Below are positions 1 through 64,000 of a stretch of 64,000 nt of DNA, piece after piece. The notes below the pieces were generated by a model. The model made no database searches, was not told the origin of the DNA, and worked only from the letters and a program-made list of their open reading frames with translations. The stretch is from a bacterium (GTDB lineage: Bacteria > Vulcanimicrobiota > Xenobia > Xenobiales > Xenobiaceae): positions 8,943-72,942 of the forward strand of contig JALHDH010000002.1 in NCBI GenBank assembly GCA_022839105.1. Reading direction: 5' to 3'. The position numbers were made by a program, and so were the translations under genes. How positions within the stretch are numbered: position 1 is the first letter of the stretch; each line of letters starts with the position of its first letter.

Positions 1-383
1 AGACGCCCGAGGATGCCCTGGAACCCAATCTGCTGGTCCTGAAGATCGATCCCGAGGAGGGGATCTCGTTGCGGATCGCCACCAAGTACCCGGGCATGGT
101 CACCCGGGTCCGCTGGGTGAACATGGAATTCCAGTATGGCCGGGCCTTCGCGGCCCCGTCCCCGGCGGCCTATGAGCGTCTGCTGCTGGATTCCATGCTG
201 GGGGACGCCACCTTGTTCTCGCGCGGAGACGCGGTGGAGGCAGCCTGGGCCGTGGTGGATCCCATCCTGGAGGGCTGGAGCTCCGACTCCGGGTCGACCG
301 AGCCTTATCCGGCGGGTTCCTGGGGCCCTCGGGCCGCCGAGGCCTTCATCGAGGACGAGGGGCGCCACTGGAGGAGGATCTGA
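1..383 (+). CDS. zwf: Glucose-6-phosphate dehydrogenase, C-terminal fragment (5' end lies outside the window)
   Basis: In-frame translation from base 1 ends ...LVLKIDPEEGISLRIATKYPGMVTRVRWVNMEFQYG...SWGPRAAEAFIEDEGRHWRRI, which is a typical G6PD C-terminus. The TGA overlaps the next ATG (ATGA at 381-385). Confidence 0.8.
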   Translation, partial: TPEDALEPNLLVLKIDPEEGISLRIATKYPGMVTRVRWVNMEFQYGRAFAAPSPAAYERLLLDSMLGDATLFSRGDAVEAAWAVVDPILEGWSSDSGSTEPYPAGSWGPRAAEAFIEDEGRHWRRI

Positions 384-2155
384 TGGAACTCGAGACCCTG
401 CTGGCCGAGGTCTCGGTCGGTCACCCCCGTCCCCTGGAGATCGCCCGGATCGTGAGGGAACTCGATGCCCTGGAGCGTGAGCAGGGGATCGAGTCGGGCG
501 TTCAGTTCCGCCTGACCACCACCAACCTGGTGGTCGTCTGCACGGAACCGGACCAGGCGCGCGGCCTGGGTCTGCTCCTGAGAGAGCTCTGTGCGGAGTT
601 CCCTTGCCGCTGCCTGGTGGCCATCCTGGACCCGCAGGCCGAGCCCCAGGACATGCAGGGCTGGGCCTCCTTGACCTGCCATCCCTATCGGCGTCAGCAC
701 ATGTGCTGTGAGCAGGTGATCCTGTACTGTCCCGGGGGCCAGGGTGAGTCGATCCCCAGCCTGGTCTCGGCGACGCTGCTGCCCGAGGTCCCGACGCTTT
801 CCTGGTGGCGCGGGGATCCGCCTCTCGGAAGTCAGTTCCTCGAGCAGCTCTTGGAGCTCTCCGACCGGGTCGTCTTCGACTCTGCGGATTTCCCGGTCTC
901 CAGGCTGGAAGCCGTCCAGGCCCTGGTGACGGATCGCTATCACCAGGAGCAGGCCTTCTCGGACCTGTCCTGGGGCCGCCTGGAAGGATGGCGCGAGGAG
1001 ATCGCCTCTCTCTTCGATCCGCCTGAGGCAACCGAGTGTCTGCCGGCGCTGGAACGAGTGGAAATCCGCTTCGTCCCCGGAGCCGATCCGCTGCCCCCCC
1101 AGCCCCTGCTCCTGGCGGGCTGGCTGGCCTCCCGACTGGGTTGGAGGCGTTCCCACCTGAAGTGGGCGGGAGAGGACTTCAGGGCCCGGTTCGCCGGAGG
1201 GGGAGGGCAGGTCGAGTTGAGCCTCCGGCCTGCCTGGGTCGAGGGCCACTCGGGCCAGCCCCTCGGTTTCCTGGCCAGGACTCGAGAGGGCCGCGAATTC
1301 CGGGTGGATGTGGTCCGCCCTCGTCGGCGCGGAGGTCGGGATGCCTGGAGGAACGACCTGGAGCCCGAGACCGCGCGCTGGCTTGAGCAGATGGGGCGCG
1401 AATTGTCGACCCTGAGCCGGGACGTGGTCTATCAGGAGGCCCTGGAGAGCGCCTTGGAGATGGATTCCTTCCCTCCCGAGCCCCGCCTGGAGGTGGTCGA
1501 GGATCTGGCCGAGGCGGCGGCAGACCTTCTCGAAGCCCGCTCCCGAGCGTCCGAGGGCCCCTTCCGGGTGGCCCTGGCGGGGGGAAGCACCCCGCGTCGG
1601 CTCTACTCGCTTCTGGCTGGCCGGGACCTCCCCTGGGAGCGGATGCGCTTCTTCCTGGGAGATGAGCGGGATGTCCCGGCAGACCATCCGGACTCGAACT
1701 ACCGGATGGTCCGTGAGACCCTGCTGGAGGGCTCGCCGCTCAGACCCGAGCAGATCTTCCGATGGGAGACCGAGCGAGGTCCCGAGCAGGCCGCCCGCGC
1801 CTGTGCTCAAGCCCTGGAAGGCGAGTTTTCCGGTGCCTTCCCCAGCCTGGACCTGGTCTTGTTGGGCCTGGGCGAGGACGGCCACACGGCCTCCCTCTTC
1901 CCCGGGACTCCCGCCCTGCACGTCCATGACCGGCCTGCCGCGGCCAATCCGTTGGGGGGAGGGAGGGGATGGCGCCTGACCCTGACCTTCCCTGTGCTGA
2001 ACCTGGCCCGGATCGCCTTGTTCCTGGTCTCGGGGCGTTCCAAGTCCTCGATCCTGCGCCGGGTCCTGGCCGGTGAGCCCTTCCCGGCCGGTCGGGTGCG
2101 GGCTCGGGAAGAGACCTTGTTCCTGGCGGATCGCCAAGCCGGCCTGGGCGTCTAG
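383..2155 (+). CDS. OpcA (G6PD assembly protein) fused to 6-phosphogluconolactonase
   Basis: 590 aa. The N-terminal ~360 aa are OpcA-like. The C-terminal ~230 aa carry Pgl motifs (FRVALAGGSTPRRLY, MRFFLGDERDVPADHPDSNY, LVLLGLGEDGHTASLFPG). A GGAGGAGG RBS sits upstream, and the start is coupled to the zwf stop. Confidence 0.75.
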   Translation: MELETLLAEVSVGHPRPLEIARIVRELDALEREQGIESGVQFRLTTTNLVVVCTEPDQARGLGLLLRELCAEFPCRCLVAILDPQAEPQDMQGWASLTCHPYRRQHMCCEQVILYCPGGQGESIPSLVSATLLPEVPTLSWWRGDPPLGSQFLEQLLELSDRVVFDSADFPVSRLEAVQALVTDRYHQEQAFSDLSWGRLEGWREEIASLFDPPEATECLPALERVEIRFVPGADPLPPQPLLLAGWLASRLGWRRSHLKWAGEDFRARFAGGGGQVELSLRPAWVEGHSGQPLGFLARTREGREFRVDVVRPRRRGGRDAWRNDLEPETARWLEQMGRELSTLSRDVVYQEALESALEMDSFPPEPRLEVVEDLAEAAADLLEARSRASEGPFRVALAGGSTPRRLYSLLAGRDLPWERMRFFLGDERDVPADHPDSNYRMVRETLLEGSPLRPEQIFRWETERGPEQAARACAQALEGEFSGAFPSLDLVLLGLGEDGHTASLFPGTPALHVHDRPAAANPLGGGRGWRLTLTFPVLNLARIALFLVSGRSKSSILRRVLAGEPFPAGRVRAREETLFLADRQAGLGV

Positions 2156-2163
2156 AAGAGAAG

Positions 2164-2188
2164 GCGGCCTGCCGGAAGGGCAGGCCGC
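2164..2188. terminator. GC-rich hairpin between convergent genes (GCGGCCTGCC-GGAAG-GGCAGGCCGC), a bidirectional terminator candidate
   Basis: Perfect 10-bp stem with a 5-nt loop. It lies between the opcA-pgl stop (2155) and the stop of the minus-strand regulator (2247). There is no clear U-tract. Confidence 0.3.
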
Positions 2189-2246
2189 TCGGAACAGGTT
2201 GGTTGGGGCTTCGGGTTCTATGTGTCTTGTGTTCGTCCCGCGGGGT

Positions 2247-2696
2247 TCAACCCTGGAGGCCGACCCCTCTTCCGGAGCGGGGGACCCGGGCCGCGGTGCG
2301 GGCCTTCTTCTGGTCCTTGAGGGTCTTGACGTAGGCGGTCAGAACCTCCGAGACCTTCTTCTGCTGAGCACTGGTCAGGTCGAAGAGTTCGCGGATCGAT
2401 GCCCGGAGTTCCTTGTCAAGAACCTTCTCGGACTTGAAGGTCTCCAGCCTCTCCAGGAGATCCTTCACGGGTATCTTCTCGGGGGCGTAGCCAGCAACCA
2501 GGAGGGTGTGGTCCACGTCGGCTTCGAGCGCTCGGGCGACTTCCAGCACCTTGTCCTTGCGGGGGACGTAGCCGTCCCTCTCGATCAAGGTCACGTAACT
2601 GGGATCGATGCTGGCCAGTTCGGCCAGCTTGCGACGCGTCAGCCCACGGGCCTTTCTCTTGTCTTTCACGTAGTTGGCCCAGGCCTGATTCCTCAT
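2247..2696 (-). CDS. XRE-family helix-turn-helix transcriptional regulator
   Basis: 149 aa. The N-terminus reads KRKARGLTRRKLAELASIDPSYVTLIERDGYVP, an HTH_3-like motif. It is divergent from the GT2 gene across an AT-richer spacer. Confidence 0.65.
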   Translation of the reverse strand: MRNQAWANYVKDKRKARGLTRRKLAELASIDPSYVTLIERDGYVPRKDKVLEVARALEADVDHTLLVAGYAPEKIPVKDLLERLETFKSEKVLDKELRASIRELFDLTSAQQKKVSEVLTAYVKTLKDQKKARTAARVPRSGRGVGLQG

Positions 2697-2916
2697 CTAC
2701 ATGCCGATCCTCCTTTTCCGACTCACCCGGGAATTATACCAGAGGGAAGAATTTTCCACAATCCGAGGTTCGCAAAGCCTCCATTTCCCTCCGCCTGCCG
2801 CTCAAAACCCCTGGAATCGGGCTTTTCAGGAGGTCTGCAGATGCGAGGGCGCGGGCTTTCCCGTCGGAGTTCCAGGAAGATCCTGTTTCGAGAGGGGTCC
2901 TGGCTTCGATCCGGGA

Positions 2917-3687
2917 ATGGGCGCCCCGAGGTATGCCGTGATCCATGTCGTCTTGACCGTCCGGGACCAGCGCGAAGAGGTCATTGGCCTTCTGGAAGAC
3001 CTGGGGGCCCTGGACCCGGGAGCGCGTCTGCTGGTGATCGACGACGGGTCTTCGGATGGGACGCCGGAGGTGGTCGCGGGCCACCCTGGATTGGGGGACC
3101 GGTTGGGCCTGATTCAGCATGTGCGCAGGCACGGTTCCGGCCAGGCGCTGATGGTAGGCCTGCGTCGGGTGATTTCCGGCGCGAGCCCGGGAGACCTGGT
3201 CTTGACCCTGCCTCCCGGGAGCGCCCCTGACCTGGACTCCCTTCGAGGCGTCCTCCGACTTCTGGAACAGGGAATGGATGTGGTGGTGGGCTCGCGCCGG
3301 GGCTCGGGCGGTTCGGGCTCCGGGCGGGGAGGCTGGCAGGCCTTCTGGGAAGCTCTTTTGACAGGGGTCTTGCGCCTGCTCCTTCCCCTGCCCGGCATCC
3401 TCGATTCCACCCCAGGGCTTCGGGGGTATCGGCTTTCGGCCCTGGAACGGGCCTTCGGGTTGCATGGCCGGAACCTGGTCACCTTCTCGGGAGGGGCCGG
3501 CCAGGTCGAACTCTTGATCCGCCTGGCCCGGATGGGAGCCCGGATGGCCGAGACCCCCTGGGGCGAGGAGCCTGGAGCCAAGGCCTCTTCCGGTGAGGGC
3601 TTCTCGCTGGCGGAGCTGGCGGAGTATGCCCGGATGATCCTGGCCCTGGCCTGGCCCGGGCGGGGCTCCGCCGGGGCCCGCGGCTGA
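2917..3687 (+). CDS. Family-2 glycosyltransferase (dolichyl-phosphate mannosyltransferase-like)
   Basis: Start taken at M73 of ORF 2701. Motifs are AVIHVVLTVRDQREEV, LLVIDDGSSDGT and VVVGSRRGSGGSGSG. The 72 codons upstream are low-complexity and were not called. Confidence 0.65.
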   Translation: MGAPRYAVIHVVLTVRDQREEVIGLLEDLGALDPGARLLVIDDGSSDGTPEVVAGHPGLGDRLGLIQHVRRHGSGQALMVGLRRVISGASPGDLVLTLPPGSAPDLDSLRGVLRLLEQGMDVVVGSRRGSGGSGSGRGGWQAFWEALLTGVLRLLLPLPGILDSTPGLRGYRLSALERAFGLHGRNLVTFSGGAGQVELLIRLARMGARMAETPWGEEPGAKASSGEGFSLAELAEYARMILALAWPGRGSAGARG

Positions 3688-3736
3688 GCCTCGTCGGAAG
3701 CGGGTCGGGATCGGCCCTTCGGAGGGTGGGGGGCTC

Positions 3737-4405
3737 TCAGTCGGCCCGAGGGCTCGTGGCTTTTTCGTCCCCCGGGCAGCGGCGGATCAATCCGCGCATG
3801 ACCCCGCTGATGCGCACCTCGGAAAGGGACATCTGCTGGTCGGGATGCTCGGGATGGGCCGCCTTCAGGCAGATCTTTCCGCCCTGGGCATCCACGAAGA
3901 CCCTCTTGAGCGCTCCCCCCGAGGCTGAAGGGATGTGGACCGCGGCGATCTCGCCCGGTTGGGGATCCTGGCCGGGGCGAAGGAGGACCAGGTCTCCCGG
4001 GCAGATGCCGGCACCGACCAGGGAGTCCCCCTCCACCTCCACCAGATAGTCTCCGACCTCCCACTCCAGGAGTTCGTCCAGGCTGACCACCACCCGGCTG
4101 CTGGCCTGGGGCGCGCGTCCGATGGCGCCCGCCGGGATCCGGCCCAGGACCGGCAGACCCTCCAGCAGGTAGCGGACTCCCCTGGGCGTGAGTCGGATGA
4201 ACCTCTGTCGGCCTCGGACTCCGCCTTCGACGTGCAGGTACCCCTTGATCTGAAGGGCTCGCAGGGCGGGTGTGACGCTGGACTCGCCGGCCAGCCCCAT
4301 CTCCTGCGCCAGCACGGCTGCGGAGGGCACCATTCCATCCTTCTGGTGTCGGGCGATCAGGCGCAACAAGGCATCCTGTCTTCGCGGCAGGGCATCCTCG
4401 CTCAA
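3737..4405 (-). CDS. lexA: LexA repressor
   Basis: 222 aa from a TTG start (RBS AGAGGGGAAG upstream). It has the N-terminal winged HTH, Ser in VEGDSLVGAGICPGD and Lys in GALKRVFVD. The 545-aa ORF upstream of this start is Arg/Pro/Gly-rich and was rejected. Confidence 0.85.
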   Translation of the reverse strand: MSEDALPRRQDALLRLIARHQKDGMVPSAAVLAQEMGLAGESSVTPALRALQIKGYLHVEGGVRGRQRFIRLTPRGVRYLLEGLPVLGRIPAGAIGRAPQASSRVVVSLDELLEWEVGDYLVEVEGDSLVGAGICPGDLVLLRPGQDPQPGEIAAVHIPSASGGALKRVFVDAQGGKICLKAAHPEHPDQQMSLSEVRISGVMRGLIRRCPGDEKATSPRAD

Positions 4406-4428
4406 GGTTCTTCCCCTCTGCTTCTTGT

Positions 4429-4992
4429 TCAGTCGGGCCCGGACCGGTCGGGTTCGAGCAGTTGTCGGTAGGCCTGGGTCGATTCCGGGTCGTAGGTGCA
4501 GAACACCACCTCGGCCGGCGCCTGGTGTCTCATCAGGAATTCCTGGACCGCGTGGACGGCCAAGGGGGCGGCCTCGGAGATGGGGTAGCCATGGACCCCG
4601 GTGGAGATCCCCGGGAAGGCCACGGTCCGGCAGCCGTGCTCGAGCGCCAACTTCAGGCATTCGCAATAGCACGAAGCCAGAGCCTCGGCATCCTGTGGAC
4701 CGCGGTACACCGGGCCCACGGTGTGGAAGACCCGGCGGGCAGGCAGCCTGCCCGCCCGGGTCGCCATCGCCTGGCCCGTGGGCAGCGGACCAGAGCGGGC
4801 CACCCAGGCCTGGCATTCCGCCAGGATGGTCGGCCCACCGGCGCGATGGATGGCGCCGTCCACGCCCCCACCCCCTCTCAGGGCGGGATTGGCGGCGTTG
4901 ACCACGGCGTCCACCTCCAGGGTGGTGAGGTCCGCGCGGACCACGCACATGGCACATCCGTTCTCCAGGGTCCGTCGTGCGACTTCCTGCAT
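4429..4992 (-). CDS. Macro-domain protein (ADP-ribose / O-acetyl-ADP-ribose processing, YmdB-like)
   Basis: Start at M26 of ORF 5067. Motifs are DLTTLEVDAVVNAANPALRGGGGVDGAIHRAGG and AFPGISTGVHGYP. The gene sits 23 bp upstream of lexA on the same strand. Confidence 0.75.
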   Translation of the reverse strand: MQEVARRTLENGCAMCVVRADLTTLEVDAVVNAANPALRGGGGVDGAIHRAGGPTILAECQAWVARSGPLPTGQAMATRAGRLPARRVFHTVGPVYRGPQDAEALASCYCECLKLALEHGCRTVAFPGISTGVHGYPISEAAPLAVHAVQEFLMRHQAPAEVVFCTYDPESTQAYRQLLEPDRSGPD

Positions 4993-5129
4993 CCTTCCCT
5001 TCCACACGAGCCCTCTCTGGAAAACCTCTTCTTCGCCCGGGATTCGATTCCCTTGGCGAAATATCACGAGTCGCGGGGGCTCGCGGATCTTCGGCCAGGA
5101 ACCCGCCGGGTCGAAGAGAAGCCCCAGGC

Positions 5130-6008
5130 GTGAGCGACGAGGCCCGAATCACCTTCCTCTTCGCGGCCTGGCGGCGCTTTGTCGGCCTGGTCCGACTGGA
5201 ACAGACCGTTTTCGCCCTGCCCTTTGCCTGGATCGGGATGCTCCTGGCGGAAGGCGCCCTGCCTGATTGGAGGGTGGCCTTCTGGGTCACCATGGCGATG
5301 GTGGGCGCGAGGACTGCGGGGATGGCCCTCAATCGGCTCATCGACCGCGAGATCGATGCCCGCAATCCGCGCACCTGCCAGCGCGATCTTCCGGCCGGCC
5401 GGGTCTCGGTCCGCGGGGTCCGGCTCCTGGCAGCCTTCTCGCTTGGGCTCCTGGTGCTCTCGGCCGGGTTCCTGAACCCCCTGTGCCTGGCCCTCTCACC
5501 GGTCGCGGTCGGCCTCTTGCTGCTCTATTCCTACCTCAAGCGCTTGACCTGGGCCTGCCATGTGGGCCTGGGCCTGGTGCAGGCCTGCGCCCCCATCGGG
5601 GGCTGGCTTGCCGTGAGCGGTCGATTCGAGTTGCCTGCCCTGCTCCTGGGTCTGGGCATCCTGCTCTGGGTGGGAGGCTTCGATATCCTGTACGCCTGCC
5701 AGGACCTTGAGCATGATCGCGCCGTCGGGCTGCATTCGTTGCCTGCCCGACTGGGGGCGCGTCGCGCCTTCACGGTCGCTCGTGGCTTCCATGCCGGCTC
5801 GTTGGGGACCCTGGCGATGGCGGGTTCGCTGCTGGGACTGGGCTGGCCCTGGGCCTTGAGCCTGGGAATGGTGGGGGTCCTGCTGGTCTGGGAACACTCG
5901 CTCCTGTCCCCGGAGGATCTGTCCCGGATGCAGCAGGCCTTCTTCACCTGCAATGCCGGGATCAGCCTGACCTTGCTGGCCGGAGCCCTCCTGGAGGTCT
6001 GCTGCTGA
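5130..6008 (+). CDS. UbiA-family aromatic prenyltransferase (probable menaquinone polyprenyltransferase)
   Basis: GTG start at residue 52 of ORF 4977. Motif NRLIDREIDARNPRT (NxxxDxxxD) and 8-9 TM helices. It leads the futalosine-type cluster. Confidence 0.75.
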   Translation: MSDEARITFLFAAWRRFVGLVRLEQTVFALPFAWIGMLLAEGALPDWRVAFWVTMAMVGARTAGMALNRLIDREIDARNPRTCQRDLPAGRVSVRGVRLLAAFSLGLLVLSAGFLNPLCLALSPVAVGLLLLYSYLKRLTWACHVGLGLVQACAPIGGWLAVSGRFELPALLLGLGILLWVGGFDILYACQDLEHDRAVGLHSLPARLGARRAFTVARGFHAGSLGTLAMAGSLLGLGWPWALSLGMVGVLLVWEHSLLSPEDLSRMQQAFFTCNAGISLTLLAGALLEVCC

Positions 6009-6035
6009 ACCGGCGCGTGTCGGAACGGGCAGGAC

Positions 6036-6893
6036 TTGCCGGCAGGGACTGGAACCCAAGGGCCCGTGAGCGCCGTCCCCTTGGCCGTCGACGAGATCGA
6101 GGCCCTCCTGGAGGAGGGCTCGCTTCTGGAGTTGGGCGCTCGGGTGGGGAGCCCCCGGCTCTTCACCCGGGCCGGTTACCGCGAGGATGGGGCCGTGTTG
6201 CTGGCCGATCAGGGCCGGATCTGGAACCCCGTGCCGGGAGGGGGAATTCCTCGGGAACTGCACCTCCTGGAACCCACCGAGTCCCGGGTTCGCGATTTGA
6301 AGGCGCTCCATCCCGGTCTCTGGATCCATGCGGGCTGGCCTGGGGCCGGGGATCTTCCCGACCTGGAACGCCTGGTCCGGGTCGGGGTCGAGAGCTTCTC
6401 GATCCATTGCGGACCGTCGGGCTCGGGTGAAGACCCCCGGTGGGATCTGCTGGAGCCCGGCGCCCCCCTGGTGATCTGCGCCACCTATGGCCCGACCAGC
6501 ACGCCCCGGGAACTGGCCCGGCGCCTGGAGGGGTTCCGCACGGTTCGCGCCCTGAAGTGCCTGGCCTGGTTGCCGGAGTCTCCGGGCGAGGGGGTGCACC
6601 GGGCCGAGGCGACCGATGGCCTCCTGGATGCCCGGCTCCTGGCCGTGAGCCGACTGGTGCTTCCCGCCGGGGTGCGCGTCCGGGCCTCCTGGGCGGCCTT
6701 CGGATGGAAGATGGCCCAGTTCCTGCTGGCCTGTGGTGCCGACGAGGTGGCCGGTTGGGGCCTGGAAGAAGAGAGGGCATGGGGAGGGGCGCTGGCCTTG
6801 CCCTGCCCGGTCGGCGCGCGGGAGGCCCGGGCCGGGGTGGCCGAAGCCTCGCGCCAGCCCGTGGAGGTGCGCGGATGCGCCTGGGAGTCCTGA
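6036..6893 (+). CDS. MqnC/MqnE-family paralogue lacking the radical-SAM CxxxCxxC motif
   Basis: 285 aa. It is collinear with the intact radical-SAM protein at 7654 at both ends: DEIEALLEEGSLLELGA vs EEGVALLGEPDLFRLGA, and RLLAVSRLVLP...SWAAFGWKMAQFLLACGADEVAGWGLEE vs RVLAVARLYLD...GWVTEGARLAQVALDFGADDLGSLLMEE. It has no Cys triad. Confidence 0.6.
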   Translation: MPAGTGTQGPVSAVPLAVDEIEALLEEGSLLELGARVGSPRLFTRAGYREDGAVLLADQGRIWNPVPGGGIPRELHLLEPTESRVRDLKALHPGLWIHAGWPGAGDLPDLERLVRVGVESFSIHCGPSGSGEDPRWDLLEPGAPLVICATYGPTSTPRELARRLEGFRTVRALKCLAWLPESPGEGVHRAEATDGLLDARLLAVSRLVLPAGVRVRASWAAFGWKMAQFLLACGADEVAGWGLEEERAWGGALALPCPVGAREARAGVAEASRQPVEVRGCAWES

Positions 6894-7657
6894 AGTCCGT
6901 CAACGGGTTGCCGGTGACCCTCGGCCTGGAGTGCCGGGCCATCCCCTTTTCCGGCGAGATCCTTCCCGGCGAGCCCTCCTGGTTGAACCACCAGGCCCGT
7001 CAGGGCCTTTTGGACCTGACCCCCGTCTCGGCCGCCGAGGTGGCGGCCGCCCCTGGGGCCTATCACATCGTTCCTGGGTTCTGCGTGGCCTCCAGGGGGG
7101 TGGTCCAGAGCGTGCGCCTCTTCTCGAGGGTGCCCCCCGAGGAGCTTCGCGGCCGGCCGGTCGCCATCACCTCGGTCAGCGCCACCTCCCGGATCCTGGT
7201 CCAGGTCCTGCTGGCCGGGATCCGACCCGTCCCGCTCGAGGGGGAGCCCCGACTCGACGAGGGGCTCCCCGCCGTCCTGCTGATCGGCGACCGGGCCCTG
7301 GGTGAGGTCTCCGGAGCGCGGCACGTGACGGATCTGGGCGAACTCTGGACCAGGACCACGGGTCTCCCCATGGTCTTCGCCCTGTGGGTGGCCACGCGGG
7401 CGGAGGTGGCCCCCGTGGCTCTCGAACTGCTGGAACGCTCACGAGCCTGGGGCCAGGCCCATCGCGCCCGGCTCCTGACCGAGGCCTCCCGGCGCACCGG
7501 TCTGTCTCCTGAGAGGATGGAATCCTATTTTTCGGGGCTGCACCATCGCCTGGATGCCGAATCGGTCGCCGGGCTGCGGGAGTTCTATCGACGTGCCGGG
7601 CTTCTGGGGCTCCTGCCGCCGGGAAGCGAGGCCCTGCTGGCCGGGGTGGCGGCATGA
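6875..7657 (+). CDS. MqnA/MqnD-family menaquinone (futalosine pathway) protein
   Basis: 260 aa from M146 of ORF 6440. It is VitK2_biosynth-like (MRLGVLKSVNGLPVTLGL...GAYHIVPGF...LPMVFALWVA). It overlaps the previous gene by 19 nt and the next by 4 nt. Confidence 0.7.
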   Translation: MRLGVLKSVNGLPVTLGLECRAIPFSGEILPGEPSWLNHQARQGLLDLTPVSAAEVAAAPGAYHIVPGFCVASRGVVQSVRLFSRVPPEELRGRPVAITSVSATSRILVQVLLAGIRPVPLEGEPRLDEGLPAVLLIGDRALGEVSGARHVTDLGELWTRTTGLPMVFALWVATRAEVAPVALELLERSRAWGQAHRARLLTEASRRTGLSPERMESYFSGLHHRLDAESVAGLREFYRRAGLLGLLPPGSEALLAGVAA

Positions 7658-8733
7658 GCCGCTCGCTGGAAGGCGCCTGGGAATCCCTGGCGCAGGGGAG
7701 GCGCCTGAGGCCCGAGGAGGGGGTGGCCCTGCTGGGAGAGCCGGACCTCTTCCGCCTGGGCGCCGCCGCCGATCAGGTCCGTCGTCGCCTGCATCCGGAG
7801 GGTTACGTCACCTTCATCCGGGACCGGATCCTCAACTACACCAACGTCTGCATCACGGGCTGCAGGTTCTGCGCCTTCCATCGCCCTCCCGGGCATCCCG
7901 AGGCCTTCGTCCGCTCCCTGGAGGAGATCTTCCCCCGGATCGACGCGATGGAGAAGGTGGGCGGGACCACCCTCTTCCTGCAGGGAGGGCACAACCCGGA
8001 ACTGGGGATCGCCTTCTACGAGGACCTCTTCGCGGCGGTGAAGTCCCGCTATCCTCATCTGTACCTGCACTCCCTGGCTGCCTCCGAGGTCGACCATATC
8101 GCCACCACCTCCGGCCTCTCGCTGGAGGAGACCTTGTTGCGCCTGCGACGGGCGGGGCTGGATTCGCTTCCCGGGGGAGGCGCGGAGTTGCTGGTGGACG
8201 AGATCCGTCTTCGCGTCTCGCCCAGGAAGATCTCCTCCGAGCGCTGGTTGGAGGTCCATCAGACCGCCCATCGTCTGGGGATCGAGTCGACGGCCACCAT
8301 GGTCTTCGGTTTCGGCGAGACGCCCGAGCAGCGCATCGAGCACCTGGAGCGCCTGCGGAGCCTCCAGGACCGGACGGGAGGCTTCCGCTCCTTCACCCAT
8401 TGGAGCCTCTCGACCCGGGGGACCGGGCTGGCGGCCACCCTCCCCCCGGGGGGCGTGGAGTACCTTCGGGTCCTGGCCGTAGCCCGGCTCTATCTGGACA
8501 ATTTTCGACACCTCCACTCGGGCTGGGTCACCGAGGGCGCCCGCCTGGCCCAGGTGGCCCTGGACTTCGGGGCGGACGACCTGGGAAGCCTCCTGATGGA
8601 GGAGATGGTCCTGGCCGCCACCGGTGTGGGCTATCGTTACGATTCCGAGGAATTCGTCCGCCTGATCCGCGGAGCCGGTCGGATTCCGGCGGTGAGGAAC
8701 TCCCGTTACGAGATTCTGGAGGTCCTCGCGTGA
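7654..8733 (+). CDS. Radical-SAM menaquinone biosynthesis enzyme (MqnC or MqnE)
   Basis: 359 aa. It has CITGCRFCAF (the CxxxCxxC cluster motif) and a typical MqnC/E C-terminus. Confidence 0.75.
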   Translation: MSRSLEGAWESLAQGRRLRPEEGVALLGEPDLFRLGAAADQVRRRLHPEGYVTFIRDRILNYTNVCITGCRFCAFHRPPGHPEAFVRSLEEIFPRIDAMEKVGGTTLFLQGGHNPELGIAFYEDLFAAVKSRYPHLYLHSLAASEVDHIATTSGLSLEETLLRLRRAGLDSLPGGGAELLVDEIRLRVSPRKISSERWLEVHQTAHRLGIESTATMVFGFGETPEQRIEHLERLRSLQDRTGGFRSFTHWSLSTRGTGLAATLPPGGVEYLRVLAVARLYLDNFRHLHSGWVTEGARLAQVALDFGADDLGSLLMEEMVLAATGVGYRYDSEEFVRLIRGAGRIPAVRNSRYEILEVLA

Positions 8734-8750
8734 ACCCCTCAGACCAGGGC

Positions 8751-9458
8751 ATGCCCCCGCCTGCCGGGAAGGCCTCGCTGGTGCGCGGGATCTTTGCCCG
8801 CATCGCCGGGCGCTACGACCTGCTCAACGCCCTTCTCTCGCTCGGGCTGCACCGAACCTGGAGACGCGCCGCCGCCGCTCAACTGGATCTGGTTGCCGGC
8901 TCCACGGCCGTGGATCTGTGCTGCGGGACCGGAGAACTGACCCGGGCCCTGGCTCGCCTGGCCGGCCCCGAGAACGTGGTGGGCTTGGATTTCGTGCCCG
9001 AGATGCTGGAACGGGCCCGCTTGCGCCATCCGGGAATCCGGTTCCTGGAGGCGGATGCCCTGGCCACGGCCCTTCCCGAGGGGTCCTTCGATGGAGCCAG
9101 CGTGGCCTTCGCCCTGCGCAACGTCGAGGATGTCGAGGCCCTCTTTCGCGAGATGACCCGCCTGGTCCGTCCGGGCGGGCGGGTGGTCTCGTTGGAACTG
9201 ACCCGACCGGGCGGCCTTCTGGGATGCCTGCACGGCCTGGTCCTGCGCTGGATCGTCCCCCTGGTCGGGGGGATGCTCTCCGGCCAGGGAGGCGCCTATC
9301 GCTATCTGGCCCGATCGATCGCCGAATTCCTGCCGGTGGAGGAGGTGGCCCGCCGCATGGAGCGGGCCGGTCTGGAGGAGATCCGAATCCTGCCCCTGAC
9401 CGGGGGGATCGTGACCCTGCATGTCGGTCGCAGGCCGACCCGTCCCTCTGATGAGTGA
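8751..9458 (+). CDS. ubiE: Demethylmenaquinone/ubiquinone C-methyltransferase (UbiE/MenG)
   Basis: 235 aa. The SAM-binding block VDLCCGTGELT is present, with a UbiE-like N-terminus RYDLLNALLSLGLHRTWRR. An alternative GTG at 8730 would form a GTGA overlap with the upstream stop. Confidence 0.8.
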   Translation: MPPPAGKASLVRGIFARIAGRYDLLNALLSLGLHRTWRRAAAAQLDLVAGSTAVDLCCGTGELTRALARLAGPENVVGLDFVPEMLERARLRHPGIRFLEADALATALPEGSFDGASVAFALRNVEDVEALFREMTRLVRPGGRVVSLELTRPGGLLGCLHGLVLRWIVPLVGGMLSGQGGAYRYLARSIAEFLPVEEVARRMERAGLEEIRILPLTGGIVTLHVGRRPTRPSDE

Positions 9459-10575
9459 TCTCCTGACGCGTTACCGGGCCCTGGAGACCCCCCGGGTCGT
9501 CGGCCTGATGTCGGGAACCTCGGCCGATGCCATCGACGCCGCCCTGGTCGAGATGGGCCCCCGGCCGCGTCTGCTGGACTTCCGCTCTCACCCCCTACCT
9601 GCGGAGGTCCGTCGGAGGCTGCAGGAGGTCTTCGAGGACCGCGGTTCGCCTCGGGAGATCCTGCGCCTGCACTGGTTGCTGGGAGAGCTTTTCGCCCGGG
9701 CGGCCCTCTCGGTGATGGAACCCGGCGCCGACCTGGTCGCCTCCCATGGTCAGACCATCGCGCATCTCCCCCAGGCCGAGGACTTCTGCGGCGAGTCGGT
9801 GCGGGGGACCCTGCAGATCGGCGAGGGCGCGGTGATCGCCCGACGCACCGGGTGTCTGACGGTCTGCGACTTCCGGCCGGCCGACCTGGCAGCGGGCGGA
9901 CAGGGAGCCCCTCTGGTGCCCCATGCCGATGCCCTGCTCTTCCGCGACCCTCATGTGGATCGTCTGGCCCTGAACCTGGGAGGGATGGCCAACCTGACCT
10001 GGATTCCCTCCCACGGGGAGGTCGAGGCCTGCGATACGGGGCCGGGCAACGCTCTTCTGGATGCCCTGGCCTGGCGAGCGACCGGAAGGCCCTGCGACGA
10101 AGGGGGGGGGCTGGCGGCCCGAGGTCAGGTCCTGCCCGAGATCCTGGCGGAGTTGATGGCCCACCCCTACCTGTCGCGGCCTGCGCCCAAGTCAACCGGG
10201 CGCGAAGAGTTCGGAAGGGCCCTGGCGGACCGACTCTGGGGCCGGGGGAACCCCGAGGACCTGCTCCGGACTGCTGCCGCCTTCACGGCCGCCTCGGTCA
10301 TGTTGCATGTGCAGCGATATCTGCGGGGGGAGGCCCAGATCCTGGTGGGTGGGGGAGGGGTCGAGAATCTGGTCCTGATGGTCGAGTTGAGTCGGCGGCT
10401 GCCGGAAGGGGTCCGCCTTCTGCGGATGGAGGAGGTCGGCCTTCCCGCCCAGGCCCGGGAGGCGGTGGCCTTCGCCATCCTGGGGCACGAGACGGCCCAC
10501 TTCCGGCCAGCCAACGTCCCCCGGGCCACGGGCGCCTCCTGTCCGGTGGTCCTGGGCCGGATCCTGGTGCCCTGA
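9451..10575 (+). CDS. anmK: Anhydro-N-acetylmuramic acid kinase
   Basis: Start at M11 of ORF 9421. Motifs are VVGLMSGTSADAIDAALV and DTGPGNALLDA. It overlaps the ubiE stop by 8 nt. Confidence 0.8.
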   Translation: MSDLLTRYRALETPRVVGLMSGTSADAIDAALVEMGPRPRLLDFRSHPLPAEVRRRLQEVFEDRGSPREILRLHWLLGELFARAALSVMEPGADLVASHGQTIAHLPQAEDFCGESVRGTLQIGEGAVIARRTGCLTVCDFRPADLAAGGQGAPLVPHADALLFRDPHVDRLALNLGGMANLTWIPSHGEVEACDTGPGNALLDALAWRATGRPCDEGGGLAARGQVLPEILAELMAHPYLSRPAPKSTGREEFGRALADRLWGRGNPEDLLRTAAAFTAASVMLHVQRYLRGEAQILVGGGGVENLVLMVELSRRLPEGVRLLRMEEVGLPAQAREAVAFAILGHETAHFRPANVPRATGASCPVVLGRILVP

Positions 10576-10638
10576 GCGGGGTCGAGCGGGCGGGCCTTGC
10601 AGACCTTGCAGGGGCGATCGCCTCAACGGCCGGCTGGC

Positions 10639-10672
10639 GAAAGAAAGGCCGGGCTCCCGAGGGGACCCGGCC
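10639..10672 (-). terminator. Rho-independent terminator for the small minus-strand gene
   Basis: Stem GGCCGGG...CCCGGCC (10647-10672), followed on the minus strand by TTTCTTTC (10639-10646). It lies 22 nt after the stop at 10694. Confidence 0.45.
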
Positions 10673-10693
10673 GGGCTGGTTGGTCCGTGGCGT

Positions 10694-10909
10694 TCAGGCG
10701 GTCCGCTTCACCTGGATCTCGTTGAGCACCTCCACCTCGCCGCAATCCCGCGTGGAGCGCAGGCTGGGATCCTTGCGCCGGCGGTGCCGGCTCCGATCCC
10801 TGCCCAGCGAAACGCAGCGCCGGATGCGGACCCGCGAGGTTCCCCCTTCGTTGATTCGGACATACTCTTCGACGACGGCCATTCCGCCACAGTGGGGGCA
10901 TGATGCCAA
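10694..10909 (-). CDS. Small Cys-containing (zinc-ribbon-like) protein, 71 aa
   Basis: TTG start with a GGAGGAGGAGAGAGG RBS 4 nt upstream. Sequence M-ASCPHCGGMAVVEEYVRINEGGTSRVRIRRCVSLGRD...RDCGEVEVLNEIQVKRTA. It has its own terminator. It is the only plausible part of the 471-aa ORF 10694..12109. Confidence 0.4.
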   Translation of the reverse strand: MASCPHCGGMAVVEEYVRINEGGTSRVRIRRCVSLGRDRSRHRRRKDPSLRSTRDCGEVEVLNEIQVKRTA

Positions 10910-11197
10910 TTTGCCTCTCTCCTCCTCCGGTCGCCTCGGGTTCCTGGTTCCGGGGGGCACGACAAGCCACTGGCCGGGGTGACGAGAGTCCCTGGAAGGG
11001 CGCGACCCGGGCCTTCCGGTCCCTCGACATCCACCATGATAGACTCCGAAAGGCGTGAAAAAGTTCCCCTCTGTCCGGAAAAGGGCACGTCGGAGTGGCG
11101 CGGGGGATTCCGAAGGGTCGTCTAGAACCCCGGATCGAGCCTCGACTCCGACGATCCAAGGGCCGGAGGAACGGGGGGATGAAAGGATGCAGCACGG

Positions 11198-12076
11198 TTG
11201 TTGAGTCCCAGCCTGGACACCTGGAGCACCGTCGTGGCCATCATCGCGGCGCGGACCTCCGTGACCCTGGCGGCAGCCCTCTATACCAGGCTTTCCCGGA
11301 CCTATCCGGGATTCTCGCACTGGGTGGCGGGGATGCTCAGCGGGATCCTGGGCTTCCTGGCTTTGGTCCTGCATCCGTTCATCCCCCTCCCCAGCGTCCT
11401 GCTGGCCAATTTCTTCAATTGCCTGCTGGTCGTGTTCATGCTGGACGGAACGGTGCGCTTCGTCCACGGAGGCCGCATCCGTCGCAGGTGGTACCTTGTC
11501 CCCGTCCTGTCCCTGCTGGCGGGGGGGGCACTCTTCGTATTCCAGGACATGCTGCGGGTCCGGGTCCTGTGGAATACGGTCTTGTTGTCCTTCTTCGCGA
11601 TCCTGTGTGCCCGCATCTGGCTGCAGAACCGCAGGGAGGGGGCCCTGAGGCTCTCGCGGATCAGCGCGGGCCTGTGCCTGGCCTATGTGGTCGCCATGTC
11701 GCTCCGGGGGATCGACTGGATCATGGCCCCGCCGACCCGCAGCCTCTTCGTCCTGGGCCCCAGCGAGGCTCTCTTCTTCCTGGCCATCGGCATGATCGAC
11801 CTGGCCCTGGCTGCCATGTTCCTCGTGCACAACGGCCAGCGCCTGGATTCCGATCTGCGCGAGAGCGCGGCCCGGGTCCGCCTGCTGACGGGAATCCTGC
11901 CGATCTGCTCGCGCTGCAAGAACATCCGCGACGAGGAAGGGCACTGGACCCCCGTCGAACAGTACGTGCGCCATCACACCGACGCCGAGTTCTCGCACGG
12001 AGTGTGTCCCGGGTGCTTCCGCGAGATGTATCCCGACTTTGCGGATGAGGTCGAAGCCATGGGGGGATTCCGATGA
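11198..12076 (+). CDS. Integral-membrane sensor with a Cys-rich C-terminal module
   Basis: 292 aa with 6-7 TM helices. The C-terminus reads LPICSRCKNIRDEEGHWTPVEQYVRHHTDAEFSHGVCPGCFREMYPDF. Its stop overlaps the PilZ start (ATGA at 12073-12076). Confidence 0.6.
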   Translation: MLSPSLDTWSTVVAIIAARTSVTLAAALYTRLSRTYPGFSHWVAGMLSGILGFLALVLHPFIPLPSVLLANFFNCLLVVFMLDGTVRFVHGGRIRRRWYLVPVLSLLAGGALFVFQDMLRVRVLWNTVLLSFFAILCARIWLQNRREGALRLSRISAGLCLAYVVAMSLRGIDWIMAPPTRSLFVLGPSEALFFLAIGMIDLALAAMFLVHNGQRLDSDLRESAARVRLLTGILPICSRCKNIRDEEGHWTPVEQYVRHHTDAEFSHGVCPGCFREMYPDFADEVEAMGGFR

Positions 12077-12429
12077 ATCCGGACAGACCGCCTTCCAGGC
12101 GGACTCCATTCCGTTCCTCCGAGCCCGAGGCCGGGGACTTCCCCGTCGAGATCTCCCGGGGGGCGGATTCTCCCTTGTCCGGGATCGCCCGCCAGTTGAC
12201 CCTGCGCGGCCTGCACATCGATCTCTCTGAGCCCCTGCTCGTGGGCCAGGAGGTCGGGTTCCGCCTGAACGCCATGGGAAGCCCGCTCCAGGCCAGGGCC
12301 TCGGTCTCGCGCTGCACCGAACTGCCCGACGAGCGCTATCGGGTCGTCCTGACCTTCACCTCGGAGATGTCGGCCGCCGAGTGCGAGAGACTGGTCCGCC
12401 TCCAGGCCCTGCTCCGGACTCGTGGCTGA
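12073..12429 (+). CDS. PilZ-domain (c-di-GMP-binding) protein
   Basis: 118 aa with a PilZ-like beta-barrel pattern. It is translationally coupled to the sensor upstream and to the GTG-start gene downstream. Confidence 0.6.
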   Translation: MNPDRPPSRRTPFRSSEPEAGDFPVEISRGADSPLSGIARQLTLRGLHIDLSEPLLVGQEVGFRLNAMGSPLQARASVSRCTELPDERYRVVLTFTSEMSAAECERLVRLQALLRTRG

Positions 12430-12898
12430 GGCGAGGCAGCCTTCGGATCCGGCCTTCCGGGTCGATGAGTGGAGGAGGAGGCTGGGAAGGGGGGCTCGAG
12501 TGCGCCTGCGCATGGAAGGCTCGGACATGGCTCCCCACGTGCTTCCCGGAGACATGCTGGAGTTCGAGGAGGCCCGGTTGCTGGACCTGCGCCGGGACGA
12601 TATCGTGCTGATCCAGACCCGGGCTGGCTGCCTGCTCCGGCGGATCCTCCAGCGGGTCCTGAGCGAAGGAGGCGAGCGCTTCGAGGTCGTGGCCGACGGC
12701 CTGGAGGCCCCCCCGACCCGACACGGTTTCGACGAGATCCTGGCCCGGCTTGTCTGTCTCGGCCGGGAGGGCGAGACCCTGCGCCCCGTGGGAGATTCGG
12801 TCGGGCGCTCCCGACTGCGCCGGCGCTGGCGCGAGCGCCTGAGGCATCTCTGGATCGGCTTGTTGCTGCGCCTGGGGCGGGAATCCCGATCAGACTGA
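12422..12898 (+). CDS. S24/LexA-like peptidase-fold protein, probably non-catalytic, with an Arg-rich tail
   Basis: 158 aa from a GTG start. Motifs are MEGSDMAPHVLPGDMLEFEE and DIVLIQTRAGCLLRRILQRV. The conserved Lys (vKRl) is replaced by RR. The C-terminus is SRLRRRWRERLRHLWIGLLLRLGR. Confidence 0.45.
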   Translation: MAEARQPSDPAFRVDEWRRRLGRGARVRLRMEGSDMAPHVLPGDMLEFEEARLLDLRRDDIVLIQTRAGCLLRRILQRVLSEGGERFEVVADGLEAPPTRHGFDEILARLVCLGREGETLRPVGDSVGRSRLRRRWRERLRHLWIGLLLRLGRESRSD

Positions 12899-12965
12899 GA
12901 CCTTCCTGGAGGAGCGATCCCTCATGCCGAGAAACAGGTGGGCCAGTTTTTCTTTGGAGTTCTCC

Positions 12966-13979
12966 ATGCTTTTCGCGACCGCCCCCACCCGGATCGACCT
13001 GGCGGGAGGGACCTTGGACCTGCACCCCCTCTTCCTGTTCCTGGAACGTCCTCTGACCGTCAACGCCAGCGTGGACCTGCGTTCGCGGGCCGAAGTCCGG
13101 CCCTTGGAGGGCACTCGGGTGCGCCTGGTCTCCGAGGACCTGGGAGTGGCCCACGAGGCGCCCCATCCCCAGGACCTGCCCCCGGGTCGGGATCTGGATC
13201 TCCTGGCCCGGGCGGTCCGCTTCTACGTCCCCGAAGGGGGGCTGGAGCTGCGGACCCGGAACACGGCTCCCCGAGGGTCGGGGCTGGGGGCTTCCTCCAG
13301 CCTCCTGATGGCCATCTCCAGGGTCCTGTGCCGATTCGGCGGGAGAATGGACTCCGACGAGGATCTGATCCGCCACGGGGCCGCCCTGGAGGCCCAGAAC
13401 CTGGGCATCCCCACGGGGCTCCAGGACTACTATGGCGCCATCCTGGGGGGGATCAAGGGCCTGCATTTCGGGGTGAGGGGAACCCGCGTCGAGAGTCTTG
13501 CCCCCTCGGAGGGCTTCCGCGAGGAGCTCGACCGTTCCCTGCTGCTCTCCTTTACCGGGATCAGCCACTTTTCGGGAACCAGCAACTGGAACATGCTCAA
13601 AGGCTATGTCGAGGGTCAGGGCCAGACCGTCGAGCGGATGCACGCCATCGAAGCGACGGCGCATGAGATGTGGGAGGCCCTGAGGGCCGAGGACCTGCCC
13701 GGAGTGGGCCGGGCCCTGGCCCGGGAGTGGGAGAATCGCCGGGCCCTGGCCGAGGGGGTCACCACCCCGGGGATCGACCGGATGGTGGAATCCGCCAGGA
13801 ATGCCGGCGCCCTGGCCTCGAAGATCTGTGGCGCCGGAGGGGGCGGCTGCCTGCTGACCCTGGCCCGTCCGGATCGTCGGGAGGCGGTGCGGCAGGCCTT
13901 GGAAGAGTCGGGGGCACAGATCCTCCAGGCCCGGCTGGATGACCGGGGCCTGGAGGTCGAGGAGGCCTGTTGCGCGTGA
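12966..13979 (+). CDS. GHMP-family sugar kinase (fucokinase / heptose-7-phosphate-kinase-like)
   Basis: Start at M15 of ORF 12924. The N-terminus is MLFATAPTRIDLAGGTLDL. The ATP motif is PRGSGLGASSSLLMA. The C-terminal block is CGAGGGGCL. Confidence 0.7.
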   Translation: MLFATAPTRIDLAGGTLDLHPLFLFLERPLTVNASVDLRSRAEVRPLEGTRVRLVSEDLGVAHEAPHPQDLPPGRDLDLLARAVRFYVPEGGLELRTRNTAPRGSGLGASSSLLMAISRVLCRFGGRMDSDEDLIRHGAALEAQNLGIPTGLQDYYGAILGGIKGLHFGVRGTRVESLAPSEGFREELDRSLLLSFTGISHFSGTSNWNMLKGYVEGQGQTVERMHAIEATAHEMWEALRAEDLPGVGRALAREWENRRALAEGVTTPGIDRMVESARNAGALASKICGAGGGGCLLTLARPDRREAVRQALEESGAQILQARLDDRGLEVEEACCA

Positions 13980-14752
13980 GACCGGAACCGAGTTTCTCCA
14001 ATCTTCCCCCGGAGCTTCCCGAACCGGGCCAGCCCGAGAACCGCGAGGAGCCCGCCTGGCGTCTGCCTTTGCTCTTCGGACTCTTCGTCGTGCTGGTGCT
14101 GGGCCTGGTCCTCTCGTTCTATCTCTCGCCGCTCCAACGCGGGGAGGATTCTCTCGGCGGAGCGCCCTCCGGGACCGAGACGGTTCCCCTGGTCCCGCCG
14201 ACCCCCGTCGTCCCGCCGCCTCCGGTGGCCCCGGAGACCGTGAAGGTCTACGTGGTGGGAGCGGTCCATCAGCCCGGGGTGGTCACGCTGCCCGCCGGCA
14301 CGAGGGTGGACGATGCCATCCGGGCCGTCGGGGGCATGCTGGCGGACGCCGATCCCCTGAGCGTGAACCTGGCCAAGAAGATCCGCGACGAGGATCAGAT
14401 CGTGGTGCGCTCCAAGAGCGAGACCCGGGCGATGGTCCAGCCGCGCTCCTCCTCGGTCCGCCCGGAGGGCGGTTTCCAGGAAGGCGTTGTTTCAGAACCC
14501 CTGGGGGGCTCCTCCGAGGGGGAGGTGATCCTCGACGAGGGGAGCGCGTCGGCCTCCGGGCGGTTGAGCCTGAACCAGGCCTCGGCCGAGGAACTGGCGG
14601 CGGGGGTCAAGGGTCTGGGACCCGCGCTGTCCCGCCAGATCGTCGAGCACCGCGAGATGAAGGGGCCCTTCAACACCTACGAGGACCTTCTGGAGGTTCC
14701 GGGAATCGGACCCGCCAAGCTCGAGGAGATCCGGAGTCAGATCGATCTGTAG
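13970..14752 (+). CDS. comEA: ComEA-like DNA-binding competence protein (TM anchor, SLBB domain, helix-hairpin-helix)
   Basis: TTG start overlapping the kinase stop. It has a TM helix, a Pro-rich linker, an SLBB-like block VKVYVVGAVHQPGVVTLPAGTRVDDAIRAVGG, and HhH motifs (LNQASAEELAAGVKGLGPALSRQIVEHR...EDLLEVPGIGPAKLEEI). Confidence 0.7.
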   Translation: MRVRPEPSFSNLPPELPEPGQPENREEPAWRLPLLFGLFVVLVLGLVLSFYLSPLQRGEDSLGGAPSGTETVPLVPPTPVVPPPPVAPETVKVYVVGAVHQPGVVTLPAGTRVDDAIRAVGGMLADADPLSVNLAKKIRDEDQIVVRSKSETRAMVQPRSSSVRPEGGFQEGVVSEPLGGSSEGEVILDEGSASASGRLSLNQASAEELAAGVKGLGPALSRQIVEHREMKGPFNTYEDLLEVPGIGPAKLEEIRSQIDL

Positions 14753-14763
14753 GGAGGCCTGTC

Positions 14764-14979
14764 ATGGAGAAGCTGGTCGGAACCTTGAATCATTCGGACC
14801 TGGAAGGCGGAGTCTGGGTCCTGGCCGCCGAGAACGGTCGCCAGTACCACCTGGAGGGTCTTCCGCAGGCGCTGCATCGGGAGGGGATCCGTCTGGAGAT
14901 CCAGGGCCAGGAATCCTCCCAGATGAGCCTGGGGATGATGGGGGCCGTGTTCCAGGTCCGTTCCGCACGCTCGTTGTAG
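14764..14979 (+). CDS. Small conserved hypothetical protein, 71 aa
   Basis: GGGAGG RBS 8 nt upstream of the ATG. Sequence MEKLVGTLNHSDLEGGVWVLAAENGRQYHLEGLP...GIRLEIQG. It resembles a small beta-rich family seen in high-GC genomes. There is no domain I can name. Confidence 0.4.
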   Translation: MEKLVGTLNHSDLEGGVWVLAAENGRQYHLEGLPQALHREGIRLEIQGQESSQMSLGMMGAVFQVRSARSL

Positions 14980-14993
14980 AGCGCATTCGCATC

Positions 14994-16208
14994 GTGGAGT
15001 CCTTGAAGTTGTCGATTGAAGAACAAGTCGAGATGCAACTGGCCCGCCTGGAGCGCGGGACCGCCGAGATCATCAACCGCGAAGATCTGCGCCGGAAGCT
15101 GAGCCGCAGTCTTCAAGAGGGCAAGCCCCTGCGCATCAAGCTGGGCCTGGACCCGACCGCGCCCCACATCCACCTCGGCTTTGCGGTGGTGCTGCGCAAG
15201 CTCCGGCAGTTCCAGGACCTGGGCCATCACGTCGTGCTGCTGATCGGGGACTTCACGGCCCGGGTGGGCGACCCCTCGGGGCGTTCGGTCACCCGCAAGG
15301 TCCTCTCGCCTGAAGAGATCGAGGCCAACGCCCGGACCTATCGCGACCAGTTGTCGCGAATCCTGGACCCCGAGCGCACCGAGGTCCGCTTCAACTCCGA
15401 ATGGCTCGGGCCCATGGACTTCGCAGCGGTGATCGCCCTGGCCTCGCGCTATACGGTGGCCCGGGTCATGGAGCGCGACGACTTCGAACGGCGCTTCCGC
15501 GAAGGGGTTCCCATCGGCCTGCACGAGATCCTCTATCCCCTGATGCAGGGATACGACTCGGTGGCCCTGGGCTGCGACGTCGAGATGGGCGGCACCGACC
15601 AGAAGTTCAACATCCTGGTGGGACGCGAGCTGCAGCGGGAGTCCGGCCAGGAGCCCCAGGTGGTCTTCTTGATGCCGATCCTGGAAGGCCTGGACGGGGT
15701 CCAGAAGATGTCCAAGAGCCTGGGGAACTACGTGGGGATCACCGAGAGCCCCACCGAGATGTTCCTCAAGCTGATGCAGCTTCCCGATTCGAGGATCCGG
15801 CGATACTTCGAGTTGTGCACCGATGTGCCCCTGGAAGAGGTGGATGCCCGGCTGGGCACCGAGAATCCCAGGGATTCCAAGCGCTGGCTGGCGCGGGAGA
15901 TCCTCTCCCTGTACCACCCGCGCGAGGAAGCCGAGAAGGCGGACGAGGAGTGGCTGCGGGTGGTCAGCGCCGGGCAGGTCCCCTCCGAGATCCCCGAACT
16001 CCACCTCCAGGCGGGGCCCCTCTCGACCGTGGAGCTCCTGCTGGCCGCCGGTCTGGCCCCCTCCAGGAGGGAGGCCCGCCGTCTGGTGGAGCAGGGAGCG
16101 CTGAGCGTGGATGGGGTGGTTCTGGCCGATCCTTCCGCCCGGATCGAGCCCTGCGAGGGAACCCGGCTGAAGGTGGGGAAGCGCTGGCGTCTGGTCCGCA
16201 TCCGGTGA
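14994..16208 (+). CDS. tyrS: Tyrosyl-tRNA synthetase
   Basis: GTG start. It has PHIHLGF (HIGH), KMSKSLGNYV (KMSKS) and a C-terminal S4-like domain. Confidence 0.9.
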   Translation: MESLKLSIEEQVEMQLARLERGTAEIINREDLRRKLSRSLQEGKPLRIKLGLDPTAPHIHLGFAVVLRKLRQFQDLGHHVVLLIGDFTARVGDPSGRSVTRKVLSPEEIEANARTYRDQLSRILDPERTEVRFNSEWLGPMDFAAVIALASRYTVARVMERDDFERRFREGVPIGLHEILYPLMQGYDSVALGCDVEMGGTDQKFNILVGRELQRESGQEPQVVFLMPILEGLDGVQKMSKSLGNYVGITESPTEMFLKLMQLPDSRIRRYFELCTDVPLEEVDARLGTENPRDSKRWLAREILSLYHPREEAEKADEEWLRVVSAGQVPSEIPELHLQAGPLSTVELLLAAGLAPSRREARRLVEQGALSVDGVVLADPSARIEPCEGTRLKVGKRWRLVRIR

Positions 16209-16249
16209 GACCTGCCCGTCGCGACGCCCGCGGGTCCCTGGAGGCCTGA

Positions 16250-17674
16250 ATGGGCCCAGGACCCCTGGTCGATCTGGCCCGATACTCGGTGCCTTCGACC
16301 ATCCGCCGCCTGGGCGCCGACCCCGGGCCACTCGGACGAGGCGTCACCATCGCCTTCCTGGACTCCGGGTTCTATCCTCATGCCGATCTGGAGGGGCGCC
16401 TGCTGGCCTTCCACGACGCCAGCGGCCAGGCCGGCTCCCTGGAGCCCGAGCAGTGTCGGAACCCGTGGAACTGGCACGGAATGCAGACCTCGGTGGTGGC
16501 GGCCGGAGACGGCAGGCTCTCCAGGGGGCGTTATCGCGGGCTGGCCAGCGGGGCCCGGGTGGTGCTGGTCCAGGTCAGTCGCCAGGGGCGGATCTGCGAC
16601 GAACTGATCGTGGCCGGCCTGGAGTGGGTCCGGGCTCATCGCGAGCGTTTCGGGATCCGGATCCTGAACATCTCGGTGGGGAGCAACCAGGATGGCTCCT
16701 TCCTGGATTCAGAGATCGCCCAGGCCGCCGAGGCTGCGGTGGGGGACGGGATCCTGGTGGTGGCCGCGGCAGGGAATGATGGAGGGCTGCCCCGGGCCCC
16801 CGCCAATGCCCCCTCGGTGCTGACCGTGGGGGGCTGCGTCTCGCGCGAGGCCTGCAGTCCCGAAGAGGTCGAGCTCTATCGCAACAGCTTCGGAGTCCTC
16901 CTCGACCTGGTGGTCAAGCCGGAGGTGATCGCTCCCGCGGCCTGGGTCGCCGCACCGCTGCTCCCCGGCTCGGTCCAGGAGCGCCGGGTGGAATACCTGT
17001 ATCGCCTGGCCTCGGCTACCGGCGATGAGGCCCGCGACCTGCTGGCCCATCCCGCGCCCGAGGCGCGGTTGCCCGCCAACCTCCAGGCCCTCCCGCGGGA
17101 GACCCTGCGCAGCCTCATCGAAGCCGGGCTGCAGCGCGACAAGGTCGTCTCGCGGCATTACCAGCACGTCGACGGAACCTCCTTTGCCGCCCCCATCGTG
17201 GCCTCGGTGGCCGCCCAGATGTTGGAGGTCGAGCCCTCGCTCTCGCCGGCCGCGCTCCGTCAGATCCTCATGTCCACCGCGGACCGGGTCCGCAAGGGGG
17301 ACCTCCTCTCGCAGGGATGCGGCGTGGTCAATCCCCGGCGCGCCGTCGAGGAGGCCGGACAGACCTGGACGCCTACGCAGATCTGCGAGTTGCGCCCGCC
17401 TCTGGTGGAGGACGGACGCCTGAGCTTCGTCTACGTCCGCCCTGGGGCCCGACGCGTCGAGCTTGTGGGAGACTTCAACGGCTGGGAGACCGGGCGGCAC
17501 TTCTTCGAAGAGGTCCTGGACGGACTGTGGCGGGTCGAGATGGACGCTCCCGCTCCAGGCCGCTACCACTACAAGTTCCTGGTGGACGGGACGGACTGGC
17601 TGGAGGACCCCTCCAACCTCTTCCGCAAGCCCAACGGATACGGGGGATTCGACTCGGTGCTGAACCTGACCTGA
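16250..17674 (+). CDS. Subtilisin-like S8 serine peptidase fused to a C-terminal CBM48/AMPK-beta glycogen-binding domain; no signal peptide
   Basis: Catalytic blocks are VTIAFLDSGF (Asp), HGMQTSVVAAG (His) and GTSFAAPIVASVAAQ (Ser). The C-terminus reads YVRPGARRVELVGDFNGWE...WRVEMDAPAPGRYHYKFLVDGTDWLEDP. A GGAGG RBS lies upstream. Confidence 0.75.
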   Translation: MGPGPLVDLARYSVPSTIRRLGADPGPLGRGVTIAFLDSGFYPHADLEGRLLAFHDASGQAGSLEPEQCRNPWNWHGMQTSVVAAGDGRLSRGRYRGLASGARVVLVQVSRQGRICDELIVAGLEWVRAHRERFGIRILNISVGSNQDGSFLDSEIAQAAEAAVGDGILVVAAAGNDGGLPRAPANAPSVLTVGGCVSREACSPEEVELYRNSFGVLLDLVVKPEVIAPAAWVAAPLLPGSVQERRVEYLYRLASATGDEARDLLAHPAPEARLPANLQALPRETLRSLIEAGLQRDKVVSRHYQHVDGTSFAAPIVASVAAQMLEVEPSLSPAALRQILMSTADRVRKGDLLSQGCGVVNPRRAVEEAGQTWTPTQICELRPPLVEDGRLSFVYVRPGARRVELVGDFNGWETGRHFFEEVLDGLWRVEMDAPAPGRYHYKFLVDGTDWLEDPSNLFRKPNGYGGFDSVLNLT

Positions 17675-17704
17675 GCGCCCGGGCGACCCTCCGGGAGGGC
17701 AGGC

Positions 17705-18703
17705 CTACATCTCGGCCTTGGGGGCCCGGGCCAGCAGGTTCCGCACGGCCTCGGCAACCGAGTGCTCTCCCTGCAGGATCCGATGGGTCTCCTCGATCAG
17801 CGGGACCTCGATTTCATGGCGCCGGGCCAGCTCCAGGCCGCTTCGGGCCGTCAGGACCCCCTCGGCCACCTGGCCCAGGTCGGCCAGGATCTGCTCCAGG
17901 TCCTCTCCACGCCCCAGGCGCAGGCCGACCTGACGGTTGCGACTGAGGTCTCCGGTGGCCGTCAGGAGCAGATCCCCCAGGCCGCTCAGTCCCGTGACGG
18001 TGGCCGCCTGCCCTCCCAGGGCCACGACCAGCCTTCGGATCTCGGCCAGGCCTCGGGTCAGGAGGGCCGCGCGGGCGTTCTGACCCATGCCGAAGCCGTC
18101 GGTCACGCCGGCGGCCAGGGCGATCAGGTTTTTGAGCACGCCTCCGAGTTCGACTCCCACCATGTCCGTCGAGGTGTAGATCCTCATCGCGCCGTGGTGA
18201 TAGAGGCGGCTGGCGCGCTGGGCGGCCGGGAGGGTGGGAGCGGCCGCGGTCACGGCCGTGGGCAGGCCTCGGAGCACCTCCAGGGCAAAGGAGGGGCCGG
18301 AGAGGACCGAAATCCGCTCCAGCCGACCCCACTCCTCGGCCAGGACCTCCGACATGCGCAGCAGGGTCTGGAGTTCCAGGCCCTTGGTGGTGCTGACCAC
18401 CAGGGCTTCCTGAGGAATGGCCTCCCGGGCAGCCCGAGCCACCGGGCGCACGGCCGTGGAGGGCAAGGCAACCACCACCGCGTTCTTGCCGGCCACGGCG
18501 CGTTCCAGGTCGGGCTCGCCCCGGATTCCCGCAGCCAGGCGGAACTCGCCGAAGAAGCGGGGGTGGAAGCCCGCCTGGACGGCCTCCAGGGCGCGGGGAT
18601 CCCGGCCCCAGAGGGTCACCTCCAGGCCAGCCCGGCGCAGGTGGTGGGCCTGGGCGGTTCCCCAACTTCCCGAGCCCAGGACGACGACGGGCCCGGTCAG
18701 CAT
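17705..18703 (-). CDS. gpsA: NAD(P)H-dependent glycerol-3-phosphate dehydrogenase
   Basis: 332 aa. Motifs are VVLGSGSWGTAQAHHL, LSGPSFA and GVLKNLIALAAG. Confidence 0.9.
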   Translation of the reverse strand: MLTGPVVVLGSGSWGTAQAHHLRRAGLEVTLWGRDPRALEAVQAGFHPRFFGEFRLAAGIRGEPDLERAVAGKNAVVVALPSTAVRPVARAAREAIPQEALVVSTTKGLELQTLLRMSEVLAEEWGRLERISVLSGPSFALEVLRGLPTAVTAAAPTLPAAQRASRLYHHGAMRIYTSTDMVGVELGGVLKNLIALAAGVTDGFGMGQNARAALLTRGLAEIRRLVVALGGQAATVTGLSGLGDLLLTATGDLSRNRQVGLRLGRGEDLEQILADLGQVAEGVLTARSGLELARRHEIEVPLIEETHRILQGEHSVAEAVRNLLARAPKAEM

Positions 18704-18778
18704 CGGAGTCTCATCAGCACTCGCGGCACGCAGCGCGATTTCCCTCCCCGAGCCGTCGCCTCCTCTCGCCGGGTCCGT

Positions 18779-19939
18779 CTAAAGGGCCCGGCTTCGGGGC
18801 CTGGTTGCGGCAGGTCTTGTTTCGCGCGCCCTCCAGGCCTGACGGGGGATGCGCACGGAGAGGTCGCGCTCGAACTGGCGCCAGCGATCCCGGTCGGTCT
18901 CGGTGAGCAGGGTCACCGCCCGTCCGGCCCGGCCCATGCGGCCCGTCCGGCCCACGCGGTGGGTCAGGAGCTCGGCGGTCTCGGGCAACTCGTAGTTCAC
19001 CACGACCTCGACGCCGTCCACGTCCAGGCCTCGGGCCGCCACGTTGGTGGCCACCAGGATCGGAGCCTGCCCGCTGCGGAAGGAGGCCATCTCGCGATCG
19101 CGAGCGTTCTGGCTCATGTTCCCCTGCAGGATGGCCACCCGATAGCCCAGCCCGGAGAGTTGGCGGCCCAGCTTGCGGACCCCGTGCTTGGTGCGGCCGA
19201 AGACGATGGCGGGACCCTCCTGGTGATCGAGGATCTCGCGGAGGGCTTCCATCCGGCGGGTCGAGTCCACCTCCAGGGCCACGTGTTCGATCTTCGGGCG
19301 ATCCTCGGGCCGGGTGTCCACGGCCACCTGGACGGGCTGGTAGAGGTGCTTGCTGGCCACCGACTGGACCCAGGCCGGGAGGGTGGCGCTGAACATGGCG
19401 GTCTGGCGCTCCTTGGGAGCCGGAGTGCCGGCCAGGATGCGCCCGACATCGGGTGCAAAGCCCCGATCCAGCATCTCGTCGGCCTCATCCAGGACCATGT
19501 AGACCAGGCGATCCAGCTTCAAGGTCCCCTTCCGCATCAGGTCCAGGACCCGGCCGGGAGCTCCGACCACCACCTGGGCTCCTCGCCTCAGGGCTTGCTC
19601 TTGAGGGCCGGCTGAGACTCCACCCACGACCCGGACCACCCTCACGCCGTCCGCACGGCCCAGATGCTCGAGGACTTCGGCCACCTGGGCGGCCAGTTCG
19701 CGGGTGGGGACCAGGACCAGGGCCTGGACCCAGTGGTTCTCGGGTTCGATCATCTCCAGCAGGGGGATGCCGAAGGCCAGGGTCTTGCCGGAGCCGGTCC
19801 GAGCCTGACCGACCACGTCGCGACCTTCCAGCAGCGGCGGGATGGCGCGCTCCTGGATCGGGGTCGGGGCGTGGATCCCCATCTCGCGCAGTGCGCGGCA
19901 GGTGCCCGGGAGCAGATCGAAGGGGGAAAAGGAACTCAA
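18779..19939 (-). CDS. DEAD-box ATP-dependent RNA helicase (RhlE/DeaD-like)
   Basis: Q-motif PTPIQ, Walker A ARTGSGKT, PTRELA, VLDEADEMLD (DEAD), SAT and HRVGRTGR. Confidence 0.85.
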   Translation of the reverse strand: MSSFSPFDLLPGTCRALREMGIHAPTPIQERAIPPLLEGRDVVGQARTGSGKTLAFGIPLLEMIEPENHWVQALVLVPTRELAAQVAEVLEHLGRADGVRVVRVVGGVSAGPQEQALRRGAQVVVGAPGRVLDLMRKGTLKLDRLVYMVLDEADEMLDRGFAPDVGRILAGTPAPKERQTAMFSATLPAWVQSVASKHLYQPVQVAVDTRPEDRPKIEHVALEVDSTRRMEALREILDHQEGPAIVFGRTKHGVRKLGRQLSGLGYRVAILQGNMSQNARDREMASFRSGQAPILVATNVAARGLDVDGVEVVVNYELPETAELLTHRVGRTGRMGRAGRAVTLLTETDRDRWRQFERDLSVRIPRQAWRARETRPAATRPRSRAL

Positions 19940-20164
19940 GGTGTTGATGCCTCCGCGATCCGGGAGGTCGCCAGGGGAAGCGGGCCGGGACTGAAGGTCT
20001 CCGCGTGGGCGGGGGCCCGGAAGTCTCTCTCCGAAGGAATCCGGCGCCCCGAGGGGGCGCCTGGCGAGGTCAGGATCGAACGTCTGTTGGAATGACTCAG
20101 TCTAGCACAGGCGTCAAGCCGGCCTTTGAGACCTGTCTTGAGGGGCCGGAGCCAGGGATGGGGC

Positions 20165-21685
20165 TCAGGAATCGGAGGGACGGCCCAGCGCGAAGTCGAC
20201 CAGGCTCAGCAGCCCGTTGACGTCGAAGGGCTTGGAGAGGAAGGCCACGGCCCCGTGTTCGAGCATGTTGGCGCTGCGCTCGTCTGCCCCGTAGCCGCTC
20301 ATCACGACCACCCGCAGGTCGGGGTTCAGCTCGCGCATCTTCTCGAAGGCCTCCTGTCCCCCCATCACGGGCATGGTCAGATCCAGGAAGACCATCTTGA
20401 TTTCCCGGCCGTGGGTCTTGAGCAGTTCGACCGCCTCCAGGCCGTTGCGGGCCGTCAGGGCCCGATAGCCGCGTCGGCGCAGGGCGGCCCCGGCGAAGAG
20501 GCGGATGGCCTCCTCGTCGTCCGCGAAGAGGACCAGCTCGTTGGCCGACCGATCCAACAGGGAGGTCTCCGGGGGCTGGGCGCCGGGTGGCTCGTGAGCC
20601 GGGAGGGCGGGCTCGCGGGGGGCGGCGGGAGTGAAGGGCAGGAGCACCATGAACCGGGTTCCTAGGCCCTCTTCGCTGACGAAGCTGACCAGGCCCCCGT
20701 GGCTGCGGATGATCCCGTAGGTGGTGGCCAGGCCCAGTCCGCTCCGGGAGTCCTCGCGGGTGGTGAAGAAGGGGCGGAAGATGCGGGCCTGGATCTCCTT
20801 GGGGATGCCTCGGCCGGTGTCCCCCACCTCGAAGAGGAGGTAGCGGCCCGGGGCCGCTCCGGGGAAGTGCTGGCGGTGGTCTTCGTTCATCTCCACCAGG
20901 GAGCTGCGGAACACGATCACCCCCGGGTTGTCGGCCAGGGCATCGCGGGCGTTCAGGGCCAGGTTCACGAAGGCCTGTCGCAACTGCTCAGGGTCGGACT
21001 CGATCTGGCAAGGGTCGGCCTGAAGATCGACTCCGATCTCGATGTTCCGGGGGAAGGTCTGGCGGACCAGCTCGACGACGCCCTGGAAGACCTCGGAGGG
21101 GTCGCAGGATTCCTCCCGGCGCACGTGGCGCCTTCCAAAGGTGAGAAGCTGACCGGCCAGGTTCAGGCCTCGCCGGGCTGCGCTCTGCACCTGGCCGAGC
21201 AGGACCCGCGACGGGGTATCCTTGGCGTCCAGGACCAGCAGATCGGTCAACCCCAGGATCGCAGTGCCCACGTTGTTGAATTCATGTGCCAGTTCCCCGG
21301 AGAGCTCCGAGAGGGCCTCGACCCTTTGGGCCCGGTTGGTGTGTTCTTCGCGCTGCCTGCGTCGGGCCACGTCCTGCAAAACGGCATAGACGGGCCCCTC
21401 GGGCTGGACGGGATCCCCGTGGACCAGGACCTCCAGGAGCACTCCGTCGGGCATGGACACCAGGCTGCTCCAGGAATCGGCGCCCTCGCGCACGGTCCGG
21501 GCTGCCAGGGTCAGGGCCTCGGCCAGGATGGCGAGCTCGCCGTCCTGGGGGAGAGGGCGGCCGGCCCCTTCCTTCAACTCAAGAATGCGGGCAGCCTCTC
21601 GGTCGGGAAGGAATTGCCCGTCGGCCTCGATCCGGATCGTGCCGAAGGGGATCTCCGAGCCGGTGAAGGGAGTCGAGTTGCTCAT
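20165..21685 (-). CDS. Hybrid sensor histidine kinase (PAS-like sensor, HisKA, HATPase, C-terminal receiver)
   Basis: H-box LAHEFNNVGTAILG. The ATPase has N (ALNARDA), G1 (DTGRGIP) and G2 (GLGL) blocks. The receiver is VLFADDEEAI...VFLDLTMPVMGG...VVVMSGY. Confidence 0.8.
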   Translation of the reverse strand: MSNSTPFTGSEIPFGTIRIEADGQFLPDREAARILELKEGAGRPLPQDGELAILAEALTLAARTVREGADSWSSLVSMPDGVLLEVLVHGDPVQPEGPVYAVLQDVARRRQREEHTNRAQRVEALSELSGELAHEFNNVGTAILGLTDLLVLDAKDTPSRVLLGQVQSAARRGLNLAGQLLTFGRRHVRREESCDPSEVFQGVVELVRQTFPRNIEIGVDLQADPCQIESDPEQLRQAFVNLALNARDALADNPGVIVFRSSLVEMNEDHRQHFPGAAPGRYLLFEVGDTGRGIPKEIQARIFRPFFTTREDSRSGLGLATTYGIIRSHGGLVSFVSEEGLGTRFMVLLPFTPAAPREPALPAHEPPGAQPPETSLLDRSANELVLFADDEEAIRLFAGAALRRRGYRALTARNGLEAVELLKTHGREIKMVFLDLTMPVMGGQEAFEKMRELNPDLRVVVMSGYGADERSANMLEHGAVAFLSKPFDVNGLLSLVDFALGRPSDS

Positions 21686-21851
21686 GGTGGGGAGGCTTTC
21701 GGCGAAGCAGGGAAGCTGCCCTTTCCATCAGGCGAATCTGATCCGGCCTTTCCCCGCCTCGTCTCCTCCGAAAGGCCAGGAAACTCCGTTTCTTGGAAAA
21801 CCGAGGCCCGTCGGGTAGGGCTTCGAGTCGATCTTGCGAATAGGCGGACCC

Positions 21852-22064
21852 ATGAATCCTCAGAGCCATTGGGAGCGTTGGAAGGCGCTGGCGGCCCGGG
21901 CTGCCACCTTTCAGGCCAGGGTCCTGCTGGTGGCCTTCTATTGGGTGGTGGTGACTCCCTTCGCCCTGCTCTTGCAGGCCTTTGCGGACCCCCTGGAGCT
22001 TCGGAACCCCGAGGGCGGACGCTGGTCCCGACCCGCGGCCGGCGACCCCCGGCGGCAGCACTGA
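21852..22064 (+). CDS. Small single-TM protein upstream of the carbamoyltransferase (SxtJ-like candidate)
   Basis: 70 aa (MNPQSHWERWKALAARAATFQARVLLVAFYWVVVTPFALLL...). Its TGA overlaps the carbamoyltransferase ATG (TGATG at 22062-22066). An alternative TTG lies at 21834. Confidence 0.45.
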   Translation: MNPQSHWERWKALAARAATFQARVLLVAFYWVVVTPFALLLQAFADPLELRNPEGGRWSRPAAGDPRRQH

Positions 22065-25000
22065 TGAGGGTCCTGGGGATTTCCTGCTTCTATCACGACG
22101 CTGCGGCGGCTTTGCTGGTGGATGGGCACCTCGTCGCCGCGGCCGAGGAGGAGCGCTTCTCGCGGGTCAAGCACGACTGGGAGTTCCCTTCCCACGCGGT
22201 CCGGTTCTGCCTGGACCGGGCCGGGATCACCGGGGCCGACCTGGACCTGGTCGTCTTCTACGAGAAGCCCTTCTGGAAGTTCGACCGGATCCTGATGTCC
22301 ACCCTGGCCACCTGGCCCCGTTCGATGGTGGCCTTTCGGGAGGCCATGTTGGTCTGGCTCCTGGATAAGTTGTGGGCCCGGGATCTGCTCCAGGAGCGGA
22401 TCGGCTGCCAGCGGGATCGGATCGTCTTCTGTCCCCACCACATGTCCCACGCCGCCAGCGCCTTCTATCCTTCGGGGCTTGAGAAGTCCGCGATCCTGAC
22501 CGTGGACGGGGTGGGCGAGTGGGCCACCGGAACCCGGGGGACCGCCTGGGACCAGGAGATCCTCCTGGACGAGGAGATGCGCTACCCCCACTCATTGGGG
22601 TTGTTGTACAGCGCCTTCACGGCCTTCCTGGGCTTCCAGGTCAACGAGGGCGAATACAAGGTCATGGGCATGGCGCCCTACGGGCAGCCCCGCTTCGCGG
22701 ATCTGATCCTGGACAAGATGGTCCATCTGCGTCCGGACGGCTCCTTCCGCCTGGACATGGACTGCTTCGCCTACCACCACTCGGCCTTCCATTCCTTCAG
22801 CGAGCGCTTCGTCGAGTTGCTGGGGCCGGCTCGGACCCGGGAAGAGGCGAACCTCCTGGACCCCCACTATGCCGACGTGGCGGCCAGCATCCAGAAGGTT
22901 GCCGAGGAGATCCTGGTCCGACAGGCTTCCTGGCTGCACCGACGGACAGGGCACGAGGCCCTGTGCATGGCCGGAGGAGTCGCCCTGAACTCGGTGGCCA
23001 ACTCCCGGATCCTGCGCGAGTCGGGCTTCAAGAAGCTGTACATCCAACCCGCCGCCGGCGACGGGGGAGGTGCCCTGGGAGCCGCCCTCTGGGGCTACCA
23101 TCAGGTCCTGGGCGGGCGCGAACGTTTCCGGATGGATCACTGCTATTGGGGACAGGAACATTCCGACCAGGCCATCGCCGATTTCCTGCGCTCGGAAGGC
23201 CACGCCTACCAGGAATTCTCCGACCTGGAAGCGGTCCATTCGGAGGTGGCCGAACGCCTGGCCTGTGGACAGGTGGTGGGCTGGATGCAGGGGCGCTTCG
23301 AGTGGGGCCCTCGGGCCCTGGGCGCGCGCAGCATCCTGGCCGACCCCCGGGCGGCCCACATGAAGGACGTCGTCAACGCCCGGATCAAGTTCCGGGAGCC
23401 CTTCCGCCCCTTCGCACCCTCCGTTCTGGCCGAGCGGGTGGAGGATTACTTCGATCTTCCCGACGCGCCGGGGGTGGACCCGGCCCGCTTCATGCTGATG
23501 GTGGTCCCGGTCCGGCCCGATCGCCGGGACGAGATCCCCGCCGTGACCCACGTGGACGGCACCGCCCGCATCCAGGCCGTGCACCGGGAACAGAGTCCCG
23601 AATACCACGGGGTGATCTCGAGTTTCTGCCAGCTCACCGGGGTTCCGGTGGTCCTGAACACTTCGTTCAACCTGCGCGGCGAGCCCATCGTCAATACTCC
23701 TGCCGAGGCCTACTCGACCTTTGCCCGCTCGGACATGGATGCCCTGGTCATGGGCCGCTTCCTGGTCAGCCGCCGGGCGGCGGGTGAGGGGCGGCTGGTC
23801 CCAGGAGCGGAGCTGGAGAAGTGGGCCCACGCCCCCCAGAGGGTCTCTGGGACCGAGAACCGTCCAGAGTCCCGTCCGGCTCTTGCCGAGTCCGGTCACG
23901 GTCTTTTCGGAGTGCGCCCGGAAGAGTCGCCAGCCTCCGGCCCGAACGGCGTCTCACCGGCTTCGCTCCTGGGGAAGGTGGCGCTGGTCCTGCTGGCCAG
24001 CCTGGTCCTCCTGGAGATCCTGGTCCGCTTCCTGGTGCCCAATCCCAACATGCAGCTTCGCGGCATGTACCTCGAGGACGAGGAGGGAATCCGGCTTCGG
24101 CCGGGCTGGCAGGGCAGGATCCACAACGCGGAGTTCGACACCCGGGTCGAGATCGGTCCGGACGGCCGGCGGGATCTCCCCGAGCCCCCGCCGGACCCGA
24201 CGGCGACGGTCCTGGCCCTGGGGGATTCCTTCACCTTCGGCTGCTGGTCGGACTCCGACTCGACCTGGCTTGCCCGCCTGCAGCGAGCCGGCGGGGTCCG
24301 GGTCCTCAACGCCGGGGTTCCCAACGCGGGAACCGACGCCGAGGCGGCCTGGCTGCGCGGCCCGGGGGCCGGGATCCCGGCGGATCTGCTCCTGGTGGCC
24401 TTCTATACGGGCAACGACTTCCACGACAACCTGGTGGGACGGGACGCCTTCACCCTGGATTCCGGCTTCCTGGTGCTCAAGCCCGCCGCCGAGGCCCGTT
24501 GGAGCGGGTACGATTGTCTGGGGCGGACCCCTCCGCCCCGGACCGACCTGCCTCCAGATGCCCGCCGCCCCTGGTATCGCGGGGCTTTGATGCGCAGTCA
24601 CCTGTATCAGTATGTGCGTTCGCGGGTGTATGGGGGCACGCGTTCGGCCCTGCGCCCCTCCTTGCCCCAGGCCTGGTTCCTGCGCCGCTACACCCCCGAG
24701 ATGGAGCAGGCCCTGTTCAAGACCAACCAGCACCTCGACGACCTGCTGGCCCAGGCCAGATCGCGGGGGATTCCAATGGCCCTGGTTGTCATCCCCTCCT
24801 CCCAGGAGGTCTACGACGAGGAATGGCAGGCCTGGCTGGCGGCCTGGGAGCTGGAGGATGGGCTCTTCGATCGCTCCAGGCCGCGCCGCTTCCTGCTGGA
24901 CTGGGCCCGCCAGAGGAATGTGCCGGCCCTGGACCTGCTTCCATCGCTTCGGGGGCGGGAGCGTCTGTACTATCGGGCGGACATGCACTGGAATGACCTG

Positions 25001-25075
25001 GGCCACTTCCAGGCGGGTGAGAAGGTCGCGGAGTTCCTGCGCGAGCAGGGTCTTTCCGGAGAGGTGGGACGATGA
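22064..25075 (+). CDS. NodU/CmcH-family carbamoyltransferase fused via a TM helix to an AlgX/AlgJ-like SGNH (DHHW-type) domain
   Basis: 1003 aa. The N-domain starts MRVLGISCFYHDAAAALLVDGHLVAAAEEERFSRVKHD. The C-domain has HVDGTARIQAV and VVLNTSFNLRGEPIV. A TM segment is VALVLLASLVLLEILVRFLV. The SGNH blocks are LALGDSFTFGC, NAG, TGND and YYRADMHWNDLGH. The 455 codons upstream in the same ORF are antisense to the histidine kinase and were rejected. Confidence 0.8.
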   Translation: MRVLGISCFYHDAAAALLVDGHLVAAAEEERFSRVKHDWEFPSHAVRFCLDRAGITGADLDLVVFYEKPFWKFDRILMSTLATWPRSMVAFREAMLVWLLDKLWARDLLQERIGCQRDRIVFCPHHMSHAASAFYPSGLEKSAILTVDGVGEWATGTRGTAWDQEILLDEEMRYPHSLGLLYSAFTAFLGFQVNEGEYKVMGMAPYGQPRFADLILDKMVHLRPDGSFRLDMDCFAYHHSAFHSFSERFVELLGPARTREEANLLDPHYADVAASIQKVAEEILVRQASWLHRRTGHEALCMAGGVALNSVANSRILRESGFKKLYIQPAAGDGGGALGAALWGYHQVLGGRERFRMDHCYWGQEHSDQAIADFLRSEGHAYQEFSDLEAVHSEVAERLACGQVVGWMQGRFEWGPRALGARSILADPRAAHMKDVVNARIKFREPFRPFAPSVLAERVEDYFDLPDAPGVDPARFMLMVVPVRPDRRDEIPAVTHVDGTARIQAVHREQSPEYHGVISSFCQLTGVPVVLNTSFNLRGEPIVNTPAEAYSTFARSDMDALVMGRFLVSRRAAGEGRLVPGAELEKWAHAPQRVSGTENRPESRPALAESGHGLFGVRPEESPASGPNGVSPASLLGKVALVLLASLVLLEILVRFLVPNPNMQLRGMYLEDEEGIRLRPGWQGRIHNAEFDTRVEIGPDGRRDLPEPPPDPTATVLALGDSFTFGCWSDSDSTWLARLQRAGGVRVLNAGVPNAGTDAEAAWLRGPGAGIPADLLLVAFYTGNDFHDNLVGRDAFTLDSGFLVLKPAAEARWSGYDCLGRTPPPRTDLPPDARRPWYRGALMRSHLYQYVRSRVYGGTRSALRPSLPQAWFLRRYTPEMEQALFKTNQHLDDLLAQARSRGIPMALVVIPSSQEVYDEEWQAWLAAWELEDGLFDRSRPRRFLLDWARQRNVPALDLLPSLRGRERLYYRADMHWNDLGHFQAGEKVAEFLREQGLSGEVGR

Positions 25076-25251
25076 GGGAAGCCTTCCGCAAACTGGGTCG
25101 GCGAGTCGAGACGGCCCGGGACTTCCTGGGCTGGATGGCCCGCACCCGCCCCTGGCTGATGCCGGTCCTGCTGGGGCTGATGCTCCTGGCCGGGTTGGTC
25201 TCGTTGGCCCAGGCCACCCACGTGGCCCCGTTCATCTACACGCTCTTCTGA
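25072..25251 (+). CDS. Small single-TM protein downstream of the carbamoyltransferase (DUF5989/SxtK-like candidate), 59 aa
   Basis: ATGA overlap with the upstream stop. Sequence MREAFRKLGRRVETARDFLGWMARTRPWLMPVLLGLMLLAGLVSLAQATHVAPFIYTLF. It is below the ORF-track size cutoff. Confidence 0.5.
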   Translation: MREAFRKLGRRVETARDFLGWMARTRPWLMPVLLGLMLLAGLVSLAQATHVAPFIYTLF

Positions 25252-25378
25252 GTCCCCGGCGAAGGAGCCGGACTCCGGATCAGGCCTCCCATCCCCTGCA
25301 TCCGCCAGGAAAAGGGTGACGCCGCGAACCCGGTGGATTCCACCGGATCGCGGCGTCCTGCTTCGGGCTCGACCGGCC

Positions 25379-26926
25379 CTACTGGTCTTCGGATTCCTCG
25401 CGGACGGCCGCCTCGGCGCTGGAGGCCTCTTCGGCATCGTCATCCCGGCCCGCCTCCTTGACCTGGATCCAGGGGCGCAGCAGGAAGAGCCCGATCGGGG
25501 TGACCATCGCCATCAGCGCGATGATCAGCCACATCATCTCGGAGTTGCGCGGACCGGTCTCGGGGCAGTAGGTCACCAGCAGCCAGCCGGAAAGCGGGCC
25601 GACGAAGAACTTGGCCACGAAGTAGGGCAGCATGGACAAGGACATGTAGGAGGCCTCCTGCCCCTTGGGGGCAATGGCCGCCGGATACTCATACAGCCTC
25701 GGCGAGAAGAAGGCCTCACCCACCGAGAGCATGATCACCGAGAAGAAGATCGACACGAAGAGCGGGTTGACCGCGTCGGTCTGGACCCCCAGCCACTTGC
25801 GCGCGATCAGGTCGCCCAGGAAGCCGTCGGCCAGCCCCTGGAACCACTCCGGCGGCATGGCCATGAAGAAGATCGACAGCGCTCCGATCAGGCTTCCGAA
25901 GATCACGACGCGGTAGGCGGAGATTTTCTGGGTCAAAGCTCCCACCAGCGGCACCAGGATCACGATCAGGACCGGGTTGAGCACTCCGAAGAGCTGACCG
26001 ATCGGGGCCCCTTCGCCCAGTTCGCGGATGCCGTACTTCGGGAAGGTGTAGTGGAAGTGGTAGAAGATCATCCGGACGAAGACGACCAGGGTCAGGAAGG
26101 CCAGGAAGCGATAGAAGGCCGGCTGATGCCACAGGCCCGTGAAGATGCGCTTCCATTCGCCCAGGGCATCCAGGGCGGACTTCAAGGCCGCCGTCATGAC
26201 CGGATGCTCGGCGTACTTGGATTCCTGCTTGTGGATCCGGACCTTGCCGTCCTCGCCGACCTCGATCCCCTCACGGATGCCGATCCAGACCAGGATCAGG
26301 TTGGGCACGGTGAAGAGGAATCCCAGCAGGATCAGGGTCTGGTAGGTCGTCAGGGTGAAATCGGACCCGGGAAGGGTCAGGTGGCCGTACTCACCCAGGC
26401 CGGTTCGCACCTTGTCGAAGAGGAATCCCGAGATCGCGAATCCCACGTTCATCATGGCGTAGAACATCGAGAAGGCCATGGAGCGCTGGGCCGTGGTGGC
26501 GAACTTCTTGATGGCGGCCACCATGACCGGGATCATCAGGGCCTCCCCCAGGGCCAGCGGGAGCAGGCCGGCCGGGACCACGAACCAGGGGGCGGTGACG
26601 AAGCTCATCACCAGCCGGGCCACCAGGCAGATGCCAAAGCCGATCAACAAGGAGAGGCGGATCCCGATCGCATCCACCAGCGAGCCGACCATGACCGTGA
26701 ACAGGGTCATCAGGGCGGACCAGACGGCCACCATGACGCCGGCGGGGACGTCGCCGTAGCCCAGGTCCTTGGAGAGCCACAGGACCAGGGTCGAGTTGAC
26801 CAGGCCATAGGCCACGATGGACAGGATCTTGGTGCCGAAGATGATCCACAGCTCGCGCAGCGCGCCCTTCAAGACCATGAACCTGCCCAGGAAGCTGGTG
26901 CCTTTCGGGGTCTGGACCTTTTCCAT
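25379..26926 (-). CDS. MFS-type transporter (12-14 TM)
   Basis: Start at M10 of ORF 26953. It is hydrophobic throughout with an acidic C-terminal tail. It is divergent from the acyltransferase gene. Confidence 0.7.
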   Translation of the reverse strand: MEKVQTPKGTSFLGRFMVLKGALRELWIIFGTKILSIVAYGLVNSTLVLWLSKDLGYGDVPAGVMVAVWSALMTLFTVMVGSLVDAIGIRLSLLIGFGICLVARLVMSFVTAPWFVVPAGLLPLALGEALMIPVMVAAIKKFATTAQRSMAFSMFYAMMNVGFAISGFLFDKVRTGLGEYGHLTLPGSDFTLTTYQTLILLGFLFTVPNLILVWIGIREGIEVGEDGKVRIHKQESKYAEHPVMTAALKSALDALGEWKRIFTGLWHQPAFYRFLAFLTLVVFVRMIFYHFHYTFPKYGIRELGEGAPIGQLFGVLNPVLIVILVPLVGALTQKISAYRVVIFGSLIGALSIFFMAMPPEWFQGLADGFLGDLIARKWLGVQTDAVNPLFVSIFFSVIMLSVGEAFFSPRLYEYPAAIAPKGQEASYMSLSMLPYFVAKFFVGPLSGWLLVTYCPETGPRNSEMMWLIIALMAMVTPIGLFLLRPWIQVKEAGRDDDAEEASSAEAAVREESEDQ

Positions 26927-27116
26927 GCGAAGACCTCGGAGGAAGGGATTCACCGGGGAACGGGCGGGCCACCAGGCGCATTCGCTGGGACGCTGGCCCC
27001 GGCGGGGGGGAGGCCCCTTTCTGGGTCAGTCCCAGAATTCCCGCTGCCGGGGAGGAACTTCGAGGAATCGCCCGGAACGGGGCTTGAGGATTGCCAGGAA
27101 GAGGGAGGGAAAACCC

Positions 27117-27875
27117 GTGCGACCCGTGGATCTTCTCGCCACCGTCGGGGCTTGGGGCTGGTTTGGATTGACCCTGGTGGTCTTCGACCCCGTGCTGCGC
27201 CTGGCCCGAATCCTGGGCGAGGAGCCCATGGATCGGGCCGTCGGGTTGATGTGCCGGGCCCTGGGATGCAGCATCCGGGCCGGCCTGGGGCGTCTGGAGA
27301 TCGAGGGGCTCGAGAATATTCCCGCCCAGGGCCGCTACATCGTGGTCTGCAATCATCAATCCCTGGTCGAGAGCTTCCTGCCCTTCTGGCTCCTGCAGCA
27401 CCTGCGTCCCCGCTACATCGCCAAGAGGGCGTTGGGGCGCTGGATCCCTGCCATCAGCTTCAATCTGCGTCGGGGAGGGCATTGCCTGATTGACCGCGAG
27501 GACCGCGAGCGGGCCCTGGAGGCCATCGCCGAACTGGGGCGGCGCGTGGATTCCGGCGAGGTCTCGGCCTTCATCTTCCCGGAGGGCACCCGCAGCGCGG
27601 ACGGCCGGATGAACCCCTTCAAGCCGGCGGGCCTGGCCACGCTCCTGCGCACGGCCCCTCAGGCCGCGATCCTGCCCATGGTCGTGCACGGAGGCAACCG
27701 GGTCTTCCCCCGCGGGCTTCCTCGGGTTCAGGCCGGCTCGACGGTCCGGGTTCAGGTCCTGCCGCTGCTGGCGCGAGAGGGGCGGGATGTCGAGGCCACC
27801 ATCGAGCGGATCCGGGAGGTCCTGGCCGGACGGTTCGCGGAACTCGAGGAGCGCTTCGGGTCGCCCCGGGGCTGA
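27117..27875 (+). CDS. 1-acyl-sn-glycerol-3-phosphate (lysophospholipid) acyltransferase, PlsC family
   Basis: GTG start with a GAGGGAGGGA RBS. Motifs are VCNHQSLVESF (HX4D-type) and FIFPEGTRS. Confidence 0.75.
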   Translation: MRPVDLLATVGAWGWFGLTLVVFDPVLRLARILGEEPMDRAVGLMCRALGCSIRAGLGRLEIEGLENIPAQGRYIVVCNHQSLVESFLPFWLLQHLRPRYIAKRALGRWIPAISFNLRRGGHCLIDREDRERALEAIAELGRRVDSGEVSAFIFPEGTRSADGRMNPFKPAGLATLLRTAPQAAILPMVVHGGNRVFPRGLPRVQAGSTVRVQVLPLLAREGRDVEATIERIREVLAGRFAELEERFGSPRG

Positions 27876-27904
27876 GGCGGCCCGAAGCGACTGGCGGACA
27901 CTTC

Positions 27905-28222
27905 TCAGGAGGGTCGCGGAGCCGGCGCCTTGACGACGATCAACTCCAGGACCTCCGGGTGGAGGTTCCTGACGTTCATCCGGGTGTTGAAGGGGATCTT
28001 CAACACCGTGCCTCCGGGGTATTCGTGGACTTCCTGCTCGTCGAGTCCGATCGAGAGGGTTCCTCTCAGGACCGTCATGTAGACCGTCGAGTTGGAGAAG
28101 TGCTCGGGCATTCCCTGGCTCTGGGGAAAGACCATGTGGATGTAGTGGACGTTCTCGTCCTGGATCACCTTCTCGACAACCCGGGTGTCTGCGGTGGAAA
28201 TCTTGTGGATCTGCTCGATCAT
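27905..28222 (-). CDS. Cupin-fold small protein
   Basis: 105 aa from M38 of ORF 28333 (MIEQIHKISTADTRVVEKVIQDENVHYIHMVFP...TVLKIPFNTRMNVRNL). The 37 codons upstream are low-complexity. Confidence 0.5.
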   Translation of the reverse strand: MIEQIHKISTADTRVVEKVIQDENVHYIHMVFPQSQGMPEHFSNSTVYMTVLRGTLSIGLDEQEVHEYPGGTVLKIPFNTRMNVRNLHPEVLELIVVKAPAPRPS

Positions 28223-28388
28223 GGGGGCCTCCTCCCGGGCACGGCCCGGAGAATTCCGGAAGGCGCCCGTTCCGACGCCCTCCACATGATCATGAGAATC
28301 GATTCCGGGGCCCGCCTTCTTGCGCTGACGCAAGGAGGCCCCCCTCCCGGCCAGGGACCCGAAAAGGCCCCGGCCGGGGTGGAAGCCG

Positions 28389-30440
28389 CTACCAGATCCG
28401 GTTGCGCTGCTCGGCGGGCCGGGCCATGGGGTCCCCTTGGCTCACGCCGAAGGCCTCGAAGAACTCAGGGCTGTTCGAGAGGGGGCCGTTCACGCGCCAG
28501 CGGGCGTGGGGGTGGGGGTCGGTGTTGACCTGCAGCTTCTCCATCTCGGGGCGCATGTTGATGGCCCAGACCCGGGCATAGCCCAGGAAGAAGCGCTGGG
28601 CCGGGGTGAAGCCGTCCAGGACCTGGGGTTCCCGGCCTTGCAAGGAGCGCTGGTAGGCCTTCCAGGACAGGTTCAGTCCCCCGAGATCCGCGATGGCTTC
28701 GCCCAGCACCAGCTTGCCGTTCAGTTTCAGTCCTGCCACCTCATAGGCGGCGAACTGCTTCTCGACGCCTTCGGCCAGGGTCTTGAAGTTCGCCAGATCC
28801 TCGGGGGTCCACCAGTCGCGCAGGTTCCCGTGCCCGTCGTACTTGCAGCCCTGGTCGTCGAAGCCGTGGGTGATCTCGTGCCCGATCACCATTCCGATGC
28901 CCCCGTAGTTCACGGCGTCCTCCGCCTTCATGTCGAAGAAGGGCGGCTGGAGGATCCCGGCGGGGAAGACGATCTCGTTCATCGAGGGGTTGTAGTAGGC
29001 GTTGACCATCTGGGGGGTCATGTGCCACTCGTCGCGATCCACGGGCTTGCCGATCTTGGCCAGGTCGCGGTGCACCTCGTAGATCCGGACGCGGCGCAGG
29101 TTCCCCACGTAGTCGCCAGGGCGGATCTCCAGGCTGGAGTAGTCCTGCCAGCGATCCGGGTACCCGATCTTGGCCTGGAAGAGTGCCAGCTTCTCCAGGG
29201 CCGCCTTCTGGGTGGTCGGGCTCATCCACTCCAGGGTGGGGATGGTGGCGGCCATGGCGGCCTTGAGGTTGGTCACCATCTCCTGGACCCGGGCCTTGGC
29301 CTCGGGCGGGAAGGCGCGCCGGACATACTGCTCGCCCAAGGCCATGCCCATCCCGGCGTTCACGGTCTCGACCACCCTCTTCCAACGGGGCTTCATCTCC
29401 TGGACGCCGCGCAGGACCGTCGAGAAGAAGTGGAAGCTCTCGCGCTCCATCTCCTGGGTCAGGTGCGACCCGAAGCCGCGCAGCACCATCCAGCGCAGAT
29501 AGCTCTTGTGGTCCTCCAGGGAAGTGGAGGCCAGCTCGTGGTTCACGGCCTCCATGAAGCCCGGGATGGCCACGTTGAGTTCACTCAGGGCGGGAAGCCC
29601 CAAGCCCTCGAAGTAGTCAGGCCAGGAGAAGTCCGGCGTCAGGGCCGCGAAGGCCTCGGCGTCCATCAGGTGGTAGACCTTCTCGGCCTCCCGCAACTCG
29701 GCGGCGGGAAGCGAAGCCCGGGCCAGGCGCGTCTCCAGAGCCATCACGGCCTGAGCCTGCCGGGCCGCCTTCTCGGGCGGATCGCCCAGCAGGGTGAACA
29801 TCTTCGTGACGTGGGCCAGATAGGCCTCACGCAGCTTGCGCGAGTCCTCGTCTTCGCGCAGGTAGTAGTCGCGCTCGGGAAGCCCCAGGCCTCCCTGCCA
29901 CAGCACGCCGATCATCCGGGTGCTGTCCTTGTCGTCCTGGCTGGCGAAGAGGTTGAAGTAGGCGTTGAGGCCTTCCCGGTGCATCCGGGCGATCGCGGCC
30001 TGCAGGGCCTTGCGGTCCTGGATCGCCTCCACGGCCTCGAGATCCTCGCGGATGGGGGTCAGCCCCTGCTTCTCACGGGTCGATTCGTCCATGCCGCTGG
30101 CGTAGAAGTCCCCCAGCTTGCGCTCCAGGGTGCCTGCTTCGGCCCCCTGGGCCTCGCGCAGGATCTCGTGCAGCAGGTGGGTGTTCTGGTCATCCAGCAC
30201 GTTGAAGGTGCCCCAGCGGGCCTGGTCCCCGGGGATGGGGTTGCGCTTGCGCCAGCCCCCGGTGGCGTGGTCGAAGAAGTCCTGGGTCGGACTGACGCCG
30301 GGGTCCAGATCGGCGCGGTCGATGCCGCTGCCGGGCGCCGGGGCGTTCGTGCGGGGAGGGATCTCGGTTCGGGCGGGCAGGCACAAGGCCAGACCCAGGA
30401 TCAACATCATCGAGGCAACCTTCCAGGGCTTGAAGTTCAT
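28389..30440 (-). CDS. Secreted M13-family zinc metallopeptidase (neprilysin/PepO-like)
   Basis: Start at M28 gives the signal peptide MNFKPWKVASMMLILGLALCLPA. Motifs are VIGHEITHGFDDQG (HExxH) and EAIADLGG (ExxxD). Confidence 0.85.
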   Translation of the reverse strand: MNFKPWKVASMMLILGLALCLPARTEIPPRTNAPAPGSGIDRADLDPGVSPTQDFFDHATGGWRKRNPIPGDQARWGTFNVLDDQNTHLLHEILREAQGAEAGTLERKLGDFYASGMDESTREKQGLTPIREDLEAVEAIQDRKALQAAIARMHREGLNAYFNLFASQDDKDSTRMIGVLWQGGLGLPERDYYLREDEDSRKLREAYLAHVTKMFTLLGDPPEKAARQAQAVMALETRLARASLPAAELREAEKVYHLMDAEAFAALTPDFSWPDYFEGLGLPALSELNVAIPGFMEAVNHELASTSLEDHKSYLRWMVLRGFGSHLTQEMERESFHFFSTVLRGVQEMKPRWKRVVETVNAGMGMALGEQYVRRAFPPEAKARVQEMVTNLKAAMAATIPTLEWMSPTTQKAALEKLALFQAKIGYPDRWQDYSSLEIRPGDYVGNLRRVRIYEVHRDLAKIGKPVDRDEWHMTPQMVNAYYNPSMNEIVFPAGILQPPFFDMKAEDAVNYGGIGMVIGHEITHGFDDQGCKYDGHGNLRDWWTPEDLANFKTLAEGVEKQFAAYEVAGLKLNGKLVLGEAIADLGGLNLSWKAYQRSLQGREPQVLDGFTPAQRFFLGYARVWAINMRPEMEKLQVNTDPHPHARWRVNGPLSNSPEFFEAFGVSQGDPMARPAEQRNRIW

Positions 30441-30605
30441 CAGGGGACTCCTGTCTGAGGGACGCTCCCAGGCGCCCGCGTCTCGGGCCCCATGATCATG
30501 CCGAAGGCCGCGCGATGTCAACCATCTCGAGGGGAATGGATCGGGTGACTCGAGGAACTGCGGGGCGCCGGCAAGCCCCCGGCGATCCGGGCCCGCCAGA
30601 GGGCC

Positions 30606-31973
30606 TCAGGCCTGGAGTTGAGGGGCGGCCACCCAGCGGAAGCTGGCGTAGAACTGGGCCAGGGGCATTCGGAAAAGTCCGGATTCACCGGACTCGGCGG
30701 CCATCAGCCAGGGCCCGGAGCCCCAGGGGTTCCGCAGGCCGACCGTGTCGCTTTGGGGATCATAGTCCAGCAAGGTGTAGCAGTGGCTGTTCTGCAGCCC
30801 GTTGTGGAGGGTCTCCACGTCGAAGGCGCGTTCCTCCTTCAGGAGGGGCCTGGGCCGGGTGCCGCAGATGCGGGGGCCGGGCTGGCTGCACATCTCGGCG
30901 ACCAGGTCGCGGGTGGCCAGCAGGCTCAGGTCATCGAGGGATTCCAGGCGGGCCTCGCGGCCGGTCAGGGCCAGGATCGCCTCCTGAGGGGGAACTCCGT
31001 CGGCGGCCTGGCGGACCGAACCGGCCGACCGCTGCTTGCGGGCCAGGCGTTGCCCCATGGCCACCTCCAGAAGGCCCGGCCAGCGCTCACCTGAGGTTCC
31101 CCTGGCGTGGAAGAGCCGCTCGGCGGGGGTCAACTCGAAGACCGTCTCGTCCTCGCCGTCCCGGAAGTTGACCCGGATCTCGCCGGCGGGGCCTGTCTGG
31201 AAGAGGCCCTCGACCTGATCGGGGGCCAGGCCCGCAGCCGTGGACAAAAGCACGCACGAGCCCAGGCGGTTCTGCCGGGTGGCCAGGGGATCCATGTCCT
31301 CGGATTCCAGGGGCGCGGCCGGGCCCAGGGCCTCAGCCTCGGGCTCGAGTCGCCGGAACTCGGCCTCCAGGCTGCGCGTCGCTTCCGGGGCGCCTGCGAA
31401 ACCCTGTCGGGAAAAAAGGCCCAGATCGGCACGGGTGATCCCCGGCCCGTCGTGGGGCTGGCAGGAACCCAGGGCTTCGGGATTGGAGCGCAGCAGGACC
31501 AGGGCGGCGGACTCGGCGGGCGTGGAATCGGTCGCTTCCATCGCTCGATCGATCTCGGCCACTTCCAGGCGGGTGTCCTGGTTGCGGTCCCACTGATCGA
31601 ACCTGCCGTCGACGGTCCGCACGAAGTCGGCCCTGGCCGGACCGGGAGCCTCCTCGCCAGATCCCTGGTTTTCGATGGCGGGGACCTCGCTCGGGTCGAA
31701 GCCCGGGCTCGACATGCGTCGGAACAGGGCCCGCTCGTAGGGCGTCCACACCTTGGCGGGATCCAGGCCGGCGAATTCCTGGTCCAGGCCCAGCTCCTCC
31801 AAGGCTTCCGCCAGCCGCGGCGGGTCGATGGGATCACGCAGGTCGGTGGCGGGATCCAGCAGGTCCTGGAAGACTTCGTCCGCCCGGTCGCCCGAGCGGA
31901 CCACGCGGACCAGCTCCGCCTGATTCAGGCGGTGGGCCAGGAAGGCTTCGCGGATCTGCTGGTTGGGGATCAT
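30606..31973 (-). CDS. Calpain-like (peptidase C2) cysteine protease with an N-terminal EF-hand-like loop; cytoplasmic
   Basis: 455 aa from M413 of the 867-aa ORF. It has Cys in NRLGSCVLLSTAAG, His in NSHCYTLLDY and Asn in LRNPWGSG. The EF loop is DRNQDTRLEVAE (31554-31589). The upstream 412 codons are low-complexity and were rejected. Confidence 0.6.
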   Translation of the reverse strand: MIPNQQIREAFLAHRLNQAELVRVVRSGDRADEVFQDLLDPATDLRDPIDPPRLAEALEELGLDQEFAGLDPAKVWTPYERALFRRMSSPGFDPSEVPAIENQGSGEEAPGPARADFVRTVDGRFDQWDRNQDTRLEVAEIDRAMEATDSTPAESAALVLLRSNPEALGSCQPHDGPGITRADLGLFSRQGFAGAPEATRSLEAEFRRLEPEAEALGPAAPLESEDMDPLATRQNRLGSCVLLSTAAGLAPDQVEGLFQTGPAGEIRVNFRDGEDETVFELTPAERLFHARGTSGERWPGLLEVAMGQRLARKQRSAGSVRQAADGVPPQEAILALTGREARLESLDDLSLLATRDLVAEMCSQPGPRICGTRPRPLLKEERAFDVETLHNGLQNSHCYTLLDYDPQSDTVGLRNPWGSGPWLMAAESGESGLFRMPLAQFYASFRWVAAPQLQA

Positions 31974-32032
31974 CTCGCTTGCATGGAAGCCCAGGACCCT
32001 GAAAGAGACCTGAAGCCCGCTGGGGCAGGCAT

Positions 32033-32752
32033 CTAGGGCTTGCGGCTCCGGGCCCAGGGGATCATGCCGGCCAGCCAGTCGGCCGCTTCCTTGTAGGCTG
32101 CGGGCGGGGCGATGGTGTGACCGCCCTGGAACTCGATCCACCTGGTTTCCCAGCCCAGAGCCTTCAGACGCTTCTCGTCGGCCTTCATCTCCTGGTAGCG
32201 GAAGTCGCTGGGGCTGGCCAGGAAGACCGCGACCCGGTTGCGCGGGGCGGGCAGACGCGATTGCGGGTGGGACATCCCGGTGTTGACGACGATGGCCACC
32301 ACGGCGTCGGGCTCCATGGCGCTCATGTCGTGCGAGAACATCCCACCGCCGGAGAACCCGGTGGCGATCAGGCACCTGCCGTCGATGGGGTAGGTTGCCT
32401 GGACCTCTTTGAGGATGGCGCGCAGGTCGGCCACCATGGGCGTCGCGTCCTCCCCGTTCCGAAAGCCGTTGAAGCCCAGGACGAACCACTTGTATTTCGC
32501 GGCGTGGGGCCGCCACAGTTGCACCAGGTGGCGGGTTTCGCCGTTCGGCGAGAAGACCATCACCAGAGGCCTCTTGTCGCTGGCCTTCAGGCCGCCGGGG
32601 ACGAAGAGCGTGTAGTTCGGCCCCTGGATCGTGGCGTCCGCGGGCGCCGCCTGCGCGGCCAGCGGGAACACAAGGACGCACGCCAGGGCCAGGATGAGGA
32701 GCAGACCGGTGAGGATGCGCACGGGAAGGCCTCCTGAGGAAGAGTCGCCCAT
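32033..32752 (-). CDS. Secreted alpha/beta-hydrolase (esterase/depolymerase-like)
   Basis: Start at M11 gives a signal peptide (...LLLILALACVLVFPLAAQAA). The nucleophile elbow is GFSGGG. Confidence 0.6.
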   Translation of the reverse strand: MGDSSSGGLPVRILTGLLLILALACVLVFPLAAQAAPADATIQGPNYTLFVPGGLKASDKRPLVMVFSPNGETRHLVQLWRPHAAKYKWFVLGFNGFRNGEDATPMVADLRAILKEVQATYPIDGRCLIATGFSGGGMFSHDMSAMEPDAVVAIVVNTGMSHPQSRLPAPRNRVAVFLASPSDFRYQEMKADEKRLKALGWETRWIEFQGGHTIAPPAAYKEAADWLAGMIPWARSRKP

Positions 32753-32922
32753 GAGTCTGCCACTCCCCCGCCCGGGCGCCATGACGCAGCGCAGGAGGTG
32801 CGGCGTGTCTGCGTCCAGGGCGGCCTCCTGGAGGAACGGTTCTCGTCATGATCCTGAGGAAATGCCGCAGATTCATGCTGGAATCATGGCTTGGAGCAGA
32901 TCCCAGGGATTCCCCGTGCCAT

Positions 32923-33843
32923 TCACTTCCGTTCCGCGCGCTGGAGGAAGTCCCGGACCAGACCGAGGTAGCGTTCGGGTTGCTCCAAGTGGTGCTCGTG
33001 GGAAGCGTCGGGCAGGACGGCCACCTCGGAACCCGGCATCCTCTGGTGGTAGAAGGCCGTGGTGGAGGGGGGGGCCTCGTCGGATTCGCCGCAGGTGAAG
33101 AGGGTCGGCGTCGCGATCTCGGGCAGCCGTTCCACCCGTTCGAAATCCCGGAGGCTCCCCGTGACGACGAACTCGCTGGGCCCCCACATCTGGAGGTAGA
33201 CCGGCGCACCGAGACCGGCCATGCTCCGCTCGAGGCTCTCAGGCCAGGGGGCGAGGCGACACACGTGCTCCCGGTAGTAGGCCTGGACCGCCTCCTGGAA
33301 AGCCGGGCCCTCGAAGTCGCGCGATCGGGCTCCCTCCTGCACTCTTGCAGGCATCCGGGCCAGCCAGGCGGCCTGGTCAGCCTCCCATCGGCGGGCGCTC
33401 AGGCAAGGCCCGGACAGGACGAGGCTTTGAACACCCGTCGGGCGCTTCGTGAGCATGTATTCGACGGCCAGCATGGTGCCCCACGACTGGCCCAGCAGGT
33501 GGACCTGGTCGAGGCGCAGGGCTGCACGGACCGCGGCCAGTTCCTCCACGAAGCGCTCCAGCGTCCAGAGGGAGGGATCCTCGGGGCGGTCCGATCGCCC
33601 GCACCCCAACTGGTCGTAGAAGACGACTCGACGCTGATCCCCGAGGGCGGCCAGGCCCTCCAGGTAGTCGTGGGGGAACCCCGGGCCGCCGTGGAGGACC
33701 AGGAGTGGCGTCCCAGGCCCGCCTCCCACCGCGCGATACCAGATTCGCCCGCCAGGGACCTGGAGGAAGCCCTCCTCTGCCGAAGCGGGCACGCAGCAGC
33801 CGAGAACAATGCCGAAGACCACGGCGGACATCCAGAAGTTCAT
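32923..33843 (-). CDS. Secreted alpha/beta-hydrolase, S33 (proline-iminopeptidase-like) family
   Basis: Start at M48 gives the signal peptide MNFWMSAVVFGIVLGCCVPASA. Motifs are LVLHGGPGF and GQSWGTMLA (GxSxG). Confidence 0.65.
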   Translation of the reverse strand: MNFWMSAVVFGIVLGCCVPASAEEGFLQVPGGRIWYRAVGGGPGTPLLVLHGGPGFPHDYLEGLAALGDQRRVVFYDQLGCGRSDRPEDPSLWTLERFVEELAAVRAALRLDQVHLLGQSWGTMLAVEYMLTKRPTGVQSLVLSGPCLSARRWEADQAAWLARMPARVQEGARSRDFEGPAFQEAVQAYYREHVCRLAPWPESLERSMAGLGAPVYLQMWGPSEFVVTGSLRDFERVERLPEIATPTLFTCGESDEAPPSTTAFYHQRMPGSEVAVLPDASHEHHLEQPERYLGLVRDFLQRAERK

Positions 33844-34388
33844 CCTGCTGGTTTCCTGCCAGCAGGGGAGTTCCCTTTGCCGCATTGGATTGGTCCTGGT
33901 TTCCCGGGTGTCTGAGATGGATCCAGGCCGCGGCGGCCTCACCCGGAATCGCTCGGGGGCCATCGCGGCTCTCATTGGAGGCATGTTTGCAGGAGAATGG
34001 GACCTCTCCCCCCGCCTGAATCCGGGCAGGACTTCGCCAAGAGAATCGAGAAGCGGATTCAGCCCCAGCTCGAGCCACCAGGGCTGTGCCCAATGGCATG
34101 GATTCGGGTCTTGTGTTGGATGCGGGGTGTCGGCAGGGTTCTGCGCTCAGTCTTGGTGCGCGCTCGGCGCATGGTTTCGTGTCCGCCTTTTCGGAACGCC
34201 GTGAATTCGGATGATCCGGATGGCGTCTGCAGGTCGTCTTGTGGGAGACAGGCAGGCCGGGCTGCTCCATTCATCTGGGACTCTCGGCTCAAGCTCTTGT
34301 TCACCGTGCGGAGGTGCCGGGTCTCCCGACGGGTCGAGCCCTTCTGCTCAGTTCAGTCCTTCGGGGTGATAAGAGGCCTGAGACCAGC

Positions 34389-35780
34389 GTGCTTTTCAAC
34401 TCTCTGGAATTCCTGGTCTTCCTGGTGGTGGTCTACGGCCTGTTCCTCGCAGTGCCCCGGAGGGGGAGAAGCTGGCTTCTGCTGGCCGCTTCCTGGTTCT
34501 TCTATGGTTATTGGAGCCTGAAGTTCCTCGGCCTCCTGGTGGCGACCACGGCCATCGACTGGTGGATCGGGTTGGCCCTGGAACACGCCCGGCCACCCCG
34601 CCGTCGCTTCCTGGTGTTTCTCAGCGTGGCGTTCAATCTGGGCCTGCTGGCGACGCTTAAATACTTCAACTTCTTCGCCGGTGAGTTCAGCCGGTTCCTG
34701 GCCCTGCTGGGGGTGGAAGTGCCCCTGCCCGTCCTGGAGTGTGTCCTGCCGGTCGGATTGTCCTTCTACGTTTTTCAGTCGATGGGATACACGATCGATG
34801 TTTATCGCGGGGCCCTGAAACCTACCAGGGATTTCTTCGTTTTTGCCTTGTTCGTCTCGTTCTTCCCACAATTGGTGGCCGGGCCTATCGAGCGGGCAGG
34901 AAATATGTTGGGTCAATTCGCCGCGAGTCCCGATTCGACCTCGGAACAGCGATCGCGGGGGTTCTACCTGATTCTGTGGGGCTATTTCAAGAAGGTCGTG
35001 GTCGCCGACAACCTGGCGCTCGTGGTTCAGGGGGTCTTTGACTCCCCGACGACAGCGGGTGGCTTCATGGTCTTGATGGCCACCTACGCCTTCACCCTTC
35101 AGATCTATTGCGACTTCTCCGGATATTCGGATATCGCCAGGGGCCTTGCGCGCTACTTCGGAATCGAGCTGATGGAGAACTTCAGGCTCCCCTTCTTCGC
35201 TGCTAATCCCCGAGATTTCTGGCACCGTTGGCATATCAGCCTCTCAACCTGGTTGCGCGATTATTTGTATTTCCCGTTGGGGGGAAGTCGGCTTGGAGCC
35301 ATCCGCACCGGTTTGAACCTCATGGTCACGACGCTGCTCTGCGGACTGTGGCACGGAGCCAATTGGACCTACGTGGCCTGGGGGGGATATCACGGCCTGG
35401 GATTGCTGGTCCACAGGCTGGTGCCGCCGCTGCGCCTGGGCTTCCTGGGGAAGCCATTCGCCTGGTTGGGCACCTTCCTCTTCGTCAGTCTTGGATTCCT
35501 GGTCTTCCGGGCGCACTCGCTGACGCAGGCGGGCGATCTGCTCGCCAGCGCGCTGAATTCGCCTTCACCTTGCCCCGGAGATTTCGGCGTCCTGCAACGA
35601 ATCGTGTTGCTGACCCTGCCGGTCTGGGCTCTCGAGACCCTTCAACTCCTGACTGGGGACCGGGAAGTCTTGCTGCGCCTGTGGCCACCGCTTCAATGTC
35701 TTCTGACGGCTGGTTTGCTGCTCGCAATCCTCATCCTGGGAGCGCCTGATGGCCGACCTTTCATCTATTTCCAATTCTAG
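34389..35780 (+). CDS. MBOAT-family membrane O-acyltransferase (AlgI/DltB-like)
   Basis: GTG start at residue 51 of ORF 34239. Motifs are VLFNSLEFLVFL, WHISLSTWLRDYLYFPLGGSR and WHGANWTYVAWGGYHG (the conserved His). The region has markedly lower GC. Confidence 0.75.
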   Translation: MLFNSLEFLVFLVVVYGLFLAVPRRGRSWLLLAASWFFYGYWSLKFLGLLVATTAIDWWIGLALEHARPPRRRFLVFLSVAFNLGLLATLKYFNFFAGEFSRFLALLGVEVPLPVLECVLPVGLSFYVFQSMGYTIDVYRGALKPTRDFFVFALFVSFFPQLVAGPIERAGNMLGQFAASPDSTSEQRSRGFYLILWGYFKKVVVADNLALVVQGVFDSPTTAGGFMVLMATYAFTLQIYCDFSGYSDIARGLARYFGIELMENFRLPFFAANPRDFWHRWHISLSTWLRDYLYFPLGGSRLGAIRTGLNLMVTTLLCGLWHGANWTYVAWGGYHGLGLLVHRLVPPLRLGFLGKPFAWLGTFLFVSLGFLVFRAHSLTQAGDLLASALNSPSPCPGDFGVLQRIVLLTLPVWALETLQLLTGDREVLLRLWPPLQCLLTAGLLLAILILGAPDGRPFIYFQF

Positions 35781-36711
35781 ATTCTTTCGATATCGCTGCA
35801 TGCGGGCTCGCAGGTTGTTCATGAGCTCGCTGCTGGCGCTGCTCGTCCTGGAATCGGCCGTCGTGCATCTTGGTTTCAGGTGGGACGATTTTCCTGCTCG
35901 TCTGGAGGACTTCAACTGGCGTCGGGCAAGCGAGGCGCCTGAGGTTGTCGTCCTCGGAACCTGCCTGTCGGTTGGCCTGCACCCGCGATTCCTGGAGTCG
36001 GAGTTGGGGGGAACGGCAAAGGTCTACAACCTGTCTCGCGGGGATACCTATGCCCTGAACTGGTATCTCCTGGCGATCAACCACGTGCTGAAGCGTCCGG
36101 GGGACCGGACGATTCTCATGGTGCATCATCCTTCGGAGCTTCTGACTCCCGTCGGCGCAAGCGAGGGGGAGGCGGTTGTCTTGGACCTGGCCTCCTGGTC
36201 GGACATGCCCCTTGTGCTCCGGATGGCCTCGGAGCCTGGGCGAAGCCCTCTCCATCTCCTGTTGGCGAAGATCTGGCGGACCTATCGATATCGACACTTC
36301 ATGGCTTCGGCCCTGTGGCAGGGCCTGGGCATCCAGGGCGCATTGCCCGACGAGGCTTCCCTCGAATTGCGCCCGGAGGCTCCCGCCACCAGGGCTGAGA
36401 GGCAGGCCCGGGCCCTGAATTGCCTCAAGCTCCTGCTGGATGCAGCCCACGAACAACAGACTCAGGTCTTCTTCGTTCCTTTGCCTGAGCGGAATTCTCC
36501 GAAAGCAGCGGGCGAGGACCGGGTGTGGCAGGCTGTCGCGCCTTTGGGCGCGAGCTTCCTGGATGTTCGGGAACAGGTTCCGGTGGCTCCCGGCGATTTC
36601 TGGACCAGCAGGCACATGACCGATCAGGGGAGCCAGAAGTTCTGTCGCGTCCTGGCCAGCGCTTTGAAACGCCACCTCAGCCTTGGGGCGGATGCCGCAT
36701 CCCGGCCATGA
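35749..36711 (+). CDS. Membrane-anchored periplasmic partner of the MBOAT (divergent AlgJ/DltD-like)
   Basis: 320 aa. A GGAG RBS precedes the ATG at 35749, which overlaps the MBOAT end by 32 nt (alternative ATG at 35800). It has one TM (MSSLLALLVLESAVV). The C-terminal FWTSRHMTDQG weakly resembles the DxxHW motif of AlgX/AlgJ. Confidence 0.45.
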   Translation: MADLSSISNSRFFRYRCMRARRLFMSSLLALLVLESAVVHLGFRWDDFPARLEDFNWRRASEAPEVVVLGTCLSVGLHPRFLESELGGTAKVYNLSRGDTYALNWYLLAINHVLKRPGDRTILMVHHPSELLTPVGASEGEAVVLDLASWSDMPLVLRMASEPGRSPLHLLLAKIWRTYRYRHFMASALWQGLGIQGALPDEASLELRPEAPATRAERQARALNCLKLLLDAAHEQQTQVFFVPLPERNSPKAAGEDRVWQAVAPLGASFLDVREQVPVAPGDFWTSRHMTDQGSQKFCRVLASALKRHLSLGADAASRP

Positions 36712-36887
36712 AGACGCATGAGTGCATCTGCATTCGGTTGGGCACGGCAGAGCTCCAGACTACGAAGTCTTGAACGATTCAGGCCCACGAACTCGTGCTT
36801 CAGCAGATAGGATTGATGCCCACGCTTGACGGCCGATCCTGCGAGGAACGGATGGGTCGCGCAGTCGTACCGCGCAGGACCCGGGCG

Positions 36888-36931
36888 GAACCAAGAAAGC
36901 CGGGTCTGGGGCCCGGAGGCTCCAGACCCGG
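36888..36931 (-). terminator. Rho-independent terminator after the PLP-enzyme gene
   Basis: Perfect 10-bp stem CCGGGTCTGG/CCAGACCCGG (36900-36931) with a 12-nt loop. On the minus strand it is followed by CTTTCTTGG (36888-36899). It lies 25 nt below the stop at 36956. Confidence 0.45.
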
Positions 36932-36955
36932 CTCTTCATCCGGGAATCGGGAGGG

Positions 36956-38407
36956 TCAGTTCAGGCCGGTGGCCTGGTTGAACTCCTCGATCAGCTTGTC
37001 CAGCGGGTCGAGGCTCTCCTGCAACTGGCTCCAGTACCCGGCATCGTACCACTGGGCCTGGATCTCCTCGTAGGTCTTTCCCTGCTGCTCGACCCAGGTA
37101 TAGTACTTCAGGTTGTGGACGCGCTTGCGGTCCGCGTAGGTCAGCTCCTGCATCCAGTCCGTCGTGGTCCCCAGCATGTAGCGGTGGAAGGCCACGGCGG
37201 CGTCGGTGGCGGTGAAGGGGCCCCGGGCCTGGTTCATCTCGCGCAGGCGGCTGGTGTACATCTCGGCTGAGTCGGTGAACATGGTCATCACCACGTCGTC
37301 CGAGGTCAGCTCGTAGTACTTCGCCATCTTGATGGCCGAGAGCACGTTGGAGACCGAGCTGATGCCCAGCCACGACAACTTCTCGATCAGTTCCGGCTTG
37401 AGACCCTGGCTGGCCAGGTAGCAATGCCCTTCGGGCTCGTTGAGCAGTCGCATCAGGGTCATGGTCGCCTCGTCGTCGATGGCCACGACCATGTCGGTGT
37501 TCTTGACGTTGTGCACCCAGGGGACGTGCTTGTCCCCGATCCCCTCGATGCGGTGTCCGCCGAAGCCGTTGGTCAGCAGGGTCGGGCACTGGATGGCCTC
37601 GGAGGCGGCGATCTTCGAGGTGGGGAAGAGGTTCTTCATGTAGTCGCCGGCGGCGATGGTCCCCGCCGAGCCGGTGGCCGAGACCAGGCCGCGATAGGTG
37701 CCGCCCACCTGCCGGAGGGCCTCCTCCATGGCTGGTCCGGTCACGTGGTAGTGCCACAGGTAGTTGCCGAACTCGTCAAACTGGTTGAAGATCACCAGGT
37801 CCTGGCCGGACTTGCGCAGCTCCCAGCACTTGTCGAAGATCTCCTTGACGTTGCTCTCGCAGCCCGGGGTGGCGATGATCTCACCGGCCACGCTCTTGAG
37901 CCAGTCGAAGCGCTCCTGGCTCATCTCCTCGGGCAGGATGGCGATCGACTCGCAGCCCAGCAGGACCGAGTCGTAGGCCCCGCCCCGGCAATAGTTGCCG
38001 GTCGAGGGCCAGACCGCCTTCTGGCGGGTGGGGTCGAACTGACCGGTTACCAGGCGCGGGACCAGGCACCCGAAAGCGGCTCCGACCTTGTGGGCGCCCG
38101 TGGGGAACCACTTGCCGGCCAGACCCACGATCCTTGCCGGAACCCCGGTGAGCTCGGAGGGCAACTCCACGTAGTTGACCGGCCCGAAACCGCCACCGTG
38201 GGCCACAGGCTCGTTGTGCCAGGTGATCCGGAACAGGTTCAGGGGGTTGATGTCCCACAGCCCGATGTTCTTCAGGCCCTCCACCACATCCGCCGGGATC
38301 AGCTCGGGGTGGCGCATCTGCTTGAAGGTGGGGATTCGGATCTTGCGCTCGCGGGCGCGTTCCACGACGCGCTTCAGGGCCTCAGGGTTTACGGTCAGGT
38401 CAATCAT
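36956..38407 (-). CDS. PLP-dependent enzyme of the Trp-synthase-beta/cysteine-synthase (PALP) fold with N- and C-terminal extensions
   Basis: 483 aa. The PALP core FPTGAHKVGAAF...WPSTGNYCRGGAYDSVLLG...ILPEEMSQERFDWLKSVAGEIIATPG aligns to CysK NPSGSIKDR...TSGNTG...PE.MS.ER. Specific function is unknown. GC is lower than in flanking genes. Confidence 0.6.
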   Translation of the reverse strand: MIDLTVNPEALKRVVERARERKIRIPTFKQMRHPELIPADVVEGLKNIGLWDINPLNLFRITWHNEPVAHGGGFGPVNYVELPSELTGVPARIVGLAGKWFPTGAHKVGAAFGCLVPRLVTGQFDPTRQKAVWPSTGNYCRGGAYDSVLLGCESIAILPEEMSQERFDWLKSVAGEIIATPGCESNVKEIFDKCWELRKSGQDLVIFNQFDEFGNYLWHYHVTGPAMEEALRQVGGTYRGLVSATGSAGTIAAGDYMKNLFPTSKIAASEAIQCPTLLTNGFGGHRIEGIGDKHVPWVHNVKNTDMVVAIDDEATMTLMRLLNEPEGHCYLASQGLKPELIEKLSWLGISSVSNVLSAIKMAKYYELTSDDVVMTMFTDSAEMYTSRLREMNQARGPFTATDAAVAFHRYMLGTTTDWMQELTYADRKRVHNLKYYTWVEQQGKTYEEIQAQWYDAGYWSQLQESLDPLDKLIEEFNQATGLN

Positions 38408-38502
38408 CGCGGTACCTCGGTCGGATCGTTTGCCCCGGATTCTGTGATTTCACCGGGTCTCTGGAAGGAGGGGGGCTGCACCCGGTCGGGAAGGCCCAAG
38501 CC

Positions 38503-39192
38503 ATGAGAGCCTTCCGACTGCTGAGCGCGCTTCTCCTCCTTGGAGTTTTCTCCTCCATCTCGCTGCAGGCGCGGCCGCTGCCCGCATCCGAGGTCCTCCC
38601 GGGGGTTCTGCCCGCGGGTCGCGAACTGGCTCGCCGGCTGGACTCCCTGAGGGTCGAGTCCCTGTGGCTGCGCGGCAGGCATCCCGTGGACTGGAGGACG
38701 GGTCGGGCGACCGGTCCGGATCGCTTCGAGAATCCCCGGACCCGATGCAGTCAGTTCGCCGCCGCAGCCTGCATGCGGCTCGGGGTCTACCTCCTGCGTC
38801 CGCCCCGGCACTCGCCCTATCTGCTGGCCAACGCCCAGTCCACCTGGCTTCACTCCCCGGAGGCCAGGCAGGAGGGCTGGGAGCCGCTCTCCGACGGGAT
38901 CGAGGCCCAGGCCCGCGCCAACCAGGGTTGGCTGGTGGTGGCCACCTGGCGGAATCCCGATCCCGGTCGCCCGGGGCACATCGCCCTGATCCGTCCGGAG
39001 ATCCGGACCGTGGAAGAGATTCAGGCCGCTGGGCCGGCGATCACGCAGGCCGGGCGGGAGAACTTCCGGCGGACCAGCCTGGTCCGGGGTTTCCGCAATC
39101 ACCCGGGGGCCTTCGAAAACGACGAGATCCGCTTCTTCGGCCATCCGATGGAGCAACCCGGGAACCTCCAGAGCCCGAATCCTGGTCCCTGA
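38503..39192 (+). CDS. Secreted hypothetical protein, possible CHAP-like Cys/His hydrolase
   Basis: Signal peptide MRAFRLLSALLLLGVFSSISLQARP. Candidate Cys is in TRCSQFAAAACMRLG and His in PGHIALIRPE. Confidence 0.45.
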   Translation: MRAFRLLSALLLLGVFSSISLQARPLPASEVLPGVLPAGRELARRLDSLRVESLWLRGRHPVDWRTGRATGPDRFENPRTRCSQFAAAACMRLGVYLLRPPRHSPYLLANAQSTWLHSPEARQEGWEPLSDGIEAQARANQGWLVVATWRNPDPGRPGHIALIRPEIRTVEEIQAAGPAITQAGRENFRRTSLVRGFRNHPGAFENDEIRFFGHPMEQPGNLQSPNPGP

Positions 39193-39217
39193 GCCTTGCT
39201 CGGAGCTCAGATCGGAC

Positions 39218-40027
39218 TCAGCCTTCCCGGGGAATGTCCAGGATCACCTGGGAGGTATAGGCCCTGGGCGAGGTGCTCGGGGCAGGCGAGAAGAGGCCCT
39301 TGCGATCCAGGCGATAGCGCAGGCAGACCGAGAGGATCTCCAGGCTCTGCTGGAGGAAGCGGACATTGCTGAGCTGGTCGGACTCTCGCCAGGAGATCGG
39401 GAAGAAATCGAAGCGGGCCCGGGCAGCCACCAGGTACATCAGCATGTAGACGTTGTAGTTCAGGTTGTCGGGGAAGGGGAGGTCGAAGCGGTCGGCCAGC
39501 AGCGCCGTCCGGAAGAGGTTCAGGCCGGAGCCCAGATCGGTCAAGCGGCGGCCGGCCACCAGCGAGACCAGGGCGTTGAAGACCAGGTTGCCCAGGATTC
39601 GGAACCGGGAGTAGCCCAAAAAGCGGCTGCCTCGGGTGAAGCGGCTTCCCAGGAAGGCGTCGAGTTCCAGGACCCGGCCTTCCTCGAGCCAGGGCAGCAG
39701 GTCCCGGACATCGGCCTGGTCATCTCCGTGCAGCACCGCGACGTGGGTGTACCCGTGTCGCAGCGCGTAGGAGAAGGCCACCTTGTGGCTGCCGCCCAGG
39801 CTATAGTTTGCGTCGTTGCGGAGCAGGACCAGGGGAAAGCCCGGGTGGAGCCGCGCCCAGGCCAGGACGGCCTCCTCGGTGCCATCGGTGCTGCGGTTGT
39901 CGACCAGGAGCACCCTGTGCACCTGCGCCATCACCCGGGGGTCGAGCTGGTCGAGAACCCGCACCACCTGCCGGGCGCAGTTGAAGGCGGGGATGAAGAG
40001 CAGCAGCCGGTTGGATGGAGTCTTCAA
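39218..40027 (-). CDS. Family-2 glycosyltransferase
   Basis: TTG start at L39 of ORF 40141 (G-rich RBS) gives M-KTPSNRLLLFIPAFNCARQV...LLVDNRSTDGTEE...VAVLHGDDQADV. The ATG at 40141 would add a 38-aa low-complexity N-terminus. Confidence 0.6.
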   Translation of the reverse strand: MKTPSNRLLLFIPAFNCARQVVRVLDQLDPRVMAQVHRVLLVDNRSTDGTEEAVLAWARLHPGFPLVLLRNDANYSLGGSHKVAFSYALRHGYTHVAVLHGDDQADVRDLLPWLEEGRVLELDAFLGSRFTRGSRFLGYSRFRILGNLVFNALVSLVAGRRLTDLGSGLNLFRTALLADRFDLPFPDNLNYNVYMLMYLVAARARFDFFPISWRESDQLSNVRFLQQSLEILSVCLRYRLDRKGLFSPAPSTSPRAYTSQVILDIPREG

Positions 40028-40186
40028 GATTCTCGAACCCCCTGGGGAATCGGGCTGGGAGGCTCCGGGTCCCGGGTCCGGTCGGGAGGACTCGAGGCCC
40101 TGCCCGCTCTCGGATTCCGCACCCGGATTTCTCCGGAACATGCGCAGTTTTGCACCAGGGTCGGGAAACCTGCCTTTTTGGGAGGC

Positions 40187-40954
40187 TCAGGGAGGGTCCA
40201 ACAGGACCCCCACCGGGCAATGGTCCGAGCCCTGGACCTGGGGCTGATGGAAGGACTCGAGCACCCGGGGATCCAGATCCTGATCTGCCACCACGTAGTC
40301 GATCCGCCAGCCGATATTCCTCTCGCGGACCCCCTTGCGGTGGCTCCACCAGGTATAGTGCCCTGGCTCGGGGCAGCGCATGCGGAAGGTGTCCACGAAG
40401 CCGGAGTCCAGGAGCCGGTCCATCCAGGCCCGCTCCTGGGGCAGGAAGCCCGCGTTGTCCTGGTTTTCCCGGGGATTGCGCAGGTCGATCTCGCGGTGGG
40501 CGATGTTGTAGTCGCCGCAGAGCAGCACGTGTCGGCCGCGCGAGCGAAGCCCCTCCAGCCACTTCAGGATGGCCTCGCAGAAGGCCAGCTTGAAGGGGAG
40601 CCGGGCGTGAGTGCGCTGGCTGTTGGGGAAGTAGGCGTTCACCACCGCCAGTCTGCCGAATTCCAGGGTCAGGACCCGCCCCTCCTCATCGAACTCGGGC
40701 TGGCCCAGTCCGTAGTGCACGACTTCAGGTGGTCTTCTCGAGAAGGTGGCCACCCCCGAGTAGCCGGGACGGCGGGCCGGGTTCCAGAAGGCGTGGTAGC
40801 CCGCGAAGGAATCGAGCTCCTCTTCAACCTGCTCGCGACGAGCCCGGATCTCCTGCAGGCAGACCACCTCGGCGGCCTGGGCCCGCACCCAGGAGAGCAG
40901 GCCCTTGCGAAAGCAGGATCGAATGCCGTTGACGTTCCAGGAGAGCAGTTTCAT
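40187..40954 (-). CDS. xthA: Exodeoxyribonuclease III (AP endonuclease)
   Basis: N-terminus MKLLSWNVNGIRS...VVCLQE. Also LLCGDYNIAH and WRIDYVVA. Confidence 0.85.
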   Translation of the reverse strand: MKLLSWNVNGIRSCFRKGLLSWVRAQAAEVVCLQEIRARREQVEEELDSFAGYHAFWNPARRPGYSGVATFSRRPPEVVHYGLGQPEFDEEGRVLTLEFGRLAVVNAYFPNSQRTHARLPFKLAFCEAILKWLEGLRSRGRHVLLCGDYNIAHREIDLRNPRENQDNAGFLPQERAWMDRLLDSGFVDTFRMRCPEPGHYTWWSHRKGVRERNIGWRIDYVVADQDLDPRVLESFHQPQVQGSDHCPVGVLLDPP

Positions 40955-41044
40955 CGGCCCGGAGCTTGGTCACTGGGGCCCGGGTTCCTCCGCCCGATGG
41001 AGCGTTTCCTTGAGGCTCATCCGAAGCCCTGAGAGGTCACACCC

Positions 41045-42883
41045 ATGTATTCTGGAGCCCTGCAGGCGGCCATCGAGGCCGCACGTCTCGCCGGAGACCT
41101 CCTCCTGGCCGAGTTCTGCCGCCCGGGAGGCCCCCGAGGCAGCTCCGGGCACGCCCCCGCAGACGGCCAGGCCGAGGGGCTGATCGCCGAATTGCTGCTG
41201 GGTCGCTTCCCCGAGTGGGGTTTCCGTGGGGAGGAAAGGCCGGAGCTTCGTCGGGGCGGCGAGCACGTCTGGGTGGTGGACCCCAACGACGGAACCAGCG
41301 CCTGGCTCGAGGGCTGGCGAGGCAGCGCGGTCTCGATCGCCCTGGTGCATCGGGGGCGTCCGGTGCTGGGTGTGGTGCATGCCTTCGCGGTGGGGGAGGG
41401 CGACCTCTTCGCCTGGGCTGAAGGCTGCGGTCCCGTGCTCCGCAATGGCGTCCCCCTGATCGCTCGGAGCTGGCCCGAGACCCTCTCGAATCGGGATGTG
41501 GTCCTGGTCTCCCAGCACGCCGACCATCGAGCCGGGTTCAACGCCCGGGCCGTCGCTCCGGCCCGCTTCCGGGCCGTTCCGGGAATCGCCTGGAGGCTGG
41601 CCCTGGTGGCGGCCGGGGAAGGGGCGGCGGCGGTCTCGCTCTCGGGTCCGGGCGACTGGGACTATGCGGCCGGGCACGCCCTGCTGCGCGGAGCGGGGGG
41701 AGACCTCTACGACGAGGCGGCCAGGCCCGTCGGTTACGATTCCCAGGGGCGCAGTTCCCTTGCGCGCTGCTTCGGAGGCTCCCAGCCCCTGGCCCGCGAG
41801 CTGGCTGGCCGGGACTGGAGCCTGGGTCCACCCCGGCCCTCCTCCCTGTGCTGGCCCTCACGAGGGCGCATCCTGACCGATCGGGGCCTCCTGGCCCGAG
41901 CCCAGGGGGTCCTGCTGGGGCAGGTCGCGGGAGATTCGCTGGGCAGCCTGGTGGAATTCTTGGACCCGGAGCAGATCCGGCGCCGTCATCCGGAAGGAGT
42001 CCGGGAACTGGCCGACGGGGGGACCTGGAACACGCTGGCAGGACAGCCGACCGACGATTCAGAGATGGCCCTGGCCCTGGCCCGGTCGATCCTGGCTTCG
42101 GGAGGGTGGTCTTCGAGTGCGTCGGCCTGGGCCTACGGGGCCTGGCTCCGCTCCGGGCCCTTCGATGTCGGGAACACGACCCGGACGGTCCTGGGCGGCC
42201 TCGGTGAGGACCATTCTCCCGAAGAGGCCGAGGGGATCTGCCGGGAGGCAGCGCTGCGGGTGGCCCGGCAGGGGGGGCAGGCCAATGGTTCGCTGATGCG
42301 GATCAGTTCGCTGGGGATCTTCGGGCATGCCCTGGAAACCGAGGTGCTGGTGGAGATGGCCCGCCGGGAGAGCGCCCTGACCCACGCCCATCCCGTCTGC
42401 GCGGATGCCTGCGCGGCCTTCGTGCTGGCCATCGCCTTCGCCTTGCGCACCGGCGGGGCGCCTCGGGAGGTCTGGGAGGTGGCCCGGGACTGGGCCCGCG
42501 AGCACGCCCACCCCGACGTGCTGGAGACGCTCGAGGCCGCCGACCAGGGGCCGCCGGCCCGCTTCACCACGCAGCAGGGCTGGGTCCGGACCGCCTTGCA
42601 GAACGCCTTCTATCGGTTGCTTCACGCCGGGAGCCTGGAGCAGGGCGTGGTGGAGACGGTGGCATGCGGGGGGGATACCGACACCAACGCGGCCATCGCG
42701 GGGGCCTTGCTGGGCGCCGTGCACGGACGCCAGGCGATCCCGAAAGGGTGGGAGGAGGCCGTCCTGACCTGCCGGGCGCTTCCTCCGGCTCCTCATCCGC
42801 GTCCCCAGGAGTACTGGCCGGTGGACGGGCTCATCCTGGCCGAGAACCTGGCGGTCCTGGGCCAGGAGGCGGCTTCGGACTGA
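41045..42883 (+). CDS. Fusion of an inositol-monophosphatase/CysQ-fold phosphatase with an ADP-ribosylglycohydrolase (ARH/DraG-like)
   Basis: 612 aa. The N-part has WVVDPNDGTSAW (DPxDGT) and WDYAAGHALL (WDxAAG). The C-part has GQVAGDSLGSLVEF, LMRISSLGIF and GGDTDTNAAIAGALLGA. Confidence 0.7.
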   Translation: MYSGALQAAIEAARLAGDLLLAEFCRPGGPRGSSGHAPADGQAEGLIAELLLGRFPEWGFRGEERPELRRGGEHVWVVDPNDGTSAWLEGWRGSAVSIALVHRGRPVLGVVHAFAVGEGDLFAWAEGCGPVLRNGVPLIARSWPETLSNRDVVLVSQHADHRAGFNARAVAPARFRAVPGIAWRLALVAAGEGAAAVSLSGPGDWDYAAGHALLRGAGGDLYDEAARPVGYDSQGRSSLARCFGGSQPLARELAGRDWSLGPPRPSSLCWPSRGRILTDRGLLARAQGVLLGQVAGDSLGSLVEFLDPEQIRRRHPEGVRELADGGTWNTLAGQPTDDSEMALALARSILASGGWSSSASAWAYGAWLRSGPFDVGNTTRTVLGGLGEDHSPEEAEGICREAALRVARQGGQANGSLMRISSLGIFGHALETEVLVEMARRESALTHAHPVCADACAAFVLAIAFALRTGGAPREVWEVARDWAREHAHPDVLETLEAADQGPPARFTTQQGWVRTALQNAFYRLLHAGSLEQGVVETVACGGDTDTNAAIAGALLGAVHGRQAIPKGWEEAVLTCRALPPAPHPRPQEYWPVDGLILAENLAVLGQEAASD

Positions 42884-42953
42884 GAGGCAGGGGCCCGGCC
42901 GGGGTGTCTCGCGGACAGCCCCGCCGGGCCGGGAGGGAGCTTCGGGTGGACGC

Positions 42954-43463
42954 TCAGAGGTCCTTGAGGAGATCCCGCCCCTTCTCGCTGACCGTGGCCA
43001 CCCAGTTGATGTGCCAGGCCAGTGCTTCGGGGGTCAGCCCGGCCAGGTCCAGCTCGGTCTGGCAATCCAGATCCCCGTGCTCGGGATCCAGCACGAACTT
43101 GGCGAAGGGGTGGCCATTGTTCAGTTCCATGGCCTTGCGCAGGAGCGCGGGGCTGAAGTCCTCGCCCGGCTCCCGGTCGACCAGGGTGCTGAAGATCAGG
43201 GCGTGCTTCTTCGATTCGTCCCAATAGACGACCAGTACATCCACGTCGGCCGCCGAGTCGCTCTGGAAGCGGACCAGGTAGCCCTCCCGGCCCAGGGAGT
43301 GGAAGTTCAGGCCCGTCTTCTCAATGAGCTCTCCCAGGTTTGGGGAGCCGCCCTGGGGTCGGGTGGAGTCTTCGGCCTGCGCCGGGGCCGAGAAGGTGAG
43401 CACGAGCATGAGGGCCAGGAGGCTCGCAAGCCTCCCCGCCAGGCGTCGATGGGATGGGTGCAT
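42954..43463 (-). CDS. Secreted YbjN-like (putative sensory-transduction regulator fold) protein
   Basis: Signal peptide ...LALMLVLTFSAPAQA. The remainder has a YbjN-like pattern. Confidence 0.45.
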   Translation of the reverse strand: MHPSHRRLAGRLASLLALMLVLTFSAPAQAEDSTRPQGGSPNLGELIEKTGLNFHSLGREGYLVRFQSDSAADVDVLVVYWDESKKHALIFSTLVDREPGEDFSPALLRKAMELNNGHPFAKFVLDPEHGDLDCQTELDLAGLTPEALAWHINWVATVSEKGRDLLKDL

Positions 43464-43575
43464 GAGGCCTCCTGGTGTGGTGGATGGATCCTGAGGCCTT
43501 CATTCAATGCCCGTCGGGCCACTCCTGGGGACGGCGGGATGGGGGAGCCGGGAGACCGGACGGATTGCCGGGAGG

Positions 43576-44922
43576 CTACTTCACGGCGCGAGACGCGGGC
43601 CGCTCGGGGGCGGCGGGGATCTCGCCCGAGGTCCGGTGCCTTGCCATGACCTCCAGGATCGTCTCGGCCAGGGTGACCGGGTCGTGGCGCACCAGCGAGT
43701 CCTCGTTCATCAGGTTGGCGGGGATCGGCTCGACTCCCAGTTCCCGGATTCGCGGCAGGTCCGGCTTGACGGGATGGGCCCCCTCCCTCTCATACTTGCT
43801 GAGCAGCCGGTTTGGGGGGGCCACGTTGACCACGGCATAGTCGACCAGCGGGCCTCCGACGTGGCGGTGAAGCGCTTCAAGGTGGTCGGCCGCGCTGTAT
43901 CCGTCGGTCTCTCCGGGCTGGGTCATCACGTTGCAGACATAGACCTTGGGAGCAGGACAGGCCCGCACCGCTTCGGCCACACCTTCCACCAGCAGGTTGG
44001 GGATCACGCTGGTGTACAGGCTTCCTGGCCCCAGGACCACCAGATCCGCTTCGGCGATCACCTTGAGGACCTCGGCTGGAGGGTGACAGCGCCGGGGCTC
44101 CAGATACACCTCCGAGACTGCTCCCTGGGCCTTGGGGATGTCGCTCTCGCCTCGGACGCAGCGGCCCTCCTTGAGGCGGGCGCACAGGGTGACCGGGGTC
44201 AGGGTGGCCGGCAGGACCCGGCCTCGGGTGGCCAGGATCTGGCTGGCGCGCTTCAAGGCCACCTCGAAGTCGCCGGAGAGCTCGGTCAGGGCCGCCAGGA
44301 AGAGATTGCCGAAGGAGTGCCCCTCCAGCCCCTGCCCGTCGCGGAAGCGGTATTGGAAGAGCTCGGAGAGGAGGCTCTCGTCGTCGGCCATGGCCACCAG
44401 GCAGTTGCGCAGGTCTCCAGGGGGAAGCATGCCCAGTTCCTTGGAAAGCCGTCCGGAGCTGCCTCCGTCATCCGAGACCGTCACGATGGCCACCAGGTTG
44501 GAGGTGTGGCTCTTGAGACCGCGCAGCAGGGTGGAAAGGCCAGTCCCTCCCCCCAGGGCCACGATCTTCAGTCCGTGTCCGAGTTGGCGTCGCTCGTACA
44601 GCAGTTCCACCAACCTCTTCTGATGGTGGGGGACGGCGGCGTGGTAGACCGAGAGGAACCATCGGTGCATCGACCAGAGCATGACGGCCAGGCCCGTCCC
44701 CACCAGGCACCAGTCGACCAGGGCGCTGGAGGGCCTCCAGCCCGTCCACGAGCCGACCAGCTCGATCAGCGCCAGTTCCAGGAGCAGGGCCGGCTTGTTG
44801 GTGGTCAGGAGCATCAGGCCCGTCGAGAAGGTGACCAGGCCGAGCAGGGAGAGGAAGAGCCAGCGCTTGATCCGCATGCCTGGCAACAGCCACTTCAGCG
44901 GAGCCAGGAGCCTGGTCTTCAC
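43576..44922 (-). CDS. yvcK: YvcK/UPF0052 gluconeogenesis-factor family protein (CofD-like) with an N-terminal TM extension
   Basis: Motifs KIVALGGGTGLSTLLRGLK and VSDDGGSSGRL. It overlaps rapZ by 4 nt. Confidence 0.8.
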   Translation of the reverse strand: MKTRLLAPLKWLLPGMRIKRWLFLSLLGLVTFSTGLMLLTTNKPALLLELALIELVGSWTGWRPSSALVDWCLVGTGLAVMLWSMHRWFLSVYHAAVPHHQKRLVELLYERRQLGHGLKIVALGGGTGLSTLLRGLKSHTSNLVAIVTVSDDGGSSGRLSKELGMLPPGDLRNCLVAMADDESLLSELFQYRFRDGQGLEGHSFGNLFLAALTELSGDFEVALKRASQILATRGRVLPATLTPVTLCARLKEGRCVRGESDIPKAQGAVSEVYLEPRRCHPPAEVLKVIAEADLVVLGPGSLYTSVIPNLLVEGVAEAVRACPAPKVYVCNVMTQPGETDGYSAADHLEALHRHVGGPLVDYAVVNVAPPNRLLSKYEREGAHPVKPDLPRIRELGVEPIPANLMNEDSLVRHDPVTLAETILEVMARHRTSGEIPAAPERPASRAVK

Positions 44923-45821
44923 GAGGACGGGGGAGGCTCGGCACGCTGGATGTCCCGATGTTCGACCGAGACCGGGTGCCCCTTCTCTTGCAGCGCGCTC
45001 GCCACCGCGGCGGCCATGGCGGTCGAGCGGTGGCGGCCTCCGGTGCAGCCGAAGGCCAGGGTCAGATGGCGCTTGCGCTCGCGGACGAACTGGGGCAGCA
45101 GGAAGTCCAGGAGGTCCAGGACCCGATGGAGGAACTCGCGGGCCGCCTCCCGGGCGAAAAGGTAGTCCCGGACGGGCTCGTCCAACCCGGAGAGCGGGTT
45201 CAGTTCGGGGATATAGTAGGGGTTCGGCAGGAAGCGGCAGTCCAGGATCATGTCGACATCCATGGGGACTCCGTACTTGAATCCGAAGCTCACCACATGG
45301 AGGCTGGCCTTCCCGGGGGACTCCGAGCCCGAGAAGCGCTGGAGGATGGCCGTGCGCAGCCGGTGCGCCGAGAGATGAGAGGTGTCCAGGTTCCAGTCGG
45401 CCCGGTTGCGCAGGCCCTTGAGCAGGCGCCGCTCCTCCTGGATGCCTTGCAGGACCCGGCCGTTCGAGGCCAGGGGATGTTGGCGGCGGGTCTCGGAGTA
45501 GCGCCGGACCAGGACCTCGTCGGCTGCCTCCAGGTACAGGATGAAGGGCTCGAAGCCCAGGCGCGGCAACTCGGCGATGGCGCCCTGGAGCTCGGGAAAG
45601 AACTCACGACCCCGGATGTCGATCACCATGGCCAGCCGGGCCACGCTGGAAGACCCGCAGAGTTGGGCGAACTTCGGGATCAGGGCCGGAGGCAGGTTGT
45701 CCACGCAGAAGTAGCCGAGGTCCTCGAAGCACTTCATGGCGAGGCTCTTGCCGGCGCCGGACATCCCGGTGATGATGACGAATTCTCGCTGATCCACGGA
45801 GAAGTCTTCGTTCACTCCCAC
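44919..45821 (-). CDS. rapZ: RNase adapter protein RapZ (YvcJ)
   Basis: Motifs IITGMSGAGKSLA and LAFGCTGGRHRS. Confidence 0.85.
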   Translation of the reverse strand: MGVNEDFSVDQREFVIITGMSGAGKSLAMKCFEDLGYFCVDNLPPALIPKFAQLCGSSSVARLAMVIDIRGREFFPELQGAIAELPRLGFEPFILYLEAADEVLVRRYSETRRQHPLASNGRVLQGIQEERRLLKGLRNRADWNLDTSHLSAHRLRTAILQRFSGSESPGKASLHVVSFGFKYGVPMDVDMILDCRFLPNPYYIPELNPLSGLDEPVRDYLFAREAAREFLHRVLDLLDFLLPQFVRERKRHLTLAFGCTGGRHRSTAMAAAVASALQEKGHPVSVEHRDIQRAEPPPSS

Positions 45822-45865
45822 TCCACCTCCTCGCCGTCCCGCCTCGCCGGATGGACAGGTTCTCT

Positions 45866-45895
45866 GCCCGCCCCCCGGGGCTCCGGGGGGCGGGC
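45866..45895. other. Perfect 13-bp GC hairpin (GCCCGCCCCCCGG-GGCT-CCGGGGGGCGGGC) between glnA and rapZ
   Basis: Seen directly. It lies 9 nt below the glnA stop and has no U-tract. It is a candidate U-less terminator or processing site. Confidence 0.35.
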
Positions 45896-45903
45896 AGGCG
45901 GGC

Positions 45904-47241
45904 TCAGTAGGTCGAAAGGTAGCGCTCCAGCTCCCAGGGATGGACCTGGCAGCGGTAGGTGTCCCACTCCAGCTTCTTGGCGGTGTGGAAGTGCTTCCAG
46001 ATATGGGGGCCGACCGCTTCCTTGAGCACCTCGTCGCGTTCGAACTCCTCCAGTGCGTCGATCAGGTTCCCCGGCAGGGTGGGGATCCCCATCTGGTTGC
46101 GTTCCTCTTCGCTCAGATCGTAGAGGTTGCAGCTCATCGGAGGACCCGGGTCCATGCGCTTCTCCATCCCGTCGAGTCCGGCGCAGAGCATCAGGCCGAT
46201 GGCCAGATAGGGGTTGCAGGAAGGATCCGGCGAGCGAACCTCGACCCGGGTGCCCTTTCCCCTGGAGGCCGGGATCCGGATCATCGGACTGCGGTTCTTC
46301 TCGGCCCATGACACATACACGGGGGCCTCATACCCTGGAACCAGTCTTTTGTAGGAGTTGACCAGCGGATTCGTGAAGGCCGTGAAGGCCTTGGCGTGCC
46401 GCATCAGGCCCCCGATATAGTGCAGGCAGTCCTGCGAAAGCTGGTAGGGGGCCTGCGGATCGAAGAAGAGGTTCGTCCCGTTGCGGAAAAGAGACTGGTT
46501 CACGTGCATGCCGGAGCCGTTGATGCCGAAGACCGGCTTGGGCATGAAGGTGGCGTGCAGGCCGTGCTTCAGGGCGATGGTCTTGACCACCATCCGGAAG
46601 GTGACCACCTGGTCAGCCGTCTTGAGCGCATCGGCATAGCGGAAGTCGATCTCATGCTGGCCGTAGGCCACCTCGTGGTGGGAAGCCTCGACCTCGAAGC
46701 CCATGGCCTCCAGGGTCATGACCATGTCGCGTCGGGCTTCTTCCCCGCGGTCCACAGGGGTCAGGTCGAAGTAGCCCGCCTGGTCGTGAGTGCGGGTGGT
46801 CAGTTCCCCGTTGGCCTCCCGCTCGAAGAGGAAGAATTCCGCTTCGGGTCCGGCGGCCAAGCGAACCCCCATCTTCTCGGCGCGCGCGATCATCTGACGG
46901 AGGAAGCCGCGAGGGTCGCCTTCGAAGGGAGTCCGATCGGGCTGCAGGATGTCGCAGAGCAGCCGGGCTTCCTTGTGGTCGGCTGGCTTCCACGGTAGAA
47001 CCGCGAAGGTGGCCGGGTCTGGCATCAAGAGCATGTCGGATTCCTCGATCCGGACGAAGCCCTCGATCGAGGAGCCGTCGAACATGATCCCTTCGTCCAG
47101 GGCCGTCTCGATATAGCGGCCCGGGATCCCGATGTTCTTCAGGCCCCCCAGGATATCCGTGAACTGGAGCCGGAGGATCTTGATGTCCAGCTCCTTGACC
47201 AGTTTGACGACGTCGTTGCGATCCAGTTTGCGGCTGTCCAA
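45904..47241 (-). CDS. glnA: Glutamine synthetase type I
   Basis: TTG start at L21 of ORF 47301 with a GGGAGG RBS gives M-DSRKLDRNDVVKLVKELDIKILRLQFTD. Motifs are PKPVFGINGSGMHVNQS and NPYLAI. Confidence 0.85.
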   Translation of the reverse strand: MDSRKLDRNDVVKLVKELDIKILRLQFTDILGGLKNIGIPGRYIETALDEGIMFDGSSIEGFVRIEESDMLLMPDPATFAVLPWKPADHKEARLLCDILQPDRTPFEGDPRGFLRQMIARAEKMGVRLAAGPEAEFFLFEREANGELTTRTHDQAGYFDLTPVDRGEEARRDMVMTLEAMGFEVEASHHEVAYGQHEIDFRYADALKTADQVVTFRMVVKTIALKHGLHATFMPKPVFGINGSGMHVNQSLFRNGTNLFFDPQAPYQLSQDCLHYIGGLMRHAKAFTAFTNPLVNSYKRLVPGYEAPVYVSWAEKNRSPMIRIPASRGKGTRVEVRSPDPSCNPYLAIGLMLCAGLDGMEKRMDPGPPMSCNLYDLSEEERNQMGIPTLPGNLIDALEEFERDEVLKEAVGPHIWKHFHTAKKLEWDTYRCQVHPWELERYLSTY

Positions 47242-47319
47242 AGGTCTGCCTCCCTGACCCTCCCCCGAGATGGGGCGGGGCATTCTGTGGACGGCCCTCA
47301 TCTCCTCCGCTGGATTCCA

Positions 47320-47345
47320 CGAAAAGGCCCGCGCGTCGGCGGGCC
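47320..47345 (-). terminator. Rho-independent terminator after the DUF350 gene
   Basis: Stem GGCCCGC/GCGGGCC with a 6-nt loop. On the minus strand it is followed by TTTTCG. Confidence 0.45.
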
Positions 47346-47393
47346 GGTCCGGCAGGCGGGTCCCGGGCTGCCCGGGACGGATTCATCGGGATA

Positions 47394-47654
47394 TCAGGGT
47401 GTCCCGGGGGGCACGGGCACGATCGAGGTCCCCTGGTGCAGGACGGAGGCGACCACGATTCCGAAGGCCAGGATCACCGCAGCCATCACGATGGCCACGG
47501 CCACGTTCCCCTTCTTGAGTTCCTCCCATTCGTCCACGCGGGGGGTCATCTTGTCCCAGACGAACATCAGGATGCCCATGGACAGGCTCATGGCCACGGA
47601 GGCCACCAGGGCCCAGACCAGGGTTTTGAGGATGTCGACCCACTCACCAGTCAT
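47394..47654 (-). CDS. DUF350-family small membrane protein, 86 aa
   Basis: GAGGAAGG RBS. Sequence MTGEWVDILKTLVWALVASVAMSLSMGILMFVWDKMTPRVDEWEELKKGNVAVAIVMAAVILAFGIVV. The remainder of the 647-aa ORF was rejected. Confidence 0.6.
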   Translation of the reverse strand: MTGEWVDILKTLVWALVASVAMSLSMGILMFVWDKMTPRVDEWEELKKGNVAVAIVMAAVILAFGIVVASVLHQGTSIVPVPPGTP

Positions 47655-47800
47655 CAGCGTCTTCACCTTCCTCGCAGGCCCGTATTCCGGGCGTTCTGGA
47701 GTCCTCGGCCTCAGGCAGGCCGGACCCGCGCTCCTGGCGCCATTTTCGTGCCCGCCCCCCTGGTCCCTGGCAGTCGGGTCGAAATCGGGCGACTCCCGCG

Positions 47801-49420
47801 CTACAGGGAGGAATCGAAGGGCAGATTCCGGGCCGCGAGCACCTCCTGTGCGGCTCGGACTCCCTGGTATTGGGCCTCCTCGAAGATCGACAGGCCCGAG
47901 AGGTCGGAGTGGGCGAAGTGGATCCGGCCTTGGGGGAGGGCCGCCAGAGGGCGCTCGGATCCCCAGATCAGTCCGGGAACCGGACGGACCATCGCGTGTC
48001 CCAGGACCATCATGTCCAGGCGTCGGAGCCGTTCGGGCAGATCCGGGTGGACCGGGGCCAGGTCCGCTAGAACCTCGTCCCGGAAGCTCTCCCAACTCCT
48101 CCCCAGCAGTCCCCAGCGGACCTGTGAGGGTTCCTCGGTGAAGGAGCGATACCAGGTCAAGACCGTCGGCCCCCCGGGCCGGGCGGCCAGACCCTGGTGC
48201 GTGGCCACCACGTAACCCAGCGACTTCGAGTCGTGGATCACGTTGTCCCAGCTCAGGGGGAAGCCATGCCCCGGGTCTGGAGCCCGGTCCATGACCAGGT
48301 TGGCCACCACCCAGGGACAGGCGGTGAACGAGCGGAAGGCCGGACTCCCCGGCAGGACCCGGGGGCGCAGGAAGGCGGGCAGCGCGCAGATCACCCGATC
48401 GGCCTTCAGGCGGACCGGCTCTTCCCGGGCCAGATCCAGGTAGTCCACCTCGACCCCGTCGCTCGCTTCGGCGATCCGGTAGACCAGCGCTCCGGTGGTC
48501 AACCTCGGCCCCACGCGATCCAGAAGGGCGCGGGCCAGCCAGCCGTTCCCCTCGGGCCAGGTGAAGAGGGCCCCGGCTGGTCCGGCCCGGTCCGGCGAGC
48601 GGCTGGCGAAGTAGTGCAGCCCGGCCCAGGCCGAGGTGGTCTCCAGGCAGGTGCCGTAGTCGTCGCGGCAACCGTATTCCACGTGCCAGCGAAGCCGTTC
48701 GGAGGTCCAACCCTGCATCGCCAGGTACCGGGACATGGAGATCCGATCCAACTCCCGGGCCTCGGTCGAGGAGCGATCCACCGGGATGGCAAAGGCCCGG
48801 CGGCCCTGACGATCCCGGCGGGACTGCCAGCGCTCGATCTCGGCGTAGAAGGCCCGGGTCTGGCGCAGGTCGTCGGGGCTCGCGCCCAGGTGGGGATAGA
48901 GCCCCTCCTCCCAGCGTCCGAGCTGGTAGAGCCGCTCTTCGGGGGCGTGGCACAGGTGGCGCTCGTCGTAGATCGGCTCGCCGGAGGGGTTCCAGCCTCG
49001 CACCAGGCCCAGGTCCTCGAGCAGTTCCAGGGTGGCTCGGGCCTCGCGGGTGGGCACGGGCAGGTAGTGGGCGGCCCAGGGGGCCCTGGATTCCGGATAC
49101 TCGGCGAATCGGCAGTTGCCGCCGGCCTGGTCCTCCATCTCCAGGATTCGGAAATCCTCCAGGCCTTCCCGAGCCAGCTTCCAGGCCGCGCCGAGACCGG
49201 CCACCCCGCTCCCCAGGATCGCCACGTCGACGCGTTCCCGGCGGGTGGGGGAGGTTCGAGGCGGGGCGAAGACTCCGTGCCCCCGGCGCTCGGCGCTGCC
49301 GATCAGCCGGCCGGGCAGATCGCGGCGCCGGCTGCATCCCGAGGCAGCCAGCAGGGCGCCTCCAACCCCCAGTCCGGCCAGGAAGCCGCGTCGGCCGATC
49401 ACTCGATCACAGCCCGCCAT
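47801..49420 (-). CDS. Tat-exported FAD-dependent amine-oxidase-family oxidoreductase (possible lipoprotein)
   Basis: 539 aa. The signal is RRGFLAGLGVGGALLAASGC (twin-Arg plus lipobox-like). The FAD fold is VAILGSGVAGLGAAWKLAREG...LEMEDQAGGNCR. An alternative GTG at 49402 would give a GTGA overlap with the spermidine-synthase stop. Confidence 0.65.
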   Translation of the reverse strand: MAGCDRVIGRRGFLAGLGVGGALLAASGCSRRRDLPGRLIGSAERRGHGVFAPPRTSPTRRERVDVAILGSGVAGLGAAWKLAREGLEDFRILEMEDQAGGNCRFAEYPESRAPWAAHYLPVPTREARATLELLEDLGLVRGWNPSGEPIYDERHLCHAPEERLYQLGRWEEGLYPHLGASPDDLRQTRAFYAEIERWQSRRDRQGRRAFAIPVDRSSTEARELDRISMSRYLAMQGWTSERLRWHVEYGCRDDYGTCLETTSAWAGLHYFASRSPDRAGPAGALFTWPEGNGWLARALLDRVGPRLTTGALVYRIAEASDGVEVDYLDLAREEPVRLKADRVICALPAFLRPRVLPGSPAFRSFTACPWVVANLVMDRAPDPGHGFPLSWDNVIHDSKSLGYVVATHQGLAARPGGPTVLTWYRSFTEEPSQVRWGLLGRSWESFRDEVLADLAPVHPDLPERLRRLDMMVLGHAMVRPVPGLIWGSERPLAALPQGRIHFAHSDLSGLSIFEEAQYQGVRAAQEVLAARNLPFDSSL

Positions 49421-50895
49421 TCGGAGTCGTAGTAGCGGACCAGGACCTGGTTGAAAAGGTGGTTGACCTCGACGGGCAGGGGTTGGAGATCCGCCGGAAA
49501 CTCGAACATCGCCGCGCAGGTCGAAGGCGTCAGGAAGCGTTCCCCTCGGGCCTGGGGGATGGGGACCTCGCTCAAGGTCACCAGGCAGAAGCCCCACTCT
49601 CCGAAGGATGGCACGTAGGCGTGGTAGGGGCGGACCTGGAAACCCACGTCGGCCAGGGTTTCGATGATGCACCAGAAGGAACGCCGGGCAAACATCGGGG
49701 AGGTGCACTGGATCGCGCAGGCCCCGTCGGGGGTCAGGTGGGCTCGCAGCCTGCGAAAGAAGGTCGTGGTGTAGAGCTTTCCGACCGAGAAGTTGCTGGG
49801 GTCGGGGAAGTCCACCAGGATCAGGTCGTACAGGCCCGGGTTCTCCTCCAGCCAGATGAAGGCATCCTGGTTGACCACCTTCACGCGGGGGGAATTCAGG
49901 GAGCCCTCGTTGAGACGCGTCAGGAGCGGGTGGGTGGCGAAGGCCCGGGTCATCTCGGGGTCCAGATCGACCAGGGTGATCGACTCCACCCGGGCGTCGC
50001 GCAGGACTTCGCGGGCGGCCAGGCCGTCGCCTCCGCCCAGGATCAGGACCCGACGGGGATTCGCCGCGCTGGCCAGGGCGGGCTGGACCAGGGCCTCGTG
50101 GTAGCGGTACTCGTCCTCGGAGGAGAACTGCAGGTTGTTGTTCAGATACAGGCGGAAATCGTCCCGATGGCGCGTCAGGACCATCCTCTGGTAGGGGCTG
50201 TCTCGGGTCAGGATGATCTCGTCGGAATACAGCGCCTCTTCCGAGAGTCGGGTGATGTGCTCGGAGGCGGCGAAGCACCCGGTCAGGGCCAGCGCCGCCA
50301 GGACGGCCTGGACCCGCAAGGACCCCCGGGAGGGCAGACCGGTCCTCATGACATGCAGGAAGACCAGGGCCACGCCCACGTTGATCAGGCCGAAGAAGCA
50401 GGCGGTCCGGATCAGGCCCAGATAGGGGACCAGGATCAGCGGGAAGAGGACCGAGGCCAGCAGCGCGCCGATATAGTCCAGGGCCAGCACCTGCGAGACC
50501 AGGTCGCGGAACTCCAGCCGATCCTTGAGGATCCTCAGGATCAGGGGGATCTCCAGCCCTACCAGCATCCCGATCAGGAAGACCATGAGATACAGGAGCA
50601 CCCGGAAGGCTCCCGCCGAGGCGTAGCTGAAGGTCAGGAAGAGCAGGGGGGCCGAGAACCCGCCCAGCAGGCCGACCAGGATCTGGAGTTGGATGAATCG
50701 GGCCACCAGACCCCGGACCACGAACTTTGAGAGCCACGAACCCACCCCCATGGCGAAGAGGTAGGTCCCGATGATCGTCGAGAACTGCAGGACCGAGTCT
50801 CCCAGCAGATAGCTGGCCAGGGTTCCGGCCAGCAATTCGTAGACCAGCCCGCATGTCGCGATGACGAAGACCGACAGCAGGATCAACTGCGGCAT
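49399..50895 (-). CDS. Membrane-anchored spermidine-synthase-family aminopropyltransferase (multi-TM N-domain)
   Basis: 7-8 TM helices, then VLILGGGDGLAAREV and LYDLILVDFPDPSN. Confidence 0.75.
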   Translation of the reverse strand: MPQLILLSVFVIATCGLVYELLAGTLASYLLGDSVLQFSTIIGTYLFAMGVGSWLSKFVVRGLVARFIQLQILVGLLGGFSAPLLFLTFSYASAGAFRVLLYLMVFLIGMLVGLEIPLILRILKDRLEFRDLVSQVLALDYIGALLASVLFPLILVPYLGLIRTACFFGLINVGVALVFLHVMRTGLPSRGSLRVQAVLAALALTGCFAASEHITRLSEEALYSDEIILTRDSPYQRMVLTRHRDDFRLYLNNNLQFSSEDEYRYHEALVQPALASAANPRRVLILGGGDGLAAREVLRDARVESITLVDLDPEMTRAFATHPLLTRLNEGSLNSPRVKVVNQDAFIWLEENPGLYDLILVDFPDPSNFSVGKLYTTTFFRRLRAHLTPDGACAIQCTSPMFARRSFWCIIETLADVGFQVRPYHAYVPSFGEWGFCLVTLSEVPIPQARGERFLTPSTCAAMFEFPADLQPLPVEVNHLFNQVLVRYYDSEWRAVIE

Positions 50896-50907
50896 GGGCG
50901 TTCGGGC

Positions 50908-51081
50908 CTATTTGCCGCGGAAGCCGACGGCGTAGAAGCTCCGGTAGGCAGCCGGGTTGTTGCGGATGTTCGCGGGGGCGTTGGGCAACTGGTCGACCGG
51001 GGTGGGCGACCAGCCGACGAACTGGATCCAGAAGAGCCCTGCCAGGGCGCCGGTTCCCAGGATTCCGTAGAGGAGGTTCAT
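50908..51081 (-). CDS. Unlisted 57-aa membrane mini-protein upstream of the spermidine-synthase gene
   Basis: GGAG RBS 6 nt upstream of the ATG. Sequence MNLLYGILGTGALAGLFWIQFVGWSPTPVDQLPNAPANIRNNPAAYRSFYAVGFRGK. The stop lies 12 nt before the next start. Confidence 0.4.
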   Translation of the reverse strand: MNLLYGILGTGALAGLFWIQFVGWSPTPVDQLPNAPANIRNNPAAYRSFYAVGFRGK

Positions 51082-51103
51082 CTTCGTCTCCGTGCCAGAC
51101 TGA

Positions 51104-53074
51104 TCAGGAGTCCTCAGGGGCGTGATCGCTTTCCAACCAGCGCTTCTGTTCGAAAGAAGCGGAGCGGATCCACACCAGGATCGGATGGAGCACCAGGATG
51201 GCCATCAAGAACCAGAAGTAGCTCCAGGAGGGGACGTCCCGGGTCAGGCGGACACCGTACTTCAGGACCGGCCTGCCCGCCGTGGGGCCCTTGGCCGAGA
51301 GGTTCTCGGGGTTGTTCCCCGTGCCGGTCTGGGGTTCGAGCCTCAGGACATAGGTGCCTGAGGGCACCGAGGGGATTGTGATCTCTTCGCTCCTGCTGCC
51401 TTCCCTCCAGCTCTCGCCTCCCGAGGTTCCGTGGTAGAAGCTGACGGCCTTCGAGAAGACCCGGGCCTCCCGGGTCTCCTCGTGGATCAGGGCCATGTCG
51501 AAGAAGGCCCAACGGTTGTCCACGTCGGTCTGGAGGCGGACCACCAGGTTCGCGGTCCGCCCTTCCAGCTTGAAGGGCCGGGTCACCACGCTGGGTTCCT
51601 CTCCCTGCACGGCCACGAAGTCCTGGGTGTAGACCGGGGCCTGGGCCGAGAAGAGCGAGAAGCCGATCATCATCAGGAAGCCGACCAGGAAGAAGACCGC
51701 ATACTGCATCCAGGCATTCTTCAGCATGCCGGCCAGGGGCGAGGGCTGATTGGCTCCCACCCCGGTGCGCTCGGGCGGCCTTCCGGGCAGGCCGAAGGCG
51801 CTCCAGACCTCTTCGGGTTCCAGGTAGCGGCCCAGGGACCAGGTCATCCCGTCGGAGGTGACCTCGGCCGAGAGGATCCCGGGCGGACAGACGTAGTCGT
51901 GCAGGCCCGCCGAGTCCTCGACCTGGACCTTCCAGGGGAACTCGCCCACGACGTAGGCGACCTTTCCGGTGGCGGACTGGAAGTGCTTGAACTTGCGACC
52001 GCCCAGCATCAGGAAGTCCTGGGGAGGCCAGCCGTGGACGGGTCGCCCGTCCGAGGCCGTGGGCAATTCGTGCAGGGGGGCCACCCAGGTCCAGTGGCCG
52101 GAGGACTCCACCAGGTAGCGATAGCCCCGTTCCCGGTTGTGGCAGACGTACTCGCTCCAGTAGTAGTCGACACCTTCGATCCGGACGAAGCGGCGCTGGA
52201 AGCCCAGGCATTCCCAGGTTGCCCCGTCCAGCTTCCCCTTGGTGCCCAGGGGGATTCCGGGTTCCTCCTTGCGGGCCTTCTGGGACTTCCACAGCAGGCC
52301 ATAGGTGGGGTCGGTCAGGTCGATGCCGGCGTCGCAGAAGGAGCAGACCAGGGTCTGGCTGCGCGGGCCTCCGGCTAGTTCGTGGGGGGCTCCGCAACTG
52401 GGGCAGCGCAGGACCCGGGTCGCGGCGGCCGAGCGGCTCTCGATCGCCTCCTCAGGATCGCGCAGTCCCTTGAGCTGCAACTCTTCGAAGTCGCGGAAGG
52501 CGCCCACGAAGAGCAGGGGCTGGTCCTCGGAGTAGTCCAGGGTGGCCGCGGTCCTCCCCGACGAGCGCAGATCCGCGTAGGGCAGATCGTACTCCGTGCT
52601 CATCACGAAGGGGAGCTCTCCCTGGAAGGAGACGACCCGGGCCTGGGCCAGGTTGGTGACCACCAGTTCGCGGGAGCCGACGCGCAGCGCCTTGCCCACG
52701 TGCAGGTCGGCGAAGCCCGGCAGGGATTGGGGATCGGTCTGGGCCAGGGAGGAGACGAAGTACTCGCCCATCGCTTCGCCCAGCCAGCCCTGTCGGCCGT
52801 CCTGGAATTCCAGGAACCATTCGTTCCAGTAGCCTTCCGGGTGGTGGATCTGGATCCGGCCCAGGACCTCGAAGGCCGCCCCGTCAAAGACCCCGGTGGT
52901 GCCGACCCGGATGGGGGTTCCATCGGGTTGGACATCGGCCACCTTGCCCAGAAGCTCGATGTCCACGTCGTGGCGGACCAGCAGGGAAAGACACGAGGAA
53001 CACGTGGAGTAGACCGAGCTCTCGGAGCGGAAGCGGACGGCGTCGCCGCATGAGGGGCAAGCGATTTCGAGCAC
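51104..53074 (-). CDS. Duplicated zinc-ribbon + DUF4178-like protein with two C-terminal TM helices
   Basis: 656 aa. It has two CPSCG...CS(S/F)C pairs, then DGATWECLGFQRRFVRIEGVDYYWSEYVCHNRERGYRYLVESSGHWTWV. TM helices are at WMQYAVFFLVGFLMMIGFSLF and WSYFWFLMAILVLHPILVWI. Confidence 0.6.
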   Translation of the reverse strand: MLEIACPSCGDAVRFRSESSVYSTCSSCLSLLVRHDVDIELLGKVADVQPDGTPIRVGTTGVFDGAAFEVLGRIQIHHPEGYWNEWFLEFQDGRQGWLGEAMGEYFVSSLAQTDPQSLPGFADLHVGKALRVGSRELVVTNLAQARVVSFQGELPFVMSTEYDLPYADLRSSGRTAATLDYSEDQPLLFVGAFRDFEELQLKGLRDPEEAIESRSAAATRVLRCPSCGAPHELAGGPRSQTLVCSFCDAGIDLTDPTYGLLWKSQKARKEEPGIPLGTKGKLDGATWECLGFQRRFVRIEGVDYYWSEYVCHNRERGYRYLVESSGHWTWVAPLHELPTASDGRPVHGWPPQDFLMLGGRKFKHFQSATGKVAYVVGEFPWKVQVEDSAGLHDYVCPPGILSAEVTSDGMTWSLGRYLEPEEVWSAFGLPGRPPERTGVGANQPSPLAGMLKNAWMQYAVFFLVGFLMMIGFSLFSAQAPVYTQDFVAVQGEEPSVVTRPFKLEGRTANLVVRLQTDVDNRWAFFDMALIHEETREARVFSKAVSFYHGTSGGESWREGSRSEEITIPSVPSGTYVLRLEPQTGTGNNPENLSAKGPTAGRPVLKYGVRLTRDVPSWSYFWFLMAILVLHPILVWIRSASFEQKRWLESDHAPEDS

Positions 53075-53212
53075 GGCGCCATGCCCATTCCCTCATTCCG
53101 ACGGGATTCCCTCCTGGCCTGAACCGAGGACTCGGCGGACGGAGCGCGAATCTGGGGGGGGAGTGCGAGTCGGACGGGTTCGCATCCCGGCAGCGGAGAG
53201 GCGGTCGAAGGC

Positions 53213-53512
53213 ATGGTTGCGGTTCATTTCCTGGTTCCGGTGGTCATGCTCGCCTTGTGGATGCTGTTGGGCATGGCCGAGGAACGGGTCCATTCGACCC
53301 ATCTCGGCTTCTGGATTCGGGGGCTGCGGGGAGGGACCCTGGGCCTGGTCTTCTGTGCCTTGGGGGCGGTGGGTCTGGCCCATGTCCAGACGGCCATCCC
53401 CGCCGAATCACGAACCTTCGTCTTCATCGCCTTGCTCCTGGCGCTGGGCATGATCGGCTTCCCGATCGGCTTTCTGGGCGCCATGGCCAGGGGAAGGCGC
53501 TCCGAGGACTGA
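53213..53512 (+). CDS. Hypothetical 3-TM membrane protein
   Basis: 99 aa and hydrophobic. It lies in the gap between the DUF4178 gene and dapA. The RBS is weak. Confidence 0.35.
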   Translation: MVAVHFLVPVVMLALWMLLGMAEERVHSTHLGFWIRGLRGGTLGLVFCALGAVGLAHVQTAIPAESRTFVFIALLLALGMIGFPIGFLGAMARGRRSED

Positions 53513-53558
53513 ATCGGGTCGCTCGGCGAAGACCCCCGGGGGATCACAGGAGGTTTCT

Positions 53559-54485
53559 ATGAAGAGTTCTGGTTTCGGCCGCTTGATGACCGCCATGGTG
53601 ACTCCCATGGGCCCGGAGGGGGAGGTCGATTTCGAACGGGCCGGCGAGCTGGCCTGTCGACTGGTCGCTCAGGGGACCGACAGCGTCGTGGTGTGCGGGA
53701 CCACCGGAGAGTCTCCGACCCTGTCGCACGACGAGAAACTCCGCCTTTTCCAGGTGGTCCGCCAGGCCATCCCGGGAACCCCCCTGGTGGCCGGAACCGG
53801 TTCGAACTGCACCCGCTCGACGGTGGAGTTCTCGAAGAAGGCTCAGGATTGCGGCGTGGACGCCCTGCTGGTGGTGGCTCCCTACTACAACAAGCCTCCC
53901 CAGGAAGGGCTGTATGCCCACTTCAAGGCCGTGGCCGAGGCGGTGGACCTGCCGATCGTCGTCTACAACATCCCCGGTCGGACCGGGGTCGAGATCTCTC
54001 CGGGGGTCCTGGCCCGGCTGGCGGAGATCCCGAACGTGGTGGCGGTCAAGCAATCCCTGCCCGGACTCGACCCCGTCAGCGTGCTCTCGGCCCGGTTGAA
54101 GGAGGTCCCGGCCCAGGTCAGCGGGCCCTGGACTCGTTCCGGTCGGGCCATGGAGATCTTCAGCGGGGATGATTCGGCCACCTTGCCGATGATGGCCGTC
54201 GGCGGGGTCGGCGTGGTCAGCGTCGCCTCCCACGTGGCCGGTCCGGCCATCCAGCAGATGATGCAGGCCTTCGTCGCGGGACGCGTGGAGGAGGCCACGG
54301 GCCTGCACCTCCGCCTGCTTCCGCTCTTCACCGCCCTCTTTGCCACCACCAACCCCATCCTGGTCAAGGCGGCCCTGGGCCTGCAGGGTTTCCCGGTCGG
54401 AGGAGTCCGCCTCCCCCTCCTGGAGGCCACCCCCGAGCAGCGGGAAACCCTGAGCCGGGTCATGGAGCAGGTGGGGGTCCTTTAA
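53559..54485 (+). CDS. dapA: 4-hydroxy-tetrahydrodipicolinate synthase
   Basis: Motifs are AMVTPMGPEGEVDF, VVVCGTTGESPTLS and the active-site K in VVAVKQS. Confidence 0.85.
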   Translation: MKSSGFGRLMTAMVTPMGPEGEVDFERAGELACRLVAQGTDSVVVCGTTGESPTLSHDEKLRLFQVVRQAIPGTPLVAGTGSNCTRSTVEFSKKAQDCGVDALLVVAPYYNKPPQEGLYAHFKAVAEAVDLPIVVYNIPGRTGVEISPGVLARLAEIPNVVAVKQSLPGLDPVSVLSARLKEVPAQVSGPWTRSGRAMEIFSGDDSATLPMMAVGGVGVVSVASHVAGPAIQQMMQAFVAGRVEEATGLHLRLLPLFTALFATTNPILVKAALGLQGFPVGGVRLPLLEATPEQRETLSRVMEQVGVL

Positions 54486-54489
54486 AAAC

Positions 54490-55773
54490 TTGCAGGTCCT
54501 GGTCCACCCCGAAGCCTCGCCCTGGCAGCTCCGGCTCTCGGTCCCCGGCGACAAGTCCCTGAGCCACCGGGCCCTGATCCTGGCGGCCATGGCCCGAGGG
54601 GAGAGCTTTCTTGGAGGCCTCTCCGAATCCCGGGACGTCCGCACCACCCTTCGGTGCCTCCAGGCCCTGGGGGCGCGGATCCGCCCTCAGGCCGACGGCC
54701 GGGTCGTCTCGGGTTGGGGGCCGGCCGGTCCGCTCGAGCCGGGGAAGGTGCTGGACTGCGGAGGCTCGGGAACCACCCTTCGGCTGCTGGCCGGGGTTCT
54801 CGCGGCCGGACGGGGCCTGGCCGTCCTGAGCGGGGATTCCTCCTTGCGCCGGCGGCCCATGGCCCGCATCGTGGATCCCCTGGTCCGCATGGGAGCCAGG
54901 ATCTGGGGGAGGGCCGGTGGACGGCTGGCTCCGCTGGCGCTGCAGGGAGGTCCGCTGGGCGACTTGTCCTGGCAGCTCCCGGTGGCCAGTGCACAGGTGA
55001 AGTCCTGCCTCCTGCTGGCGGGCCTCCAGGCCGGGGTCCGGGTTGAATTGCGCGAGCCGCTGCCCAGCCGGGACCACACCGAGAGGATGCTGAAGGCCCT
55101 GGGGGTGCCCCTGGAGTGTTCCGGCGGGACCCTCCGCCTGGTCGGGGTGGCCGAGTTGCCGGGCTTTCGCCTTTCCGTTCCCGGCGACCCTTCCTCGGCC
55201 GCCTTCCTGGTTGCGGCGGCGGTGATGAACCCCGGTGCCAGGGTCCGGATCGAAGGGGTCTGCCTGAATCCCGGCCGCCTGGGCTTCTTTGAGATCCTGC
55301 GGCGGATGGGGGGGCGGGTGCGCTGGGAGGTGACCGGTTCGGAACTCGGCGAGCCGGTGGGATGGATCGAGGCCGCGGGATCCGAGTTGCGGGGCCTGGA
55401 GGTCGGCGCCGGCGAGGTGCCCGCCGCCCTGGACGAGCTTCCCCTGCTGGCCGTGGTGGCCACCCGGGGCGCCGGCCGGACCCGGGTCTCGGGTGCTGGT
55501 GAGCTGCGCCGCAAGGAGAGCGATCGGATTGGCTGCCTGGTGGGCGAGCTGCAGCGGATGGGGGCTCGAATCCGCGAGCAGGAAGAGGGTTTCGAGGTGG
55601 AAGGGCCCGTCCGGCTGGCCGGGGGGACGGTGCGCTGCCACCGGGACCATCGCCTGGAGATGAGCCTGGCCGTGGCCGCGCTGAGCGCCTCCGGCCCCAC
55701 CCGGCTTCTGGGGGCCGGTTTCAGCGAGGTCTCCTTCCCGGGGTTCTGGGACCTGCTTCCGGGGCACCGTTGA
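54490..55773 (+). CDS. aroA: 3-phosphoshikimate 1-carboxyvinyltransferase (EPSP synthase)
   Basis: TTG start. Motifs are VPGDKSLSHRALILAA, DCGGSGTTLRLL and RRKESDRI. Confidence 0.9.
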   Translation: MQVLVHPEASPWQLRLSVPGDKSLSHRALILAAMARGESFLGGLSESRDVRTTLRCLQALGARIRPQADGRVVSGWGPAGPLEPGKVLDCGGSGTTLRLLAGVLAAGRGLAVLSGDSSLRRRPMARIVDPLVRMGARIWGRAGGRLAPLALQGGPLGDLSWQLPVASAQVKSCLLLAGLQAGVRVELREPLPSRDHTERMLKALGVPLECSGGTLRLVGVAELPGFRLSVPGDPSSAAFLVAAAVMNPGARVRIEGVCLNPGRLGFFEILRRMGGRVRWEVTGSELGEPVGWIEAAGSELRGLEVGAGEVPAALDELPLLAVVATRGAGRTRVSGAGELRRKESDRIGCLVGELQRMGARIREQEEGFEVEGPVRLAGGTVRCHRDHRLEMSLAVAALSASGPTRLLGAGFSEVSFPGFWDLLPGHR

Positions 55774-56609
55774 TCGGCCCGGGAACCCGCAGCGCATGGA
55801 TCCTGGGGTCGCCGCTGGGGCAGACCCTCTCCCCGGCGATGCACAACGCGGCCTATCGCGCGCTGGGGCTGGATCTGGTCTATCTCCCCGCCCCGCTGGA
55901 CCCCGGGGCCCTGCGGCCCGCCCTGGAAGCCCTCCCTCTGCTGGGCGCGGTGGGTTGCAACCTGACCTTGCCCTTCAAGCAGGAGGCCATGGGCCTGATG
56001 ACCCGCCTGGACCCTTCGGCCGCCGAGGTGGGGGCGATCAACACCGTCCGCTTCGAGGGGCGGGAGCGGGTGGGCTACAACACCGACGTCCTGGGCTGGC
56101 TCCGTTCCTGGGACGAGGAGGTGGGCGAACCCCTGGAGGGGCGCAGCGTCCTGCTCCTGGGGGCGGGCGGGGCGGCCCGGGCCGTCTTCCGGGCCCTGTG
56201 CTCGCGTCGGGTTTCCCGGATCCGGGTCTTGAATCGCGACCCGGAGAGGGCGCGTCGTCTGGTGGAGAGCCTGGGCACGTCCGAGGTGCCCGCCTCGATC
56301 GGCCCGGCCGAGCTCGAGCCGGGGATGGTGGTCGTCCAGGCCACTCCACTGGGCATGGTTCCGGGGATCGGAGAGACCCGCCTGGACTGGCCCGAACGGA
56401 TTCCCCCCGGAGTGGTCGCCTGCGACCTGGTCTACCGACCCCGGCAGACCCGATTCCTGCGGGAGGCCAGCGAGAGGGGGATCCGCACCCTGGGAGGCCT
56501 GGGCATGCTGGTCCATCAGGCCGTCGCGGCCATCGAGATCTTCACGGGGAAAAGCCCGTGCCCGGATCTGCTGCGCCGGGTCGCCGAGGAGGAACTGGAC
56601 CGGGATTGA
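55770..56609 (+). CDS. aroE: Shikimate dehydrogenase
   Basis: TTGA overlap with the aroA stop. Motifs are ILGSPLGQTLSPAMHNAAYRALGLD, NLTLPFK, GAINT and LLGAGGAARAV. Confidence 0.8.
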   Translation: MIGPGTRSAWILGSPLGQTLSPAMHNAAYRALGLDLVYLPAPLDPGALRPALEALPLLGAVGCNLTLPFKQEAMGLMTRLDPSAAEVGAINTVRFEGRERVGYNTDVLGWLRSWDEEVGEPLEGRSVLLLGAGGAARAVFRALCSRRVSRIRVLNRDPERARRLVESLGTSEVPASIGPAELEPGMVVVQATPLGMVPGIGETRLDWPERIPPGVVACDLVYRPRQTRFLREASERGIRTLGGLGMLVHQAVAAIEIFTGKSPCPDLLRRVAEEELDRD

Positions 56610-56635
56610 GCCGTCCGGTTCCTTTCCGGACACGC

Positions 56636-57193
56636 TCAGCTCAGATCGATGTACTGCTCCTGGAGTCGATCCAGGATGCGTTGACGGGTCTTGAGCAGAT
56701 CGCCGATCTTGCGGGCCGTCTCCATGGGGGTCAGTTCGGTGGTGTCGATGCGGATCTTGATGCGGTCGAAGACGGCCGTGCGCTCGGCCAGGATGCGGTC
56801 CACCTTGGCGGGCACGTCGCCGCCTTGCAGCAGGGGACGCCGGTCGCTGCGCTCCAGGCGCTGGATCAGGTCTTCCCGGCGGGTGTACAGGCAGACCAGC
56901 AGTCCGGTGGACTGGAAGGCCGCAAAGACCTCGGGGTCCATCAGGGTTCCGCCGCCCGTGGCCACCACCCGATTGGCCGTCTGGGCCATCTCCAGGGCCA
57001 GCTCCCTCTCCTGCTCGCGAAACCAGGCCTCGCCATGCTCTTCGAAGATCCGCGGGATGGGCATGCCCAGGCGGAACTCCAGCTCCAGGTCCAGGTCGAC
57101 GAACTTGCGCCCCATGACCCGGGCCAGTTCCCGACCCACGGTGCTCTTGCCGGTCCCCATGAACCCCGCCAGGTAGATGTTGCGTTGCCCCAT
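56636..57193 (-). CDS. aroK: Shikimate kinase
   Basis: Motifs IYLAGFMGTGKSTVGRELA and VVATGGG. Confidence 0.85.
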   Translation of the reverse strand: MGQRNIYLAGFMGTGKSTVGRELARVMGRKFVDLDLELEFRLGMPIPRIFEEHGEAWFREQERELALEMAQTANRVVATGGGTLMDPEVFAAFQSTGLLVCLYTRREDLIQRLERSDRRPLLQGGDVPAKVDRILAERTAVFDRIKIRIDTTELTPMETARKIGDLLKTRQRILDRLQEQYIDLS

Positions 57194-57324
57194 GGGCCTT
57201 GAGGTTTGGGGTCCAAAGGCCCACTCCTCCCGGCCTCGCGCCTGGAATTCTCCCCGAAGCCTCCTTCAGTCCGAGGATGCATCCCGCCTGTTACATGCAT
57301 TTAAAGGATGGTTCCTCGGTTTCG

Positions 57325-57333
57325 TGCTAGAAT
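57325..57333 (+). promoter_or_regulatory. Extended -10 promoter element (TGcTAGAAT) in an AT-rich spacer upstream of the response-regulator gene
   Basis: Seen directly. It is the only AT-rich stretch for several kb. A matching -35 is not evident. Confidence 0.3.
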
Positions 57334-57355
57334 CAGGCCGAGTCTTTCTTTGTTT

Positions 57356-58399
57356 ATGTCCATGTTGCGAGCCGATGATCTGATGTTCGAGAATCGGGAC
57401 GGGGGCGCGGCCCTGGTCCTGGTCGCCGACGACGAGCCCTACAATCTCGACCTCCTGGATCGGATCCTCAAGCGGGCCGGCTATCGCGTGGTCACCGCCG
57501 CGACCGGGGCCGAGGCCCTCGAGAAGGCCCATCAGACCCATCCCGACATCGTGCTCCTGGACATCATGATGCCCCGGATGACGGGCTATGACGTCTGCAA
57601 GGAGATCAAGGCCGATCCGGCCACGATCTTCACGCCGGTCGTCCTCTTGACGGCCGTGGCCGACACCGAGGACAAGATCAAGAGTCTGGACGTCGGGGCG
57701 GACGATCTCCTTTCCAAGCCGATCAGCCGGGTCGAGCTCCTGGCGCGGGTGCGCTCGCTGCTGCGCATGAAGGACCTGATCGAGGAGAAGCGTCGCGAAG
57801 ACCTCGAGAGGGCCCGCCTGGAGAACGAGCTCGAGATGGAACGTTTCCGTCGCGAGGAGGAGGTTCGCCGGCGGGCCTTCTACAAGGAGGTCATCTTCGC
57901 GGTCACCAGCGGGCGCCTGCTTCTGACCGAGAAGGACGAGATGGACCAGATTCTCGAGCAGCGCTTCAAGCCTTCCCAGACCGTCGAGCTGCTCAACGCC
58001 CGCTCGGTCAGCGCCGCGCGCAAGGTCGCCGAGCATGCGGGCGCGGCCTTCGGCCTGTCTGAAGACAACCTCCACGATGTCGTCCTGTGCGTCTCCGAGG
58101 CGGCCACCAATGCGATCAAGCACGCTTCCTATGGCACCATGCAGGTGGGCACCGAGAAGGATCGCCTGCTGATCCTCTTCCAGGACAACGGGCCGGGAAT
58201 CGATGCCTCCACCCTTCCTCGGGCCACCTTGATGAAGGGTTACTCCACCAAGGTCTCGCTGGGCTTCGGTTTCACCATCCTGATGGAGCTTCTCGACCGG
58301 GTCACCCTGCAGACCTGTCCCGAGGGGACCCGTCTGCTGCTGGAGAAGAGCCTCGTCGATGCCGACGCCGACATGGAGGACGTCCTGGCGCGCCTGTGA
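57356..58399 (+). CDS. Response regulator with receiver domain, coiled coil and an RsbW/SpoIIAB-like GHKL (HATPase_c_2) output domain
   Basis: Receiver blocks are ALVLVADDEPYN, VLLDIMMPRMTGYDV, LLTAVAD and the K in LSKP. The GHKL output is VVLCVSEAATNAIKHAS...LFQDNGPGID...GFGFTIL. Confidence 0.7.
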   Translation: MSMLRADDLMFENRDGGAALVLVADDEPYNLDLLDRILKRAGYRVVTAATGAEALEKAHQTHPDIVLLDIMMPRMTGYDVCKEIKADPATIFTPVVLLTAVADTEDKIKSLDVGADDLLSKPISRVELLARVRSLLRMKDLIEEKRREDLERARLENELEMERFRREEEVRRRAFYKEVIFAVTSGRLLLTEKDEMDQILEQRFKPSQTVELLNARSVSAARKVAEHAGAAFGLSEDNLHDVVLCVSEAATNAIKHASYGTMQVGTEKDRLLILFQDNGPGIDASTLPRATLMKGYSTKVSLGFGFTILMELLDRVTLQTCPEGTRLLLEKSLVDADADMEDVLARL

Positions 58400-59496
58400 A
58401 CCCGGCCTGCCCTGAGCTTTCCCCCTTCCTCCTGGAGGCCGGCCTTCTGGACCGGGCCGGTGCCTTGCTGAGCCGCGAGGGGTTCGGGCGCTGCGTGCTG
58501 CTGACCGATCAGAACGTGGCCCAGGCCTGGAGGCCCACCCTTCAGGCCGGGCTCTCGCCCCTGCGCCAGGACTGGATCGTGTTGCCGGCAGGCGAGGAAT
58601 CCAAGACCCTGGACCGCGTGCGCGAAGTCTACGGTCGGTTGCTCGGGCTCGAGGTGGATCGTCAGACTCCGATCCTGGCCCTTGGCGGCGGGGTGGTGGG
58701 GGACCTGGCGGGTTTCGTGGCGGCAACCTGGCTTCGGGGGGTTCCCTTCTTCCAGTTGCCCACCACCCTGGTGGCGATGATCGACTCGGCGCATGGGGGC
58801 AAGACCGGAGTCGACCTTCCCGAGGGCAAGAACCTGGTCGGCGCCTGGCATCCGGCCCGAGCCATCTGGGCTGATCTGCGGACGCTGCGAACCCTGCCTC
58901 GGCGCGAGTGGGCTGGCGGGATGGTGGAGGCCCTCAAGGTGGCCCTCCTGGCGTCGGGGGATCTCCTGGCTCACCTCGAGATTCTCGGGCAGGCTCCCGA
59001 TCCGGGGCTCTTCCCGGAACCGGCGATCCGGGAGCTGGTCCTGCGGGCCGCCGGGATCAAGCGCGCGATCGTCGGACGCGATCCCCGGGAATCCGGCGAG
59101 CGGGCCCTGCTGAACCTGGGGCACACCCTGGGGCACGCCCTGGAGAGCGCCGGAGGCTACCGGGGATTCACCCACGGCGAGGCCGTCGGCCTGGGTCTGC
59201 TGGCCGCCCTTCGCCTGTCCGGGAACCGGGGCCTCCTCGCCGAGGCCTCGGACCTGCCGGGTCGGGTCGAAGCGCTGCTGGCGGCATGGGATCTGCCCCG
59301 GGTCCTCCCCGGGTCCTTGCGATGGGAGGTCGTGGCTGCGGGGCTGCGCCGGGACAAGAAGAGACGGGCGGGACGGCTGGTCTTCGTGTTGCCTGTCGGG
59401 TTGGGCCGCGCGGAGATCCTCGAGGTGGAGGAGGCCGAAGTCCGCCAGGTCTTCGAAGAACTCAGGGCATCCGAAGGGAGTCTCGAACTTGGCTGA
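58396..59496 (+). CDS. aroB: 3-dehydroquinate synthase
   Basis: GTGA overlap with the upstream stop. Motifs are ALGGGVVGDLAGFVAATWLRGVPFFQLPTTLVAMIDSAHGGKTGVD, HTLGHALE and GEAVGLG. Confidence 0.85.
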   Translation: MNPACPELSPFLLEAGLLDRAGALLSREGFGRCVLLTDQNVAQAWRPTLQAGLSPLRQDWIVLPAGEESKTLDRVREVYGRLLGLEVDRQTPILALGGGVVGDLAGFVAATWLRGVPFFQLPTTLVAMIDSAHGGKTGVDLPEGKNLVGAWHPARAIWADLRTLRTLPRREWAGGMVEALKVALLASGDLLAHLEILGQAPDPGLFPEPAIRELVLRAAGIKRAIVGRDPRESGERALLNLGHTLGHALESAGGYRGFTHGEAVGLGLLAALRLSGNRGLLAEASDLPGRVEALLAAWDLPRVLPGSLRWEVVAAGLRRDKKRRAGRLVFVLPVGLGRAEILEVEEAEVRQVFEELRASEGSLELG

Positions 59497-60046
59497 ACGC
59501 TTGCGGGTCCTGGTCCTGCAGGGGCCCAACATGAACCTTCTGGGGCAACGCGAACCCCAGGTCTACGGTGCTTTCTCCAGCGGCGAACTGGATGGGCAGA
59601 TCCGGGCCTGGGCCGAGGAGCTGAACCTGGAAGCGACGCTGGTTCAGACCAATTCGGAAGGGGAACTCCTGGACCTGGTGCACTCGGCTCCGGGTCGCTA
59701 CGAGTTTCTCGTGCTCAACCCCGGCGCGCTGACCCACACATCGCTTGCGCTCCGGGATGCCCTGGCCGGAATCCCGGTGCCCGCCCTGGAGGTCCATCTC
59801 TCGAACATCCACGCCCGGGAGGAGTGGAGGCGCCACTCCTGGATCAGTCCCGTCTGCCGCGGGATCCTGGTCGGTTTGGGGCCGCTGGGGTACCGCCTGG
59901 CCATGGAGGCCGGCCTGGTCATGGCAGGGGGGCGAAACCCGGCCCTTCCATCCGGGTCCAACCCCTCACCGGAGTCGATCCCTTGTCCTGGTGCTCGGGG
60001 ACTAGTCCGACAGACCCTCGACAGGCAGCCTGGAGAAGTGGGATGA
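59489..60046 (+). CDS. aroQ: Type II 3-dehydroquinate dehydratase with a ~35-aa C-terminal extension
   Basis: TTG start (alternative at 59501). Motifs are VLVLQGPNMNLLGQREPQVYG and HLSNIHAREEWRRHSWIS. Confidence 0.75.
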   Translation: MAERLRVLVLQGPNMNLLGQREPQVYGAFSSGELDGQIRAWAEELNLEATLVQTNSEGELLDLVHSAPGRYEFLVLNPGALTHTSLALRDALAGIPVPALEVHLSNIHAREEWRRHSWISPVCRGILVGLGPLGYRLAMEAGLVMAGGRNPALPSGSNPSPESIPCPGARGLVRQTLDRQPGEVG

Positions 60047-60084
60047 TGGGTCGAATCCGGCCAAGTCTTCCTGGAGGTCCCGTC

Positions 60085-60648
60085 TTGACTCATCTTCCCC
60101 GTCCCTGTCGTCTTCTGCTGGTTTTCGCCCTGGCCTGGCTGATGGCCCTGCCCGCCCTGGCGGCACCCGGACAGCCCGGCGCCAGGCCGTCTCCCGCTCC
60201 AGCCGCGGACCACCCTGCCTCCGGCTTGAAGATCGGCCAGGACGTGATCCGCCCGGGCGAGGTCCTGCCCATGGTCTTCGGGATTGTCGGCCCTCCGGAT
60301 CAGGTCCGCGCCATGCGCTCCAAGAAGGAGGCCGATGACTACGTCATGTTCTCCTACTTCACGCAGGGGTTCTCGCTGGACATCAACCAGAAGAACGTGG
60401 TGCAGGGGATCCTGGTCGAGAACCGCGAGGTCGACGTCTCGGGCGTCCCCTTCCACGTGGGCGACTCCAAGGAGGCCGTCCTCAAGGCCTGGGGCGAGCC
60501 CGACCGCACCCAGAGCAAGGTGATGGCCTATTGGCATCGGGGGGTCTACGTCAGTTGCGACGAGTCCGGCAGGGTGATCAACCTCTTCCTGACGGCCCCC
60601 GGCCGCGTCGAGAAGCCGGATGAGGGGCGCGCTCCTGTCGGCGGGTAG
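60085..60648 (+). CDS. Secreted hypothetical protein (BamE/SmpA-like fold possible)
   Basis: TTG start with GGAGG 7 nt upstream gives the signal peptide M-THLPRPCRLLLVFALAWLMALPALAAPG. ATG alternatives lie at 60043 and 60046. Confidence 0.45.
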   Translation: MTHLPRPCRLLLVFALAWLMALPALAAPGQPGARPSPAPAADHPASGLKIGQDVIRPGEVLPMVFGIVGPPDQVRAMRSKKEADDYVMFSYFTQGFSLDINQKNVVQGILVENREVDVSGVPFHVGDSKEAVLKAWGEPDRTQSKVMAYWHRGVYVSCDESGRVINLFLTAPGRVEKPDEGRAPVGG

Positions 60649-61555
60649 AGCTCCTGCGGGGTTCCTGAACCTCCTCAAGCCTCCCGGAATGACCTCCCAC
60701 GACGTGGTGGCCTTCGTGCGCCGTCAGGTCGCAGGAGCCAAGGTCGGACACCTGGGGACCCTGGATCCTGGGGCCGCCGGGGTCCTGCCCCTGGCCCTGG
60801 GAGCCGCCACGCGCACCCTGGAGTTCCTGCCCGCGGCTCGGAAGGCCTACCGGGCCGAGCTGACCTTCGGGGTCGAGACCGAAACCCTGGACGCCGCCGG
60901 CAGGGTCCTGGCCCGCCGCGATCCGGGGAACCTCGAGGTGGCCGACCTCGAGGCGGCCTGCGCTGCCTGGCGGGGCGTGGTGATGCAGGTGCCTCCGCGG
61001 GTCTCGGCCATCCGTCAGGCAGGCCGGCGCGGTTACGACCGCGTCCGTCAGGGTGAGGACTTCGAGTTGCCGCCCCGCCCGGCGGAGTATCATTCCGTGC
61101 GCCTGGTCCACCTGGAGGGAGCGGTGGCCCTGCTGGACGTGGAGTGCGGGCCGGGGACCTATATCCGGGCCCTGGCTCGAGACCTGGGGCAGGAACTGGG
61201 GTGCGGGGCGATGCTCTCCTTCTTGTTGCGCACCCGGAGCGGCCCCTTCCTGCTCGAGCACGCCCGGACCCTCGAGGAACTCCGCGCCGACGGGGTCCCG
61301 GCGCACCTGATCCCGGTCGGACAGGTGCTGGAGGCCTGCGGGATGCCTGCCCTGAGGGTGGAGGGCGTGGAATTGGGACGGGGGATGGAACTCCTGGCCT
61401 GGCGGGATGAGGAAACCCACCCCCCGGAGCCGGGAACCGTGGTCCGCCTCGTCGAAGGGGAGGGAAGGACCCTGGGGCTGGGCCGGGTTCTGGAGGAGCC
61501 GGCCCCCTTGCGCGTCCGGGTCCTGAGGCCCGTCTCGGAAGGAGGCGCCCCATGA
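60620..61555 (+). CDS. truB: tRNA pseudouridine(55) synthase
   Basis: Motifs FLNLLKPPGMTSHDVV, KVGHLGTLDPGAAGVLPLALGAATR and GTYIRALARD. Confidence 0.85.
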   Translation: MRGALLSAGRAPAGFLNLLKPPGMTSHDVVAFVRRQVAGAKVGHLGTLDPGAAGVLPLALGAATRTLEFLPAARKAYRAELTFGVETETLDAAGRVLARRDPGNLEVADLEAACAAWRGVVMQVPPRVSAIRQAGRRGYDRVRQGEDFELPPRPAEYHSVRLVHLEGAVALLDVECGPGTYIRALARDLGQELGCGAMLSFLLRTRSGPFLLEHARTLEELRADGVPAHLIPVGQVLEACGMPALRVEGVELGRGMELLAWRDEETHPPEPGTVVRLVEGEGRTLGLGRVLEEPAPLRVRVLRPVSEGGAP

Positions 61556-62406
61556 GCACCGTGATCTGGGCTTTGAGCCCGCACCCGCCGCTGCTGATCC
61601 CCGAGGTCGGCGGAGAGGCCCTCGAGCAGGTCCGCCAGACCCGCCAGAGCCTGGAAGAGGTCTGCCGGGCCGTGGCCCGGAGCCGCCCCGATCGGCTGGT
61701 CCTGATCACCCCCCACGGCCCGGTCCATCCCCAGGCCATCCCCCTCTTCATGGTGGATCGCCTTTCGGGAAACCTCGGCCGCTTCGGACACCCCGAGGTG
61801 ACCCTGGAGCTGGAGGTGGATCGCGAACTGTCTGCGGCCCTGCTCCAGGCGGCCGAGGCTCGCGGGGTCCGAATCTTGCCGCTGGACGAGTCCCTGGCCA
61901 CGAGCCGGCGACTCGTGCTGGAACTCGACCACGCCCTGATGGTGCCCCTGTACTACCTGAGGCGGGCCGGGGTCCGCGTTCCGGCGGTGGTCCTGAGCAT
62001 CTCCTGGTTGCCCGAGGAGGATCATGTCCGCCTGGGCGAGGCCCTGCGCGAGGTCCTGCGGGAGTCTCCCCACCGGGTGGCCGTGATGGCCTCGGGAGAC
62101 CTCTCCCACCGTCTCCTGGAAAGCGGCCCCTACGGCTTCGACGAGATGGGCCCCGTCTTCGATCGCCGGGTCCTGGAACTGCTTGAGAAGGCCGATGCTC
62201 CGGGAATCCTGGGGCTGCCGGAGGAACTGGTGGAGAGGGCCGGCCAGTGCGGGGTCCGTCCCATCCTGACCCTGCTGGGTTCGATCGAGCCCGGGGTCCG
62301 GGGGCGGGTCCATTCCTACGAGGGCCCCTTCGGAGTGGGCTATGCCGTGGTCGAATTCGCCCTTCCCGAAGAGTCCGGCGGGACCTCGACCCACACAGAC
62401 TCCTAG
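61552..62406 (+). CDS. Class III extradiol-dioxygenase-fold protein (MEMO1/LigB-like; AmmeMemoRadiSam component B candidate)
   Basis: ATGA overlap with truB. Motifs LITPHGP and VMASGDLSHRL. Confidence 0.55.
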   Translation: MSTVIWALSPHPPLLIPEVGGEALEQVRQTRQSLEEVCRAVARSRPDRLVLITPHGPVHPQAIPLFMVDRLSGNLGRFGHPEVTLELEVDRELSAALLQAAEARGVRILPLDESLATSRRLVLELDHALMVPLYYLRRAGVRVPAVVLSISWLPEEDHVRLGEALREVLRESPHRVAVMASGDLSHRLLESGPYGFDEMGPVFDRRVLELLEKADAPGILGLPEELVERAGQCGVRPILTLLGSIEPGVRGRVHSYEGPFGVGYAVVEFALPEESGGTSTHTDS

Positions 62407-62419
62407 AGGAGCCCGAACC

Positions 62420-62974
62420 ATGTCCCAAGAGCCCTCCCTGTCCGGAAGCACTCATCCCCTGGTGGACCTGGCGCGCCGCGCCGTGGAGGAGTTCGTGCGG
62501 CATGGCCGCCTCCTTGAGGCCCCCCGGTCCATCCCTGCCGAATTCCAGGCTCCCGCGGCAGCCTTCGTGACCCTCAAGAAGCACGAGCAGTTGCGCGGCT
62601 GCATCGGGACCCTGTCCCCCACGTGCTCCAATCCGTTCCAGGAGGTGATCCAGAACGCCGTCTCGGCCTGTTCCCGGGATCCGCGCTTCCCCCCGGTCGA
62701 GCCCCAGGAATTGCCGCATCTGCGCTACCAGGTCTATCTGCTCAAGCCGTCCGAGCCGGTGGCCGGCCTGGGGGATCTCGACCCGCAGCGCTACGGGGTC
62801 ATCGTGCACAAGTCCGGCCGCAGGGGGGTGCTTCTGCCGGCGCTGGAGGGCATCGAGACGGCGGAGGTCCAGGTGGCCATCGCCTGCCGCAAGGCCGGGA
62901 TCGACCCGGCAGAGGGGCCTGAACTGGAGCGCTTCGAGGTCCTGACCTTCCAGGAGCCAGGCCAAGAACCTTGA
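62420..62974 (+). CDS. AMMECR1-domain protein (AmmeMemoRadiSam component A candidate)
   Basis: Motif LRGCIGT, conserved C in VSACSRDPRF, and GVLLP. Confidence 0.75.
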   Translation: MSQEPSLSGSTHPLVDLARRAVEEFVRHGRLLEAPRSIPAEFQAPAAAFVTLKKHEQLRGCIGTLSPTCSNPFQEVIQNAVSACSRDPRFPPVEPQELPHLRYQVYLLKPSEPVAGLGDLDPQRYGVIVHKSGRRGVLLPALEGIETAEVQVAIACRKAGIDPAEGPELERFEVLTFQEPGQEP

Positions 62975-63012
62975 GAAGCAGGTGGGCGTTGGGGCTGCGC
63001 CTCCGCTCCCAG

Positions 63013-64000
63013 ATGGCCTTCTTCCTGTTCACCCTCTTCGGTTCCACCATCCTCCTGATCACCTACTTCAACGTGGCCCTCCTGGCCCAGACCCTGGAGA
63101 AGCAGGCCGAGCAGGAAGCCCTGGGCGGGGCCGCGCAGGTGATCCCCTTCCTGCGGGAGATCCTGCCCGAGCATGGGGACCCGGCCCAAGCCCTGGCCTC
63201 GACGGAGAGAGCCCGACGCCTGAACCGCTACCTGGCCCGCGTCCCCCGCTTTCACGGCTTCCATCTTCTCACCCCGGAGGGCGTTCCGTTCTACCGGTTC
63301 AGCCAGACCACCCAGGCCGAGCCCATCCTGGGCGAGATGTCCCGCCGCGCGGCAGGGACGGGAACCCCCGTCTGGAGGCTCTGGAGCTTTGAGCCTCAGA
63401 GTCCGGGGACCGGCCACCCCTTTCCGGGACTGGGACCCTTCTATCGCGGGATCGTCACCCTGGAGTATTTCGCCCCGCTGCCGGCCCGGGATGAGGCCGG
63501 AGGCGAGGTCGGCCCGACCCGGATGGTGGCCCACGTCTCGTTGGAGACCACCCCGATGGTCCGTCGCCTTCAACTGATCGTGGTCTTCAACACCGTGCTC
63601 GCCCTGCTCTTCGTGATCACCGGCTTCATTGCCGTCAATCTCTGGGGGGAGCACGCCGTCAACCGCCCCATGACGCTCCTGCTGGCGGCCCAGGAGCGCC
63701 TCGGCCGGGGCGACTATACCACCCACGTCGATCTGGAGATCCCCTCGGTCAACGAGATGGTCGTCCTGACCAACTCCTTCAATCGGATGGCCCGGGACCT
63801 GCAGCAGTACCAGGGGGCGCTCGAAGAGAAGACCCGGCGCCTGGAAGAGGTCAACCGGCAATACCGTCAGCTCAACGAGGGCCTGGAGCAGCAGGTGGAG
63901 GAGAAGACCCGTGAGTTGCGGGAGTACTTCTCGATGTTGACCCACGACCTGCGGATCCCCCTGGCGGCCATCCAGGGATACGCGGACCTTCTGGGCAGGG
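63013..64000 (+). CDS. Sensor histidine kinase (two TM, periplasmic domain, HAMP, HisKA), 3' end outside the window
   Basis: TM1 MAFFLFTLFGSTILLITYF. TM2 LQLIVVFNTVLALLFVITGFIAV. The HAMP region is followed by the H-box FSMLTHDLRIPLAAIQGY. Alternative TTG starts at 62971 or 62989. Confidence 0.7.
   Translation, partial: MAFFLFTLFGSTILLITYFNVALLAQTLEKQAEQEALGGAAQVIPFLREILPEHGDPAQALASTERARRLNRYLARVPRFHGFHLLTPEGVPFYRFSQTTQAEPILGEMSRRAAGTGTPVWRLWSFEPQSPGTGHPFPGLGPFYRGIVTLEYFAPLPARDEAGGEVGPTRMVAHVSLETTPMVRRLQLIVVFNTVLALLFVITGFIAVNLWGEHAVNRPMTLLLAAQERLGRGDYTTHVDLEIPSVNEMVVLTNSFNRMARDLQQYQGALEEKTRRLEEVNRQYRQLNEGLEQQVEEKTRELREYFSMLTHDLRIPLAAIQGYADLLGR

What the first reader, a model, noticed from the sequence alone, without database searches (positions are those of the whole stretch)
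6036..6893. Futalosine-type menaquinone cluster contains a full-length MqnC/MqnE paralogue that has lost the radical-SAM Cys triad
Within the ubiA-mqnA-mqnC/E-ubiE operon, the 285-aa gene aligns to the adjacent intact radical-SAM enzyme at both ends. The segment corresponding to CITGCRFC reads LADQGRIWNPVPGGGI, and no CxxxCxxC occurs anywhere in the protein. The reading frame is continuous, so this is not a frameshift. The futalosine route normally needs two radical-SAM steps (MqnE and MqnC). Only one intact radical-SAM gene is in this cluster. The Cys-less copy is therefore either a pseudo-enzyme or scaffold, or it has a different chemistry.
Basis: seen in the sequence. Interest (0 to 1): 0.55.

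Follow-up and report, generated by a model that had tools for sequence, protein, structure and literature searches.

The report
Iron-sulfur-less MqnE copy in menaquinone operon
In a vitamin-K2 (menaquinone) operon, the slot normally held by the radical enzyme MqnE holds a conserved relative that has lost every residue needed to bind its iron-sulfur cluster, so either the real enzyme sits elsewhere in the genome or this step works in an unknown way.

Summary
Window 6036-6893 (start probably GTG 6066, 275 aa) is a real, conserved gene. It has no CxxxCxxC. It lies in a translationally coupled operon: mqnP, X, mqnA, mqnC, menG. Pairwise similarity to the adjacent MqnC covers only the C-terminal 88 residues. 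Profile-profile alignment shows full-length homology, closer to MqnE (E 5.6e-25, 267 columns) than to MqnC (1.4e-17, 192 columns). The AlphaFold model (pLDDT 82) is an eight-stranded alternating beta/alpha fold, and its best solved match is MqnE (6XIG, E 2e-11). X keeps only 3 of 29 MqnE-conserved columns in the cluster/SAM-binding half and 9 of 24 in the C-terminal half. One family member has no cysteine at all.

X sits where mqnE sits in mqnEAC operons. Divergent MqnE-like proteins that keep the Cys triad fill the same slot in related contigs. The family has 76 clusters, all unnamed or "hypothetical", from Eremiobacterota/Vulcanimicrobiota-type MAGs. It shows the same gene order in every sufficiently long locus and dN/dS of about 0.2-0.45.

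Best reading: a radical-dead MqnE descendant kept as a ligand-binding or scaffold partner of MqnA/MqnC. I could not test whether a canonical MqnE exists elsewhere in these genomes. That test decides how interesting this is.

The parts
5130..6008 (+). mqnP (UbiA-family menaquinone prenyltransferase), first gene of the operon. The listed ORF starts at 4977; the probable start is GTG 5130.
   Evidence: NCBIfam MqnP_DT scores 322 bits and the UbiA-like subfamily TIGR01475 scores 292 bits against a cut-off of 181. Pfam UbiA 1.1e-59. Start read. Homologues are 291-293 aa.
6036..6893 (+). Gene X: a Cys-less, shortened MqnE-like TIM-barrel protein. It is 285 aa from TTG 6036, more likely 275 aa from GTG 6066.
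   Evidence: No CxxxCxxC. Weak CofH_C/MqnC/MqnE hits over the C-terminal part only. hhalign against MqnE-type proteins gives probability 99.6%, E 5.6e-25, 267 columns. The AF2 model has pLDDT 82 and pTM 0.85, and its best PDB match is MqnE 6XIG, E 2.2e-11. 76 homologous clusters.
6210..6254 (+). Place of the lost [4Fe-4S] loop: codons for 'ADQGRIWNPVPGGGI'. In the alignment this segment flanks the deletion of the CxxxCxxC segment.
   Evidence: Multiple alignment of the X, Y, MqnE and MqnC groups. The three Cys columns are gaps in 100% of X sequences.
6864..6893 (+). Overlap junction X/mqnA. The mqnA Shine-Dalgarno GGAGG (6864-6868) lies inside X codons 'VEV'. The mqnA ATG at 6875 lies 19 nt before the X stop.
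   Evidence: Sequence read. The same 19-nt overlap appears in L001, L009 and L012.
6875..7657 (+). mqnA (chorismate dehydratase, VitK2_biosynth family)
   Evidence: Pfam PF02621 2.7e-54. The closest solved structures are chorismate dehydratase MqnA, E 1.8e-20; MqnD scores only 2.6e-4.
7654..8733 (+). mqnC (cyclic dehypoxanthinyl futalosine synthase), the intact radical-SAM enzyme with CITGCRFC. Its start overlaps the mqnA stop by 4 nt.
   Evidence: TIGR03699 scores 445.5 bits against a cut-off of 428.1; Radical_SAM and CofH_C Pfam domains are present.
8730..9458 (+). menG/ubiE (demethylmenaquinone methyltransferase). The start is GTG 8730, overlapping the mqnC stop, or ATG 8751.
   Evidence: TIGR01934 scores 196 bits against a cut-off of 158; Pfam Ubie_methyltran 3.2e-45. 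Start read.

Best explanation
What is shown. Gene X descends from the radical-SAM enzyme MqnE (aminofutalosine synthase) and sits in the mqnE position of an mqnP-[E]-mqnA-mqnC-menG operon. It has lost the CxxxCxxC loop that holds the [4Fe-4S] cluster. It has also lost the GG and PGGGAE motifs that MqnE and MqnC both conserve. It therefore cannot cleave S-adenosylmethionine by the canonical route. It keeps a predicted eight-stranded beta/alpha fold and part of the conserved C-terminal half of the family. It is under purifying selection and is fixed in this operon across a whole lineage.

What is inferred. X no longer catalyses the MqnE reaction. It is kept as a non-radical partner: a ligand-binding or scaffolding subunit that works with MqnA and/or MqnC, to which it is translationally coupled. 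MqnE is fused to those two proteins in other bacteria. On this reading the real aminofutalosine synthase activity comes from a canonical mqnE elsewhere in the genome.
For: Homology and fold.
- hhalign X against the MqnE-type set: probability 99.6%, E 5.6e-25, 267 columns. Against MqnC: 1.4e-17, 192 columns.
- tblastn with an MqnE-like protein hits X at 6.9e-12, against 1.5e-4 for the adjacent MqnC.
- The best PDB sequence hit and the best fold hit are both MqnE.
- The AF2 model has eight strand elements alternating with helices.

Loss of radical-SAM machinery.
- No Cys triad in any of 38 members. P0030 has no Cys at all and P0011/P0012 have one.
- Only 3 of 29 MqnE-conserved columns survive in the N-terminal half, against 9 of 24 in the C-terminal half.
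- No Pfam Radical_SAM hit.

Slot.
- Every X locus long enough shows MqnP-X-MqnA-MqnC-MenG.
- Divergent MqnE-like proteins that keep the Cys triad (best NCBIfam match MqnE, 119-147 bits) occupy the same slot in L017 and L018.
- An 'mqnEAC operon' is described in PMC4746308.

Physical linkage.
- Natural fusions exist: MqnE-MqnC, MqnA-MqnE-MqnC, MqnE-MqnA, and MqnE-MqnA-Cys-less domain. The last is seen in three Myxococcota records.
- The X stop overlaps the mqnA start by 19 nt.

Selection.
- dN/dS is 0.21-0.45 for X against 0.03-0.41 for MqnC.
- X is 54% identical where MqnC is 82%, and 37% where MqnC is 70%.
- There are 49 invariant columns among close members and 13 across the broad family.
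Against: - No binding or interaction was tested, so the partner role is inference only.
- I could not show that a canonical mqnE exists in any X-bearing genome. None lies in the 64-kb window or within 10 kb of X in about 24 loci. The attempt to find one through the protein database failed for technical reasons.
- A pure scaffold would not obviously need the conserved polar residues Y151, T193, D198, R216, S218, K225, Q228 and E245.
- In the NJ tree X is a long isolated branch, so descent from the Cys-bearing slot proteins is not resolved by phylogeny.
Confidence: 0.45

Rival explanations
1. Neofunctionalised enzyme. X kept the pocket that once bound 3-[(1-carboxyvinyl)oxy]benzoate or aminofutalosine. 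It now catalyses a non-radical step of the pathway that is not encoded in the operon, for example release of adenine or hypoxanthine (the MqnB/MTAN step) or the MqnD step.
For: - Conserved polar residues sit at or after strand ends in the model: E74/H76, W96/H98, Y151, T193-D194-G195, D198, R216, S218, K225, Q228, D236-E237, E244-E245.
- The operon and window contain no mqnB or mqnD.
- Non-orthologous replacement of MqnD has been proposed before (mqnZ, PMC4746308).
Against: - Most invariant residues of X are inherited from the MqnE/MqnC family rather than newly acquired.
- Cys-bearing proteins fill the same slot in relatives, which argues that the slot's ancestral job was the radical one.
- Foldseek finds no hydrolase-like match better than the radical-SAM enzymes.
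- Absence of mqnB and mqnD from the operon is normal for these pathways.
Confidence: 0.2
2. Split or trans-acting MqnE. The genome has no canonical MqnE. X supplies the substrate pocket for the aminofutalosine-forming reaction, and the 5'-deoxyadenosyl radical comes from the cluster and SAM site of MqnC or another radical-SAM protein in a heteromeric complex.
For: - X occupies the mqnE slot itself.
- No canonical mqnE lies within the window or within 10 kb of X in any locus.
- A second Cys-less clade (Z) fills the same slot in a seven-gene mqn operon (L032). That operon includes an amidohydrolase domain fused to MqnP. From general knowledge, aminofutalosine deaminase belongs to that superfamily, which would imply aminofutalosine is made there.
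- MqnE-MqnC fusions show that the two barrels can be in one complex.
Against: - I know of no precedent for a radical-SAM active site split between two barrels.
- X has lost most MqnE-conserved residues, including LDN..H in the C-terminal half.
- Absence of mqnE was tested over only a small fraction of each genome.
- In Myxococcota a Cys-less domain coexists with a canonical MqnE in one polypeptide.
Confidence: 0.1
3. Decaying relic. X is an mqnE on its way to loss after displacement by another copy, and it has no function of its own.
For: - It is the fastest-evolving gene of the operon.
- It has lost nearly all catalytic motifs and about 90 residues.
- Part of the conservation at its C-terminus is explained by the overlapping mqnA start and ribosome-binding site.
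Against: - The reading frame is intact in 76 clusters.
- The family is monophyletic with 98% bootstrap and spans lineages whose MqnC proteins are only 69-70% identical.
- dN/dS is 0.21-0.45.
- 13 columns are invariant across the broad family, away from the overlap.
- The AF2 fold is confident.
Confidence: 0.05
4. Artefact. The Cys-less sequence results from a sequencing or assembly error or a frameshift, or the ORF is a spurious high-GC open frame.
For: High-GC genomes carry many long spurious ORFs, and several overlap this locus on both strands.
Against: - Identical DNA in four independent assemblies.
- Coding-type GC3.
- Conserved homologues in conserved gene order.
Confidence: 0.01

Closest known systems
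MqnE, aminofutalosine synthase (TIGR03700; PDB 6XI9/6XIG, Pedobacter heparinus)
   Same: - Best profile-profile partner: E 5.6e-25, full length.
- Best solved-structure match by sequence and by fold.
- Same operon position, upstream of mqnA-mqnC.
- Shared C-terminal motifs..YG....PLP.., A..RL, W..LG.K.AQ..L.FGAD, EAGR.P.
   Different: - No CxxxCxxC, no HIVGG, no PGGGAE; K198, H212, E228, H236, Q244 and LDN..H are lost.
- About 90 residues shorter.
- TIGR03700 score is 25.8 bits against a cut-off of 434.55.
MqnC, cyclic dehypoxanthinyl futalosine synthase (TIGR03699), the adjacent gene
   Same: Same superfamily and fold. Pairwise 31% identity over 88 C-terminal residues.
   Different: More distant than MqnE: hhalign 1.4e-17 over 192 columns. 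MqnC is intact and above its family cut-off.
Divergent Cys-bearing MqnE-like proteins of related contigs (group Y here: P0047, P0050, P0059, P0060, P0064, P0074, P0102)
   Same: - Same slot, UbiA--MqnA-MqnC.
- hhalign X against Y gives E 1e-23 over 266 columns.
- Both groups have lost the PGGGAE motif.
- Flanking MqnC, MqnP and MqnA are 41-60% identical to those of the window.
   Different: Y keeps CxxxCx[VL]C and is 328-434 aa. X and Y are only 27-31% identical. The tree does not resolve X as nested in Y.
[not shown]
   Same: - Loss of the Cys triad with the C-terminal region retained.
- Z fills the same slot in L032; W lies next to MqnC in L033.
- hhalign X against Z gives E 1.6e-22.
   Different: They form separate clades in the tree. 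Z keeps 7 of 29 N-half columns against 3 for X. Sources annotate them as hypothetical, 'ThiH' or 'aminodeoxyfutalosine synthase'.
Pseudoenzyme paralogues that partner their active relatives (general concept, from general knowledge)
   Same: Catalytic motif lost, fold kept, conserved, and encoded next to active relatives.
   Different: No interaction or regulatory effect has been shown for X.

Membership tests
Radical SAM superfamily (PF04055) | Three-Cys motif (CxxxCxxC or a variant) that ligates the [4Fe-4S] cluster | tested here: not met
   No CxxxCxxC in X or in any of 38 family members. One member has zero Cys. The three Cys columns are gaps in all X sequences.
Radical SAM superfamily (PF04055) | Match to the Radical_SAM core profile, and motifs conserved in MqnE/MqnC (GG after strand 2, PGGGAE after strand 4) | tested here: not met
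   No PF04055 hit at E<=1. HIVGG is replaced by HLLEP and PGGGAE by IHCGPSG. Only 3 of 29 conserved N-half columns are kept.
Radical SAM superfamily (PF04055) | (beta/alpha) TIM-barrel fold of the HydG/ThiH/BioB/MqnE type | tested here: met
   The AF2 model has pLDDT 82 and eight strand elements alternating with helices. The top Foldseek hits are MqnE, PylB, BioB and ThiH, with TM 0.58-0.69 normalised to the query.
MqnE, aminofutalosine synthase (TIGR03700) | Score above the curated equivalog cut-off (434.55 bits) | tested here: not met
   25.8 bits, C-terminal 117 residues only.
MqnE, aminofutalosine synthase (TIGR03700) | Full-length homology, closer to MqnE than to MqnC | tested here: met
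   hhalign gives E 5.6e-25 over 267 columns for MqnE-type proteins, against 1.4e-17 over 192 columns for MqnC. The best PDB hits are MqnE.
MqnE, aminofutalosine synthase (TIGR03700) | Genomic position with mqnA and mqnC (mqnEAC arrangement) | tested here: met
   X-MqnA-MqnC in all loci. The mqnEAC operon is described in PMC4746308. E-A, A-E-C and E-C fusions exist.
MqnE, aminofutalosine synthase (TIGR03700) | Catalysis: SAM-dependent addition of the 5'-deoxyadenosyl radical to 3-[(1-carboxyvinyl)oxy]benzoate | not testable with these tools
   Needs biochemistry. The sequence lacks the cluster ligands, so canonical catalysis is not expected.
MqnC (TIGR03699) | Score above the curated cut-off (428.1 bits) | tested here: not met
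   27.7 bits. The adjacent gene meets it with 445.5 bits.
CofH/MqnC C-terminal region (PF19288) | Score above the gathering threshold (27 bits) | tested here: inconclusive
   26.3 bits, E 7e-6, just under the threshold. Precomputed hits are on record for several family members.

The most novel reading that the evidence does not exclude
X-bearing bacteria (Eremiobacterota/Vulcanimicrobiota and relatives) have no canonical MqnE at all. The aminofutalosine-forming step of the futalosine pathway would then be done with a cluster-less MqnE descendant. Either X acts as a substrate-holding subunit that borrows the radical generator of MqnC or another radical-SAM protein, or the step uses a new non-radical chemistry. 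The independent Cys-less clades in the same operon slot (Z) would then mark a recurrent, unrecognised variant of the pathway.
Probability: 0.12. Interest if true: 0.9.

Novelty: new variant of a known kind. Interest (0 to 1): 0.6.

Why it matters
The futalosine pathway is the menaquinone route of many anaerobes and of pathogens such as Helicobacter, Campylobacter and Chlamydia. Its two radical-SAM steps are treated as obligatory. Here a whole lineage carries a conserved protein in the mqnE slot of the operon that cannot hold the iron-sulfur cluster. At least one other clade does the same.

If a normal mqnE lies elsewhere, this is a clear natural example of a radical-SAM enzyme turned into a pseudoenzyme partner. 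It would also hint that MqnA, MqnE and MqnC work as a complex, which the natural fusions support too. If no normal mqnE exists, the pathway has an unknown variant of a chemically demanding step.

There is also a practical point. Automated pipelines label some of these Cys-less proteins 'aminodeoxyfutalosine synthase' or 'ThiH', and others 'hypothetical'. Pathway reconstructions for these phyla can therefore be wrong in either direction.

Tried and rejected
1. Finding a canonical mqnE in X-bearing genomes.
- I then searched the 5.8-billion-protein set with an MqnE profile. The hope was to recognise hits by the length of large X-bearing contigs (1,710,317; 510,822; 486,538; 453,845 bp and others). 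Only the best 120 of 7,990 hits are listed and none matched. This says nothing either way.

2. Phylogeny to place X inside MqnE or inside group Y. The NJ tree with 100 bootstraps gives X as a 98%-supported but very long branch. Midpoint rooting puts it outside everything, so the question is unresolved. A first attempt with Biopython distances timed out.

4. Literature. No paper in the library describes a Cys-less MqnE/MqnC homologue. No structural paper on MqnE residues was found.

5. Considered and rejected.
- Frameshift or sequencing error.
- Spurious ORF.
- An unrelated family: the DUF5632 hit, E 0.029, is noise.
- The VitK2_biosynth neighbour being MqnD: it is MqnA-like.
- The invariant C281 as a hidden metal ligand: its codon shares bases with the mqnA start codon, and it is absent from several distant members.

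6. Context look-up of Z member P0136 gave only a 1.2-kb contig.

Full report
**1. The observation**

The ORF 6036-6893 (+) exists and encodes 285 aa. Homologues are called at 275 aa. That corresponds to GTG 6066, preceded by AAGGG.

The protein has six cysteines and no CxxxCxxC. The neighbour at 7654-8733 has CITGCRFC.

The gene is not an artefact:
- Four independent public assemblies carry 100% identical DNA for it.
- Its codon-position GC (0.77/0.57/0.83) is that of a real gene in this 68% GC genome.
- It has conserved homologues.

**2. The operon**

The order is mqnP (5130-6008), X, mqnA (6875-7657), mqnC (7654-8733), menG (8730 or 8751-9458), then anmK (9421-10575, named from the PF03702 AnmK product at the same position in L012).

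- The VitK2_biosynth gene is MqnA-like. Chorismate dehydratase structures score E 1.8e-20 and MqnD scores 2.6e-4.
- The intact radical-SAM gene is MqnC. TIGR03699 scores 445.5 bits (cut-off 428.1) and TIGR03700 scores 335.6 (cut-off 434.55).
- The genes are translationally coupled. The X stop lies 19 nt after the mqnA ATG, and the mqnA ribosome-binding site lies inside X. mqnA/mqnC overlap by 4 nt, and mqnC/menG also overlap by 4 nt if menG starts at GTG 8730.
- The 64-kb window holds no second MqnC/MqnE paralogue, no MqnD, and no UbiD or UbiX. No nucleosidase family appears among the 20 other ORFs scanned.

**3. What X is related to**

Single-sequence searches see only the C-terminal third:
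- CofH_C, 26.3 bits against a threshold of 27.
- MqnC, MqnE and CofH models, 23-28 bits.
- BLASTP to the adjacent MqnC, 31% identity over 88 residues, E 1e-6.

A profile of the family finds MqnE as the only meaningful solved structure. An exhaustive search gives 480 hits at E<=0.001. After the family itself, these are MqnE/MqnC-type proteins.

Profile-profile alignment is full-length:

| X compared with | Probability | E-value | Columns |
|---|---|---|---|
| MqnE-type proteins | 99.6% | 5.6e-25 | 267 |
| MqnC | 98.9% | 1.4e-17 | 192 |

An MqnE-like protein also hits X better than the adjacent MqnC does in tblastn, 6.9e-12 against 1.5e-4. The nearer relative is MqnE, not MqnC.

**4. Structure**

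AlphaFold2 with the 17-sequence alignment gives pLDDT 81.9 and pTM 0.85. The model has eight strand elements alternating with helices, preceded by two N-terminal helices. Foldseek against the PDB ranks MqnE first (6XIG, E 2.2e-11, TM 0.69 on the query). PylB, BioB and ThiH follow, and ordinary TIM barrels come after those. The radical-SAM-type fold is retained.

**5. What has been lost**

In the joint alignment the Cys loop is a deletion in X.
- All three Cys columns are gaps in every X sequence.
- HIVGG becomes HLLEP, and PGGGAE becomes IHCGPSG followed by a deletion.
- K198, H212, E228, H236, Q244 and LDN..H (P0040 numbering) are gone.
- X keeps 3 of 29 MqnE-conserved columns in the N-terminal half, which holds the Cys-triad, HIVGG and PGGGAE columns. 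It keeps 9 of 24 in the C-terminal half. MqnC keeps 23 and 16.
- No family member has the motif. One has no cysteine and others have one, so a Cys-ligated cluster is excluded for the family.
- The only invariant Cys of the close members (C281) and W283 share bases with mqnA codons 1-4. Their conservation needs no function in X.

**6. The family and its context**

The close family has 16 clusters. The broad one has 76 clusters at E<=1e-15, and roughly two dozen representatives at 50% identity. All are unnamed or 'hypothetical protein'. Source labels are Candidatus Eremiobacteraeota, Vulcanimicrobiota and Armatimonadota MAGs. The nearest GTDB genome is UBP9_UBA1432, a basal Eremiobacterota lineage.

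In every locus long enough to tell, the order is MqnP-X-MqnA-MqnC-MenG, sometimes with UbiX upstream. This holds for about 24 loci, including members only 24-37% identical to the window protein. No canonical MqnE lies within 10 kb.

X evolves faster than its neighbours:

| Comparison with the window | X identity | MqnC identity |
|---|---|---|
| L009 | 54% | 82% |
| L012, L015 | 37% | 69-70% |

It is still under purifying selection, with dN/dS 0.21-0.45 against 0.03-0.41 for MqnC. These values are inflated by GC3 bias and by saturation of dS. The family is monophyletic with 98% bootstrap.

**7. The slot is the mqnE slot**

- Seven representatives (P0047, P0050, P0059, P0060, P0064, P0074, P0102) keep a CxxxCx[V/L]C motif but are highly divergent. 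Of the three scanned (P0047, P0050, P0059), the best NCBIfam match is MqnE at 119-147 bits, far below the cut-off.
- P0047 and P0050 sit in exactly the same place, UbiA--MqnA-MqnC, on contigs whose MqnC, MqnP and MqnA are 41-60% identical to those of the window.
- An 'mqnEAC operon' is described in the literature (PMC4746308).
- Natural fusions exist: MqnE-MqnC, MqnA-MqnE-MqnC and MqnE-MqnA.

X is therefore best read as the positional descendant of mqnE. The NJ tree cannot confirm this, because X is a very long branch.

**8. X is not alone**

- A second Cys-less clade (Z, about 290-300 aa) fills the same slot in L032. The order there is UbiD-Z-MqnA-MqnC-amidohydrolase::MqnP-UbiX-MenG.
- A third clade (W) lies directly after MqnC in L033.
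- A Myxococcota protein seen in three records is MqnE-MqnA followed by a Cys-less domain of the same superfamily. That domain contains 'AGYREQG', reminiscent of 'AGYREDG' in X. It shows that a cluster-less domain can coexist with a canonical MqnE.

**9. How it most likely works**

Shown:
- X is homologous to MqnE and keeps its fold.
- X has lost the cluster ligands and the family's conserved N-half motifs.
- X is conserved and its operon position is fixed.

Inferred: X cannot do radical-SAM chemistry on its own. It is kept as a non-radical partner of MqnA and/or MqnC, for ligand binding, hand-over of intermediates or scaffolding. A canonical MqnE would then be encoded elsewhere (confidence 0.45).

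Rivals:
- A new non-radical enzyme for a step missing from the operon, 0.2.
- A split MqnE that borrows a radical generator in trans in genomes with no canonical MqnE, 0.1.
- A functionless relic, 0.05.
- An artefact, 0.01.

The decisive test is a whole-genome search for mqnE in X-bearing genomes.

**10. Novelty and score**

No NCBIfam or Pfam model describes the family. No paper in the searched library describes it either. It is a new variant of a known kind: a radical-SAM enzyme family member turned cluster-less and fixed in its pathway operon. Interest is 0.6. It would rise sharply if canonical MqnE proves absent.

Noticed in passing
window 6864-6893: The last 19 nt of X overlap the mqnA start. 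The mqnA Shine-Dalgarno GGAGG lies in X codons 'VEV'. X's only invariant Cys (C281) and W283 share bases with mqnA codons M1-R2 and L3-G4. The invariant X C-terminus 'VEVRGCAWES' may therefore be imposed by mqnA, not by X.
   Followed up: partly
L017 3637-4764; L018 5240-6427: Highly divergent MqnE-like proteins (P0047, P0050) keep CxxxCx[V/L]C but lack PGGGAE, score only 140-147 bits on TIGR03700, and have no Pfam Radical_SAM hit on record. They occupy the same UbiA-[ ]-MqnA-MqnC slot as X. Whether they are active MqnE enzymes is unknown.
   Followed up: partly
L032 654-1517 and 3521-5653: A different Cys-less clade (Z, P0179) fills the same slot in a seven-gene mqn operon. That operon also encodes a 710-aa fusion of an amidohydrolase domain to the prenyltransferase MqnP. 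From general knowledge, aminofutalosine deaminase belongs to the amidohydrolase superfamily.
   Followed up: partly
L033 8631-10978: A third Cys-less relative (P0100, 325 aa) lies directly downstream of an intact MqnC-type radical-SAM gene and upstream of ThiS and MoaE genes, outside any obvious mqn operon.
   Followed up: no
proteins P0039, P0042, P0043, P0048, P0049, P0055, P0153, P0154: Natural fusions of futalosine enzymes: MqnE-MqnC, MqnA-MqnE-MqnC (1121 aa), MqnA-MqnC, MqnE-MqnA, and a Myxococcota MqnE-MqnA-Cys-less-domain protein (906 aa, in three records, annotated simply as MqnE). They suggest that these enzymes act in a complex.
   Followed up: partly
proteins P0117, P0064, P0032, P0182: Source annotations are unreliable for this superfamily. 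The Cys-less P0117 is called 'aminodeoxyfutalosine synthase'. Cys-less P0032 and P0182 are called '2-iminoacetate synthase ThiH'. X members are 'hypothetical protein'.
   Followed up: no
proteins P0138, P0157, P0162: Proteins of 647-688 aa have a Cys-less MqnE-like N-terminal domain and an unassigned C-terminal half of about 300 residues.
   Followed up: no
window 6875-7657: The MqnA protein matches Pfam VitK2_biosynth strongly (2.7e-54) but matches no NCBIfam model at E<=1. The HMM set used for prokaryotic annotation has a gap for this clade.
   Followed up: no
window 20699-25075: A 1458-aa ORF combines an unassigned N-terminal 450 residues, a carbamoyltransferase (N and C domains) and a C-terminal SGNH/AlgX-like acyl-hydrolase region. 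This is an unusual architecture.
   Followed up: no
window 41045-42883 and 383-2155: Two further fusion proteins: inositol-monophosphatase fused to ADP-ribosylglycohydrolase (612 aa), and OpcA fused to a 6-phosphogluconolactonase-like domain (590 aa). The second fusion is also present in relatives L009 and L013.
   Followed up: no
window 3737-5067 (- strand): A LexA-type repressor and a macro-domain protein lie directly upstream of the mqn operon and are divergently oriented. The arrangement is conserved in L005, L009 and L010.
   Followed up: no

Follow-up and report, generated by a model that had tools for sequence, protein, structure and literature searches.

Gene organization at the locus

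The window, that is the whole stretch of 64,000 nucleotides analysed here, comes from a member of the Xenobia and carries on its forward strand three overlapping genes, in which we recognized the following features:

21852..22064 (+): 70-aa single-TM microprotein ('mini72' family, truncated SxtJ-like; ORF call, family HMM)
22064..25075, stop codon included (+): 1003-aa fusion of carbamoyltransferase, linker, TM helix and SGNH domain (ORF call, Pfam, AlphaFold2)
22067..23773 (+): predicted cytoplasmic O-carbamoyltransferase module of the fusion (Pfam, PDB matches)
23774..23956 (+): flexible linker of the fusion, residues 571-631, of which 603-630 are disordered (AlphaFold2, composition)
23957..24037 (+): single transmembrane helix of the fusion, residues 632-658 (hydropathy, AlphaFold2 model)
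24038..25072 (+): predicted extracytoplasmic SGNH domain of the fusion, residues 659-1003
25072..25251 (+): 59-aa DUF5989 microprotein (Pfam)

The open frame of the fusion extends over 20699..25075 (+) and contains no N within the fusion ORF. Its start was placed at the ATG at 22064 (MRVLGISCFYHD...), a choice backed by homologues that gives 1003 aa. The stop codon TGA of the upstream ORF (22062-22064), whose 70 aa are counted from its ATG, shares one base with this start to form TGATG, and the ATG of the DUF5989 ORF overlaps the fusion stop (25073-25075) to form ATGA. The original prediction of one 1003-aa ORF overlapped by two mini ORFs is thus borne out by the ORF coordinates and, for TGATG, by direct reading. 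The genes around this copy (TyrRS, subtilase, GpsA, DEAD helicase, histidine kinase, MFS transporter, PlsC, M13 peptidase) are housekeeping genes; glycan genes were not found among them, nor were any biosynthetic core genes of secondary metabolism found near the window copy.

Domains of the fusion protein

The N-terminal 570 residues are, by their sequence, an intact TobZ/NodU-type O-carbamoyltransferase. Pfam places the Kae1-like Carbam_trans_N on residues 2-342 (266 bits) and the YrdC-like Carbam_trans_C on residues 396-570 (236 bits), while residues 1-580 match GdmN, NovN and TobZ in the PDB with E-values of 1e-99 to 1e-87, in agreement with the NodU/CmcH/TobZ-type enzyme originally assigned to residues ~1-600. 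The motif HVDGTAR lies at residues 496-502 and VVLNTSFNLRGEP at 529-541, and H11, D12, H125, H126, H129, D333, K442, R444, H496 and N532 are invariant in the alignment. An identification of the fusion with NodU itself was rejected (152.8 bits in NCBIfam, where the cut-off is 1000), and weak HypF-family matches were also seen in the Pfam and NCBIfam searches. By homology, the enzyme would make carbamoyl-AMP from carbamoyl phosphate and ATP, and must therefore be cytoplasmic. The domain is 60-64% identical to stand-alone enzymes of ~594 aa from many phyla. Its mean column identity is 77%, whereas SGNH domains share 25-45% identity, which fits a core of carbamoyltransferase and shuttle that does not vary, combined with an output enzyme that does.

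AlphaFold2 models the whole fusion with a mean pLDDT of 89.7, as two folded domains and a long helix at residues 632-657. The linker is of low complexity, with abundant Pro, Ser, Gly and Glu, and has pLDDT below 50 at residues 603-630. The sole hydrophobic segment of the fusion is VALVLLASLVLLEILVRFLV (residues 639-658), with a Kyte-Doolittle maximum of 2.59 at residues 639-657, every other segment staying at or below 1.9. Among 101 stand-alone SGNH homologues the TM segment lies at a median of 12 residues from the N-terminus, with a net charge of +2.45 before and +0.85 after it, and the TM helix of the fusion corresponds to this N-terminal signal-anchor. The SGNH domain is predicted to face outward because these relatives are N-in/C-out signal-anchored proteins. 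Both the transmembrane helix expected between the domains and the in/out logic built on it hold.

The C-terminal 345 residues are recognizable as an SGNH domain related to AlgJ and AlgX; its profile matches both of these proteins, which act as SGNH partners in an MBOAT system. Pfam detects Lipase_GDSL_2 on residues 718-981 (34.1 bits; cut-off 32.9) and ALGX on residues 880-995 (36.5 bits; cut-off 26.5). A small beta-sheet subdomain precedes the core, and a helical insert separates blocks III and V. The motifs GDSFTFG (720-726), LNAG (748-751), TGND (782-785) and DMHWN (973-977) are present, with Ser722 (nt 24227-24229), Asn784, and Asp973 and His975 (nt 24980-24988) as putative catalytic residues. 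An SGNH-type C-terminus is therefore confirmed by the two profile matches and the retained GDS, GND and D-x-H-W. The narrower assignment to the AlgX/AlgJ type goes too far: the profile matches and the acid-His spacing of block V (D-x-H as in AlgX, against D-x-x-H in classical SGNH) agree with it, but Ser comes before D-x-H in unpermuted order, and the domain is not AlgX/AlgJ proper. The closest solved fold is that of a hydrolase, CgnD (PDB 8a2n; 16% identity), and the other fold neighbours are for the most part esterases.

The flanking microproteins

The 59-aa ORF belongs to DUF5989 (Pfam, 50.7 bits; cut-off 27). It has a positive N-terminus and one TM segment; its last 13 residues form a tail that closes with F54-I-Y56-T-L-F59 (nt 25231-25248), so that FIYTLF fits F-x-Y-x-x-F. 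This motif is terminal in 76 of 93 DUF5989 members; Tyr occupies position -4 in 87, and [FLM]xY occurs in every one of the 93 tails. As background, the F.Y..F ending was seen in only 79 of the 11,964 ORFs of the same loci. The FxYxxF ending of DUF5989 is a new observation. Known from DltX and from the C-termini of MBOAT proteins (PatA), FxYxxF serves as an 'acyl shuttle' motif that hands acyl groups to extracytoplasmic SGNH partners (PMC12148441). Beyond the hexapeptide no homology of DUF5989 to DltX was detectable, with no Pfam DltX match at E<=1. The net charge is +1.26 before and -0.24 after the TM segment, and Tyr56 is predicted to lie outside, opposite the carbamoyltransferase active site. 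In six Planctomycetota MAGs three further hydrophobic segments connect the SGNH domain with DUF5989 in one fusion protein, which would put the DUF5989 tail and the SGNH domain on one side of the membrane.

The upstream 70-aa ORF had no direct match in Pfam or NCBIfam, but it scores 77 bits against the family HMM that we built ('mini72'). The family consensus reaches Pfam SxtJ (PF19588) with an E-value of 6.8e-4, which misses the cut-off, and the mini72 HMM matches the C-terminal halves of RefSeq proteins named SxtJ family membrane proteins by PGAP (E 4e-13 and 5e-11). The suggestion that the mini ORFs are SxtJ/SxtK-like is supported by these matches upstream and by DUF5989 downstream.

Distribution of the fusion and of the module

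When relatives were searched, as had been proposed, the same fusion was found in 22 protein clusters (978-1067 aa, 51-100% identity) from independent Candidatus Xenobia assemblies in NCBI, JGI, ENA and Logan, the named sources being Ca. Xenobium and Ca. Bruticola; one cluster has 23 member sequences on 7 contigs. All 22 have a single TM segment, retain GDS, GND and DxH, and are conserved in the position of linker and TM. Three loci (L004, L091 and L092) have the same fusion with the same flanking mini ORFs, and the trio stays at 53-58% identity while the other neighbours change. An assembly chimera or frameshift uniting two genes might have been suspected, given that the carbamoyltransferase and SGNH genes are separate in most phyla and that frameshifted MAG copies exist (L008). 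However, the same continuous ORF in clusters from four assembly sources, the conserved linker and TM position, the N-free ORF of the window and the three loci sharing the whole arrangement effectively refute such an artefact.

A census anchored on the carbamoyltransferase covered 80 genomic loci from at least 10 phyla. In 72 of these a mini72 member immediately precedes the orthologous carbamoyltransferase, DUF5989 lies within 3 kb of it in 70, and a TM-anchored SGNH protein within 3 kb in 48, being absent from that distance in about 40%. Reciprocally, with DUF5989 as the anchor, 19 loci extend for 3 kb or more to either side of it, and 17 of these have a carbamoyltransferase within 3.5 kb. 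In PGAP annotation, the genes next to orthologous carbamoyltransferases go by the names 'SxtJ family membrane protein' and 'DUF5989 family protein', and a TM-anchored SGNH protein of ~420-450 aa accompanies carbamoyltransferases flanked in this way. The module, made up of a carbamoyltransferase, an SxtJ-like microprotein and DUF5989, frequently with a TM-anchored SGNH protein, is thus conserved in at least 10 phyla, and the Xenobia protein is a lineage-specific fusion within it, which arose by stop-codon loss joining neighbour genes that are translationally coupled elsewhere.

Module components are fused in different pairwise combinations across lineages, and GT2-SGNH and methyltransferase-SGNH fusions exist within the same SGNH family. 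A carbamoyltransferase-YfhO fusion in Curtissbacteria was rejected, as the apparent join spans a run of N and represents adjacency only. In the cultured Ensifer canadensis, Paludisphaera borealis and Leisingera the module is found inside exopolysaccharide clusters, and Acidobacteriota and Binatia loci likewise show an exopolysaccharide context. The 126 flanking genes surveyed are heterogeneous, with ~10% related to envelope glycans.

A possible trans-membrane carbamoyl relay

We tentatively propose, with a probability of about 45%, that the products of the three overlapping genes form a membrane complex in which carbamoyl is relayed out of the cytoplasm to an acceptor outside, most likely an envelope polysaccharide; transfer of carbamoyl across the membrane is our inference. 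The carbamoyltransferase would load the DUF5989 shuttle, directly or indirectly, and Tyr56 would hold the group as O-carbamoyl-tyrosine, by analogy with DltB-DltX-DltD and PatA-PatB. Tyr56 would then offer it to Ser722 of the SGNH domain, from which it would pass to a hydroxyl of the final acceptor. The SxtJ-like microprotein and the TM helices of the fusion and of DUF5989 would form the membrane part. A direct functional tie between carbamoyltransferase and DUF5989 is suggested because in ~90% of loci the two go together whichever is taken as the anchor, also where an SGNH gene is not nearby. Neither the module nor those multi-TM ORFs of the window that were checked yielded an MBOAT or AT3 conduit as a catalyst for the membrane-crossing step. 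Alkyl carbamates and carbamoyl-serine enzymes are sluggish, and Ser-mediated carbamoyl transfer would be unusual.

Counting for the relay are the conservation of the fusion and of the module, the FxYxxF statistics, the SGNH-DUF5989 fusions, the AlgJ/AlgX affinity, the exopolysaccharide context and the HypF/HypE precedent described below. Counting against it are the missing conduit, the sluggish carbamate chemistry, the lack of DltX homology beyond the hexapeptide, the small share of glycan-related genes among the flanking genes surveyed, the predicted position of Tyr56 opposite the carbamoyltransferase active site, the loci (~40%) with no SGNH gene within 3 kb, the hydrolase CgnD as fold neighbour, and the flanks of the window copy, which are without glycan genes.

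It is possible, if doubtful, that the group is instead written inside and erased or edited outside: the carbamoyltransferase would carbamoylate a cytoplasmic or lipid-linked precursor, the exported product would be met by an outward-facing SGNH hydrolase (decarbamoylase or de-O-acylase), and the microproteins would serve merely as anchors or organisers of the complex. The GDSL lipase encoded next to sxtI-J-K, SxtL, is a decarbamoylase by prediction only (PMC2679770, PMC2885083). The top structural neighbour, CgnD, is likewise a hydrolase from a pathway with a carbamoyltransferase, esterases make up most of the remaining neighbours, and the SGNH protein is dispensable in ~40% of loci. However, hydrolysis outside leaves unexplained the SGNH-DUF5989 fusions as well as the invariant Tyr of an FxYxxF tail that shares its side of the membrane with the SGNH domain, and AlgJ and AlgX, to which the domain has its sequence affinity, are both transferases.

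We consider it unlikely that the substrate of the carbamoyltransferase is a sugar carried on polyprenyl phosphate (or some other lipid-linked intermediate) on the inner side of the membrane, the carrier then flipping, GT-C/Wzy-type enzymes installing the carbamoylated sugar, and SGNH/DUF5989 separately O-acylating or trimming the same polymer. This would agree with the module being inside Wzx/Wzy-type clusters in Ensifer and Acidobacteriota, with PMT_2, polysaccharide deacetylase and GT4 as recurrent neighbours, and with the Curtissbacteria locus, where YfhO and PMT_2, both GT-C-type, follow the carbamoyltransferase on the same strand; cross-phylum conservation of the enzyme would suit a universal lipid-linked substrate too. 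But GT-C neighbours are rare (3/126), and a separate role for DUF5989 sits poorly with its association with the carbamoyltransferase in both directions. Very improbable, in our view, is a tailoring cassette of the saxitoxin or crocagin style acting on a small molecule and not on an envelope polymer. The same gene set does occur in sxt clusters, and a CgnD-like SGNH protein and a carbamoyltransferase occur together in the crocagin cluster, but biosynthetic core genes are absent near the window copy and from the immediate neighbours of the 80 sampled loci, the annotated examples are located in polysaccharide clusters, and the module occurs in MAGs of Patescibacteria, a group with small genomes.

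Comparison with known systems

TobZ, GdmN and NovN match the N-terminal 580 residues over their full length, with both Pfam domains, but they are soluble antibiotic-tailoring enzymes without membrane tether, microproteins or SGNH partner. CgnD differs in being a recombinant protein that was purified and crystallised and that slowly cleaves a leader peptide; it is not known to have accompanying microproteins. A precedent for modifying the C-terminal residue of a partner is found in NiFe-hydrogenase maturation, where HypF, a TobZ-related enzyme, carbamoylates the cysteine of the extreme C-terminal PRIC motif of HypE (PMC12130793). In HypE, however, carbamoyl is accepted by the thiol of a cysteine in a soluble protein, dehydration then yields thiocyanate, and nothing is membrane-bound.

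With teichoic acid D-alanylation (DltA/B/C/D/X), peptidoglycan O-acetylation (PatA/PatB) and AlgI/AlgJ/AlgX the module shares cytoplasmic activation, an outer-face FxYxxF end on a microprotein or C-terminal tail, and a TM-anchored SGNH partner with catalytic Ser/His (PMC12148441 for the paradigm), and DUF5989 resembles DltX in size, single-pass topology and motif position. It differs from these relays in being without an MBOAT and in its donor, which would be carbamoyl-AMP and not an acyl thioester. AlgX and AlgJ have a permuted order, whereas the window SGNH domain is classical, with Ser first, and the OatA-type AT3-SGNH fusions have a 10-11-TM AT3 channel in place of a soluble two-domain carbamoyltransferase on one helix.

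The original remark that no characterised precedent was known overlooks sxtI-J-K-L (O-carbamoyltransferase, two small ORFs of unknown function, and a GDSL lipase whose role is only predicted), which is the same gene set (PMC2679770, PMC2885083). Component types and adjacency are the same, and the upstream ORF family is homologous to the C-terminal half of SxtJ proteins; from size, order and annotation we infer that DUF5989 corresponds to SxtK and the window-type SGNH protein to SxtL. In the window, however, a single polypeptide carries both carbamoyltransferase and SGNH domain, the SxtJ-like protein has half the length (70 aa versus about 135-140 aa) and there is no toxin pathway nearby. The Xenobia fusion and its two mini ORFs are thus the fused form of an uncharacterised module spread over many bacterial phyla.

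Architecture of the fusion gene

Because the G+C content of the window is 66-72%, long spurious open reading frames are common in it. The frame containing the fusion gene is open from position 20699; every homologue begins with MR(V/I)LGIS, which matches the ATG at 22064, and this codon was therefore taken as the start. The gene lies between two small open reading frames:

21852-22064, + strand: 70-aa ORF, ATG at 21852, TGA at 22062-22064, one base in common with the ATG of the fusion gene
22064-25075, + strand: fusion gene, 1003 aa, stop codon at 25073-25075
25072-25251, + strand: 59-aa ORF, starting at 25072 in an ATGA overlap with the fusion stop codon

The original prediction had described a carbamoyltransferase joined through a membrane helix to an SGNH domain, and this description held. 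All the sequence motifs that it quoted were found (residues 496-502, 529-541, 639-658, 720-726, 748-751, 782-785 and 973-977), the Pfam profiles Carbam_trans_N, Carbam_trans_C, ALGX and Lipase_GDSL_2 all scored above their curated cut-offs, and the downstream ORF was a DUF5989 protein. Residues 639-657 form the sole strongly hydrophobic segment of the fusion, and an AlphaFold2 model of the whole protein (pLDDT 89.7) presented two folded domains separated by a disordered stretch (603-630) and a 26-residue helix (632-657).

A full-length search found the same fusion in 22 clusters of proteins (978-1067 aa, 51-100% identity) carrying both domain sets, drawn from NCBI, JGI, ENA and Logan assemblies. 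Candidatus Xenobium sp. is the name given to one of them, a cluster at 89% identity with 23 members on 7 contigs, and Candidatus Bruticola sp. to another; both genera belong to the class Candidatus Xenobia of the phylum Vulcanimicrobiota (Eremiobacterota). Between its two domains each of the 22 proteins has exactly one hydrophobic segment, and the GDS, GND and DxH[W/F/L] motifs are retained in all. Two other Xenobia loci, L091 (58% identity) and L092 (53%), have the mini ORF, the fusion and DUF5989 in this same order, amid other neighbours that differ. In a third, L004 (67% identity in the SGNH part), the fusion is followed by DUF5989, and the contig begins inside the fusion, leaving the mini ORF out of view. 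With 22 clusters from independent assemblies and a kept gene order, an assembly chimera or a frameshift is excluded for practical purposes, and we consider the architecture and the module as described to be almost certainly correct. The fused proteins are already public, annotated merely as carbamoyltransferase-domain proteins.

The carbamoyltransferase domain

Carbam_trans_N (Kae1-like) matched residues 2-342 with 266.1 bits against a cut-off of 24, and Carbam_trans_C (YrdC-like) matched residues 396-570 with 235.9 bits against a cut-off of 27. The domain also matched the TobZ, GdmN and NovN chains over its full length. Invariant across this domain and 13 orthologues are H11, D12, H125, H126, H129, D333, K442, R444, H496 and N532, whose roles as ligands of metal and nucleotide we presume from the TobZ literature rather than from a structural superposition. 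Judged by its sequence, the domain is a member of the NodU/CmcH/TobZ O-carbamoyltransferase family, with a predicted activity on carbamoyl phosphate and ATP. It is not NodU itself, since the fusion scored 152.8 bits with the NCBIfam NodU equivalog against a cut-off of 1000. Stand-alone proteins of about 594 aa from Terriglobia, Binatia, Dehalococcoidia, Nitrospinae, Latescibacteria and others are 60-64% identical to it, and the mean column identity in an alignment of 14 sequences was 77%.

The SGNH domain and its orientation

The C-terminal part has the block I GDS, the block III GxND, the block V Asp and His, and an SGNH fold. In the AlphaFold2 model of residues 625-1003 (pLDDT 95.4) one sees the membrane helix, an SGNH core with a small beta subdomain before it, and a helical insert. 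The domain had been called AlgX/AlgJ-type, and this was upheld in part. The Pfam ALGX profile scored 36.5 bits against a cut-off of 26.5, covering just profile positions 21-133 of 268, and a profile of 55 homologues compared with PDB sequences matched AlgJ (E 6e-18) and AlgX (E 2e-11 and 2e-9) in the C-terminal half with YYRxDxHW. The N-terminal half with GDS matched TesA-type esterases. However, AlgJ residues 27-149 aligned to profile positions 271-400 and residues 221-274 to positions 129-185 (blocks II-III of the query), and from this swapped order it follows that the two arrangements are mutual permutations. In AlgX and AlgJ the D-x-H lies upstream of the catalytic Ser, whereas here Ser722 precedes D973 and H975. 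By alignment, the domain is thus best described as an unpermuted relative of the permuted AlgX/AlgJ enzymes, outside the AlgX/AlgJ family. The module contains no AlgI-like MBOAT partner.

In the stand-alone homologues the membrane helix lies a median of 12 residues from the N-terminus, with a net charge of +2.45 before and +0.85 after it, and this placement and charge bias are the predicted signature of an N-in/C-out signal anchor. The SGNH domain of the fusion would have the same orientation, facing outside, because the large ATP-dependent carbamoyltransferase must stay cytoplasmic. The Xenobia fusion fixes the predicted topology, with the carbamoyltransferase inside and the SGNH domain outside.

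This SGNH family is far broader than the module. It comprises 17,444 representatives at 50% identity (E<=1e-30), carbamoyltransferase fusions account for 2 among the best 150, and distant homologues (P0006, P0013 and P0015; 26-31% identity) do not adjoin a carbamoyltransferase. An alignment of 19 sequences had no conserved stretch of 7-10 columns. Two proteins of the same membrane-anchored family have other N-terminal fusions, P0219 (739 aa) to a GT2 glycosyltransferase and P0160 (690 aa) to a SAM methyltransferase, and in them, too, a cytoplasmic glycan enzyme is followed by a membrane helix and an outward-facing SGNH domain.

A conserved module of four components

GTDB species genomes were scanned with the 14-sequence carbamoyltransferase alignment, which gave at least 80 loci in Acidobacteriota, Chloroflexota, Planctomycetota, Binatia, Omnitrophota, Methylomirabilota, Verrucomicrobiota, Nitrospirota, Patescibacteria and others among those listed. 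Purpose-built HMMs were then searched against all ORFs of these loci, including one for mini72, the family of the upstream 70-aa ORF.

Table. Components near the carbamoyltransferase (CT), in the 80 loci listed and in the 57 with ≥3 kb on both sides.
mini72 directly upstream of CT: 72/80; 53/57
DUF5989 within 3 kb of CT: 70/80; 53/57
membrane-anchored SGNH within 3 kb of CT: 48/80; 36/57
all four components: 37/80; 29/57

The 48 SGNH genes in the loci listed were AlgX-like in 45 cases and of the classical D-x-x-H type in 3. In the reciprocal test, metagenomes were scanned with a DUF5989 alignment and 19 loci had at least 3 kb on both sides; a carbamoyltransferase lay within 3.5 kb in 17 of them, mini72 was found in 16 and an SGNH gene in 10. 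One of the two loci lacking a carbamoyltransferase has two AlgX-like SGNH genes and glycosyltransferases adjoining DUF5989. Counted either way, the carbamoyltransferase and the microproteins are associated in about 90% of the loci listed, which span Acidobacteriota, Chloroflexota, Planctomycetota, Binatia, Patescibacteria, Proteobacteria and Xenobia. From this two-way census, carbamoyltransferase, mini72 and DUF5989 form the conserved core and the SGNH protein is a frequent fourth member; the fusion is a lineage-specific member of this wider module.

Several individual loci deserve mention. A frameshift in a Candidatus Binatia assembly (GCA_026004195.1, L008:7787-8978) breaks the AlgX-like SGNH gene that stands between carbamoyltransferase and DUF5989 into calls of 253 and 45 aa, which reflects either a pseudogene or a fault of the assembly. 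A 1401-aa ORF of Candidatus Curtissbacteria (L059:3474-9270) that would join the carbamoyltransferase to YfhO was rejected as a fusion, its junction being a run of N (15 X once translated). What can be relied on there is the adjacency of the carbamoyltransferase to two GT-C enzymes (YfhO, then PMT_2); the locus gave no DUF5989 match.

Loci L001-L003 were considered as the unfused ancestor and rejected. Their carbamoyltransferase (575 aa; L001:8088-11221, with the same arrangement in L002 and L003) is just 31% identical and the motifs of its YrdC-like half are degenerate (HVDGT, NTSFN and KFREPFRPFAPS are lost), which marks a paralogous module; judging from these losses it may be a pseudo-enzyme. 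The SGNH protein of these loci is 57-60% identical to that of the window, and a divergent DUF5989 still ends in FVYAGF. Within a few kb of the module, two Terriglobales loci (L010:11189-12934 and L018:11236-12969) and Leisingera (L176:3216-4790) carry a second carbamoyltransferase, a divergent paralogue; the L010 copy has about 30% identity and stands beside sulfotransferases.

DUF5989 and its C-terminal tail

The DUF5989 protein of the window ends in APFIYTLF, with F54-I-Y-T-L-F59 at its terminus. An exact C-terminal F-x-Y-x-x-F was found in 76/93 DUF5989 matches, a Tyr at position -4 in 87/93, and [FLM]-x-Y within the last 12 residues in 93/93. Among 11,964 ORFs of the same loci, 79 end in F-x-Y-x-x-F, and 76 of these are DUF5989 proteins. 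FXYXXF has been described as an 'acyl shuttle' motif: DltX passes its group to a Ser of the SGNH protein DltD and on to lipoteichoic acid, and PatA auto-acetylates the shuttle Tyr, its Neisseria orthologue ending in FIYANF, with an acetyl-Tyr peptide as donor for PatB (PMC12148441). DUF5989 and DltX are alike in size, single pass and motif position, and also in their membrane-anchored AlgX/DltD-like SGNH partner. A Pfam search of DUF5989 gave no DltX match at E<=1.

The net charge of DUF5989 is +1.26 before the membrane segment and -0.24 after it, and the tail has 13 residues; hydropathy and charge, on which the prediction rests, place this tail outside (N-in/C-out). Natural fusions bear on the same point. 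In six Planctomycetota genomes assembled from metagenomes (L041, L048, L069, L073, L077 and L081, at about 9800-11850 in each) a protein of 516-534 aa runs from a membrane anchor through an SGNH domain and three hydrophobic segments to a DUF5989 unit (Pfam E 2.9e-10) that ends in APFIYTLF. Since three segments intervene, the tail would lie on the SGNH side, provided that all three span the membrane, one of them being weakly hydrophobic. Directly after the fusion, 4/6 of these loci have 1-3 extra DUF5989-like mini ORFs with tails such as NFQYNI, PFTYPIY and FIYPIH, in which the Tyr is always kept.

Genomic surroundings

The module of the window is preceded by genes for TyrRS, a subtilase, GpsA and a DEAD-box helicase and followed by an M13 peptidase gene, with these features of interest:

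11198-12076, + strand: 292-aa ORF with gene-like codon bias, at least 4 hydrophobic segments and no Pfam match
20165-21685, - strand: hybrid histidine kinase/response regulator, upstream of and divergent from the module
25379-27875: downstream of the module, convergent MFS transporter (- strand, 524 aa) and adjoining PlsC-type acyltransferase (+ strand)

Genes of the former kind recur elsewhere: the module comes after two-component genes in Ensifer canadensis (L175) and Methylosinus (L174) and after a response regulator in L009, and such genes may regulate the module. The MFS-PlsC pair recalls gene pairs for lysophospholipid transport and re-acylation, and L004 alone shares it beside the fusion. 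No MBOAT or AT3 protein was found among the multi-pass ORFs examined in the 64-kb window, which were UbiA, MFS, a spermidine-synthase-like protein and one protein with no Pfam match.

No glycan genes were found among the neighbours of the window copy, and a Pfam census of 126 immediate flanking genes was heterogeneous with no dominant neighbour family, so that the glycan linkage rests on annotated and longer examples and not on statistics. These are polysaccharide clusters enclosing the module, and include those of L009 (a metagenomic contig) and L010 (Terriglobales) with Wzy, Wza, Wzz and Bac_transf; a polysaccharide cluster of Binatia; one of Paludisphaera with exosortase, EpsI and a Tyr autokinase; and one of Ensifer with GT4, Wzx and an export protein. 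In Leisingera the module is found with YjbH/YjbF, and a second family member lies in a glycan cluster.

A possible carbamoyl-tyrosine relay

The elements at hand from sequence and structure are an intact carbamoyltransferase, one membrane helix, an SGNH domain with its catalytic residues and a pair of co-translated microproteins of which one bears the shuttle motif, together with the two-way co-occurrence and the alternative pairwise fusions. By analogy with the tyrosine shuttles, the reading that we favour, at a probability of roughly 0.35-0.45, is a relay in which the carbamoyltransferase would make carbamoyl-AMP in the cytoplasm and the carbamoyl group would end on Tyr56 of DUF5989, then on Ser722 of the SGNH domain and then on an envelope polymer. 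The relay gains plausibility from HypF, a TobZ-related enzyme that carbamoylates the C-terminal Cys of HypE (PMC12130793). It gains further from the high conservation of the carbamoyltransferase and the variable, sometimes absent or replaced SGNH protein, which suggest an invariant transferase/shuttle core and a variable output enzyme. There is a gap in this scheme, in that no MBOAT or AT3 was found and the predictions put Tyr56 across the membrane from the carbamoyltransferase active site. Perhaps the SxtJ-like protein and other membrane helices form a conduit, or a tail-anchored microprotein is loaded before its insertion into the membrane, or the intermediate is lipid-linked.

The same components could act as a writer and an eraser, the carbamoyltransferase modifying a substrate inside and the SGNH domain hydrolysing the group outside. 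We consider this rather unlikely, and the sequence affinity of the SGNH domain to the transferases of MBOAT systems speaks for the relay. A lipid-carrier route is quite improbable. The neighbouring MFS transporter and PlsC-type acyltransferase were weighed as possible partners of the window gene in a lipid route and rejected, since L001, L091 and L092 lack the MFS gene beside the module and it is shared with L004, the closest relative, alone. For the acceptor, we put an envelope glycan at even odds, and tailoring of a small molecule seems very improbable.

Should the carbamoyl-tyrosine relay be confirmed, bacterial surface polymers would prove to be widely O-carbamoylated after their export, and membrane crossing would be possible without MBOAT or AT3. 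Even without a carbamoyl-tyrosine, the Rosetta-stone fusion places carbamoyltransferase and SGNH protein in one pathway, and the F-x-Y-x-x-F tail ties the module to the recently solved tyrosine-shuttle mechanism of DltX and PatA. Genetically tractable hosts with the module in exopolysaccharide clusters are Ensifer/Sinorhizobium and Paludisphaera, and Ralstonia has a related carbamoyltransferase.

Comparison with known systems

Full-text literature searches returned no paper on DUF5989 or on the module outside sxt clusters, and none linking the acyl-shuttle motif with carbamoyltransferases; Pfam already has DUF5989 and SxtJ families. A tblastn search of plasmids with DUF5989 gave no match, probably through low-complexity masking, and annotated copies were reached via the carbamoyltransferase instead, whose orthologues on RefSeq plasmids of cultured bacteria are 46-50% identical.

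Table. Plasmid modules of cultured bacteria, with PGAP names.
Paludisphaera borealis: CT, 'SxtJ family membrane protein', 'DUF5989 family protein', sugar O-acetyltransferase
Methylosinus sp. C49: SGNH, SxtJ family, DUF5989, CT
Ensifer canadensis: GDSL (443 aa), hypothetical (143 aa), DUF5989, CT

A comparison of the small ORFs with SxtJ, SxtK and DUF5989 had been proposed; the downstream one is DUF5989 by Pfam, and the upstream family has an HMM relationship to named SxtJ proteins. The mini72 HMM matched the SxtJ proteins of these plasmid modules (E 4e-13, 5e-11 and 4e-12) over their C-terminal halves and the 70-aa ORF of the window with 77 bits. The mini72 consensus scored 20.8 bits with Pfam SxtJ, under the cut-off of 24.4, and the 70-aa protein itself had no direct SxtJ match in Pfam; from these comparisons it is a truncated, divergent, half-size relative of SxtJ. 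The SGNH HMM matched the membrane-anchored SGNH proteins of Methylosinus (424 aa, E 2e-10) and Ensifer (443 aa, E 1e-16).

The closest solved structure to residues 625-1003 is CgnD (PDB 8a2n), a hydrolase that slowly cleaves a leader peptide in the crocagin pathway. CgnI, a carbamoyltransferase, belongs to the same pathway, whose authors asked if carbamoylation comes before CgnD cleavage; crocagin is a second natural-product cluster pairing an SGNH protein of this kind with a carbamoyltransferase.

The first such cluster is that of saxitoxin, and here the statement that no precedent was known proved overstated. In saxitoxin clusters sxtI (carbamoyltransferase), sxtJ (405 bp), sxtK (165 bp, 54 aa) and sxtL (GDSL lipase, 1278-1281 bp) stand side by side; the saxitoxin papers of 2009-2010 (PMC2679770, PMC2885083) attach no function to SxtJ and SxtK and a predicted decarbamoylase role to SxtL. 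A profile search of the protein database returned no named Sxt protein. Judging from size, order and annotation, DUF5989 would correspond to SxtK and this SGNH protein to SxtL.

What we rate as new is a predicted SGNH-based trans-envelope transfer system with a carbamoyltransferase as its donor side. Carbamoyltransferase, SxtJ-like protein and DUF5989, with or without SGNH, could form a third class of trans-envelope group transfer beside MBOAT-SGNH and AT3-SGNH, in which the carbamoyltransferase would load the DUF5989 Tyr and the outward SGNH protein would deliver to envelope polymers with no MBOAT or AT3; we offer this tentatively, as more doubtful than probable. If true, SxtJ, SxtK and SxtL would for the first time have a function assigned, as would a module of more than 10 bacterial phyla including Patescibacteria. 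In sxtIJKL, as in the module of the window, the carbamoyltransferase adjoins an SxtJ-family membrane protein.
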